This document shows positions 1 through 64,000 of a stretch of DNA of 64,000 bases, in pieces (the stretch's first letter is position 1; each line of letters begins with the position of its first letter). Source of the DNA: Octopus vulgaris (Eukaryota); the NCBI GenBank assembly GCA_951406725.2, contig OX597823.1, positions 4,030,001 through 4,094,000 of the forward strand. Reading direction: 5' to 3'. The notes under the pieces were generated by a model. The model was not told where the DNA came from and ran no database searches. It saw only the letters and a list, made by a program, of their open reading frames with translations. The position numbers and the translations under genes were made by a program.

Positions 1-129
1 TATCGAAATAGGTAGCCATTTTGTTGTAATATTGTTTCTCTCTTAATGGTGCAAAAGTGAGCTCTGTCCAATAAAAGGGCAGGTTTCCCAGTTGGCTGGT
101 GCAGGGGTTCTGAAAGCGAGAAATATGTT

Positions 130-939
130 GTGAGTGGGTATCTGCATATGTTTGGTGTGTGTGTTTGTGCATGTGTTTGGCATCTGTGTATATGCATGCA
201 TGTTGTGTGTATGCAAATGCAGTGCATGTGCAGTGGGTGGATGTGCATGCATGTGCATATGTGGTTGCGTGCATTTGTGTATGTACCATTTATACATACA
301 TACACACACACACACCTAACATTGACCTCAATTACATATTTACCCTTCATCAAAGATTCCCTTTTGTTCAAAGACTCCAAAGTGGAAACCCAGTTTAAAC
401 AATACTATTTTTATGACCCTTTCCTAACCCTTTCACCGTTAACAAGACAGAATTCCCCACCAGCTTGGCCCTTCTTCACGAAAATCAGTCGGGTTGTTTC
501 TTTATTGATTAGTATTACTGTGAAGGAGGATTATTAGGAAAATAGTAATACTAACACTACTAATCAATAAGCAATAAGTCAGCTCTTGTGACCGAGCAGG
601 ACATTGTATGATTGGCTGGCGTATTTTGATGTGTGTGTGTGTGTGCTTGTTGCTGTGTGCGTGCGCATATGTTTGTTATTGTGTGTGTATGTGTGTGCTT
701 GTTATTTTGTGTGTTGTGTGTATGTGTGCTTGTTGCTGTGTGCATGCGCACGTTTGTTATTGTGTATGTGTGTGTATTTGTTAATGTTGTTTGTATTTGT
801 TATTGTGTGTGTGTTCATGTAATGTGAGTGAGAAAGTCGTGTAAATAAGTTCATGTGCTTGAGAGTATGTAAGAGAAAACCTGTTCGTGTGTAGAAGTGT
901 TTGAAGTAATGTATATCATTCCATGTGTTCTTAAGAGGT

Positions 940-978
<39 letters not shown>
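130..978. repeat. Degenerate (TG)n-rich low-complexity tracts and a (TG)n microsatellite
   Basis: TGTG/TGCA/TGTT variant arrays at about 130-315 and 620-830, pure (TG)n at about 942-978. These explain the C/V/H/T-rich ORFs. Confidence 0.85.
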
Positions 979-979
<1 letters not shown>

Positions 980-2254
980 ATTGGTCATGTGACAGACACC
1001 ATGACACTCTACCTTTTAACAAATGTGGTCATGGTGGGAGAAAATCCTGGTAAAAGAAGTAGAATAGGAAAATATTAAATGGAATGGTTAAACTAGATTG
1101 AAGAATGGATAAGGAGGGGGGAAAGCAGCACAGAAAATTGGTCAGAGACCAGGGCAGATGGAGAAGTAGAGTTGGTTGTGTTTCTTTTGCTCTGTACACA
1201 CAAACCTGTCTGAATTATAGAATTGGGTTGATTGATGATGTGTGGCTGAATCAGACCATTGCAAATGGTCATTAACAAAAAATTATTTTAAAACTGTTTG
1301 ATTCCATTCCATCTGAGACCACCCAGCCTTTCAGCATTCACATTATTCTATCAAAAGTAATGCTCATTTATTCACATTGTTTTGCATGAATCATGTGTTC
1401 TTGTAGCTTTGAGATTTTGATGAGGCAATTGTTAATTTTTGGAATGATATTGTAGGGTTGTGTGAGAGGCCAGATCTAGTCAGTTTAAGCATAAAACTGT
1501 GAGAATATTTTTGCAGGGTGGGGCCAGTATAAATACTAAGGGTTAAATGAATCCTTCCTTCAAAATTTCATTTCCAATTTATGTTCCAAACGCTAGCAAA
1601 ATTGTGACAGTTATTTTGCTAAATCTTCATTATTTTCAAAATTAATTGAAACAAACACAATGTATTTCAACAGAAATATGGTACCAGAAGGGTTAAATAG
1701 CAAATTTAACTCTCCTCTCTTCCTGCTTTCATACGTAATATTCTAAGATGTAATTTTTTTCATATTTCATTGACGAGAGGACTGAACAAAAGCAAAAACA
1801 GTCACTTGTTGGTTATCATCAACAATACACAGATACATGCATTGTACTTTCTTCATTTTTGTTCATACATATGAACACAATACATACATATATGCATACC
1901 CTTACACATTCACATACACACTGTGCTTCAAACACACACACACACACACACACATGTATACAGGATCATGAATACACATATGTACTCATGTCAATACACA
2001 GGGGCACACACACTCATACCTGTGATCTGGCATTTGGCTACATTCACACAATCAATAACCTTCATATTTAGTTGATATCTCAATTGGTAAACATTTCAGG
2101 TACCAAGGCCCCATCATTGGGAGGGAATGGCTAGGAATGTTTATGTAGATCCTGCCATCCATTTATGTATATATGGTGATTTAATAAGAGTTTTGACTGT
2201 TATTTCAAGCAGGTTGACATACCTAGTATGTCCTTTGATTAATTTTATATATAT

Positions 2255-2605
2255 ATGTTCTTTTACTGGTTTGTCATTTGGCTGTGGCCATGCTGGAGCA
2301 TCACCTTAAAGCGTTTTTAAAAAAATCGACCCCAGGACTTGCTCTTGGTAAGCCTAGTACTTATTCTATGGGTCTCTTTTGCCGAACCGCTAAGTTATGA
2401 GGGACATAAACATAAACGCTAAGTTACGGGGGTCAAGCGATGGTGGGGGGGGGACAAACATAGACATAAAAACACACACACGATGGGCTTCTTTCACTTT
2501 TCGTCTTCCATATCCACCCACATGGCTTTGGTTGGCCTGAGACTTAGTAAAAGACACTTGCCCAATGTGCCACGCAGTGGGACTGAACCCGGAACCATGT
2601 GGCTT
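2255..2605 (-). mobile_element. Composite tRNA-derived SINE (family B), 5'-truncated
   Basis: Same modules as 35645-35997: ...ggccatgctggagc... and ...acacttgcccaa...cagtgggactgaacccggaaccatgtgg. Confidence 0.75.
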
Positions 2606-5600
2606 CTTATCATATACATACACTAACACATGTATGCATATATATATATACACATACACACATACATACATGTGTGTGTGTATGCATACAAGTGTTGGAT
2701 CAGTTGAATGTCCCACTGTTAAACCACTTCCCTGAAGATGTTGTACCCAGTTTCTGTTGTATCAAATTAAGGCCAGAGCTGTGTTGGATCCGTGATTTGT
2801 GTTGATCAACAGACTCACATTCAACAATCTGTTTATTCTTTGTTGATTTTCTAAAATTCCAACTACAAACTCAATGCCATGTCTGCTTTTCTCAATACCA
2901 GCAACAATTGCCATAGAATATGTATGTGTGTGTGTGTGTATACATACACACACATGCATGTATATGTATAGTTAACAAATGAGACCGAAATTGTGTGCAT
3001 AGACTTGATGTATTGGCCCAGTGCCAGCTAATTTCATGCTTGTGTGTGTAGGTATGTACTACCTGGTCGCCTAGTCTAAAGTAGGTTAGGTAGTACTACT
3101 ACAGAAAACCCCTCCCCCACTACTACCACCACCACCACTACTACTCTGATGGCTTTCCCAAGCAATCACCCATCTTGCTACCTGCCTTAACTTTAAAACA
3201 ATTTGGCAGGAGGAACTGACGTGTTTTTAGCACCAGTTGCCGTAGCTAGTTACCATGTTATTTAAGGCATAGTTTGAGAGGAATGTTCCACCCGCATTAT
3301 TGGTTGTGGGGGTGGAGAGTAATTAATGGTAGAGGACTAAACCAGAATAGAATTTCATGATGTATTGTGTTTGGGAGATATTTGGGTTAAGTTGTAAAGC
3401 AGAGCAGTCACCAACAGGAAGAGATCTCGTGAATTAGCTCTTCACTTGTAAGTCTGATGATGATGGAGCCAGTTGTTATCACTGGAACATTAACTAGAAT
3501 AAAGCAAGTTATAAAAGATGGATGGTGTGTGTGAGAGACTTGTACTTGTGATGAGGGATACTGTTTCTCAACAACAGCCTTAGGCATTTTGTTCTTGTGC
3601 TGAAAGTGCTTTGATATTTCGAAGTAGACATGGCAGACTCTGTGTGGTGAGAAGCTTGCTTCACAACCTTGTGGTTTTGGGTTCAGTCCCACTGCACAGC
3701 GGCCAAGTGGTTAGGGTATTTGGCTCATGATCACAAGGTCATGAGTTTCCTTGGGCAAGACACATTTTCATTATTGCTCCAGAGCCCTCAGCAGGCAAAA
3801 ATGAGTTGTACCCACATTTCAAAGGGCCAGCCTGGTCACATTCTGTTTCAACTGAGTTTTCCTGAGAACCCCATTAAGGGCACACTTGTCTATGAAGTGC
3901 TCCTCAACTTGCACATTAATTTCACAAGTCATAAGCAGGCTGTTCCGTTTATTAGATCAATTGGAACCCTTGGCATTGTAACCAATGGAGTGCTAGTTAT
4001 ATACACACATATATATTATGTGTATGTATGTAAAATAATGTTGTCATCATCATGATTGTGTTAACGTCCAATTTCCAAACCTGTATGAGTTATATGCTAT
4101 TCATTGAAGCAGGTTTTTGTATGGCCAGATTCCTTCCTGTTGCCAATCACACTTTTTTCCAAGCAAGGTAATATTTCCCCATGGCCAGACTTGTTTTCAC
4201 GCAAGATTAGAAATGAAGGCCACTGCTTGTATGACAGTGGCACTCGTTTACAACTTTCATGTGATGTTAAGAGACAGTAACACACACACACGGCTTCTCT
4301 CACTTTCCATCCACCACATCCACTCGAAAGGCTTTGGTCATTCTTGGGCTATAGAAGAAGATACCTACCCAAGATGCTACTCAGTTGGATTGAACCTGCA
4401 ACCACATTGTTTGGAAGCAAACTTCTTAACCACACAGCCATGTCTGCTTGTAAGCTATTTAAAGTAATGGCATTAACTTATTTTATTGGTTATTGCTGGT
4501 ATTAATCTCCTAAACATATTTTACTCTATTTATTCTCTTATCAATTATTAAGAGACTAAACAAGAGAAGACGACCTTTGACAGTAAAAGATTTTCATTTT
4601 TGCATCTTTCAGCTTTTTCACATGAATTACATTTTGCTTTGCCTCCAACTAAAAACTGTTTAGTCCAGCAGGTAGCTTTTTTATAACACCCAGGAAAAAT
4701 AATTATTATAAATAAGGTCACCCGACTACAGCCTACAATTATTCACTTAGTTTAAAATTCATTTCATTTGATGTAAGCCTTCAATTTGATTCATTACAAG
4801 ACAATGACTGCTGCTAATTCCTTAATGATCATTAATACAGTTAAATGAAATTGTTTTAATTAATCTGGGTCTTTTTTCTCTTTATTAAACGATAGGAACA
4901 TAGGTGGGCCTGATTGGTTTGAAAATCTGGGAAAATATTTATGAACAGCTGAGCTTCTGATGTTTGGCAAGGGTTTTCAAGTCAACTGGAACATTCTAAG
5001 GAGGGAATCTCTTCATGGTGGTCTCTCAACCTGCAAGTCATAGATGCTAAATCTCCCTAAAAGTCAAGCATACACTAGACGATGTACTCTCAGATATACT
5101 GTCTCTGACAATACAAAAAAAAAATAAGACACTGGTGCAGACATAGCTGTGTGGTTAAAGAATTTGCTTTCCGACCATGTAGTTCCTGGTTCAATCTTAC
5201 TACCAGGCACTTTGGGTGTCTTCTACTATAGCTACAGACTGACCAAAGCCTATAAGTAGACTTGGTAGAAACTAAATAAAGCTTGTCTCGTGTGTGTGTC
5301 TCCCTCCCTCCCTCATCTTTGCGTGTGTTTTCTGGTCATAAACAATGACCTCACTGACTGTCCTTTGTGAAAGCATGTCCACATTCCTAGGCATGTTGCT
5401 TAATCTCTGTAAACAAAAGGCTCATTTATAGGGTGTCATTTGTTTCTAGTTCTCCATGTAACCATGTCCGAACTGCTGTTCAGTTGACTGGAAGATTATT
5501 ACCTCAGGTGGAGGTTGACATCAGGAAGGGCATCCAACCATAGAAAACTCTGCCCCAAGTACTCTTTACTGATTTATGTAAGTTAAGAAAAGTGAATGTT

Positions 5601-6184
5601 GAAACAATAATGATTATCTTACTCTCTAACTCATTCTCCTTTTTTTCCCCATCTGGAGTATCCATGTATCTACTCTGCATCAAGACACTTATCTCTGGTC
5701 CTCTATACCTTTTAATCTCTCAGCTGATACAAAGCCTTCTCTTCCCTCCCAGTTGAGGGTTTTTCGTCTTGCAATGTACTTGGTGACCTGCCAGTACTGG
5801 CACTGGTGCCACAGGAAAAGTTCTGGTACTGGTACCACGTGAAAAAGTACTCGGTACACTCTGTAAAGTGGTTGGCATTAGGAAAGGTATCCACCTGTAG
5901 AAACCATACCAAGACGCTATGGAACCTTGTGCAGCTCCCAGCCTTGCCAGATCCTGATAGCACAGGGAAAGAATATTAAATGATAACGAATAATTAGTTT
6001 ATTTTCTACAGTGATCAGGTGCACTTCAACTCATTGGAAAAGGGTAAGAAAGGGGACAGAAAGCAGTAGTAAGTCATGTAAAGAAAGATAGCAATGAATG
6101 TTGGGAGTAGATGCACAGTTCACAGAATAAAACACAAAAGACAGAAAAGTGAACAGTAAAAGAGCCATGAAGAGGTGAGGGTGG

Positions 6185-6600
6185 TTAGGCATGCTGGGAG
6201 TAGTTTTGGGAAGAATGGAAGGATTCAGTGTCTTGACAGGTTAACAACTGATGTGGGTAGTTTTTCATGTTTTGGCTGTTCTGAGAATGAAACAAGTGTT
6301 TCTGAAAGTCACGAGTGCTGTGCTGTTTGATGATTTTATTGGTATGTCTCATGGGTGGAAGATATATTGAATTCTAAAAAGGTGGCCAAAGTTGTTGGAA
6401 AATATGGTGGATAATCTTGTAGGCTTCTTCCAAGACAGCCGTTATATGTCAGAACTTGTGTCTGCCAATGCCTGAAGAAACAAGATGTTCAAAATGTGGT
6501 AAGTGACTGAAAGGGGTTGGTCATTTAGTTGTACATGTCTTGTGTTAAAATATTTAATGTAAGGAACATTTGAAGTACACAGCTAAGGACCACTGCAGGC
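6185..6600 (-). mobile_element. Decayed 3' end of a CR1-like LINE
   Basis: Minus strand gives KQHSTRDFQKH...LPTSVV, typical of the CR1 ORF2 C-terminus. A second copy of the same sequence lies at about 40095-40385. Confidence 0.55.
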
Positions 6601-6738
6601 AGTTTAGTCTTTAACGACCCCTGAGTGTGAAAAAACGTTTTGTTCATTGTATTGAAATTAGGAAGTACTTGTGATTTAGGCTTTCAGCAAAACAGCATTA
6701 AATTGTTGAAAATGTTAAATTTTGAAAATTTCCTAAAC

Positions 6739-6871
6739 AGCATCCAGCTGTAGAAACTCTGCCAGATCAAGATTGGAGCCTGGTGCAGCCATCTGGTTCG
6801 CCAGTCCTCAGTCAAACCGTCCAACCCATGCTAGCATGGAAAGCGGATGTTAAACGACAATGATGATGATG
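6739..6871 (+). mobile_element. RTE-tail short element ending in (GAT)n
   Basis: gcatccagctgtagaaactctgccagatc...ccaacccatgctagcatggaaagcggatgttaaacgacaatgatgatg. Near-identical copy at 10245-10414 and many others on both strands. Confidence 0.75.
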
Positions 6872-7151
6872 AGAGATTTGACTGAGGGACAATTCTGTGG
6901 TGATTACACCTTATTATTTGAATGAGAAATTAAAATATGCAAACATAGAAAACTGTATAAATAGTAATAATAAGGCTACATTTCTTTTTCTTTTTTAGTT
7001 TTAAGGCTTCATATTTCTGACTGCAAATCCTGCTGCTCTTGCTTTTTTGCCTTTCAGCATTGCAATGTTGATAAAATAACTGCTAGGATTATTATACAAA
7101 GGTCAACCCACTTAAGCCTGTTCCTTCTTTGGAATACATTGACCTTAAGTC

Positions 7152-7213
<62 letters not shown>

Positions 7214-10200
7214 GTGGCGGCATGTAACTGGAATCTCTATGTAGGTTGACATTAGTGTTGACTAATGTTGATAGCCTCAGCTATGATTCTAAATAACTCC
7301 TATGCTTAAGGCCAGGATCTGGTTAGGTTGTCTGTCACAAGATAATGAACTTTTCAGGCTGTTTTGAGAGGGAGATGAGTCAGAAAAAGAATTAGGTTGT
7401 GTTGCATCATACACTTCATATGTTTATGTGCGTATTCTCACATGCTTATGTTTTTATATAAAGGATGATCCTTATTATTTTCTGTGGTGAGGGTCATGAC
7501 TCATTACTGTACAAGGTTTTGTGGTGCAAAACTGTTGTAGTCGATAACTTACAGATTGTTTCACTTCTGTGATTAATCACTCAATTTTTATTTTCTCTCA
7601 TTCGTTTAGATTGTGGAAGTATTTCTTTGTTCTGCCAGGGCTGAATAAGCGGTAGAGCTAGGCACTGGCCAAAGGTTTTCATCATTTTATTATAACAACA
7701 ATTTTCATTCCTGCAAGTAAATTGTTGTTACAACGAGCTGTGTCATTAGTTTCTCAGATTAAATATCATAAAAGTTAGCCCAGGTATGGGTGTCAGATTT
7801 AAACCTTCAATAAAACTGACCACAATTAATTGAGTCATTAGAGATTAAATATCGTTAAAAGTTATTGTTTAGGCATGCTTAGTCATGAGCGTGTTAATCT
7901 AATCTCCTCCGTGACACACTTATTCTGTCAATGGTAACTTAATACTCAATCAAACCTACCACCTACTCTAAGTGAATAGGTGCTACAAGGAGAGAGAAAC
8001 AACTCGATGCTGTTAACAACAAGAGGACCCTGCACTTTTTGAGGGTTTCATTTGTGTGCAGTTCTTGGTTTGCATTGCACTGTAATTTGGTGTCTTATCC
8101 TAGGAAAGCGAGAGTCTTGAAAATGTTTTCTAGGTGTAAACAGAAATACTGATGCTTTCCAAAAGTACTAAAAAAAAAAAGAAAATCTAAAAACATCCCA
8201 AAACATCCATTATCTACTGGAGGCCTAACGTTACATTCATTTTAGCACCCTCATTAGGTTCCTTTAACCCTTTTGTTATCATATTTCCGATGGAATACAC
8301 TGCTTTTGTTTCAATTAATTTTAAAATGCTGAAAAATTTAGTAAAATGACTTTGTCATTCTGAAGGTGGTATTTGGGACATTAACATGGAATTTTGATGG
8401 AAAGTTTTTAGGAAGTCTGTATCATAAAGCCAGAGGAAGCCTCAGCTGGGTTGGCATCAAAAGGTTTTATCATTGGTCTGAAGATATTGTTTGACAACAT
8501 TACTTTTACTAGTTCAGGGAAATCCTGCAAAGTTAAAGGCCTCTTCTCACTCTCCTCTTTTATTGGCCATGGAACCCACCCCATTCTATTAGTGAAGGAT
8601 TTCTCTACTTACCTTTGGATGAAGGTAATAGATTTTATAAACATTACTGTGTAGTTAAGATCATTTCTCAATCATGTGGTTTCCGTTTCATTCCCAGTGT
8701 GTGGCACTTTGGGAAGTGTCTTCTACTACAGCTCTGGGTCAACCAAAACTTTGTGTGTGGACCTTAGTTGACAGAAACTGAAAGCAGCCCATCGTATATG
8801 CATGTCTACACGTGTGTGTTTGTGTGAGTGAACTTATATTTTGCAAGTCTAAATGTGTTCGTTTGCTGGTTTGCAAACTAAAACACTCATTTCAGTGCCC
8901 TCTGTTTATGGGTTCCCACATAAACCATGTCCTCAGCTGTTTGTTGTTTGATAGACGGGGATGTTATTACCTTATTTGGAAACAAATGGGGTTTGGCATC
9001 AAGAAAGGTATCCGGCCTTAGAAAGCTCTGCCCCAATATGCTTTCATCTGACCTATGCATGCATGGTAAAAATGGTCATTACATTGATGACAGCTATCAA
9101 ATTTATTGATCTTGCTTCTGTTGTGTCTTAAATATTTGAATTTCCTGATTTAAAGCTAAAAATGAGAATATCAATAAAACCTAGCTCAGAGTTAACTCTT
9201 AGATATTGCTGTTGTGTTTTTAAGTGAACATGAATTTTTCTTTAGCACAACATAGTGTCACAGCTGGTTCAGTGGCTTGGGTGTTGTCAGTCAATAGGAG
9301 AATGGTTGGTCTTGATCGATAGATTTGGTGTCTATGCTGCTGCTTAGTGTTTTTAGTACTCTGTTGGGATTATGTCCATTGTTAAGTTGTTTATTTAAAA
9401 AATTTATATCATCATCATCATTTAACATCCACTTTCCATGCTAGCATGGGTTATATATATACATGCATACATTACCTGGATTACTACTTCTAATTGCAAA
9501 TCTATGCTAAGATATACGTAGCTCACAACCAAAAGCTGTGTCACTACTGAACGAGTCTCTATATAGAAACCCATTATCAGATCATTGTGGAGTTCTCAAT
9601 ATGGTTGCTAAACCAGCTAAAAATTGCAACCAAATTTCCTCAATTATATCTATATAATTCTGTATAAATATCAGGAAAATAAGACCGTTTCATTGTTATA
9701 TATAATTACAGTTATTTTGAGTATAGATAATTAGATTAAATAGATTGTGTTATAAACTTGTATGATAATTATAAAAAAGTCTGTAATAAATGAGTTTGCT
9801 CTGAGTTTGTATTTGTAAATTATATTTTATTTATAATAAAATGATTATTATCTAAGAATTTATCAGTGGTACATTAAGTAGACAGAAATATATTTTTTTT
9901 GTACATAGCTCACCTTTGCAAGCTGTGCAAATACATGCTGTGCTGTCATAGCTCACCCCTGCAAGCTGTGTCTCATCAAATCAATGAGGTGACCTCTGTG
10001 TGATCTCTTGATCTGCTAGAAATTGCAGCCAAACCTCTTCAAATCACGCCTAACATTTTAAAAAGGTGAGTGGGGAAAAAGTACACGCTGGTTAATATTG
10101 TCATGGATGTATAGAAAGATGGGTTGCTTGTAAGTAGAATACCTTTCATCAGCTGTGGGCAAACTGTGGCCCATGGGACTTTCTGAATGGCATACCATCA

Positions 10201-10943
10201 GAATTCTTTTTGTAGAGCGGCCCACCTGATTATAAGTCATGTTTAAAAAGCACCCACTATACTCTCGGAGTGGTTGGCATTAGGAAGGGCATCCAGCTGT
10301 AGAAACTCTGCCAGATCAAGATTGGAGCCTGGTTCAGCTGTCTGGTTCACCAGCCACCAATCAAAATCGTCCAACCCATGCTAGCATGGAAAGCGGACGT
10401 TAAATGATGATGATGTTTCATGGGACCCTTTTCTAGAAAAAGGTTATCCATAATTACCATTGATCATATATCAACTTGATCAGGGCTTAGCAACAACATG
10501 GACACTGTATTACAACTAAAGGTCAAATCATTTCAAATTTAGATTGGGTGTAATTGAAGACAGATTGGTATTTTATATCCTATTTACCAGTGCTAAACTG
10601 TGTTGGTTGTCCATGATTCCACTTTATTCTATCTGGCTTATTCTAACTGTAAATAAGCACTTTGGTTAAGTACGATCCACCACTGAAAGCAATAATTCTA
10701 CTTGTATAGTGTTCAAGTCTAATTTGCCTTATATATATTGCATGCAGTCTTAAGTGATGCCCCATAAGACCCAGCAAGTTACAGAACTCACATTTGATCA
10801 TGTTTAGTATTCCCAAGGGATCAAGTAATTAGAAAAGTTACATACATGACTGAGCAAGGGGGAGACGTGAGGCACCTTTGATTAAATAAATGCTTTTGAT
10901 ACCAACTCCCTTGAGACCACTCATGCTTCTATGATACAAGCTT

Positions 10944-11680
10944 CATCATCATCATCGTCACCGTTTAACGTCTGCTTTCCATGCCAGCATGGGTTAGACA
11001 GTTTGACTGAGGGCTGGCGAGCCATGAGGCGACACCAGGCTCCAATCCGATCTGGCAATGTTTCTATAGCTGGATGCCTTTCCTAATGCCAGCCACTCTG
11101 AGAGTGTAGTGGGTGCTTTTTACATGCCACCAACATGAGGGCCAGTCAGGTGGCACTGGCATCAACCATGTTTGAATGGTGCTTTTTATGTGCCACCAGC
11201 ACAGGAGCCAGTCAGGTGGCACTGGCATCGACCATGCTCGAATGGTGCTTTTTATGTACCACCAGCACGGGTGCCAATCAGGCAGTACTGTCGTTGGCCA
11301 TGACAACTTCACTTGCCTCAACAGGTCTTCACAAGCACAGTTTATTGCCTAATGATTGAAGGGTGCTCTTAAATGGGCTGGTTATGCTGCACTGGCATAG
11401 GCTATGGTTAGTCTCACTTGGCTCGCCAGGTCTTCTCAAGCACAACATATCTCCATAGGTCACTTGTCATTGCCTTGGTGAGGCCCAACGTTTGAAGGTC
11501 ATGCTTCAACACCTCATCCCAGGTCTTCATGTGTCAATCTCTTCCACAGGTTCCCTCTACTGCTAGGATGTAACACTTCTTCACTCAGCGGTCCTCATCT
11601 ACATGCAACACATGACCATTCCAGTGCAGTTGTCTCTCTTGCACACCACATCTGATGCTTGTTATGTACACTCTTTTTCA
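10944..11680 (-). mobile_element. RTE LINE 3' fragment with about 63-bp tandem repeats in the 3' UTR and a (GAT)n tail
   Basis: 11440-11680 is homologous to the RTE C-terminus at about 18190-18430. Repeated ggcactggcatc...gaatggtgctttttatgtg units at 11135-11290. Tail shared with the RTE-tail elements. Confidence 0.7.
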
Positions 11681-11919
11681 AATTAAAATAGTCCATAAAA
11701 ACTTTGTTAAAGTTTGTTTCAAACACAAGTTGTCTAAATTCTTCATTATTGGGGAAATGGTTGTGTATATCCACAGAAATATGGCTATAAAAAGGTTAAT
11801 GAGGACAGTTATTATACTAGATTCTTGATTTTTGTTTCAAAATTAATTGAAACAAAGGCAGCGTATTTTAACAAAAATATGCTAACAAAAGGGTTTAAAA
11901 TATTTCATTGAAGTCAAGA

Positions 11920-12341
11920 AGTAGCCTTGGATTGACCATTAAGCAAAATAGTACATGCTTAGGACATCAAGGGAAAGAGGGAACCCCAGAAATGGTAAAT
12001 GGTTTATGTCACAAAATAAATCACTTTAATCTTGCTAAGAAAATATCGGAAGTAGTTTATATGATGGGAAAGATAATTTCGAAATGTTCGTGGCATCATC
12101 ATGGTGAGGATCTGATCAAAGGCTTTGCAATTAAAGAAAGTAGAAAACTTGTCAAATATAAATAATGTGGAAGTATACAAAAATAAACGTTATTTTCCAT
12201 CTTTTGTTAGTTTTGTTTCATTTTGAAAAATAAAAATGTATTTTATGATTTATTATTGTTTATATTTTGAATTAGGCATATATGGGGGGCAGCAAAATCT
12301 TTTAAGTGCTTAGGGCCTCTTTGGGTCTTAATCTGTCCCTG
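11920..12341 (+). mobile_element. hAT-like non-autonomous DNA transposon (diverged copy of 58533-58964)
   Basis: Collinear similarity to 58533-58964 (aagcaaaata...cttagg-catcaaggga...aaatcttttaagtgcttagggcct...ccctg). Confidence 0.6.
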
Positions 12342-13157
12342 AGTCCAACAGAAAACAAGATGATTGCTCTTATCTGGTACATCTTTGTTCATAGGTTTGT
12401 TAGATCATCCCTGGGCCCATGGTTTAGACAACATCAGTAATAATGCATCATCTAATTGGCAGCCTGTTGTCATTTTTTGAAATTAAAAGAACTGGCTATG
12501 TTTAGTTGCTTTTTTTTTTGTTTGTTTTAAATAAAAAAATAATTTGCTTCTTGATCATCTTCTATATATCCTGTTTGGAATCCCTGGTAAAGTGGCGCCT
12601 GATTTCTTTCTAACGTGTTCTCAGTGGCATCTCTGTAAGAGACCAATTACAGGAAGCGCGGACTTTACAACAGCAAAACCATCAAAGTAATGTTTTTTCT
12701 ACTTTCATTACACTGGAAATATATTTTGACTACACTCACCCCCACCACGGACATTACAGATGCATATGTTTGTGTAAGTGTAAAATACATATACGTACGT
12801 GTGTGTAATACACACACACATAGTATATATGTGTGTAAGCTTATATATTTGTGTATATGTCTGTGTGTGTGTATATATTTTCATTCATACACACACACGC
12901 ATATCTTCACACTGTTTTACTACTTTTATATATTTTGTAATTATGATGGGAAGGAACCAGTTTTCTTTGTTTACAAGATTGTAGCAGTGTTTAGATAATT
13001 CATGGATGATCTTCCTGTATTTGTAGTTACTGGGTTTTTATTGCCAGATTGAACCAATCTTTTACCAGGTTTAGCATATGTTTTCCATAGCTGTGAAGGA
13101 AAATAATTTTAAACTGATCCAATATAGAACATATGTCTGTCTGTGTGTGTGTGTATG

Positions 13158-13189
<32 letters not shown>

Positions 13190-16030
13190 AGTAATAAAAA
13201 AAAAATAGTAAGGAGAGGTGGAAACTCAACTGCCATGCTTGATTTAGACACCAAATAAGTATTTTACCATGATGCTAATGACCTTTCATCATATTTTTCA
13301 GTCATATTTATAATCAGATAAGATTATTTTCAAGCTGATTGAGTGTATATAATGTTGAGTTATCAGTTTAAAGGATCAGCTGATTACTGGTTCGTATCAA
13401 CTGGAAGTTCTGCCTTGTATTAATGGTAGATGCTCTTAATTCTCATTGGGAAACAGTAAAACCCAGAGAGAATAGTGATAGCTAACATTGTTAATACCCA
13501 ATACATTTGTCTCTGATGGATGCTTCAAACTGAAATGTTATTTCTCTCATCATTTCCATTATGGCCTTCATTGTGGTCATTTTAATGTCCACTTTTTCAA
13601 GCTTTTTTTCATTAGAGAGGCTGAATTTTTTTTTTATCACTTACGGTCCTTTTTGTGGCCAACCCTTACCTGTTTCTAAGCAAGGTAAAATTTCCCAGGT
13701 GGACTTGATTTTGTTGAAGATTGGAAACCATGAACAGGGCTTGTGTAACAGTGAGGCTCATTGGAACCTTTTGTATGATGTCAAGTCAGATACATACATG
13801 CATTTATATACACACAAAGGGGGGGTTAACGTTTCCCCCTCTACCAAATCTACTCACAAGGCTTTGGGTTAGGGTTAGGTAGCTATAGTAGAGGATATAT
13901 ATGCAAGGTGTCATGCAATGGGACTGAACTTGAAACCACATAGGTAGGAAGCAAACTTCTTAACCACACAGCTAACAAAATAATTTGACAACTATCAATT
14001 ACTCAGTCTGCTGAGCTGTAAAATATCCTTCTTGGACAGGTGCAGCTTCTATTTGATTTATCTTCTCAGTGTTTTAAGTCAAGCAACGAAAGAGATTTTA
14101 CTCTGCCAGGCTGGTATTTCTTTAGGTCTTGCATGAAGACCAGCTTCATGAAAAGCTGTCCCAACTCCTCAAAAACTGATCAGATCCCAACATTATCTCT
14201 GTAAGTCTAGACCAATATTTCTCCACCCTCTTTTGCCTAGGGTCTCTTTTTGATTCCTATTTTTCTCCATAGCCATAACATCAAACTGTATTTTTCTAGT
14301 TAAATGTTATTAGGAATCGCATTAAAAAAAAATTTTAATATTTTGTGTATTGCAGAAGTATAAGCAATTTATTGCAGACAAATTTTAACGACAAGATCTT
14401 AATATGAACCCCCTCCTCTCTCCAGGTGGCATGTGGACCCTGGTTGAGAATCACTGGTCTGGACTTATGAATATATATGGAATGTGTGGTATACTTATGT
14501 ATACCTCAACTCTTTAGCATTCAATGGAAACAGGTTCAGTCATGAGGGATTACGAATTTGTTTGGAAGGTTGATGACAACAAAGTCTTTGTGGCTATAGA
14601 AGAAATCTGCCTCTAAGAATTCTGTCTGACCCATGCAAGCGTGGAGAAGTGCATGTTAAAATAATGATAATGTGTGTGTGTATCATGTATGTCTTGTGTT
14701 GCACATATCATGCAGTGTGTGCGTGTGTGTGTGCATATCATGCAACTTGTGTGAGTGGGATTGTCTTTTTTTGTAAACAGTTGGCAATTATTTGGTTTAT
14801 TTGATCACGAATTGTGTATGTCATAAAAACCTAACGATGAATACTTTGTATCATAAATAAGGCCATGTTTTGATGGTGATAATAATAATAATAGTAATAA
14901 TAATAATAACAGTAATAATAATGACTATAAAATGACTGGTGTGTCTTATTAGCGTTGATTCATCTCATTAAACAGATGTGTCCCGTGACTTGAACGGATC
15001 AAAATAAATATCATCGCTTTGAAAGTGTGTGCACGCACGCATGCATATACGTGTGTGTGTGTGGTGGAAGTAGTGTGTTTGTAAATGCCTAACATTCTGA
15101 CCCAGTTAACACCACCACCACAACAACAACCATTTGGTTCTTGGGGCCCAATAGCAGAGTTCATTCTGTTGCAAGCCCCTACACTGGACCCCTCTTCCCT
15201 CGCCCACAGTTATTCTTGTTCACTCGAGTAAGACCCACAATACACTACTAGCCCCCCCCCCCACATTTAGGAAGATACTACTGATGCTGCTGCTACTCAC
15301 ACGACCATTCCGATCCAAATTCAAAAGAAAGCTCCTGCTGCCACCATCTGCAGAACCACCACCACCACCACTGCTACTCGTCCCCTTTTAAAAGGGTTAC
15401 TTTCATAACACTTTTGCCAGCCATACCAGTTCCCTCAGAACATCCACCTCCCTGCTTCTCCCTCATCCTCCCCCCCCTCTGCTGTCACAACTTCATCCAA
15501 TCTGTCCTTCCTCTGGAATTTCCTTCCCCACTGAAATGTTTTTAGGTGGTTATAAACTACGTTGATGTTCCAAATATTGAAGAATCTGCTTGGCTCAGGA
15601 ACACAGTCTGTCTTCAAGACTGATCTGCTGATGTGGAGTACTGATAGCATCAGCTTTCATTAATCTCACCAGTCAAAGATTAACGCAAAGGTGATGGACA
15701 CTCCCTGCCCTGCTTCTTCAATGACTAATGTGTGTGTGTGTGTGTGTGATGATGCCTTAAAGATTTTATAAACTTTCAAGAGAATGTGAAATAATAATTA
15801 TTTGGAACATCTTCTCAAAGCACATAAACGTTTGACATCAATTCTTGCTGGTAAGAACAGAGTTTCTAAAATGTACGGAGAAATTCAAAGGATTGCTTTA
15901 GTACAATGGTAGAATGCCAATAAAGTCTACTGGAGCTGTAGGTTCAAGTCCAGAGGCAGCCTTTGACTTTTCTATCTTTAGGGGTTTTTCAACCCAATAT
16001 ATACATGTTAATATTTACAGCATTTATAAG

Positions 16031-16240
16031 GTGGCGAGCTGGCAGAAACGTTGGCACAGTGGGCAAAATGCTTGGAGGTATTTCATGTCTTGGTGTTCTC
16101 TGTTCAAATTCCGCTGAGGTCGACTTTGCTTTCATCCTTTTGGGATTGATAAATTAAATACCAGTTGTATACTGGGGTTGATCTAATTGACTGGCCCGCC
16201 TCCCCCAAAATTTCGGGCCTTGTGCCTAGAGTAGAAAAAA
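16031..16240 (+). mobile_element. tRNA-derived SINE (family A)
   Basis: Head ggcgagctggcagaaacgttggcac, B-box-like gttcaaattcc, conserved core gtcgactttgctttcatccttttggg, tail ...tttcgggccttgtgcctagagtagaaa. Confidence 0.8.
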
Positions 16241-16374
16241 GAATATTTATAGTATTCATGTGCTTCAAGAACCAATTCCTGTACACACACACACAATACC
16301 CTACATTCAGTTTCCATTCATCAAATCCATCCACAAGGCTGTGGTCAACCCAGGGCTATAGCAGAAGACACAGC

Positions 16375-16420
<46 letters not shown>

Positions 16421-17000
16421 TATTTATACTTTCCACATACATAAAAATTCACATAATACTCTGGAATTATTGAAATTGGCATTGTTGTTGCTATGGCAAT
16501 ACTACTTTGTTTATGGACTTCCAATTGTATTTTTACTTTATTTAATTCAAGATGAAAGAGGTCATTTGAATTTATGATTCTATAACTTTATTGTGCCATA
16601 GACTTATTATTTCTTTGTACATTTCATGATCTGATTATTCCTAATTAAATTCATTTGAATGCTTCTGTTGTTGTTTCTTTAGATTTATAGAAATTATTGT
16701 TGAAAAATGTTTCTAAGTTTCTAATCTCCTGCTCAGTGTCGTCACGGATGAATGAGATTTCAGAAAAATCTACTACAGTAGTGTCATTGTAAACAAACAG
16801 ATTTTTTTCATTATATGTGTGTGGTGGATTGCTGAATCATTGGCACGTTGGAAAAATGCTCTGCAGTATTTGTTCTACTGCTAGATTTTGAGATCAAATC
16901 TTGCTGAGGTCAATTTTGGGAAAATCTACCATACTGGTGAATCAGTGTAATAGATATAATATATATATATGTGTGTGTGTGTGTGTTATATATATATATA

Positions 17001-18700
17001 TCCAATGATTGGTGTAACAGCATTATAGTCAACTGCTTCAAAGGCAAAGGTAATGCCTTCGACAGAAATAATTCAGAAGAATCCAAATTGCTGAACCAAG
17101 TGATGAAAGTCACAGAAAGGTTCATAGTTCAATTAATTAGGGAGAGAGTTAGTGTAGATGAAATATGGTTTGGATTTGTGCCAGGCAGGAGCATAACTGA
17201 TGCAATATTCCTAGTTAGGAGAAATATGTAGCCAAAAACGTTGTACCTGGCTTTTGTTGACTTGGAGAAAGCCTGGTCAATGCAGAAGCTGGGGATAGCT
17301 GAGTCGTTAGTGAGAGCAGTACAAGCCATGTACAAGGATGCAGCCAGTAGGTGAACGTTGGCAACAAGTATAGCAATGAATTCAGTGTACAGGTAGGAGT
17401 CCACCAAAGCTTACTTCTCAGCCCCCTCCTGTTTATCTTAGTCCTCCAGGCCTTAACAGAGGAATTCAAGATTGGCTGTCCCCGGGAGCCCCTCTGTGCT
17501 GATGACCTTGCTCTTATAGCTCAATCACTACCTGACCTAGAGAAGAAATTTCAGGTGTGGAAGCAAGGTCTGGAATCGAAGAGCTTTAGGGTTAATTTAG
17601 CAAAAACCAAAGTCCTAGTAAATAGGAAAACAAACAAATCACAAATCTCTTCTGGGAGATGGTCCTGCTTGGTATGTAAGAAGGGTGTTGGTAGAAACTC
17701 CATACGTTGTACCCAGTGCAAGCTTTGGACACATTAGAGGTGCAGCAATTATTAAAGGAAAGTTAACTGAGAATATAATCTTTGTGTGTGCTGAATGTGC
17801 AAGAACAATTAAGCACTAAAGATAAGCAGATAACAGGCTTCCTCAAATGCCCGGGGGATTAGTAGTAGTAGTAGATAGCTTCTGTTACCTAGGAGACCAT
17901 GTTAGCAGCAGGAGAGGGAGTTCTGAAAGTGTAGTTGTTAGGATAAGAACAGGCTGGGCAAAGTCCAGAGAGCTTCTAGCTTTGTTGGTAACTAAGGGAT
18001 TTTCTCTGTGTGAAAGGCAGAGTGTATGATACCTGTGTACACAGAGCTATGTTACTCGGCAGTGAAATATGGGATTTGACTATGGAGGACTTATGAAGAG
18101 TTGAAAGAAATGAAGCTAGTTGCTCCTCTGGATGGGTAATGTCAGTGTGCACATGTGACAGAGTGTAAATGACTTAAGAGGAAAACTGGGTCTAAGAGGC
18201 ATCGGATGTTGTGTGCGAAAGTGAAGACTACGTTGGTTTGGTCATGTGATGCATATGGATGAGGACAGCTGCATAAAGAAATACCGTGCTCTAATTGTAG
18301 AGGGTACCTGTGGAAAGGGTAGGCCCAGGAAGAGGTGAGAGAGGATCTTTGGATGCTGAGCCTCACTGAGGAAATTACAAGGGATGGGAGATGTGGAAAT
18401 TTGCTGTACTTGATATGACACATCAAGTTAGGTAAAACTGCTGTCTTCCACGCATATAGACTTGTCCTTTCAGGTGCTGGTGTTGCATTAATGCATCTGT
18501 GTTGGTGCTGCATAAACACGCTTATGCCAGTGGTACATGAAAAGCAGCCAGCACACTCTGTAAAGTGGTTGGCGTTAGGAAGGGCTTCCAGCCTTAGAAA
18601 CCATGCCTTAACAGACAGCTAGTCTGGACAGCCCCCCTGCTAGCTGCCTTCATTCAGCCCAAGTCAGCATGGAAAGTGGATGTTAAACAATGTTGATAAT
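17001..18700 (+). mobile_element. 5'-truncated, frameshifted RTE-clade LINE (RT domain, Cys-rich finger, 3' UTR)
   Basis: RT motifs in broken ORFs: FKGKG, FGFVPGRSITDAIF, AFVDLEKA, GVHQSLLLSPLLF, ADDLAL, NLAKTKV. Then CLVCKKGVGRNSIRCTQCKLWTH. Multiple stops and frameshifts. Inserted next to (TA)n. Confidence 0.92.
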
Positions 18701-18969
18701 ATATCTTTTACTTGTCTCAGTCATTAGACTGTGGTCATGCTGGGGCACTGCCTTGAAGAATTTTAGTTGAACAAATTAAACCCAGTACTTCTTGAGTTTG
18801 GTACTTATTTTATCCATCTCTTTTACCAAACCACTAAGTTACTGTGGCATAAACATACCAACACTGATTAAGTGTCGTCTCCCCCATACACACACCTAGC
18901 TTCCGCAAGTGTCAAACTAATACAGGTTTTGTTGAATTTTCTGCTGCTTTAAATAATGTATATATAGAT

Positions 18970-19545
18970 ATCATCATCATCATTGTTTAGCGTCCGCTTT
19001 CCATGCTAGCATGGGTTGGACGGTTCAACTGGGGTCTGGGAAGCCAGAAGGCTGCACCAGGCCCAGTCTGATCTGGCAATGTTTCTATGGCTGGATGCCC
19101 TTCCTAACGCCAACCACTCTGTGAGTGTGGTGGATGCTTTTTATGTGCCACTGGCACAGGTGCCCGGTGAGGCTGGCAACGGCCACGATCGGATGGTGGT
19201 TTTTATGTGCAACCGGCACGAGGCCAGTCGGGGCGGCGCTGGCAACGGCCACGTTCGGATGGTTCTGTTACGTACCACTGGCACTGGTATCACAGCTTCA
19301 ATTTCCATTGATGTTGATCGATTTTGATTTTCACTTGCCTCAACAGGTCTTCACAAGTAGAGTTTTGTGTCCCAAGAAGGAAAGATATGCATAAGTGGAC
19401 TGGCTACATCCCATGTAGAGGCCATGGGTTATGGTCTCACTTGTCCTACCGGGTCTTCTCACACACAGCATACTTCCAAAGGTCTCGGTCTCTAGTCATT
19501 TCCTTGGTGAGACGTAAAGTTTGAAGGTCGTGCTTCACCACCTCG
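18970..19545 (-). mobile_element. RTE 3' UTR fragment with internal tandem units
   Basis: Homologous to 10944-11520, with a (CAT)n tail at about 18971 and CpG-retaining about 57-bp repeats. Confidence 0.7.
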
Positions 19546-19834
19546 ACAGGCTTCTTTTAGTTTCCTAGCTTTGGCCAGCCCAAGGCTATAGTAGGAGACA
19601 CTTGCCCAAAGAGTCACTCTGTGGGACTGAATCCACAGCCATGTGGTTGGGAAGCAAACTTATTACCACACAGCCATGTGTATGCGTATACACACACGCA
19701 GCCAGCTGTCACCCATGACTAAGTATGGTTTGGTACCATGTACCCTGGTTTCACTAATTGTTTTATGTCTCTGTTGTCACTTTCTTGAGTTTCCCGTCCT
19801 TTGACCCAGCAACATACCCTGAATGTGACAGCTG

Positions 19835-19865
<31 letters not shown>

Positions 19866-20104
19866 CTAGAGCTAGCTAGCTGTACTCAACTGGCTCTCAT
19901 TTCCAGCTGTCTAAACTGGAGCAATGTGAAATTAAGTGTCTTGCTCAAAGACATAATGCACTGCCTGGACCAGGAATTGAATGGATGACATTATGGTCAT
20001 AAGTTGAACACCCCTAACAACTAAGCTTCACTATATACACACACACACACCTCTCCCCCACTTGTGTATGTGCATATATATCATCATCATCTAACATTTG
20101 TTGT

Positions 20105-20145
<41 letters not shown>

Positions 20146-20335
20146 CATACACCCCCCTCTCCCCTACGTGTATGTGCATGTGTATATATATCTCATCATT
20201 TACCGTATGTTGTCCATATATATATTGAAAAGGTTGCAAGACTGCAATGAAAATTTTAGAAAAGAAATAAGTGGAAATTTTACCGGTGAGTGTGTTAAAT
20301 AATAAGGCACTAAAAGAGAATGACTCTCCCCAGAC

Positions 20336-20395
<60 letters not shown>

Positions 20396-21908
20396 CAAAT
20401 GTAAAATTAAAAGAAAAATTTGATGATTTACCAACCTCTGTATTCTTTATAAAAGCACCATTTGAGCATTGAGCCTCATGGAAGCAATGTGACCGATGCC
20501 AGTGTCACATAACTGGCACCCGTGTTGGTGGCACATAAAAGCACCCATTACACTCGGTGGTTGACATTAGGAAGGGCATCCAGGTGTAAATCATCATCAT
20601 CGTTTAACATCCGCTTTCCATGCTGGCATGGGTTGGACAATTTGATTGAGGGCTGGCGAACCAGATGGCTGCACCAGGCTTCAATCTTCATCTGGCAGAA
20701 TTTCGACAGCTGGATGCCCTTCGTAACACAAACCACTCAAAGAGTGTAGTGGGGGCTTTTACGTGCCACTGACATGGGGTCAGTTAGGCAGTACTGGCAA
20801 CGACCTCGCTCGAATCTCTAACACATGCCACCAGCACAGGTGCCAGTAAGGCGATGCTGGTAACGATCATACTCGAATGGTGTCTTTTATGCGCCTCCGG
20901 CACAGAGGCCAGATAGCCGCTCTGGCAATGATCACGCTTGGATGGTGGTCTTACTAGCTCGGGGCTTGAGTGCCAGTAAGGCGACGTTGGTAATGATCAC
21001 GCTCGAATGGTGCCTTTTAAGTTCCACTGGCACGGAAGCCGGTTAGAAACCATGCCAAATCAGACTGGAGTCTAGTGCAGCCCTCAGCTAACCAGTCCTG
21101 GTCAAACCATCCAACCCATTCTAGCATGGACAGTGGACGTTAAATGATGATGATAATTATATATATATATATATATATATGCATATTCATACATACATAC
21201 TGATAATAGTAATGTTAAGGTGGTGGGGTGGTGGCAGAAGGATGGCAATGGGAGTACCTGTCATAGTATTGAATGTGGTGGCAGTAGTAGTTGTCATGTC
21301 AGTCATGTAGTAGTGAATGTGGGGGTGATAGTGGCAGTAGTGTTTGTGATGGTGGTGGTAGTGTTAATTATGGTGGTGCAGCTAATCGCCAAACTGCATT
21401 AACATCACCTTACAACAGTTGTACAGGCTGTGGTGATGGGGGTGGGCGGTTGGCCAGGATTTGTTTTGAAATACATTGACATTTAACCGAGATCTGTACA
21501 GAAGTTAATTAATGACTACAGCCTACCCTTTCCGGTTCACCTCGTTATGTTTACATAGCATCACCACCACTACCATCCTCTCTTCTACTGCTGCCTGTAC
21601 AACATTCCTAAGGTGTCTTATCTGGACCCTTCATCAACTCCTCAACTAGTTTCCAGCTAACTTTACCAGTTTGTCGACCTTATATCTTGTGATTGCACTT
21701 TGTAAAACAAACACACGCAGGCTTACAGACTCCTCACTCTCTTCCCTCTCCTCTTCTCATAACTTTTTCTTCTTTATCTCCCCCCCCCCCCCTCTTTCTC
21801 CTGGTATGTTTAGTGTGAAGTTAAATGTTGCCATACCTGAACCTTTGAATTATTTGTGGGGCTGGTCTTTTCTCTCTCATCTTCACAAAATTGGCATATT
21901 CATACATA

Positions 21909-21960
<52 letters not shown>

Positions 21961-21963
<3 letters not shown>

Positions 21964-22270
21964 TAAAACGGTAAGATAACAAAAGAAAGAAAGAAACCTC
22001 AATATTATGTAAATAGAGTAATTTATCTGTAAATATAATATAATATATATTCAATAGCCAAGATAAAACTCCGAGTTTCAGATGCTGAGGTGGAAATCCA
22101 CACCACCATCTTTTCAGTTATCCGGCCATCAAAAAAAAAACAAAAAACGATGGCCGGATAACTGAAGAGATGGTGGCATGGATTTCCACCTCGGCATCTG
22201 AAACTCGGAGTTTTATCTTGGCTACCGAATAGTTGTCACATATTATATTTACAGATATATATATATATAT
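21961..22270. mobile_element. (TA)n-embedded foldback element, probably Penelope-like terminal repeat derived
   Basis: Inverted arms 22055-22130 / 22149-22224 (extendable to 22024-22257) around an A-rich loop. Flanked by (TA)n on both sides. Contains a hammerhead-like core. Confidence 0.65.
22153..22222 (+). ncRNA. Minimal type I hammerhead ribozyme-like motif
   Basis: Stem I gataa(22157-61)/ttatc(22213-17), CTGAAGA 22162-68, stem II gatg.../...catc, GAAAC 22200-04, stem III ACTC-G-GAGT, NUH = GTT 22210-12. One extra T precedes GAAA. Confidence 0.55.
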
Positions 22271-22642
22271 ATAATTAAGATTCAGTTGAATTAGGCACTT
22301 AAGTTGAGGCACTAAGTCAATCTGGTATTATCTGCACAGCTTGAAGTAAGGTAGCAGCATGTAATTCTTCCATTCTCTTGTTCTGATGAAATTTTTGCTA
22401 AAAATTATACTGGAGTATCCTGTATGTTGAAAACTTATATTATACATCTGAAGATGGCAGTGCATTTCAAATTGATGTAATGCTTGCATTGTTCAATTAA
22501 ATGGAACCACCTGAAATGGCGTAATGCACCAATACCTTGACATCCTTGTTATATGCTATTATATATATATATAATTTTGTTGTAGTTCCATATGACTTAG
22601 GACTTAGTGGGTGCATAGGATGTGTCCATCTTATCAGATAGT

Positions 22643-22687
<45 letters not shown>

Positions 22688-22848
22688 GTGCTTATATATA
22701 GATGTGTGTCTGTGTTAAATATAACATTATTTTAAGATAGAAGAAAAAAACTAGTTCCAAGAGTGGAACCTGAAGCCTGCATTAATTGTTCACAGTTAAT
22801 GTTTATTCAATTTAAAATGATTGCCTATAACTTATTTCAATGGACAAA

Positions 22849-23243
22849 TCTCTCTATATATATAAAGCTGAAGTTGTCTGTGTATGGCAGGTTTGGTAGC
22901 CTTCAACTGACACTATCTCCTCCGAGACCCTGCGGCACAAGTTGACCAAAATTGAGAGTATGATAGAAGAATGCTTGCTCTTCCTTCCGTAGAAGAAAAA
23001 ATTCAAATTGGACCATGTTAACACCAAAAATTATTTACATCAAAAAGGTGCTTTTTTTCTATGAAAAACCCCATTTTTTTACGATCTTTTGACTGCTGTG
23101 TTGCCATTTTTCGGTGTATTTCAACCAGAAAAATATTCACTTAAAGAGAATAACAAGCTACATAATGCAAAATTTTTACTTTTCAAAAATTCCAATTCTA
23201 AAGGATCGAAACAAACCTGAGCAATGCTGGGTGATATTGCTAG
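22849..23243 (+). mobile_element. Non-autonomous Helitron
   Basis: A|TC 5' end (tctctctatatatataaag), 3' CTAG|T end, eroded subterminal hairpin acctgagcaatgctgggt about 10 nt before the end, no TSD. Confidence 0.75.
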
Positions 23244-24313
23244 TATTTCTATAAAATATTGATAATGAGATATACAAATAAAGATGTTTTTCTATTATTT
23301 TTTTTCGTTCGTTCAACTCCTGCAACTGTGGGAAAATAGATGTAAAAAAACAACATGAATGATATTTATATATTTACTCATTTTCATGCATATATGTATG
23401 TTTATTTGGATGTACAGGTGAAAGTAAAGATACTCAGTAGATACAGAAGTGTCTTTGATTCTACCTTTGGAATGACCAGAGCCTTGTAAATAGATTTATT
23501 AGATGGAAACTAAAAGAAGCTTATGTGTGTGTGTGTGTGTGTGTGTGTCTCGCCTTGTTTTGACATCATATGATGTTTGTAAATGAGTGTCACTGTCATC
23601 CAAATGTTTGTTTCCAGCCTCTAGAGAGAAACATGTCTAGCCATGAGGAAATGGTTGGCAGCAGGGAGAGCGTCCTGCTGTAGAAAATCCACCTCAACAA
23701 ACTCATGTAAGCATGGAAAATTGGATAATGATAGTGATCATCTAGATATATTTTAATTATCCTATGCTCATATTCATCCCCATAGGTACATATTCACATC
23801 TACACACACACACACAATCACATAATATGCCTACACACATACATCACTCTCCAAGTAATCTTCACAGAGTTGTATCAAAACTGTAGGATTTGATGGGATT
23901 CTGTTTCATATTTTATTAATCTGGCATTCGATTTATGGTAAATATTTACTATTACACCTGCCTTATGAAACAGGTGTAATTTCTGATCAGTGGAAGTTTG
24001 GAATAGCTCTCATCATCTCTTCATAGAGGAGGAAAAGTGCAAGAAACGGGTAATTGTTTCCTTCTGTCAAGAATTTTTTGTCACCAAAACTTAATTTTTT
24101 TTAACATTGCAAATTCTGTGCCTCTTTTCTGGTAAATTTCTTAAAAAAAAAAAAAAAATGGTAACTGAATAATTCTTTTCTGATGTTGTTAATGGCATTG
24201 ATACTATTGTTGTTGTTGTTGTTGTTGTTGTTGTTATTTCTACATATATCAATGAGATCAAACCTTGATATCTCATCTAACAGTGGTCTCAACTTACTTC
24301 CAAAAACATGCAG

Positions 24314-24331
24314 CATTGGAGATTCTCTCAG
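24314..24331 (+). CDS. shot: Putative 18-nt alternative microexon (HWRFSQ) of the spectraplakin CH1 domain
   Basis: atgcag|CAT TGG AGA TTC TCT CAG|gttagt, phase 0-0. It lies in the intron preceding the ASRRISE exon, where plectin has exon 2alpha (HWRAE). CTAAC branch-like motif at 24277-24281. Confidence 0.7.
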
Positions 24332-26304
24332 GTTAGTCATTCTCTTAGCATGGTTTCTTATTTTTACTATTGCTGTTGGTGTTGCTATTGTTGTTGTTGT
24401 GATGATTAAGCATTATTATTATTATTAATTGCTTTCTTGAATTTCTGCAAATTTAGAATTTACATTGCAGCATTTTGTTCATTGGTTAAAAGAAAAGTTC
24501 TGTCGTGTTTTACATTATTTTAAGCTATTTTTTTGCTCTTCTTTTGTTTTGCTCCTTGACATTACAATCAATTTTTGCTTAAGAAAATGTCCAGCAGTTT
24601 TTTTAAAAAAAAGTTTTTTTAAAATTAAATTTTTTGTTATGGTTTTATTTCTACCAGCAACTCACATGCTTCCGCTGTATTGAATATGTGTTTGTGTGCA
24701 TTCATGCATGTGTCTTGTTGTTATTGTGTTTGTTAGTCTCTGGCTTGTGGTTATTCCTGTTCTCAAAACTGGGGATCTTTCACGTTTGTTAGTGATTTTT
24801 GTATCTTCCCTCTGTTATTTGTTTAATAATTCAACAAAGTCTCAAATAATTCAACACCATGTTCAGCCTAAACTGCAGGTAGATGGTAATGATCAATGCA
24901 ATAGAAAAACCAGACTAAATATTTGAGATTTAATTTTGTACTCCCATCTAAATACCTTGATCATATCTTTTTAATACTGTTGTCCCCTGTAAAAAGATCG
25001 CCATTTATATACTCTTAGTGAGCACAATTATTATCTGAACGAAAAAAAGGGCTTTGTGTCCCTAGCAAAGAAATCCTTATCGGCAAATTAATAGAAGTGT
25101 TAATTCACCAAATTAGTTTAAGCTCATTTCTCTACATTTTAAGCTCACATCTTGGTATATTTGCTATTCCATTACCTCTAATTCTTTCAAAATAAGGAAC
25201 CAGTAATATGCTACTTTATTTAATCCATACCATTTTACTGTAAAAAAAATTTAAAAACCTGCTCTTGCACCTATGTAAGAAACCATTATTATTGTTATTA
25301 TTATCTTGGGTGGCAAACTGCTTACTGGCTTTTCATCCATTGCTATGTTTCAAGTTGAAATTCTGCTGGAGTCAACTTTGCCTTTCATCCTTTTTGGGAT
25401 CAATAAAATAGGTACCAGTTGAGCACTGGGGTCAATGTAATCGACTTAATCTCTCCCCCAAATTTTAGGCCTTGTGCATGCAATAGGACTATTATTATTA
25501 CTACTACTATTACTACTATCTACGATTAATATGCTTATTGCTGTTATTATTGCTATAAATAATAGGGCAGTAGATTGGCAGAATTGTTTGAGTATTAAAC
25601 AAAAGGCTTTACATAGTTTACTGCCCTTTGTCTTCTGAGGTCAAATCCTGTTGAAGTCAATTTTGCTTTTCAGCCTTTTTTGGTTGTTAAAACAAAGTCA
25701 AATACTGGGCCTGATGGTATCAATTATTCCCCTGCCCACTAGATTTCAGGCCTTGTCTCTATGCTAGAAACAGTTACTGCTATTATGAGTGTGTGTGAAG
25801 GCATGTGGCCTAGTGGTTGGGCTGTTGCACTCAAAATTGCTAGATTGTGGGTTCAGTTCCCTGATTGAGCGTCACACTGTGTTCTTGAGCGTCACACTGT
25901 GTTCTTGAGTAAAACACTTCATTTTACATTGCCCCAGCCCCCCCCTCGATCAGTGGGGGTTGTTGGCCTGCTTGCCTAGCCAGTGGGGTGTTGTCATTTG
26001 AAGGCTAAAACAATGCATAAGCGCATTGTGACCAGCAATGTTTAACAACATCTGATAGCCCGGTCAGTCACATGATACACACAAACACACCTATCCATCC
26101 CAACTGATCGAAGTCCCAAGCCCCACCACAATATTGTGTGTGTGTGGCCATGGGTTTCTCCTTGTGAAACACTGGACTTCAAGATTTTATATTCATGAGC
26201 TTAATCTCACCAATGAGATAAAATATTTTGTTGACCTGAAATAAGTACCACAATGTCAACCAAGTACTGCTAATGGACCCATAAAGTACTATCTAAAATA
26301 AGTA

Positions 26305-26537
26305 CCTATTTTTTTACTACCCACAAGGGGCTAAACACAGAGAGGACAAACAAGGACAGACAAACGGATTCAGTTGATTATATTGACCCCAGTGCGCAAC
26401 TGGTACTTATTTAATCGACCCCGAAAGGATGAAAGGCAAAGTTGACCTTGGTGGAATTTGAACTCAGAACGTAACGGCAGATGAAACACTGCTAAGCATT
26501 TCGCCCAGCATGCTAACATATCTACCAGCTTGCTGCC
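26305..26537 (-). mobile_element. tRNA-derived SINE (family A, second tail type)
   Basis: Reverse complement of 59661-59894 at high similarity. Confidence 0.85.
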
Positions 26538-27476
26538 TTTTTAAAATAAGTACCACTAACTGAAATAACAAGCTAGTTACTAACCACATGCTTATGCTAC
26601 AGTACTGCAACCATGGTGCTGTGACCTTAGGGAAACAATGTGATCATGCTTCTTGTTTTATTTGTTTGATGAACAAAACAGGTTCTACTTGAGTTTCATG
26701 GTTGACTGAAATAATAGCAAGGTTATCCAGCTGTAAAGACCATAGCACCAGTCTCTCATGGGAAAATGGAAGTGAAACAACGAAGAAGATATGCCTAATT
26801 AACTCAAATCTCTCAGCGAAATTGGCCTTCTGCCTTGTTAAAAGAAATCAATAATTATGTTGGTAAAAATTAGTCATCACAATGGTTTCTTTACTTGATT
26901 GCATCTCTTTTAACTTCTTTTCCTTGAGGACTGGATAAGAAGGGATGGTGGTACCTATTGTAGAGAGAAGGTCAATTGGTTCAAATTAAATGTCTAAAGT
27001 TAGGAATATCAAGGAAAAATTCTAATATCTCTTGAAGCAGAATATCATATTTTAATTAGTATCATCTTTGAGTTATCATCAAAGAGATGGGTTGGGGGAA
27101 TTCTGGATATTCCTGAAAAATTAAGTAAAAATAATTAAGATTCTTAATTTCCAAGAATTGTTTTCTTTCTTTGCTGATTGAACTAAAGGAATAAAGTGAT
27201 TGGTGGCAAGCGAAAACTTTGAATTACAGACGGATCAATGTTTCCTTTTAATCGCTTAGCTTAATTATGTGCCTATCTGTCTTGGGTTAGGGTAGCTTCC
27301 ATTCTTAGCCTCACAGTTTTGTGATTAACAGCAGAAAGGATATCTAACCGGGAATTTGTCCAATATAGTTGAAATATCTGAATTTACAAAAGCCGTCCAT
27401 CTGTGTCAGCTGGAAGAAATAGGGGGAGAAAAAAAATGAAGCGACAAATGTAGAGAGTTAGTAGCTTTGAGTTTAA

Positions 27477-27707
27477 TTAACCCTTTGGCATTCAAATTAT
27501 TCTGTCAAATGTAATGCTTATTTATTCACACAGTTTTGAATTAATCATGGATTATCTCATGGCTTTGAGTTTCCAATGATGTTTATAGGGTATTTTTTGA
27601 ATGATATTGCAGAGTAGGTGTGAGGGGCCAGGACTAGCTGGTTTGAACACGAAACAAGTAGAATATTTGGGCTGGTTGGTTCTGGTTGGTTTAAATGCTA
27701 AAGGTAA
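27477..27707. mobile_element. piggyBac-like MITE (TTAA|CCCTTT...AAAGGG|TTAA family 1)
   Basis: Ends ttaaccctttggcatt / aatgctaaaggt. Homologous copies at about 1325-1546, 32778-32996 and 56345-56473. Confidence 0.65.
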
Positions 27708-28919
27708 TAAATTACTAATGTGGTCAGGAGTTCCAGTCTTACTTGTCACTCGGTGGTGTCTTCGGGGGTGGGGGACCATTACACTACTTTATTTTGTAAA
27801 TAATAAGTGAAACAGATTCCTTTTTGTGGATGAATAATTAAACGTAAGACAGCCATTGAATTGAAATATTTCATGCTTCAACAAGATTCAGATATGTCTA
27901 AGTTTATAAATGCTCCTCTTCGTTCTTGCATGCTTCAGAAAATGAATGTAAAATCTGTAGAAAAGCCTTCCATTGAAGGAGAAAGAAAAACCATTAGATT
28001 AAGAGGACACACATGGAAGACTAAGCTCAGTCACAGAAGGGTTTTAAATGTCTTGTCCAGAAGCTTATTGTGTCTGACTCTCTGGTTTATAATGACAAAT
28101 GTTTGCCACAACTAAATCATATCATTTTTGAGAAGAAAAGTCTTTTTTTTACATTTTTCTCACTAGTAGATTGTTGAATTGAATTTCAAAACAATCAGTG
28201 TGTTTGTTTACACCTGTATTCCCTTATATGAAAGCTAGGACATTTGAGCAGTGTTGTTGTTGGCATTTCTGTCAATAAATCATCTGCATGTTTTTATGCT
28301 CTGAAAGCTGTGAGGAACAAGATATCCCTTGCTTGTAATACAAGTAAGTGTTAGTGTCAAAAAAATGATCTGGCTGTAAAACGATACTTTAATATAACAT
28401 ATTCATTTAACCCATGCAGACATTTGAAAACAGATGTAAAAACAAATAAGATATAACTAAAATAATGGTACACCTTTGTCATTTTGTGTTTAAGGAAAAT
28501 AACTGAACACACTTTAAAGGAATTTGATTTATTGTCTGTAAGAGAGTATTTCTGGCCTTGCTCTAAGGCAATTTTCGATTTACATTCTCTGAGCAGTCAT
28601 AAAGAATGCAATTTCATTCTAGTTGGGCCTTTTTAATCTTCGGTTCTAGAAGGAGATGAAATTACAAGAAACTTTACTGGAAATATTTGCAGTAAACCAG
28701 TTCAACTGTCATAGAAATATTGGTTTCAAATTTTTGTCACAAGGCTTGTAAGTTTGAGGTGAGGGGGTAAATCAATTACATTGACCCCCAAAGGATGAAA
28801 GGTGAAGTTGACCTCAGCAGAATTTGAACTCAGTACATAAAGATGAAAGAAATGCCTCTAAGCATTTTGCCGAGCGTGTTAATGATTCTGCTACTTGCTG
28901 CCTTAAACTCTTTTTATGC

Positions 28920-29434
28920 GCCCTTTTCAAGCCTAGCCAGGCTCATGGGCCCAGTTTCTGTGGCGTATGTGTTCCCCCCAGCTGGACAGGATGCCAGTCC
29001 ATCGCAGCGTTACTCAAGAAACAGGGTGAAAGAGCACAATAGGGGTTGCCACCACCCCCTGCCGGAGCCTCATGGAGCTTTTAGGTGTTTTCGCTCAATA
29101 CACACAACACCTGGTCTGGGAATCGAAATCATGATCCTCCGACCATGTGTCCACTGCCCTAACCAGTGGGCCATTGTGCCTCCACATGCACCTTTTTAAA
29201 ACCTAGCCAGGCTCATGGGACCAGTTTCCCAGTTTCGATGGCGTATGTGTTCCCCAGCTGGACGGGAAGCCAGACAATCGCAGCGTTACTCATTTTTGCC
29301 TGCTGAGTGGACTGGAGCAACGTGAAATGAAGTGTTTTGCTCAAGAACACAACACGTCGCCCGGTCCAGGAATCGAAACCGCAATCTTACGATCATGATG
29401 TCGACACCCTAACCGCTAAACCATGTGCCTCCAC
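28920..29434 (-). mobile_element. Two head-to-tail tRNA-derived SINEs sharing a 3' module
   Basis: tRNA-like heads near 29185 and 29434 (tggttaggg...tttcgattcc). Shared 3' part gagtaacgctgcgat...ccagctgggg...catgagcctggctagg. Confidence 0.75.
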
Positions 29435-30846
29435 TAAACTATCTTAGAAATATTAATTAGTTTTGACAGATGGCATCGGTAGATGTTATATTGTGTTTAA
29501 GCACTACAATACCTTGGCTAACTGGAAGAAATTTAGAAATTCTGCTGTTTGGAATGGAATTTTTCTGGTATGTAAAAAGCAGACATAATATTTCAGTCCA
29601 TTGAGGTAAAATATTTCAACCTTGGGGTATGTTGTTGATTGTGGTGCTGAAGTTCATGAAGTGAGACTAAAAGGGTAAGTTGGGTTGGAAGAATTGGCAG
29701 AAAAGAGAGAGTTTAATGGGTGTTAAAATAGGCTGTGGAATTCCTCAAAGGAAAGATTGAAAGCTACTTTAGAAGAGATGAGATTACTGAAAGTTAACTA
29801 AGATCTGAGACAGGTGAGAAATAGTGAAAAGAAACTACTAAGGAAATCCAGGTAATGTATACATACATGGATGCCCCACCCCATTCCCCCAAAGAAAAAA
29901 CAAAACAAAACTACCACATTTTACATGTTGACAAACATTTCAACAGCAGAATGCATAGGTTTAAACTAGGATGATAAGCTTCTTGAAGGCATGCTTATCA
30001 TCTGTGTAATTTCACTTGCACCACCACAAGGGCCATGTAAAATATGGGAGGTTTTTCTGCTGCATCTTGTACAACCCTGACTGTAGATTTTATTCTTTAA
30101 TTCGCATCTTCCTATTAGTCTAACATTCTTCGTGGAATCGGTGAACTTTTTGAGAAAGCTTCGCCAAAGGGCTATATGTAACTAGGTTGTGAAGGTGTCT
30201 ACCAAAGTGTCAACACTGATATTTATGCCAGCATAAATGTTCTTGCTTAAAGACTTTCCACTTTTCATGGCCACCCTGTTGGGAAAAGTGCACTTGATAA
30301 AATGATCAGTTATACATACTGCTTCTTGTGTAGAGCTTTAACATCTTAGAATACCATTTTACATCATTTTGATATGCTGAGTTGAAATACTCACCTGGGC
30401 AGGAGCATTCACTGATCTGTTTCTATCCTGACATGGGGAGATTTCTCTCACCTGCTTATACATTAAAATGAACTGTAAGGCTCCAACACACCTTACATAG
30501 TATGTTGATATATTTATTGAAGACAGTTGATTTATGCAAGAATTTCTGGTAGCCCTGGGCCAATCAAAGCCTTATAAGATTATGTGTGTGTGTTTGTTGG
30601 TGATACATTGGGAAAATAGAACTTGAGACATGAGAATACATATACTTTTTATTAATAATTGGGGAAGTTACAGTCTGACTCAAGATTGACCCATGCTGGA
30701 GCAAATGATTTGTCCATTTACTGAGCTCTTGGCTCTTGAGTCACTTTGTAACTTCTGCTGATTTAATAATGTGTGTATAATACATGCATTATCAAATCTT
30801 AATCTTAGTATGACTAACCATTAAGCCCCTGAATGTTATTCTAGGT

Positions 30847-31132
30847 CAGTGGATCTCAACCAGGATCCATATGGTCTATGAGGGACATATAAGATTATTG
30901 AGGTCCACAATAGTATTTTAAGGGCTCCTGAAAAATTTTGTTTTAGATGTATGTATTGTAAGAAACGGGTTTCTTTCTACGTAGTTCAACCTACACAGGG
31001 GAATGTGTGAAAAACAAAATAGGAATTTTGAAAGAGGTTTCTATAAAACTAGTTTTGAATGGCTATAGGGGTCCACCAGAATAAAATAGAAATCAAAGGG
31101 GTCCATGGATAAAAAAGGGTTAAGAACCCCTG
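30847..31132. mobile_element. hAT-like MITE (copy of 59271-59586)
   Basis: TIR-like ends cagtggatctcaacc / gggttaagaacccctg. Internal homology to 59271-59586. Confidence 0.65.
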
Positions 31133-31477
31133 GTCTCTGTCAACTGAACCATCCCTACATATTCTTTCTTTTGCGTTTGGTGTGTTCCCCACCTCCTCCC
31201 TATCAGCCATTATTTGATATTTTCAAGTGAAACACTTTAAAACATGTTATGGTGTTTGGTGTCTGTGCTTCAGTAATCTTTAATCAGATGATGGTACGAT
31301 TTGTTTCGTTTTAGTTTCACTGATTATTTCTTAATATTTATTAAGTGGAGTTTTGTTAAGGTCTTAATCCAAATCAGAAATTGTATTGTTTTCTTGTCTA
31401 TTTTTTAAGTGTGCAGTTAATCTCTGATTTTAAGTTTGTTTTTATTTTGTGTGTGGGTGAATGTGTAGGGTCGTTTT

Positions 31478-31521
<44 letters not shown>

Positions 31522-31974
31522 CGTGTAAAGTTCATAAGCTTAATCTTCTTCATTAGATAATCTCTTGATAAGCTTTAAAAAAACCAGGTGAACTATACTA
31601 CACTTTGATTTCATCATGAAATAAATACCCCTCCTCCCCAAATTTGTCTGTTTTTATTTCCATATAATTTCTCATTCTTTAATAATAACATAATAAAAGT
31701 TATCCTAGTCTTGTATTAATTTTGTTTGTGGCCATCAATAGTTTTCTTGTTTTCTTTGTTCACAAATCATTGTTGAACAAAATTAAAATTTTTCTTGTTT
31801 AACTGTAAGCAATCAGTGCTGAAAATTATAAACTTTGCTCATTAAAAATTAGTATTTTGTGTGAAAGCAACTATTTTGTATAAATGTTTGAAGAGAAATT
31901 CCTCGCTCAACTTTTAACATTGAAACTTTCAAAGTTGTGTATCTTAATCTGTGTAAACTATTGTTGGCTTCAGT

Positions 31975-32212
31975 TACCATGACGATTGTGATCCTCATAA
32001 CTAGCTTCATCATAATCACCATCATTGTTGTCATCATTATCATCATCACAACTGTCATAATTATCTTTGCTTTTGTCATCTTTGTTATGATTGTCATCAT
32101 TATCCTTATAAAGTCTCATAATTATCATTGTCATAATCTTCGTTACTATAATCATCATCATTGTCATAATGATCATTACTCTCATCATTATCAGAATCGT
32201 CATTATCATTGG
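31975..32212. repeat. Degenerate (TCA/TTA)n trinucleotide tract
   Basis: catcattatcatcatcac... array, the source of the I/M-rich ORFs. Confidence 0.85.
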
Positions 32213-33800
32213 TTTATGTTCCTTCTCCTTTGACAGAATCCTTTCAGAGAGTCTGTTATTCTAAGTGATGGCTCTTCCTTTGGGTTTGGTTCTTTTGTAA
32301 CTTCAATATTGGTAGGGTCTTAACCTAGTCCTGTTTCACCCAGCAAGACATGATAAAATATTTAGATCTTCTAACAACTATTTGTGCCAAAATAGCCTGG
32401 CATCTGCCAAAATAAATTGATCTTGTCAATAATGAAAGAATAAAAGGTTTAGTGGTATTGATCAAGAGAAGGTGGCAACCAGCAGACCCTCTAAGGTCTC
32501 TGAACATTGGCCAAAACAGTTAACTATTCCTATTTTCTCAGTGTAGTACAATCATAGCCAAAACACTTAACACTGTCTGCTCAGTCTACTTCGCTGTTTA
32601 TAGATAAGTATTATTAACCATTATAAAAGCCAGGCACACCGTATAAAATTGAGAATTCTTCTATGGTTAAAACAATAGTGATTTCTTATTAGAGACAAAT
32701 GTTAGTATTTCTGGAGATCTTTTTGTTTTTAAAGCCATGAGGAAATGCAGAACAAATCTTTCGTTAGCTGTGCCAGATTAACCCGTTAGCATTCAGATTA
32801 AATGTAATGCTTATTTATTTATATTGTTTTGATTTAGTCATATTATCTTGTAGCTTTGAGATTTCAGTCAAGGATGTGATGGAGGGTCCCCCCAAGAGTG
32901 ACATTGTATGGTTTATGTGAGAGGCTGATTCTGGCCAGTTTGATCAGGAAAAATATTTGGGCTGAATATAGCCAGCTTTAAATGCTAAAGAGTTAAAGGA
33001 AAAGATCTGGTTGCAGGCAAAAATGGCAATATCATTTCAGGTGTTGAAATTCTTGTTTCATCTCTTTCTTTTGACATGTATTTTTCCCCCTCAGACATTA
33101 AAAAAAAAGTTTAATTTCTTAACTCCCACATGTGTCAAAATGAAGCCATGCATCTTGCATCTGATTGCTGTTGCACTTGAAATTTCATTTCTGTTGTTGA
33201 CCCTAACAACACCCCTTTTCAGAAAGTAAACTTTATATACATATCATCATCATCATCACATCCACTTTCCATGTTTGCATGAATCAGACAGAATTTGTTG
33301 AGAGAGATTTCCTATGGCTGGAGGCTCTTCTTGTTGCCAACCCTCAGCTGTTTCCAAGCAAGGTAAAATACTACCCCTTTTGTGTAGACTGGTAACAAAC
33401 AACATTGCTTATAAGATGGTGATACTCATTTACAACCATCCCATGATATCAAGATAAAGGCATATTCAAATACACACATATATATTGTACCTTCTTAAAA
33501 ACGAGTAAGAATTGGTTAGAAGAAGGGCATCTGAGTGTAGAAAATGTCTCAAAATTCTATGTGGGCATGGAAAAGTGGATGTTAGTGATTTTAGATATAT
33601 ATATTAGAAGAAATGAGGTACTCAGAAATTCGGATGGTTTTATATTTACGGGTATTTATTTGTATATTACATGTTTTTATATATTATATATCATATGTTA
33701 GCGCTTTAGTTGTCCTGTGGTTATAGTAGAGGGTATTTGCACCCAGCTACCACAATGGAACTGAACCCAAAACCATATGGGTTGGGATCTAGCATCTTAA

Positions 33801-33837
<37 letters not shown>

Positions 33838-35644
33838 AAATATATGCATGTATGTATTTGTAATCAGTCTGTTAAAATGTGAGTGTCACCTTTATAAACC
33901 TGGGAACCTTGAGTGAAAGTGTTTACAAATCTGCCAGCAACAAGGCCTGGTATTTACGTTTCCTGTAAATGTGTAAATCTTAATAGTTTTTAGCTTTCAG
34001 CACTTAGCATCATGGCCACTTGAACCAAAAAGAAAAAAAAAAAAAAATTCAAGTGTCTGTAAATAAATAGAAGCATCAAGATCTTTCCACTTCACGACCA
34101 TCTTGTCTCTAAACCAATTTTTCTTTTCTCAAAAATCATTTAAGTGATTCTGAGAAATTTTAAAGTAAATCTTTACATTTGTACTAAGGTATTCTGTGAG
34201 AAGTTAACCTTAACTGGAACAAGATTTTAGTTTTATGTAAATCTTGAGGAGATCACCTGATAGAAATTGCACTGGGATTAAACTCAAGTTGTATAATTCC
34301 TTTTTGGGATGATAAAAGCCATAAACTCTTAAGGGTTAACCATGTGTCCTCTTGTAACTTTGAGATTACAATATAGGATGTGATTGTTTTTTCTTTGTAG
34401 CTGGAAAGTGAAAGACACGATTTGTGTGTGTTAGGACGTGCATGGTTATGTGTGTTTGCTTACATCTGCAATCACTTGTGCAAAAGTGCAACATGCAGTG
34501 TTGTCAGTGACTCCGGCACTGTTCCTTTAGAGCCAGGTGGAATAATTGACCCCTTGAAAAACATCAATTTTTGTGTTAGGAAGGGCATCTGGCTATGAAG
34601 TGATGTCTCAAATTAACATATTTGTCTAACCCATGCAAGCATGGTAAAATGGACATAAAACGAACACATGAAGGAAAGAACAAACATATCTTTCCTTTCA
34701 CATTGAACCACCGTTTTTTTGTGAATGTTTGAACAATATCACAAGCTGTGTCTTCTGTAGAAGCTATTTCCTACTCTATAAAAATCTCTACAGAAAAGTA
34801 AATGTGTTCTGAGATGGAAATTAAAAAAAAAAGGGATTCTTTCAACAGCAGCTCTTCATTATTTTTTCTGTCAGTCCACTTTTCAGCATCCTTTCCTGTA
34901 GTTAACATTATTACAAAATTCTGAAACTGGCCACCTGGTTTTAAGCTGAGTTCTCACACCTTGGAACTGACCAGCTGCTCTTATTACACAACAAGCTTCA
35001 GATTTCACATGTAAATTTAGCCCCCCCCCCCCCAAAGAAAAAAAACTATATTCTTTCTGTGATGCTGACTTACCAGTTTCTTCCCTGCCATTCTCAAACC
35101 TGGATATTCTTCCTTTTGATCTAAAAGTACATGAACATTACTAAATCGGTAATTCTTAAATATTGCCTTAATTGTTTTATCTTTTGTTGGTCACTAGGTT
35201 GTGACCATGCTGGGGCACAACCTTAACCTTTTAGTCAAACGAATTGACTCAGGAACTTATTTTTTTGTTTTTAAGACTGGTACATTCTATCAATCTCTTT
35301 TGCCAAACTGCAACATTATGAGAATGTAAACACACCAACACTGGTTATTGAGCAGTTGTAGGACACACACACACACATGCTCTCACATGACAGGCTTCTT
35401 TCAGTTTCCCTCTAATGCACTCACAAGGCTTTGGTTGATCTGAGCTTCTAGTAGAAGACACTTTCCCAAGGTGCCATGCAGTGGGATGGAACCCAGAACT
35501 ATGTGGTTGGGAAGCAAGCTTCTTACCACACAGCCACACCTGCATAAAAACAAAAGATAAAAATCTAATAAGCAAAACACAACCTTCAACCCATTCAAAG
35601 AACGTTTTTGTTGTTGTTGTTCATATCTTATTTATTTATTCCTA

Positions 35645-35997
35645 TATTTACTTTTTTATTCTTTTACTTGTTTCAGTCATTTGACTGTAGCCATGCTGGA
35701 GCACCGCCTTTAGTTGAGCAAATCAACTTCTAGTACTTATTCTATCGGTCTTTTTTGCTGAACCGCTATATTACAGGGATGTAAACACACCAGCATCGGT
35801 TGTCAAGCGATGTTGGAGGGACAAACATATACATATATATATATATATATGACGGGCTTCTTTCAGTTTTTGTCTACCAGATCCACTCACAAGGCTTTGG
35901 TTGGCCTGAGGCTATAGTAGAAGATACTTGCCCAAGGTTCCACGCAGTGGGACTGAACCTGGAACCATGTGGTTGGTAAGCAAGCTACTTACCACAC
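35645..35997 (-). mobile_element. Composite tRNA-derived SINE (family B), near full length
   Basis: Minus strand: gtggtaagtagcttgcttaccaaccacatggttccaggttcagtcccactgcgtggaaccttgggcaagt..., (TA)n linker, second module ending ...ccagcatggctacagtcaaatgactgaaacaagtaaaagaataaaa. More than 15 copies in the window (e.g. 40514-40890, 46458-46780, 49015-49395, 63615-63750). Confidence 0.85.
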
Positions 35998-36811
35998 TTT
36001 TTTGATTAATCTCCCTTCCTTGACAAAACATATTTAATGTCAAAAAAAAAAAAAAAACTGAATTTCTCAACCTTAGAATTCTTTATTCATAAATCCTTTT
36101 GTATTCTCTTTTTGGTCCCATTGTGATATAGACAAGATAGTTTTGTGAATTTGAAGTTTGCCGTAGCACTGGGGTGTTCTTATAATTGGGTGCTCTTCCT
36201 AGTGATAATCGCCCAACCGTGGAGGACGAGTATCTTTTAATCAACAAAGAAAACAGACCAATCTAGTCGTTCTATTCTATAGCCACAATGCAATGACTGT
36301 GGCATTCATTCAGCTCTTAATCTTTTACTTAGCAAAATACAGGCCAATTTTGTTTTCAAATATTCATGATCATAACCACTCGTTTATGTACTGGGGTGTA
36401 TACATAAAAAGATAAAGGAAACTGGCTCTCTCTTGGTTACGACAATGACGAGGGTTCCAGTTGATCCAATCAATGGAACAGCCTGCTTGTGAAATTAACG
36501 TGCAAGTGGCTGAGTACTCCACAGACATGCGTACCCTAAATGTAGTTCTCAGGGAGATTCAGCAAGAAATAGAATGTGACATGGCTGCTCCTTTGAAATA
36601 CTGGTCCAACTCATTTTTACCAGGCTGGAGCAATGTAAAATAAAGTATCTTGCTAAAGGACACAACACACCTGCCAGAAATTGAACTCTTGACCCTATGA
36701 TCATGAACCAGATATCCTACCCACTCAGCTACATGCCTTTACAATGAATTAAAATGGAGACTGTATAGTTTAACAGAAATTTGGTAATGAAAAGATGGAA
36801 TGACGTTACTC

Positions 36812-37036
36812 TTAACCTTTTCATTACCAACCCGGCTGAAACCGGTTCTGCAGTACAAATGTCTTGTTTTCATAAGTTTTGAATTTGAATCCTCCACCAA
36901 ACCTTACTCACAATTAATGTTCGTGGCACTAGCTTAATGATAACTAAGTTATTTTGCTAAATTCTTTGTTATATCTAAAATTAATTGAGAGAAACACAGA
37001 GCATCTCAACAGAAATAACAGCAATGAAAGAATTAA
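36812..37036. mobile_element. piggyBac-like MITE family 2
   Basis: ttaaccttttcattacc ... gcaatgaaagaattaa. Related copies at about 8265-8468, 38250-38445, 38584-39112 and 58323-58994. Confidence 0.6.
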
Positions 37037-38640
37037 TTAGCTTTTTGCATTTCTTTTTTCAACCTAGTCATTTACTTTGGTTTGGTTTAAGTTAAATTTA
37101 TTGATTGAGTGGGACTCTTTTTCACACACAGCATCCCACTGTTGTTTGTTTTCTCTTCTACATCATCACACCACAGTCATATACCTACATTGGTACACAG
37201 GACTTTACTACTATCTTTATTTAGTGAGTAAACTCGCTCTTATCAGATACATTACATGTTTTTGAACAAATACTTGATTAACACATGACTGTCATTGTAA
37301 ATAGTAGTTTGTTATGTTTTAATTATATTAATTACATCATAGACTTAACGACTTAAAATTAGTTCAGACTTTTATAGATTTTTCATTAACTCTGTAGCAA
37401 ATGTGCATAATACTCTCACTCCTGTTTCTTTTATTCTTACAAAATGGATTGTGTTCTTGCGTTGTTCCTTTTGTCACATCTTGATTCCATTTTACCATCT
37501 GCCTGCCAACTCTAAAATATAAAATAAACTCTTGCAGTCTTTTACACGTTGTTCTTCAAAGCATTTCCTGTTAACTAGTCTTTCTATCATTACTATCTCT
37601 CCTATCTATAACTTCTATCTCTGGGTTTAGCTGTTTTTATATTTTCTTATCTTTCTTCGCTACTGAATTTCTTCCCATGTTTTTCACTCTATTAAAAAAA
37701 ACCATGGAGCTTATGTCTTGCAGAGTAAGTTCTAAATATATACACGAAATAAGCTTTCATTTCTTATTTCCTTGAATTTTTAAATCTATTTTCTTGCACT
37801 GTACTGAGACAAGGTTCCAGTTTGTGAAGTTTGTTATTCTTTTAATTTAGGTTTTGACTATTTTTCTTTAGAATCTCACCATAAACTGAAACAAAAAGCT
37901 TGCTTATTAATTTATACAAGTTGCCTTTTGTAGACTGCTCACACTCTTTTCCTCCAATCTAAAAGGAAGGAACAAACGGTCCATTTATAACCTCATTCCT
38001 GACATGAAAGTAATATCTCGCTGGCATAGCATTGCCGGACAGTCAGGCTAGTCAAATAATCTTATATTTGTACTAATTAATAGAAAACATATGGGATGTG
38101 GGTGACATGAAAGAAGCCCTTGAATTTGTTTTTTTCTGTAAGTTTTTTTTTTACAAATCTGTTCATGTTTTTATCTGACCTATTGGGAAATAAACCTTGA
38201 TATGAAAAGCATTTGAAATGATGTGTTTGTAGGTTACTGAATCAAAGTACTAATCTCTTTTGATACCAACCCACCTGGGACCATCCTTGATTCTATGATA
38301 CTAATTCCATTTTTTAAAGGGATCTACAAACCTTTCATCAAAATTTCATGCTTATGTTCTAAACACCAGCTTAATAAGAGCAAAATTATTTTGATTTTTT
38401 TTTTCTTCAAAAGTAACTGAAAAAATACTGTAACAAAATGGTTAAAATATTGTGTGAATATAAAAATCTAAGTGATTGCAGTGTGAAAGATTACACTGAA
38501 TGAAAAAAAGTTCTGTTGTAAAAGAGTGAAAAGTTCATCTCTGCAAGTTTTATTAAAGAAATATTTTATCTTTAGATTAGGGGTTAACTCTTTTAAATAC
38601 AAATCCACTTGATATTATGATACAAACTGTTTTAAATTAG

Positions 38641-38967
38641 AATGGTTGTATACTGTCAATTTAACGTGACAGTAGGGGATTACACCACCGCTGTTTAGCC
38701 CTAGGAAGCATCAACGCCTCCTGATGGCTTCGACAATTTTTTTCCTGTGTCCTTGTATATTTACGAAGGGTATTTATCTCCCCTTCGTAAATATATAAGG
38801 ACACAGGAAAAAAAAAATGTGTCGAAGCCATCAGGAGGCGTCGATGCTTCCTAGGGCTAAACAGCGGTGGTGTAATCCCCTACTGTCACGTTAAATTGAC
38901 AGTATACAACCATTCTATCGCCCCCACCACCGTACATATCTCTGAGATATTTAGAAATTTAATATTT
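38641..38967. mobile_element. Young foldback insertion with a 14-bp target-site duplication
   Basis: Arms 38638-38770 / 38781-38917, loop tatttatctc. Direct repeat ctgttttaaattag at 38627-38640 and 38968-38981. Splits a family-2 MITE. Confidence 0.8.
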
Positions 38968-39434
38968 CTGTTTTAAATTAGTCTTCCGTCAAAAATTAGG
39001 AATAATTTAAGTTTCTAACACCAGCTTAACAATGACAGTTCTCTTAAATTCTTCATTTTCAAAATCAACTGAAACAAAGCAATGTATTTCAAAAGAAATA
39101 CAAAATGGTTAATGTTGGTATATTTTTAAAACTGTCTGTTGCATAAGAGTTATATATATTATCAAATATCCCATATTACAAATTCATTAGAACCTATAAC
39201 TTTAAACCTCCCAGACAAATGTCACCCTCATTACTAATGTAATTTAATTAATGAAATTGCATTCCCAGTTGCTCAGTCAGTTGGTATATTTAAAAAAAAC
39301 CAAACAAACAATAAAATAAGATCAATGCATTCTTTTATATTTCACAGAAATCAATCGATTGAATTAAATCGAGGTTAAAATAACTTGTCAAAGAGTTTCT
39401 TTGTTCGTAGATCAATGATGTGTTGACTTACAAG

Positions 39435-39436
<2 letters not shown>

Positions 39437-39476
<40 letters not shown>
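39437..39476. repeat. (TGC)13 trinucleotide microsatellite
   Basis: Uninterrupted tgc repeats in intronic sequence. Confidence 0.95.
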
Positions 39477-39477
<1 letters not shown>

Positions 39478-40726
39478 GCATATTATTCAAACATCTCATC
39501 ACATTTGCATTTGCTGATTGAAGAAATATTTCCCCAATAATTACAAATTGACTCTCAAATTATTCTAAAAGATATTGACTCTTCTTTTGAAGAATCTTTT
39601 TTCTTTTTAGGTGATTTCTGAGGCATAATTAAAGCAAATATTTTAAAACATTTGCAGCTGTTAACATCTCATTCTATACAAAAAAAAAAATTTTTTTAAA
39701 CCCAATCTTTCTTATAGATGGAATGAAATTAATTGTAACCTATAAAAATTTTCTCTAAGATTTAATAAAAATACTTTTATATTTCCTTTCTGTTCTAGAT
39801 TCATTCCAATTTTTTGTTTTTCCCCCAAAAGCAAAAAAATCAGAAACTATTTCAATTGTGTAGTGGCATAAACCAATTTCTAGGGGTACAAACTTAGTGA
39901 CAAATAAGTTTACAATGAATACCATGATTCCAAACTCCATTGTACACAATATTTTAATTACAATCGCAGATGTGATGTTGCTTTATGGATCACTTCATCA
40001 GATCGGTCAATTTTTCTTCTTTTTTATTCATAACACATTCCTCTTGGTAGGTGATTCTTTTTTAACTCTGGAGCTATTTTTGGCATATTTTTCATAATTT
40101 AATAATGATGAACTTATTGTGTACAGTGTTCAGGTGCTCATCAGAAAAAGTAGCCAAAAAGTGCATGAACAGCTACATAGAATAATGCACTGGAAGTGAA
40201 CAGGGGATGAGTCATTTAAAAACAAGTAGTGGGGGGAGTGGGGCAATGGGTGTACTGTTGTCGAGTTTCAGGAAGCTTGGAAGTTTTGAAGGCTGTAATG
40301 TCTCAGTAGCTAACAACTGATGTGGATAGTTTATTCCATGCTTCAGCAATTCTGAGCATGAAAAAATGTTTCCGAAAGTCATGGGTGGGTTTTGTGTGTG
40401 TGTGTGAGAGAGATTTCATAAGCATGTCCACATGTGTTAGACATAAGGAATTCATATGCCTCTGGATATCAGTTTGTATTTCTTCAGTCTTTTTTATATA
40501 TATATATATATATTATTTGTTTCAGTCATTTGACTGCAGCCATGCTGGAGCACCACCTTTAGTCTAATAAATCTACTCCAGAACTTATTCTTTGTAAGCT
40601 TGGTACTTATTCTATCGGTCTCTTTTGCTGCATCTCTGAGTGATGGGGATGTAAACACACCAACATCAGTTGTCAAGCAATGGTGGAGAGACAAACACAG
40701 ACCCAAATAGCAAACACACATGCGCG

Positions 40727-40766
<40 letters not shown>

Positions 40767-43700
40767 ATATATACGACAGGCTTCTTTCAGTTTCCATCTA
40801 CCAAATCCACTCAAGGCTGTGTTTGGCCTGAGGCTATAGTAGAAGACACTTGCTCAAGGTGCCACGCAGTGGGACTGAATCTAGAACCACATGTATATAT
40901 ATATATATATGAAACATAATAATCCTCATTTAATGTTTGGCTTCTCCATTGGCATGGGTTAGACATTATGGCAGGATCTGACAAGTTGTAGAACTGTCAT
41001 GCACCAATGTCTACTTTGCCATGGCTTCTCTGGCTGGATGCCCTTTCAAATGCTGACCACTTAGTTGCAAGACTAAGGGCCAAAGCTGGCCCCTATAACT
41101 AAGAAAGAATAGAAGGAGTAGGTGATGATTCTAGGTAGAGGGACGAGTGGTAGTTAATAAGACAGGATAGGGGAGCCTGGCAGGAAACAAGACAGGGGGA
41201 ACGAATTAGCAACAAGGTTGAGAAAAGGGGATGAAAGTGGTAATGGGTTGTGCATGTGGGGGTGGTTAAGGCTATCTAACATTATAAGGGGTCAAATGTG
41301 TGTATGTATATAGTTGGAATTAACAAAAAAGAAACAAAAGGCAAAGACAGGTGTGTAAACAACAAACAGGTGTATTAGTTTAATGCTCAGGAAGGTGAGA
41401 CTCTTTTATATTTTGAGCCTATGCTCTTCAACAGAAAGGAACACGAGAAAATAGAGAATAAAAAAAGCTTTAGTGGCAGGCGGTCAATCATGACAATGTA
41501 AATGATACGGGTGGTTAATTTGCAGCTTTACAACCTAAATACAGAGAGATGGGTGGTGGGGCACATGGCTCGATGGTTAGAGCATTGGGCTCGCAATAAT
41601 GAGGTAGTGAGTTTGATTCCTGGACTGGGTTCACTTTGCTCCAGTTTATTCAGCCATAGAAACAAGTTGAGATATCACTGGTGCCAAGCTGTATTGGCCT
41701 TTGCCTTTCCCTTGGATTACATCAGTGGCATGGCGAGAGGAGGCTGGTATGCATGGGTGACTGCTGGTCTTCTATAAACAACCTTGTCTGGACTTGTGCC
41801 TTGGAGGGGAACTTTCTAGGTGCAATTCTATGGTCAATCATGACTGAAGGGGTTCTTCTTTTTAAATATATATAAATGGAAGTGTGGCTTATGAACAATT
41901 TTTTAACATAAAACATCTTGGGTGATGAACAGTGTCACGGGCAGCAAGCAACAACTGGGATGTAAACACACCAACACTGGCTGTCAGGCAGTCATGGGAT
42001 ACAGACTCCAAGATACATACACACATGCATCTACTTTCAATTTCCATCTACCAAATCCACTTGCAAGGCTTTGGTCAGCCCAAGGCTATAGTAGAAGACA
42101 CTTTCCCAAGGTGATGTGCAGTGGGACTGAACCCAGAACCATGTGGTTGGGAAGTAAGTCTTAGAATTTAGAAAGTGATATAAAATAAATTATTTTTTAA
42201 TGATGGAGCTCAAAGTAGATAAAGCTATATATAAAAGCATGTAGACTATTGAGTTAAAAGAAAAAAACCTTGGATTGGAAAAGTTGAAAGCTACTGTATC
42301 TACTTCATGTTCCCTCATTAAAACCGAATTATTTTATATATGTATATAGTTTACAGTTCCATTCTATGAGGAGGATGATATGTGTGTGTATATAAAGATT
42401 ATATATAATGATGATGATGGGATGTATATATAAGACCTGCTAGAAAATATTCAAAGAATTAATTATATAACAGTGGTGTACTTAAAATTACACCATTGCA
42501 CTAAATATCTCGTGGTTGATTGAACTTGAGGTATTCTTTAAGTCTAAGATTATTTTGGCCGTGTAGTCTCTAATCCCTTTGGTAGCTACTTGTAACTTTT
42601 CTGGAATGTTAATTATAAACTGAGTCTTTAGTGTATTGGGTCATTGGGACCCCTCTACTCCCCCCCCCCCTCGTAAAATCTTGATTTCGTGTGTCTAAGG
42701 CAAAAGAGCTAAATATAACCAGGCTATTCCAGTTGTCTAATGAGTTGCATTATCAACTTCAATGTTGTTATCACGATTAACTTGCTATACTTCATTAAGT
42801 TACTTGATTAGGTTACTCTTTAACCCTGTTGCAGTTGCCTTTCAACTTCTCTCTTCTAATTTCCTGATTGAGTTGTATTTCTGCTTTCAATCTGTCGAGT
42901 TTAACAAATTAATTTTCTATATTTATATCAAAATACATTCTATGTGGTTATCTTTATGCCCAACTTAATGTGGATTACCGAATGCTGTGTTATTTGCTGA
43001 GATAGATCCTCTCATATAGATTTGTGGTGCATAAGAGCATATGTATTTCTGTCATTGACACATGAGAATTGTCTGCTCCAGCTGTCGGAATTGCCAGTTC
43101 ACGGGATTTCATCCTGCTTGGGGCTTCTCAGTGGCAGGCACCCACTAGCTACATAACAGCCAAATCTCATTGTTATGATATATAAATTTTCAGTGTCTTT
43201 TCAGTCACTGATGTCACAAATAGCTTGCAGGCTTATTAAAAAATAATTAATTTCAACAGAAGCAATATTGATTAGAACCAGTTTCATCAGTAGCTCTTTC
43301 ATTTTTCATAATTATTATTTTTTCTTAAAGTTTTTGTAAGCAAGTAACATTTGTATACCCTTAATATAACATACTCTATATTTACAAAGAGCCTGTTTCT
43401 GATGTATGAAATACAGAAACAGGCTCTGTATTGTTTAATGTCCGTCTTCCATTCTGGTGCTTTGGGTCAGACTGTTTGATAGGATCCGTCGAATTCCAGT
43501 GTCTGCTTTGGTATGGTTTCTCTGGCCTGATAACCCTCCTAACACCAACCATTTTTCAGAGTATACTGGGTGCTTTTTTTTATGGCACCAACACTGGTGG
43601 GGTCACCAAGTAACTTGCATGAGAAAAACAATTCTCCTTGACTGAGCTGGGGGTGTAGTAGAGAGAGAGAGGTGGCTTTACATCAGATGGTGAAAGGCTA

Positions 43701-45097
43701 AAGTTTAGAAGGTACAGGGGCAGATTTGCACAATAGAAGAGATACAGGGATACCCTGCATTATATAAGGGTAGGTAAAAGTAGCTGGAAAGAGAGATAAA
43801 TATGGCTGTGGTGCTGTGTCAAGTTGTACTCTGAAGGTATTACAAGGTATGAGAGAATATGGTACTAATAAAGTACCAGACATGTAAGTAATGGGGTTGA
43901 TTTGTTCAGCTAAATCCGTCAAGGCAATGCTCCAACATGGTTGCTGTCCAATGAGGAAACAAAAGAATAAAAGAAATAAATGAATATTTATGAATAATAA
44001 ACACTTGGTTGTTATAATGTTGATTGATTGGCCACATTAGAAATTCTAGTATTGCCATATTCTAATTTCACTGTCATATGAAGAATACTTATCTTCCTTC
44101 TCCTCTATTCCAAACTTTGATTTCTCCCTATGTCTGCAGATTTTAAACAGACTATTCCATTTTATTTTTAACATTTTGACTGTTGCTATAGCTTTATTCT
44201 ATTCGTAGAATGGAATCCTGATTCAGTTTTTAATAAGCAGTGGAAGAGTTGCTGTCGTTGCATGTGTAGTCGACATCCTAACATTGCATGTGTTGTCTGT
44301 CTCCCTCGAGTATCTTCACCTGATTCTTTATATTTGGCATGATTCTATTATATATATATATGTTTATGCATTGTTAACTTCAAAGATACTGTCTGTTTGT
44401 CTTTCTTTCAATCTGTCTTTGAAGCTGTTATTTTGAAAATTCTATGGTGGTAGAAGTGAATTGCCCAACAGAGCAGCTGTGCAGGATGTTTTTCTATAGC
44501 ATCTAATTCCAAACCGCTTTGCTTTCATTTCAAATCCCTTCACAATTCATTTGCTGTTTCCTCTCAACAGAGTCAGTACAATAAGTCACTAGTTAAATAC
44601 TGGTTTTGTTTCCTTTATAAATAAATAAATACTGCCTTTGTTATTCATTAAAACACATTAGTCTTAGAAATCCCTCACATCAGTTTTTCTTTTTATTTGT
44701 TGAAGTGTGAAGTTTCGCGTTAATTTTGCAATATTTAATTTATTTGACAATGATGAGTAAATTCCTTCTCTCTTCCGATAGATTTGAACATGCATGCTAA
44801 CCACTGTTGTTTCACTTCCAAAGAACAACTTCTTCTTTCATATAGTCTCTGTTGACCACCCACGATTCCTTGATGGGCAGAGGTTGGGGTGGGACCTTGA
44901 GACACGAGTGCTTTAACCTGATTAAAATGTTTGCCTCTCAATCATATAGTTCAGGTTCAATTCCAATTGCATGGCACTTTGAGTGAGTGAATTTGAATTC
45001 AGAATTTAAAGAGCTGGAAAAAAATGCCACAAAGCATTTTGTCTGATATGTTAATGATTCTGATGATAATAGAAATAATAATAATAATAATATAATA

Positions 45098-45458
45098 ACA
45101 AGAGCACTCAGAGAGTGCAAACATCCATCAAGGCAAGACCAGTGTCCTCTCAACGATTAACTGGAGATGATTTTTAAAACGAAAATATCTGAAATAAACT
45201 CGACTGCTCTCACAAATGAGAATACTAAAAATGAACCTGACTGCTCTCAAAAATTAATTAAAAAAAAAAACAGGAAAGATAATCCAGAATTCTTGTCTGG
45301 CATCAATCCCCAAAATTTAATCAGTTCGTGCCAGTCATGAGGTCAAACATCCCTGGACGTTTCACCTCAATCCATCCAGTGGTTCTTGAGATATCTTGTC
45401 CATGGGGAAAAAAAAAATCAAACACAACTGGAAACAATACCTTCACGGGGGTGATAAT
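45098..45458 (-). mobile_element. Helentron/HINE-like non-autonomous element
   Basis: Collinear with 53804-54163. Sits in (TAA)n. The minus strand has the ttatta-c...gttttcag...caagatatctcaaga...ggatggatt...gaaac layout. Confidence 0.5.
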
Positions 45459-45462
45459 AATT

Positions 45463-45925
45463 TTATTATAGACACAAGGCTTAAAATTGGGGAGAGGTGT
45501 AAGTTGATTACATCAACCCCAGTATTAGACTGGTACTTATATTATCAACCGCAAAAGGATGAAAGGCCAAGGTGACCTTAGCAGAATTTAAGCTCAGAAC
45601 ATAAAGACAGATGAAATGTCACTAAGCCTTCTGCTGAGTGTGCTAACGGTTCTGCCAGTTTGTCTTAATAAGAATCCTTCCTATTATAGGCACAAGGCTT
45701 GAAATTGGGGAGAGGTGTAAGTTGATTACATCAACCCCAGTATTAGACTGGTACTTATATTATCAACCGCAAAAGGATGAAAGGCCAAGGTGACCTTAGC
45801 AGAATTTAAGCTCAGAACATAAAGACAGATGAAATGTCACTAAGCCTTCTGCTGAGTGTGCTAATGGTTCTGCCAGTTTGTCTTAATAAGAATCCTTCCT
45901 ATTATAGGCAGAAGGCTTGAAATTT
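45463..45925 (-). repeat. Tandem duplication of a 218-bp family-A SINE unit (2 copies plus the start of a third)
   Basis: The cacaaggctt anchor recurs at 45473, 45691 and (as cagaaggctt) 45909. The two full units are nearly identical. Confidence 0.9.
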
Positions 45926-47249
45926 TGTGGTGGGAACCAATATGCAACTGATACTTATTTTATTGGCCCTGAAAGAAGAAGAATAACAATAATACTGTTT
46001 CAAATTTTGGCACAAAGCCAGCAATTTGAGGGTGAGAATTAGTCAATACAATCATTTTCAGTACTTGACTAGTATTTTATCAACCTTAGGGGGATGAAAG
46101 GCAAAATTGAGGTTGGCTGGATTTGATCTCAATGTAAACAACTGGAACAAATACCACGAAGCATTTTTCTTCAAATGCTGTAATGATTCTACCCAACTTG
46201 CAACCTTTATAAGAATAGTAATAACAACATTAATAGAAGTCTTGTCTTGAAGGTTATTTGGTGGTCTCACTGCTGCTGGTGCCACATAAAAGACCTCCCA
46301 GTACACACTGTAAAATGGTTGGCATTAGGAAGGCCTTTGAGCAGTAGAAACCATGCCAAAGCAGACAGCAGAGCTTGGTACAGTCTTCTGACTTGTCAGC
46401 TCTTGTCAAACTGTCCAACCCATGACAGCATGGAAAACAAATATCAAATGAGGATGATGTGGCTGTGTGGTTTGCTTCTCAACCACATGGTTCTGGGCTC
46501 AGTCCCACTCTGTGGATCCTTGGGCAAATGTATCCTACTATAGCCTTGGTCCAACCAAAGCTTTGTGAGTGGATTTGGCAGATGGAAATTGAAAGAAGCC
46601 CATTGTGTATATGTGTCTGTCCCCATTGTGTGACAGCCAATGTTGGTGTGTTTACGTCCCCATAACTTAGCAGTTTGGCACAAGACACTGATAAAATAAA
46701 TACTAGGCTTACAAAAAATAAGTCCTGGGGTCAATTTGTTTGACTAAAGGCAGTGCTCCAGCATGGCTGCAGTCAAATAAGAGTACATCTATTATCTGTG
46801 TGTCTTTGTGTTTGTCATCCAACACCATCTGACAACCAGTGTTGGTTCATTTATGTTTCCATAACTTGGTTTTGCAAAAGAGACCAATAGAATAGGAGAA
46901 AACGAATAGCAGGCCTTAAAAGGAAGAGAAAATAACGGGTTCAATTTATTTGACTAAAAACCCTTCAAAGTGGTGGTCCAGCATGGCTGCAGTCCAATGA
47001 CTGAAAAACAACAAAACAAAACACACACACATGTGTGTGTGCATAACTACTAGGCTTTGGTGTCTATGTAAAATGTATATTATGAAAGCATGGATAAAAA
47101 TCTTTGCACTAATCTTTTATTTAAATGTAAATCTGTGTGTATGTATATATGTTTGTATGTATATATGTTTGTGTGTGTATATATTTTCACCATTCAATCC
47201 CAGGTTAGTTCTAAATATATTTAACTGCTAACTACAACAACAACAACAA

Positions 47250-47708
47250 CAGCCCTTGCTCCAAATCTCAGCTACTTCATATCATCTAACTCGGTAGCTG
47301 ATACCTCCTCGGTTTCTGCCATAATTCCCAGACCCTCAAGTGGCTTGCAGCTGTACAAACCAACAAAACTGTTTACCATCTCCAAAGAAAATCACTCACC
47401 ACCATAATGCCTGCACGAAGAGCAGAAGATACCTTATATGCATTGCACTGTGTGCAGACTCTCTCATCTCCCAAACTGCATCTTGGTCTTCTGGTCCCTT
47501 GCCAAGAGGGTCTCAACTAATTTAAAGCTTGTATCCATGTTGCCGCTCCTCAACCAAAATGATTCTGTAAATAGGATACCTGCTGATAAAGAAATCACAT
47601 TTGCTAGCAATTTTGCTGACAACACATGCTCTCTCTCACACGCTCTCACTCATTCACTCACTCACTCATTCACTCACTCACATGTTCTCACTCACAGACA
47701 CCCTCATT

Positions 47709-47739
<31 letters not shown>

Positions 47740-48720
47740 TTTATATACACTTTCTCACAAACACATATATATTAAGTCTTTCACAAACACTCACACCCTC
47801 ACAAACTCACACACCCTACTCATGCCCCCACTCCAATTGCACACCCACACTCTCATACATACTCCATATACATTCTCATACACCACCATATACTCATTCA
47901 CTCACACACTCTCTCTCTCTCTCTCACTTGCACTCACTTGCACCCCTCCTCCCACAAGTAACAAAGCTCCACCAAACTCGATTCCACACACCTTTCCTAG
48001 AGTATGCAATACACCAGCCACCGTTTATTCATTATAAAAGGTAGACAAAATGACTATCAATCAACATCTCTGAAGTATGAGCTACGTCTATGGCTGGATA
48101 CATTGACCCCTTGCCACTATTGATTACAATATACACACAATTGCCAACTTAGAAAAAAAAACGGTTGATCACTCAAACTTAGCAAGGTGAGTGATCTTGA
48201 TGGTACCCCTACTATTAAGCCCCACTGTTAATCTGTCCCCTTAGCCCATTCCCTTCACCCTTTACCTCAACCCCATCCTTGGGCTTTCCCCCTCAGCTTG
48301 TACTTTCAGTCTGTCTCATTAATCACCAAACAGGGATCCACCCCTAACTTATATCCTCACCACTGATGAAGTGGTGAGGATATTCCTTTCTTCTCCCTAC
48401 ACTAAGATTTACCCTAATCTGTATGTAGATACAATATGTTTCATTCTCAAGTAAGGGATTTCTGTTTAACCCCACCAATTACTGCCTTCCGGTCCTCATT
48501 TCTAAAATCCTAAAGATAATAGGAATTGTCATAAAAAAAAACCCCAACTCCTTCATCTTTCCCTTCTTCAGTGACCATCAACAGGATTTTATATACACAT
48601 AGTTTTAGCAGAAACCTTTATTCTTCTGTTATGCATCAGTGGCTTCTCATTCTTTGATAATTTTAACAGAAGCAGGTTTCTTGCCCCTAGCAGTGACTGT
48701 TGATTGTGTCTGATACGAGA
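47250..48720 (+). mobile_element. Highly decayed L2/CR1/Jockey-group LINE ORF2 fragments interrupted by a CA-rich tract
   Basis: FWSLAKRVS...PLLNQNDS...ADKEITFASNFADN (about 47490-47622) and NPTNY..., FSDHQQDF (about 48450-48590) resemble LINE linker and RT-start motifs. Confidence 0.55.
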
Positions 48721-49868
48721 ACCTCCTAGCAGAGTGACCCTTTTTTTAATGGTCTACAGCTGCCTCTTTACTCTTGCTTCTGAAATTTCCTCTCAAACCA
48801 AATTGATTTGTAAGCATTTCAGTTGTTTAACATGGTTTCTGCATAAACTGAGACATGTTCAATAGTGTTAAACATTCCCCAGTCCATCTAGTTGGTCACC
48901 TGGTTGCTGGCTCTTCGGATGAGAATGGCCGGCAAACAGACTAATATCTTAGTCTTGAAAAAAGACTTGTCTCATCTATCAAAAATTGGAATGCATTGAA
49001 TTGGAATTACATTATAGGTGTGGCTGATGTGGTTAGAAGCTTGTTTCCCAACCACTTCGTTCCAGGTTCAGTCCCATTGCGTGGCACCTTGGGCAAGTGT
49101 CTTCTAATATAGCCTTGAGCTGACCAAAGTCTTGTGAGTGGATTTGGTAGATGGAAACTGAAAGAAGCCCATCATATATTTATGCATGTTATGTGTATCT
49201 TTGTGTTTGTCTCACCACCACTTGACAACTGGTGTTGGTTTGTTTATGTCCCTGTAGCTTAATAGTTGGCAAAAGCAACCAATAGCATAAGTATCAGATT
49301 GGGCGGGGGGGGGGACTACTGGTTCATTTGTTTGACTAAACCCTCCAAAGTGGTACCCCAGCATGGCCACTGTCCAGTGACTGAAGCAAACAAGATAAAA
49401 GATTAAAAAGATTTGTCTCATCTATTGATATTAGAATTGGAATCCATCCTTGACGTACGAGAGCATTGAGTTATGGAAGCTGTAAGAGAAAGGTTGATCA
49501 AACTAAAGGAATAAAACGAACCAAACTTCTTTTCTCTCATTCTCTCTCTCTCTCTCCCTCTCCCCCACCACACTCTCAAATCACACAACAAGGTGTTGTT
49601 TTGCATTGAAAGCCACTGTTCGTTACCAACAGTTCGTTAGTTCACTTGTTGGCCAATGTTTTCCTATGACTCAATGCTATGTTAAGTAATAACACAGTCA
49701 ACTAAATGCAGCCCTGATAATTAAGTCTAACTAAACTAGTTAGCCATTAAACATGATCATTTTAATCTACTTCCTCCTTTTGTTAACAAAACAATGGACA
49801 GTACACAGATTTTACAAGCTTTAGTCACCAACATTGACTAGGAGCTTAGTTGGAATCAAAACACTTTG

Positions 49869-49930
<62 letters not shown>

Positions 49931-50612
49931 TGTGGGTGTATTTAATCTGTTACACCCACCCAGTCTCATGGTTATTTTTCATATTTTATTACTATTATCA
50001 TTGTTTTTTTTTCATACAATCATTTAATTATTGTCTTCTAATGAGTTAATTAGTATCTTCTATGTAGGGAGTGGTGCTAAATTCTTCAAAAGCCATTTGC
50101 CATTTCAGTTTCAATTCCCATTTGCATCTTCTACATAACTCATTCCTCGTACAGTCTTTCGCTCTGACTGAGATAGTTGACCCCTCTCACTTGCAATATC
50201 ATATTGTAATTCCTTAGAATGTTTTGCAACCAAACTCAGAAGACACAGTCGACTATTGAAGGAGAGCTACGTAGTGGTGGTGTTGTGGACCAGTCTGTGC
50301 AATGTCTTCTGTCCCAGAAGAGGCACAGTCCACCTTCAAGCCTTCACTCAGTGGGGTTCAGCTCAGAGCCATATGATGAGTCTTACCATCATTTAAACAT
50401 ATTTTCATGCCTTGCAAGGGCTGAACAGAACTTCTTGTAGATTTTTCTGTAGTTGGATGCCTCTTGTGTCTCCAACCTTCCTCTGCTTCGAAGCAAGGTA
50501 ATATTTCTCCAAGACTTAGTATCTATCCATGGAAGTTTAGAACACTACCAGTATGATGCTGTCACTCACATCTATCGCATGATGTCAAGACAAGGAGACA
50601 CAAACACATGCA

Positions 50613-50650
<38 letters not shown>

Positions 50651-51524
50651 AAAAATTGTGATAAACACAAGAGGCAGCTTATTTGTTCCCTACGCTTGTT
50701 TCACCATTGTGACTATTAACATCCTCTGTAGTGGGTGTTCTTTGGATGCAAATCCAGAACAGTTCCTCAGGAGAATACATTATTACATTATCTCAACCCC
50801 TCAAATGCACCAGAAGTAGTCATACACCTGACTGTACACACCAGAAATAATACACACACACACACACACACACAGCAGGATTCTGTCAGTTTCCATCTAC
50901 TAAATCTACTCACAAGGCTTTGGTTGGCCTGGGGCTGTAGTAGAAGACACTTGCCTAAGTTGCTGCATGGTGGGACTGAACCCAAAGCCATGTGTTTGGG
51001 AAGTAAACTTCTCAACCACAACACCTGGACCTCATCAGACAGACTTCTTAACATGGAATGGAAGGCTCTGAATACAACCAAGCTTAGAATTTCTAGCAAA
51101 CAAGCAAACAATGCTATGATGAAGTTACAAATATAACCAAAACTCATTATTACAGCATTTTAATCAGGACTAACCCAGTAACACATCTGCTCAACAGATG
51201 GACGGATGTCGCGATCTGCTGATCCAGTTCTTTTTTGTTAGACGTTTACTAGCGACTGTACATTGTGGTATGTGATGACTGCCAAGTAAATCTAGGCTGA
51301 TTTCGAGGAAGAGTCCACGCTTGCTGATGAAACTTTACTTAATGGTTGAGTAAAGTCTCAAGATAAAAAGATAACTCTAATGAAGAATTGAGCATCAGTT
51401 CTGTAAATGGAATGAAATAAAAAAGTATTCATTGCAGAATGGAATGTTCTCTGGTGTCTTGGTAATCCTGGTATTTTTCAGGAAATGTGATGTTATTTTT
51501 AACTTCAGAAATAACTTTCTCTTG

Positions 51525-51550
51525 CTCTGCCTGCCTGCCTGCCTGCCTGC

Positions 51551-51610
<60 letters not shown>

Positions 51611-51975
51611 CACACGTGCTCACACACACAGTCTCTCTTTCTCTCTCACACCTTTTTGCCTCTCCACCCTCTCTCTCATCATCTCTTCCTTTTCCCCCTC
51701 CCTCTGTGTCACATTTTTGCCTCATTCAGTCTTTTATCACATCCCTTCTCTCTTATAGCCCCCCCCCCTCTCTCATCGCACCCTCCCTCCCATCGCACCC
51801 CCCCATCTCTCATCCCACCTTCCATCCCTCTCATTGCACCCTCCCTCCCTCCCTCCCTCTCATCGCACCCCCCCATCTCTCATCCCACCTTCCCTCCCTC
51901 TCATCGTACCCTCCCTCCCTCTCATCTCATCATCTCTCTCCTTCACTCCCCTTTCTTTTACTTTCTCTCCTCCAT
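51525..51975. repeat. Compound microsatellite (CCTG/TCTG/TC) plus pyrimidine-rich minisatellite (ctctcatcgcaccctccc units)
   Basis: Directly visible, ending about 100 nt upstream of the exon at 52076. Confidence 0.85.
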
Positions 51976-52075
51976 TGCAATAATTGTCATTAAATAAATA
52001 CTTAATCAGTCAAATTTCTTTCTTGCTGTATTTCACTAATTCTCAGATAATCTTTTAATTTTCTTTTCTATCCAG

Positions 52076-52165
52076 GCTTCTCGTAGGATTTCTGAGTTGT
52101 TTGACGATCTCAAAGATGGCCACAATTTGATTTCTCTCTTAGAAGTTCTCTCTCATGAAACGCTG
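52076..52165 (+). CDS. shot: Internal exon (90 nt, phase 0-0) of a spectraplakin (short stop/MACF1/dystonin/plectin family), CH1 actin-binding domain
   Basis: Pyrimidine tract ttttcttttctatccag|GCT...CTG|gtaagt. Translates [30 protein letters not shown], matching the plectin/MACF1 CH1 segment [30 protein letters not shown] and its 90-nt exon size. Confidence 0.95.
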
Positions 52166-53597
52166 GTAAGTATCCTTTCAGTTCTCTAGAATTGTTCCTG
52201 TTTAACCCGTGGTCAGCACCGATGATGCAGATTTACGATTGAGTTCATTTTTATCTATGATCATCTTGTCTCTTTGTATATAAAAACTGTTGGATATAAT
52301 TTGAAGCGTATTCAGCTGTTATCTCTAGAAGGTCAAGCAACCATATAGAGGCTCACTTGTAAACTCATGAGGTGGGAGGGGAGCCTTTGCAGTAGTGAGA
52401 TTTAGCAGTGACTTTTCCATACTTGCAAAGAGCTGATGGAATTTGTTGAGACAGATTTTCTATGGCTGGATGCCTTTCCTGCCACTGACCTTCACTTCTT
52501 TCCAAGCAAGATATTTTCCCATAGCTTGGCATGTTTTTATGGAAGACTGGAAACAAGGGACTGCTTGTATAACAGTGACACTTGTTTACAACTCTCAGGT
52601 GATACCCAGTTTCAAAGGCACAAACATACAAACACACACACACACGTATATTATAATCATTTAATGTTTGTTTCCTTTGCTGGTTTGGGTTGGACAGTTC
52701 AAGCGGGACTGGCGAGTCGGAAGACTGCACCAAACTCCCGTGTCTTCTTTAGCAGAGTTTCTGTAGCTGGATTCCTTTCCTTTGGATCCTTTCCTTCTCT
52801 GGTGCTGGTGAGATCTCCAAGAAACTTGCTAGAAAAGTTTTCCCAACTGAGATAGTGACTAGCAATATTGAGGGAAGCGGCTTTATGCTGCTGGATGATG
52901 AGAACTGAAGGTACGGACAGAGGGACAGGAATAAGTGTTAGGCTGTAAGAGAGATGTGTGGTTATCCCAGTTGGAGGAAAGAGAAGATGGTGGTGACAAT
53001 GTCAAGGCCTAACTTCAAGTGACAGGAAGGTGGATGTGAGGGGAGTAGCCTGCATTAGTTTGTTCATGGGAGTGTGAAGGAGGATGGCATATCTATGTAT
53101 ATATGTGTATAGTGGGCTTCTTTCAGTTTCCATCTTCCAGATCTACTCAGAAGGCTTTGGTTAGCCTAGGGCTATATTAGAAGCACCCATGATGTCATGT
53201 GGTCAGGAAACAAACTTCTTAAGCACCCGGCTATGCTTGCACCTATAATTAACATAATTAAGTGCAGGCTGTCTGTTTGCAGTGAGGTATTCTCTTCAGC
53301 ATGTTTAGCCACTCCCTTTGGCATTGAAAGAAAACAAACAAACAAACTAGAACAACATGGGAAAAGGTTTATGCAAAGTTAGTTGTTGTTGGGGGTGGTG
53401 GTGTTCAAACCACTACCATTTGAATGGTTAAGTAAACCAATGCTGATTGGCTGGTTCAGTGCAAGCACATGTGCAATTCTGTTAGTAAAAGATAAAAAAT
53501 ATCTCTGTAATTTGCCTTATCTGCTATTATTATTATTATTTCATTTACGCACAACAGATTAGACTGTTGGCAAAAAATTCCTAACATCAGACCACAA

Positions 53598-53760
53598 CTA
53601 ATGACCTTGGTTGCCAAGAACCCTCCTAACTATCCTAGCTGTCTCCAATAATATTGTTTTCTGGAGCTGCACTAAACTAGGTTTTATGCTTATTTCCTCT
53701 ATCCATCTGTTCAAATCTTTAGGGATTGTTCCTAATGCACCTTTAACTACTGGGATACAT
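53598..53760 (-). mobile_element. C-terminal fragment of an R4/Dong-like (restriction-like endonuclease) LINE
   Basis: IPVVKGALGTIPKDL...LQKTILLETARIVRRVL* is the typical R4-clade terminus. Flanked by (TAT)n at about 53526 and (AAT)n at about 53780. Confidence 0.7.
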
Positions 53761-53803
53761 TTCACACACACTTTCCATAACAATAAAAATAATAATAATA
53801 ATG

Positions 53804-54163
53804 ACAAGCACTCAGAGAGCACAATCCTCTGCTAAGGCAAACACCATCTTCTCAACGATTAGCCGGAGATGATTTTTAAAATGAGAATATCTGAAATAAA
53901 CTTGACTGCTTTCACAAACAAGAATACTAAAAGTGAACCCAACTGCTCTCAAAATTTAAGTAAAAAAAAAAACGGAAAAATAATCCAGAATCCTTGACTG
54001 GTACCAGATCAATCCCAAATCTAATCAGTTCGTGCCAGTCACAAGGCCAAACATCCCTGAAAGTTTCATCTGAATCCATCCAGCGGGTCTTGAGATATCT
54101 TGTCCATGGACAAACAAACAAGCATGACTGAAAACAATGCCTTCGCTTGGGTGGAGGTAATAA
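53804..54163 (-). mobile_element. Helentron/HINE-like non-autonomous element
   Basis: The minus strand starts ttattacctccacccaagcgaagg...tgttttcag...(ttgt)n. Copy of 45098-45458. Confidence 0.55.
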
Positions 54164-55535
54164 TCTGAAATTAAAGCTGTACATTGGTGAGGTGTGGAAT
54201 TTGGTGGGTGTCAGAATAAACAGAAATAAGTATAATGTGTGTTGGCGGTGGAACGATTAGCTACTGCTTCCTTCTGTCATCTTCATCATTGTTTCAACAC
54301 CAACTTTTCCATGCTTGCATAGAAGACTGGAAATAATCTCCGTCACTTGTCTGGTGCTGACACTTGTTTCCTATTTTTGGCTGATGTCAAGGCAAGGAGA
54401 CATGTGCACGTGTGTACACATCATCATCATCATTGTAATACCCACTTTACCTTGCTTGTATGAGCCAGATGGAATTCATTGAGGCAGATTTTCTATGGCC
54501 AGATACCCTTCAGGTTTCCTTGGTACATTTTGTTGTAGCATCAGTACTCGAGAGTTTATCAAATCCTCAAGACAAGTCTAAGAGTTTATTATTTACATTT
54601 GATGGATATTTGTCCTCCTCTTGCTCAGATAACTAAGTCCTTCAGTGTTTATTGGATGTTTGGCACCAGCACTAGTGAGGTTGCCTTGTACACAGCAAGG
54701 CAAAAGGCTTCACTACTCTGTTCACTCTAACACTACCAATAGAGTGAGCGAGTATAAGGGAGGATGCTCATAGACTATGAACTAGGGCAAGGAAGGAAAA
54801 GTGAAAGTATGATAAAGGAAACAATAGTGGTAGTATGTCATATGGAGAGATCAAATGGCAGGAGGTAATTATATATTTGCTGGCTGGGTAGTGTGATGGG
54901 TGTAAATTGTGACCTAAGGGAGAGAGAGACTGGTGGCTGGTAGTACAGATGGTTAATGTTAGATAGTAGGAGAAAGTGTGAGTGATGAATAATGTGTGTG
55001 TCTGTCTATATTTCATTCATGTACAATTGCAAAGAATGTAAGCCTCATAAAAAGAAACAAAAGGTTCCTTGAATAAAACCTAATGATTTACAGCCCCTCA
55101 CAGTGAACCAGTGATTAGCCTATTCTAAACTTCCAACCAACAAAATTGTGGTTCACAAATTGCTACATAAAATAAATCATTTTTTTTGTAAGCCACAAAG
55201 TGATTCCAATTCCCAGCTATAACTGTTTCATTTATATTTACATTGCTAATGTTCTTGGTTAAGGTATAAACATGGAATAAACTTTTATCTCCTCTATTAT
55301 AAAGCCGAGGTGTTGTGATTGTATAAGACTGCTGTTATTTTATGAGATTAGAAGCTGGTAGAAAGTTGGAGCCTAAGGAATGATAGTAAATCTCCATTCA
55401 GTAATTTAGTCATGTTTCTCTATGATTTAAACTGATGCTACAAATAAATACCTGTTATATGCTGGGCTTGGTTCGGCTGACTATATTCGCTCCCATGCAA
55501 ATTTTTCTAACTCTGAGCTGAGTATAGAAAATAAA

Positions 55536-56165
55536 ACTTTCTACTACAGGCACAAGGTCTGAAATTTTAGGGTAGGGATAAATCGATTGCATTGACCCCA
55601 GTGTGCAACTGGTACTTATTTATCAATCCTGAAAAGATGAAAGGTAAAGTCAGCCTAGGTGGTATTTGGACTCAAAACATAAAGATAGTGAAATGCCACT
55701 CAGCATTTTGCCTGGCATGCTCATGATTCTGTCAGCTTGTCTCCCAGAAATCATAATAATCCTTTTTACTATTGATGTAAGGCCTAAAATTTTGTGGGAG
55801 GGGGCCTAATCAGTTACATCAACTCAATGTGCAACTGGTACTTAATTTATCGGCCCTGAAAAGATAAAAGGCAAATTTGGCCTCTGCAGCATTTGAACTC
55901 AGAACGTAAAGGCACAAAATTTTAAGCATTTTGTCTGATGTGCTAATGAGTCTACCAGCTTGTTACCTTAGATGATGATGATGATAATTTCAAATTTTTG
56001 CACTAGGCCAGCAATTTGGGGGGAGGAGGTAAGTCGATCATATCGACCCCACTGCTTAACTAGTACTTGTTTTCACCCCAAAAAGGATGAAAGGTAAAGT
56101 TGACCTCGGCTGAATTTGAACTCCAAATATAAAGGTGGATGAAATGGTGCTAAGCATTTTGCCAC
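55536..56165 (-). repeat. Array of three diverged head-to-tail family-A SINEs
   Basis: The core gatgaaaggtaaagt...ctc recurs at about 55637, 55863 and 56086. Confidence 0.8.
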
Positions 56166-57724
56166 TCAGGTGTACTACAACTCATCAGAAAAGGGTAAAA
56201 GGAAGAAACAAACAGCAGCAATGATAACTGAAATTGCATAGACATAGGATGCAGGACGAAACAGAGAGAGAGAGAAAAGGGAACTATAATAAAAGCCATA
56301 TTATCACCTCCTATTGAAGGGGACTGTAATGTGTCCATGTTTTACTTAAGACCATTTCTATTTTTAGAATGACATTGTAAGGTAGGTATAAGAGGCCAGA
56401 TCTAGTCAGTCTGAACAAAAACCATGTAGAATATTTGGGCCAAATATGATCAGTTGAAATGCTAAAGGGTTAAACTAGGTGAATAGTTAAGTCTACCACC
56501 CAGGTAGGCCATGGAGGGATTTGAACTATGAATGCAAAGAACCTGGGTAAATACCACACAGGATCTTACCTAATCCTAATCCTCCTTATTAGATTAACAC
56601 TTTGTTACTGACCTTGAAAGAATAAAAGGCAAAGTTGACCTTAGTGGGATTTGAACTTGGAGCAGAGTGAGTCTGAACAGATACAGAGAAGCAGTCTGAT
56701 GCTCTACTAACTCTGCCAAAAAGGACAGGGTGGTCATTGTTAAAACACTTTTGATCATAGAGCTACTTAAGAAGGACTGAACTGGGTCAAAACAACAACA
56801 ACAAATTTCTATACTTTGGAAATTTTTAGGTTTATCTTGGAATTAATTAGAAGCAACGTAATGGGATATTTTAAGCTGAAAACCTGATGATGCGGAGTTA
56901 GATTTTCCTAACAGATATGGTGTGTGAACATGTGTAGTTGTTAACAAGCTTGTTTAGCAAATTCGTGGTTTTGGGTTCAGTCCCACTGTATGGCATCTTG
57001 GGCAAATGTCCTCTACTGGGCCAACCAGTGCCTTATGAATGAATTTAATTTGGTAGATAGAAACTGTGTGGAAGCCCTTTGTGTGTATGTCTGTCTGTCT
57101 GTCTGTGTTTGTCTCCCACCACCATTTAACAACTGGTATTGGTTTGTTTACATCCTTGTGACTTAGCAGTTTGGCAAAAGAGACCAATAGAATTATTACC
57201 AGATTGAATAATAAACCCTTCAAGGTGGTGCTCCAGCATGGCCACAGTCCAATGACTGAAGCAGGTTTTATTTCTTTAGGAGTGGAATGAGTAACAGGGG
57301 AGCAGCTAAGACAGCAGAACACTTTACAGTCTTTACTTTCATCCTGCTAAGGTTAACTTTGCCTTTCCATCTCTCTGGGGTTTGCAAATCCCTTTTGTTA
57401 GACACAAACCAACTGCTTCCTCTTATCCCTCTTTCTTGACACAACAGTTTTTTGAGTCTATTTAAATGAAATTATGTGGACCCTTGCTCAATTAATAAGC
57501 TGACTTTTGACTGTTTTTTGTAAGTTGGTAAAATAGATAACTGTAATATACTCAGGTTGACTCAACTGTCTCTAACCAAAGGCTAAACCTGTCTCAAAGT
57601 CAAATGAAAGAATTCAGTTCCATTCCAGTTTATTTTATTTTATGCTTTATTAAATTTTTCTGAGTTGTCTCCCTTCTTTGTTTCTCATTAATGTTCTTTC
57701 ATTGATTAACACTTATGTGTATAA

Positions 57725-57758
<34 letters not shown>

Positions 57759-57807
57759 TATGTATGTTATATATGAAGTATTTAAAATCTTTTTTTTTTA
57801 CCCACAG

Positions 57808-57885
57808 CCGAGAGAAAGAGGACACATGCGTTTTCACAAAATGCAAAATGTTCAGATATCACTGGATTTTTTACGGTACAAAGGG
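57808..57885 (+). CDS. shot: Next internal exon (78 nt, phase 0-0) of the same spectraplakin CH1 domain
   Basis: ttttttttacccacag|CCG...GGG|gtaagt. Translates PRERGHMRFHKMQNVQISLDFLRYKG (cf. plectin [26 protein letters not shown]). Joins in frame to 52076-52165. Confidence 0.95.
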
Positions 57886-58532
57886 GTAAGTTGGCAGTCA
57901 ATGTATTTCTGGAATTAAACTTTGCATACCACACCTGGCAGGTTTTTTGGGCTTGTTTGTTTTTGTTTTCGTTAATTTAGGGGGATTTAAAAAAATACTT
58001 TTCTATTTAATCTAAATTCCTTTGGCAATAAACATTTAGGGACTTCAGAGAGAGAGAGAGAGAGAGAGAGTGTGTGTGTTTGTGCAAAATATAGCACATG
58101 TCTGTGATTAAGAATTTCACTTCATCAGAAGGTTCTTGCTTTGATTGTACAGAATGGTGCCTTGAGTAGATATCTTCTACCTTTTTACTCTTGTCTTGGA
58201 TTGAACCCAAACCTTGTGAGTTGAATTGGGTTGATGTAAAGCGTGTGGAAGCCTCTTCTGACAGGTTGTACCTCTGAGTCTAAGAACCAGATTTGTTATC
58301 TAATGTGTTATGCTAAATTTCTTTAACCTTTTTCTTACCATATTTCAGTTGAAAGACTCTACCTTTGTTTCAAATAATTGTTTCAAATAATAAAGAATTT
58401 TGGTTAAATAAATTTGTGATTGTTAAAAAAGTGTTTGAAACCTAAATTAACATGAAATTTTGATGGAAGATTTTAATTTAGATTACTCCAAAAGAGGAAT
58501 CTTGCTTAATAGAGCTGAGTCTGGCCTCGGGT

Positions 58533-58964
58533 CAGCGCTGGATTAACCCAATAAGCAAAATAAGCACGTGCTTAGGGCATCAAGGGAAGGAGGGGGCACC
58601 ACAGAAATGAAAATGGTTTATGGTGCAAAAGAAATCGCTTTAAACTTGTTAAAATAATATTCATAATACCTACTAAATATAGAAGCAGAAGTTTTACATA
58701 AAATTAATTTTAACTGATTAGGCCCCTCCCACAAAATTTTAGGCCTTACATTTTTGCAATAAAAAAAAAACCAAGGAGAAAACTTTTCAAATATAAATAA
58801 GATGGAAGCATGCGAAAATAAACATTCTTTTCCATCTTTCTGTGAGTTTTGTTTCATTTTGAATAATAAAAATTTATTTTATGATTTATTATTATTTACA
58901 TATAGTTGAGGGCACTAAAATCTTTTAAGTGCTTAGGGCCTCAATGGGTCTGAACCTGGCCCTG
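58533..58964. mobile_element. hAT-like non-autonomous element with an 8-bp TSD, nested in a piggyBac-like MITE
   Basis: TIR-like cagcgctggatt / aacctggccctg. TSD cctcgggt (58525-32) / cctcaggt (58965-72). Confidence 0.75.
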
Positions 58965-59270
58965 CCTCAGGTGCATTGGTACGGAAAAGAGTAAAGATTA
59001 GATAAAGTGTACAAATATCTATGTTGATCCTCATAATTTCCCTACACCTCCACATGCAGCAGAATGCGCACCAACATGAGATAGTTGCCTCCATGGTATG
59101 AACCTATGTTGTTGGACGTACCTCATATTGGTTTCATCAGCCATATTCTTCCTTGAAGGCTCAGGGCACGTTGGAAGAGGGCATTCATTTTGGAGTTCTT
59201 CTTTGCCGGTATTGATTGCTTTCACTGCAGCTAAGGAACTCAATCTACCCTTACATCAGTCTATTTAACC

Positions 59271-59586
59271 CAGTGGTTCTCAGCTGGGGTTCATATGGCC
59301 CCTTGCAGTCCACAGAAGATTTTTGGGATCCACACAAGCAAAATAGTAAATTGGGTCCACAAGTAGTATTTTAAGGGTTCATGAAAAATTTTGTACGTAT
59401 TGCAAGAAACAGCTGGGTTTCTTTCTCTAACTTTTTACATAATTCAACCTCCACAAGTGAATGCTTGAAACAGAAAATAAGAATTTCAAAAGAAGTCTCT
59501 AGAAAACTAGTTTTTAAATATCAAGTCCACCAGAATGAAATCGGAATCCCAGGAGTCCATAGATAAGAAAGGGTTGAAAACCACTG
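59271..59586. mobile_element. hAT-like MITE
   Basis: TIRs cagtggttctcagc / gttgaaaaccactg. Flanks atttaacc / aattaatc (6/8 match, eroded 8-bp TSD). Confidence 0.7.
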
Positions 59587-59660
59587 AATTAATCCATAGA
59601 CAGGTATTATTGGCCCAGGTCAGAATGGACCTGAGAGTGATGGTAATTAAGGGGTGACAA

Positions 59661-59894
59661 GGGGGCGATCTGGCAGAAACGTTAGCACACCGGGTGAAAT
59701 GCTTAGCAGTATTTCGTCTGCTGCTACGATCTGAGTTCAAATTCCGCTGAGGTCGACTTTGCCTTTCATCCTTTCGGGGTCGATTAAATAAATACCAGTT
59801 ACGCACTGAGGTCGATATAATCGACTTAATCCATTTGTCCTTCTTTGTTTGTCCTCTCTGTGTTTAGCCCCTTGTGGGTAGTAAAGAAATAGGT
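59661..59894 (+). mobile_element. tRNA-derived SINE (family A), best-preserved copy
   Basis: A-box-like tggcagaaacgttag, B-box gagttcaaattcc, core gtcgactttgcctttcatcctttcggggtcgatt, CpGs retained. Confidence 0.88.
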
Positions 59895-60524
59895 AATTAT
59901 GGGGTGACTTCATGCTCTCCAGAACTGGAGCGTCATACCCAGGGCATGTTGATGCAAAGGGCCAAATAGTTCAGAAGTTTGCTTTGCAACCCAGTTCTGC
60001 TTCCTGATAACCTCACGCATAGTCTACAGTCTGTTGCCCTCCCTGTCTCTTCTTTTCTCCTCCCCCCTTATATTTACCTTCCTTCCTTTTTCTCTCACTT
60101 ACCTCTTCTTGTCTCTTCTTTCTCCCTCCCTCCCTCTTTGTATCCATATTCATTTAGTCTCTCTCTCTCTCTCTCTCTCTCCCCTTCATCCTTTACTCTC
60201 CTCTCTTCCCCTCTTATATGCATGATGTTCTTTTAACCTCTTTGTTTGTTTTTTCTCTGTAATTACACACTACGTACTGAATATATTATTGCACTGCATA
60301 CACACACACACACACGTGTATATGCAGGCTTATGTACATACATGCATATTCACATGTATGTATACAGTGAAATAGTGTGTATGTGTATACCTTACAGCCT
60401 TTTTCTTTCTACACAACAAATTATTTGTCTGCATGACTACATATATATATATACACACCTCTGAAGCACAATAGAAACAATTAACATTGTGTGTATACTA
60501 GCATGTATGTGTGTGTATACATAC

Positions 60525-60576
<52 letters not shown>

Positions 60577-61439
60577 ACACACATACATACATACATACAT
60601 ACATACATAAGCTGAAGCAGTGTTGGATCATATATTAATTACATATGTCAGTGTATATATTATTTGTACATAAATCAGTATGTATATCAGTAGAAACAAC
60701 AATATGTGCATACCTAGGTGTATATTAGTATACATATGCCAGTGTGTATGTTATTACTCGCATCTGTGTGTATATTACATACATTGGTGTGTATATATTT
60801 TGCCGAATTTTTGTCATTCAGCCTTTTGGGGCTGATAAGTTCCACCTGTGCATTGGAGTTGATGTAATTGACTTACCTGCTACCCCCGTAATTGCCGGCC
60901 TTGTGCTAAAATTTGAAATTAATATTAGCATATACATCAGTATATATGTTTATGTGTATATTATGTAGGTACTTGTATGAGTGTGTATATTATTGATGAG
61001 TCATCGAACCCAACACACCTTTGATGAGTCATACAGGTAATGCCTTTTCCCCCCCGCACACGTGATGCTAGTTGCAAAGGTCAGAATCGATGCAAGGAAG
61101 AATAACCTGTCATCACCTGCAACAGTTGGCATCAAATCTCAGCACACTGACAAATGGTGAAATGTCTGTGACTGATTCCACTGATACTGCTTTATTAATC
61201 TTTGACTCTTCTGTTCGTTTGTTCATTCTAGGAAATGGTAAATAATTCGTGCTGACATCTAAATTCACCTTTAGAAATTTCCTTATACCCCCCCACTCTC
61301 CCTCTTACTATGTGTGTGAGAATAGTGAAATAATTTATGTATCTAGAGAGAAAAGTAGAAAGAGAGCCTACAAAAGCAATACCTAAGCACACACTCATTT
61401 TTCACTGCATACACATGAACATGCATGTATATACATATA

Positions 61440-61960
61440 TAAGTTCAGTAAAATTTAGATTCAGTTGAATATGGTACTTACGTTAAAGGCACCAGAATTT
61501 AGAATGGTATTATTCATATAATTCAAAATGGGGTGATTATAATCAAAATAAGCAACAATCATATCCAGAGGTAATGCAGTACGATTGTTTCATGCAACTC
61601 CATTTAATTGAATAATGCAAGTATTACATCAGTTTTTCAAATGTAGAGCAATCTTCAGCTGCATAAAAATATAGAATTTAGTTAAATTGAAAAGATTCAT
61701 TTTTACTCTTTATTCCATTTTGTTGATGAAACTTGTTTCTCTGTCTACCTGCTTACCCTCTTTGTGATGTTGGTTAATGGAATAACTATAAAAATGAATC
61801 TTTTAAATTTAACTAAATTCTATATTTTTATGCAGCTGAAGATTGCTCTACATTTTAAAACTGATGTTATACTTGCATTGTTCAATTAAATGGAGCCGCA
61901 TGAAACGATCGTACTGCATTACCTCTAGATATGATTGTTGCTTATTTTGATTATATATAT
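61440..61960. mobile_element. TA-flanked foldback element, probably Penelope-like terminal repeat derived
   Basis: Inverted arms 61538-61705 / 61789-61955 with an 83-nt spacer. Homologous to 22275-22560. Each arm has a hammerhead-like core. Confidence 0.7.
61830..61919 (+). ncRNA. Minimal type I hammerhead ribozyme-like motif with palindromic stem III
   Basis: Stem I atgcag(61830-35)/ctgcat(61914-19), CTGAAGA 61836-42, long imperfect stem II (gctc.../...gagc), GAAAC 61902-06, palindrome ACGATCGT 61905-12, NUH = GTA 61911-13. Confidence 0.6.
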
Positions 61961-62218
61961 ATAAATACACACACGTGTGTGTGTGTGTGTATATGTGTGT
62001 CTTCACAAACCTATTCAGATGTTATATTTTGAATCTAAGTCTTCCCTCCAGCACTATTCTCGATTTCATATTTCTCCTTTTCACCAGTGACTCTTCTAAG
62101 AGAAAATGCTGTGCTGATAGCAACAACAATGAGAAACTTTAGATTTAACTGAATGAATAAACTCTCTTGGATGCATTGCATTCTCTTTATTTACTCCATT
62201 TATAAATTATTTATTTAT

Positions 62219-62975
62219 TTATATGGAAAGTAATGAATGATAGGTGAAATAAATAGTTTGTTCCTTGCGGAAAGTGATGTTATTTTCCGCCGGCATGTTA
62301 TGACTTTCAAGCCATTTTTGGTCTTCCTGCTTCAGCCATATATAGAAGCTGGCCTTTTCGACTGCCTCCTGTACTCTCCTTATTAGTTTTCTCAGCTCCA
62401 AGCTAGAAAAAACAAATCTTATTTTGAATAGCGTTGTCATTTTCCTTTCAATGAAGCCCGTAGCCCCCACTGCCAGGTGGCAATACTCGACATTCCATCC
62501 CTGTTCTCTGCACTCTTCGATTAGTTTTTCGTACCTCTTCTCCTTTTGTTTCTCTGCATTGTCGATGTTCTCTTCCCATGGCACTGTCAGTTCTAGTAAA
62601 ATTCCTATTCTCTATTCTCTGTCCCATAGGACTAAATCTGGTCTTTTTGTCGTTTTTATGAGTGGAAATATTACCAGTCTTTCCAAATCCATGGCCACCT
62701 CCCAGTATCCCTTCCATCTTTCGTCTATCTCGTATATGGTTTTATATCCTTTTCCCTCCTTCTGGAAGTATACTTTCCTGTGCTTTTCCACTTTTGGCTA
62801 CTCTCCCCTATTGTACCTCTTGATCTTATCCTTGAGTGCTGCACTTATGATGCCGAGGACTTGATTATACTGCCATGTATATCTTTCTAGTGTTAGTCTG
62901 AAGTTTGACAGAACATGTCTAACCGTCGCTTTCTCTCCGCATCTACACTCATCAGTTGTTTTTATGTTCCACCAC
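62219..62975 (-). mobile_element. 3' fragment of a HERO-like non-LTR retrotransposon (zinc knuckle plus restriction-like endonuclease)
   Basis: CRCGEKATVRHVLS...RYTWQYNQVL knuckle, then RPDLVLWD...LELTVPWEENI...KEKRYEKL...C.EQGW...LAVGATGF...VEKASFYIWLK. Frameshifted. (TAAA)n tail near 62205-62220. Confidence 0.85.
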
Positions 62976-63787
62976 ACCACAACTACAGATGCTGCAGTTC
63001 AGAGGATTCAAATGAGAACAGTTAATGGACCACATGATGTGTGTGGTGGTGGTGGTGGTGGTGGGGGATCACATGATTTCATGGTTGTCTCAGACTTTGC
63101 TGGGTTTGAACAATCCTTCCTCGTTGTGTTAGTGAACTCTGCAACACAGGTTGCTCAACAGTGGTCCTTCATCAACCTGTTGGGGTTGTTGATAATATCT
63201 TGGACATTCTGGAAAAAATGAGGTCTGCTGAAGATGTTTGACTATAGATAATGTCTCTGTCTTGGTTATGAATGACATATCCCTACTAGAAATCTCTGGC
63301 CCTTTTCCTAAATCACAACAATATGGACCCAACCTCATTCAAAAAGCGAGTAATCCTAGTTGATGGCTAGAGCCATGAGTATAGTTTTCCTTTGCACTCC
63401 CTGTGTCAGACTGGAACCTGCAATGTTGATGTCAATACATCTGAAGGAGAAATGGGGGGGGGTTAAAATTTGGTGGTGGCTGCGTAGCAACATCAAGGTT
63501 GTCTCCCTTTTATCTCTCACTAAAGTTTTTTTACTTCACAAATAGAAGTGGTGTGGTCTTGAACTGCTGTTTGAAACCCCCTCCCTCCACACCCTCACGC
63601 ACATGTATATATGTAAATTTGCTTCCCAACCACAAGATTTGGGGTTCAGTCCCACTACATGACATCTTGGGCAAGTATCTTCTGTTATAGCTTCAGGCTG
63701 ACCAAAGCCTTGTGAGTGGATTTGGTAGAGGAACTGAAAGAAGCCCATCGTGTATGTGTGTGTGTGTGAGAGATATGTAGAGACACA

Positions 63788-64000
63788 AGTGTTTGCCAAT
63801 TAAGGGTTCAGAGGCAATTTCCAGAGTGAACACCTATGAATCCCTGGGCATTACAGGAATGTTCAAACAAATCATCATCAAGAATAATGTAGAGGAGGCC
63901 AAGAAAGCCTCCAGATGGCTCTGGTTGAATAGTCGTAATCAGTGGAGTCAGTAGAATTCCACTTGGACACAGACTTAATCAACCTAGGCTGGGTCACCTG
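63788..64000 (+). mobile_element. C-terminal fragment of a second HERO-like element, running off the window
   Basis: KCLPI...SLGITG...IKNNVEEAKKASRWLWLNSRNQW followed by a 3' UTR-like atcaacctaggctgggtcacctg. Confidence 0.65.

Follow-up and report, generated by a model that had tools for sequence, protein, structure and literature searches.

The locus treated here raises two questions. Is an 18-nt open stretch between two actin-binding domain exons of Octopus vulgaris a real microexon, and does it share descent with exon 2alpha of vertebrate plectin? The window is the whole stretch of DNA analysed, 64,000 nucleotides of contig OX597823.1 (positions 4,030,001 to 4,094,000). Positions below are those of the window unless C10 is given. 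The features needed are the following.

24277..24281, + strand: CTAAC, branch-point-like, a putative branch point for the short acceptor; it abuts the long acceptor.
24282..24283, + strand: upstream AG, presumed acceptor of the long form, as the long-form proteins suggest.
24284..24313, + strand: 30-nt 5' extension, encoding WSQLTSKNMQ before HWRFSQ; the frame is open, giving a 48-nt exon at 24284-24331.
24309..24313, + strand: TGCAG, short-form acceptor; its TGC overlaps both the acceptor and, in the long form, the Met-Gln codons.
24314..24331, + strand: 18-nt microexon, the short form, CATTGGAGATTCTCTCAG, encoding HWRFSQ; phase 0-0, with the peptide at the same junction in O. bimaculoides.
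24332..24337, + strand: GTTAGT, the shared donor, read from the sequence.
24348..24352, + strand: GCATG, candidate Rbfox site, 17 nt downstream, in the context AGCATG and not TGCATG.
52076..52165, + strand: downstream CH1 exon ASRRI...ETL, 90 nt, the same length as mouse Plec exon 3.
57808..57885, + strand: next CH1 exon PRERG...YKG, 78 nt.

The microexon at 24314-24331 is preceded by ...catgcAG and followed by GTTAGT. The upstream exon, encoding helix A of CH1, lies outside the window (C10:4007419-4007480, 62 nt, donor GTATGT) and ends in phase 0. The phase 0-0 of the microexon agrees with this exon and with the downstream exon 52076-52165. The flanking introns are 46,833 nt (5') and 27,744 nt (3', to the ASRRI exon). 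An earlier note on this DNA had described an AG, a frame-preserving 18-nt HWRFSQ unit and a GTTAGT donor, placed 27.7 kb upstream of the ASRRISE exon, with CTAAC upstream and GCATG downstream. All of these are confirmed by the sequence and the flanking exons. The 201-nt stretch around the microexon has a single full-length match in the 2.8-Gb genome, and the ASRRI exon is a 100% match to O. bimaculoides proteins.

Splice-like flanks by themselves mean little. A scan of positions 1-52075 for stop-free YAG-(9 to 30 nt, multiples of 3)-GT returned 451 candidates. Two of them start with HW and two pass a strict donor filter, and the HWRFSQ microexon is the only one to do both. The stretch could be splicing noise or a chance intronic pattern of the O. 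vulgaris genome, as the 451 look-alikes in the window would allow, and no junction letters from O. vulgaris were seen. However, the peptide is found at the same junction in annotated molluscan proteins, identical in those of O. bimaculoides and Haliotis and near-identical in Mytilus, and the noise explanation is scarcely credible. Annotated proteins with HWRFSQ at the same junction are the decisive evidence for a real exon. The octopus microexon is almost certainly a real alternative exon. It had been called hidden and likely missed by automated annotation, which does not hold: both RefSeq XP_052827043.1 and the older model XP_014786349.1 of O. bimaculoides include HWRFSQ, the RefSeq isoforms being computed models.

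Contigs from four of 24 sequencing runs, which are guessed to be RNA, were aligned to 51500-58500. The contigs start at 52073 in three of the four runs and at 52074 in the other, a run with a different organism code. Because the intron ends in CCAG, a start at 52073 fits ...TCAG joined to GCT (inclusion) and a start at 52074 fits ...TAAG joined to GCT (skipping). This one-base reading of runs only guessed to be RNA is indirect evidence that the exon may be both included and skipped in O. vulgaris. The exons 52076-52165 and 57808-57885 are joined in contigs of at least two of the four runs. Between 52165 and 57808, no 3alpha-like exon is seen in the 10 O. bimaculoides models, and two contigs join the flanking exons directly. 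A metagenome scan for the exon pattern gave two matches, both without the molluscan extension and with 51-54% GC; they are probably chance and were not used.

The exon has two acceptors, at 24284 and 24314, and the octopus 18-nt microexon is its short form. The earlier note described only the 18-nt form, and the second acceptor at 24284, 30 nt upstream of the short-form one, is an addition to it. Among ten O. bimaculoides models, four have the short HWRFSQ (P0001, P0014, P0016, P0017), three the 16-residue long form (X1, X2, X4), and three skip the exon. All three states are already modelled among the RefSeq 'plectin' isoforms X1-X9 (XP_052827041-049). Include, extend and skip forms are seen directly in these models and indirectly in O. 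vulgaris. One residue of the extension differs, K in O. vulgaris versus N in O. bimaculoides X1-X9. The long form is WSPLPVDYMQHWRFTQ in Mytilus edulis (CAG2194122.1) and WYPLPVDYMQHWRFSQ in Haliotis cracherodii (XP_071119797.1). A pair of skip and include models (P0144, P0274) is found in two species of Haliotis. Judging from these proteins, the 16-residue long form is old within molluscs.

The CTAAC at 24277-24281 is about 33 nt ahead of the short acceptor with no AG between them, and it has the CUAAY form of a strong branch point. A CTAAY at about 18-40 nt upstream is found for 60 of the 1752 YAGs in the window. A branch point and its AG need a minimum spacing. With branching at CTAAC, the long AG would be too near, and the short acceptor and the 18-nt form would be used. 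Branching further upstream would permit the long acceptor and the 48-nt form. Since this CTAAC, which would serve the short acceptor, lies directly next to the long one, it can be inferred that branch-point choice decides between the 18-nt and the 48-nt form.

It was implied in the earlier note that the exon, the same by descent, is neuron-specific in octopus and driven by the eMIC (Srrm234). The 18-nt form has the length (at most about 30 nt) and the frame preservation of an eMIC exon; the 48-nt form is not a microexon. The CTAAC motif and a weak pyrimidine tract (55% and 59% pyrimidines at the two acceptors versus 73% and 86% at the neighbouring exons) fit a weak-3'-site architecture. According to table S2 of PMC8797185, an 18-nt fly shot exon, DmeEX0009489, is eMIC-sensitive; it follows a 62-nt exon and is followed by a 60-nt neural exon, DmeEX0009490. 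In the same table, the 15-nt mouse Plec exon MmuEX0035673, before a 90-nt exon, is classed as ASE, which by the definitions of that paper is neither eMIC-regulated nor neural-enriched. Fly and mouse exons were matched to the octopus exon on size and order rather than on sequence. By this match, the position of the fly exon speaks for eMIC control in octopus and the mouse class speaks against it, as does the use of 2alpha in muscle plectin 1d (PMC10177080).

The UGC motif does not decide the matter. The TGC at -5..-3 overlaps the acceptor CAG, and the 109 nt ahead of the acceptor contain no other; among the 944 CAG of the window, 65 are TGCAG. Mytilus and Haliotis also keep the Met-Gln that covers the TGC in the long form. 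As independent eMIC evidence the TGC was rejected, since it overlaps the acceptor and the Met codon, and the earlier reading of it as an SRRM4/eMIC motif is weak. The AG-free zone at the short acceptor is 30 nt, no longer than the 29 nt at both neighbouring exons, and does not count as a long exclusion zone. Downstream, a GCATG occurs within the next 25 nt at about 3% of window positions. A TGCATG is present at +374, and such a motif is found within 500 nt at about 21% of window positions. As evidence for regulation, the TGC and GCATG motifs are weak. On the other side, UGC is not strictly required for the SRRM4 response (10.1101/2024.09.17.613571). Given the fly class, and given that UGC is not strictly needed, control by the eMIC in octopus neurons is conceivable but doubtful.

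The host gene is a plakin or spectraplakin with a CH1-CH2 actin-binding domain (ABD). Exons matching CH1-CH2 are colinear on C10 from 4.005 to 4.134 Mb, and a GAS2 domain match lies on the same strand at C10:4287503-4287856, about 233 kb downstream of the microexon. CH1-CH2 together with a same-strand GAS2 therefore indicates a spectraplakin of the Shot/MACF1 type, despite the RefSeq name 'plectin'. The GAS2 exons are presumably part of the same transcript as the CH1-CH2 exons. The best PDB matches of the octopus ABD are plectin and MACF1. A tree of 35 rows groups vertebrate PLEC, MACF1 and DST in a single clade (100/99), which makes the octopus gene co-orthologous to all three; the invertebrate branching in the same tree is largely open (14/31 inner branches). 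A plectin-repeat search of the O. vulgaris genome gave no match, and the control search was equally silent.

Several other observations concern this gene. The O. bimaculoides models X1-X9 (264-295 aa) end just past CH2, whereas O. vulgaris has a GAS2 domain downstream, about 153 kb beyond. As the models stop after CH2 and GAS2 is further downstream in O. vulgaris, the O. bimaculoides gene appears to be split in annotation. Six of the ten O. bimaculoides models contain a second optional insert, of 15 residues, at the CH1-CH2 boundary, which would fall between C10 4094403 and 4131824, outside the window. It is probably a separate 45-nt cassette, because in O. vulgaris it does not run on from the exon on either side. 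Two alternative first coding exons (C10 about 4.005 and 4.007 Mb) lead into the helix-A exon. The end motif of one of them also precedes the ABD in human plectin and in Saccoglossus, Mytilus and Tachypleus, and its presence in these four suggests an ancient alternative first exon. Within the window, the open frames at 16941-17734 (+) and 62222-62611 (-) look by eye like pieces of non-LTR retroelements, reverse transcriptase-like and endonuclease-like.

How widely is the insert distributed? Among 360 proteins fetched, the helix-A anchor in its looser version was found in 300. HW occurs within 12 residues after this anchor in 33 of these 300 rows, from five phyla; these counts indicate presence and not frequency, because the searches favour insert-bearing sequences and the rows are not independent. 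Vertebrate plectins, including shark, contain HWRAE, HWKAE, HWKVE, HWWVK or HWRPE. The hemichordate Saccoglossus (acorn worm) contains HWKHDE, with a skip and an include model (P0276, P0022). Priapulus contains HWHYVQ. Chelicerates contain HWRYLE or HWRYVE, and insects contain HWRYVK, HWKYMK, HWKYSK or HWKYLK. The insert has five residues in vertebrates and six elsewhere (molluscs, hemichordate, priapulid, arthropods). Only H-W is invariant; the third position is R, K, H or W. The earlier note gave an HWKYAK insert for Drosophila Shot. HWKYAK itself was not observed, though similar HW[RK]Y inserts are found in other insects and the 18-nt shot exon matches by size.

Under a stricter anchor, which dropped 67 of the 360 rows including the HW rows of Priapulus (P0303) and a bird (P0289), the insert is present in 14 of 58 plectin-type rows and absent from all 97 rows whose continuation is of the DST/MACF1 type. 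It can be inferred that, among the vertebrate paralogues, an exon of single origin was retained only in plectin. The HW insert was not seen in the single rows of nematode, flatworm, rotifer, cnidarian and lamprey, where absence is unproven because skipping isoforms could explain it. Two starfish rows (P0128, P0267) show a short insert at the same junction that starts with His and is without Trp, and may be a diverged microexon.

The exon structure points in the same direction as the peptides. The octopus microexon, whose six-residue peptide starts with His-Trp, sits in a phase-0 intron, with the helix-A exon on its 5' side and the 90-nt exon on its 3' side. Octopus and fly share the 62-nt length of the upstream exon, and octopus and mouse share the 90-nt length of the downstream one. 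In five read-through gene models (fish, a plectin-like record, insects), Val is the next residue past the helix-A exon, which is what reading into a phase-0 GT would give. Because His-Trp inserts are at the same junction across taxa and the flanking exon sizes match fly and mouse, common ancestry is likely. The bilaterian ancestry proposed in the earlier note is thereby likely as well, with His-Trp inserts at the identical junction in five phyla.

Short exons might instead have been gained independently at a permissive loop in several phyla, as type I convergence. Recurrent exon gain at the same position is described as widespread, and common in bilaterians (preprint 10.64898/2026.09.05.749416), and unrelated inserts do share this junction, namely a Cys-rich exon in arthropods and a 10-residue extension in molluscs. 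However, convergence would require five or more lineages to have arrived at the same His-Trp start, and each independent gain would yield H-W-[RK] at three fixed positions with a probability of 5-7e-5. It would also have to produce the six-residue length common to molluscs, hemichordate, priapulid and arthropods. Independent gain is improbable on these grounds, and the octopus microexon very probably shares descent with plectin exon 2alpha.

The arthropod insert at this junction deserves a separate description. A conserved Cys-rich block of 15-21 residues is found at the same junction in 12 arthropod proteins (P0029, P0091, P0104, P0145, P0180, P0181, P0266, P0280, P0286, P0287, P0316, P0330), with or without the HW microexon. 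It is likely the 60-nt neural exon of fly, DmeEX0009490, and possibly forms a metal or disulphide module.

Inclusion adds 6 or 16 residues directly after CH1 helix A. As the earlier note had held, the junction is that of plectin exon 2alpha: HWRAE in PDB 1MB8 and 1SH5/1SH6 aligns to HWRFSQ with one gap. In a folded model (64-row alignment, mean pLDDT 68.8), which best matches plectin ABD structures, helix A ends at the inserted His and the remainder is in a loop. Confidence is low at the insert, with a pLDDT below 50 at 58-61, and the model shows no actin contact. The insert would lengthen helix A at its end, together with the surface loop that follows. By altering the surface beside helix A, it may retune F-actin binding; in muscle and nerve, by analogy with mouse plectin, it is predicted to raise or retune it. 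According to a review, actin binding in skeletal muscle is significantly enhanced by 2alpha (PMC8464768). Tissue restriction and an effect on actin binding in octopus are presumed by this analogy, and an actin-affinity role of the octopus microexon is favoured slightly over its opposite.

The exon could be the same by descent and yet act mainly on a non-actin partner, for example microtubules, a chaperone or an adhesion receptor. In mouse, plectin fragments carrying 2alpha and 3alpha co-sediment better with microtubules, 36.5-52% (PMC7891324). HSC70 bound P1d-8(2alpha) baits and not P1f controls, a comparison confounded by the first exon (PMC10177080). The invariant Trp in the loop would also suit a protein-binding site. 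However, neither PMC7891324 nor PMC10177080 tests 2alpha by itself, and in the literature consulted the sole effect assigned to 2alpha alone is on actin (the review passage in PMC8464768). A main effect on another partner is accordingly rather unlikely. The reading preferred here as a whole, an exon that is included, skipped or extended, likely inherited from bilaterian ancestors together with 2alpha and predicted to tune F-actin binding in muscle and nerve, is probable. The earlier interpretation of the microexon is partly supported by these results.

Much of this is already known: RefSeq contains the octopus exon, 2alpha has been described and crystallised, and exon tables list the fly exon. 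As the exon is already in databases, the new part is the cross-phylum link and the conserved molluscan second acceptor. A statement that the octopus, plectin 2alpha and fly exons are one exon was not found in the literature searched, which covers few subscription papers. Word searches of PMC8797185 (main text), 10.1101/122010, PMC3352950, PMC12626424, PMC12992808 (for general terms) and PMC4353693 gave no such statement. The exon or gene is unmentioned in the searched text of PMC4353693 and PMC12626424, and the Shot review 10.1101/122010 notes only a variable CH1 length. The preprint 10.64898/2026.09.05.749416 compares 20 bilaterians including O. bimaculoides and, among ancestral neural exons, names with confidence only those of APBB and MADD. 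Plectin and shot are absent from its text, and its supplements may list the exon group.

On the current view, the alternative exons of different phyla have been rewired almost completely. A microexon with a recognisable sequence in five phyla is a rare counter-example to this view. Between fly and mouse, four position-shared eMIC exons are reported (PMC8797185). The in vivo role of plectin exon 2alpha, an old loose end, becomes testable in Drosophila shot. It can be speculated, with somewhat less than even confidence, that this is the third sequence-conserved microexon of the bilaterian ancestor, after those of APBB and MADD, and the first for which solved structures and a biochemical effect are reported. 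It would be a nerve-muscle actin switch, kept only in plectin among vertebrates, and the loop would carry second dials: the branch-point-controlled 10-residue extension in cephalopods, bivalves and gastropods, and the Cys-rich exon in arthropods.

The closest known system is vertebrate plectin exon 2alpha (15 nt, HWRAE), which is likewise optional, in phase 0, starts with HWR and lies at the junction of the helix-A exon and the 90-nt exon. In muscle it is used in plectin 1d, as noted above, and in neural plectin 1c it is used with 3alpha (PMC7891324). The octopus exon differs in being 18 nt and in having a second acceptor that gives 48 nt. Its host is a GAS2-bearing spectraplakin, unlike the plectin host of 2alpha, and its flanking introns are 46.8 and 27.7 kb, compared with less than 200 nt for mouse 2alpha. 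Drosophila shot DmeEX0009489 is 18 nt long and follows a 62-nt exon, as in octopus. Other insects have HW[RK]Y.. and then the Cys-rich block, about 20 residues. In arthropods the addition is thus a separate Cys-rich exon after the microexon, whereas in molluscs it is 10 residues before it, added through an alternative acceptor. The neural microexons of APBB1/2/3 (6 nt) and MADD (9 nt) are also short, in frame and conserved across bilaterians. They were called on conserved neural specificity, whereas the plectin counterpart of the octopus exon is used in both muscle and neural tissue in mouse.
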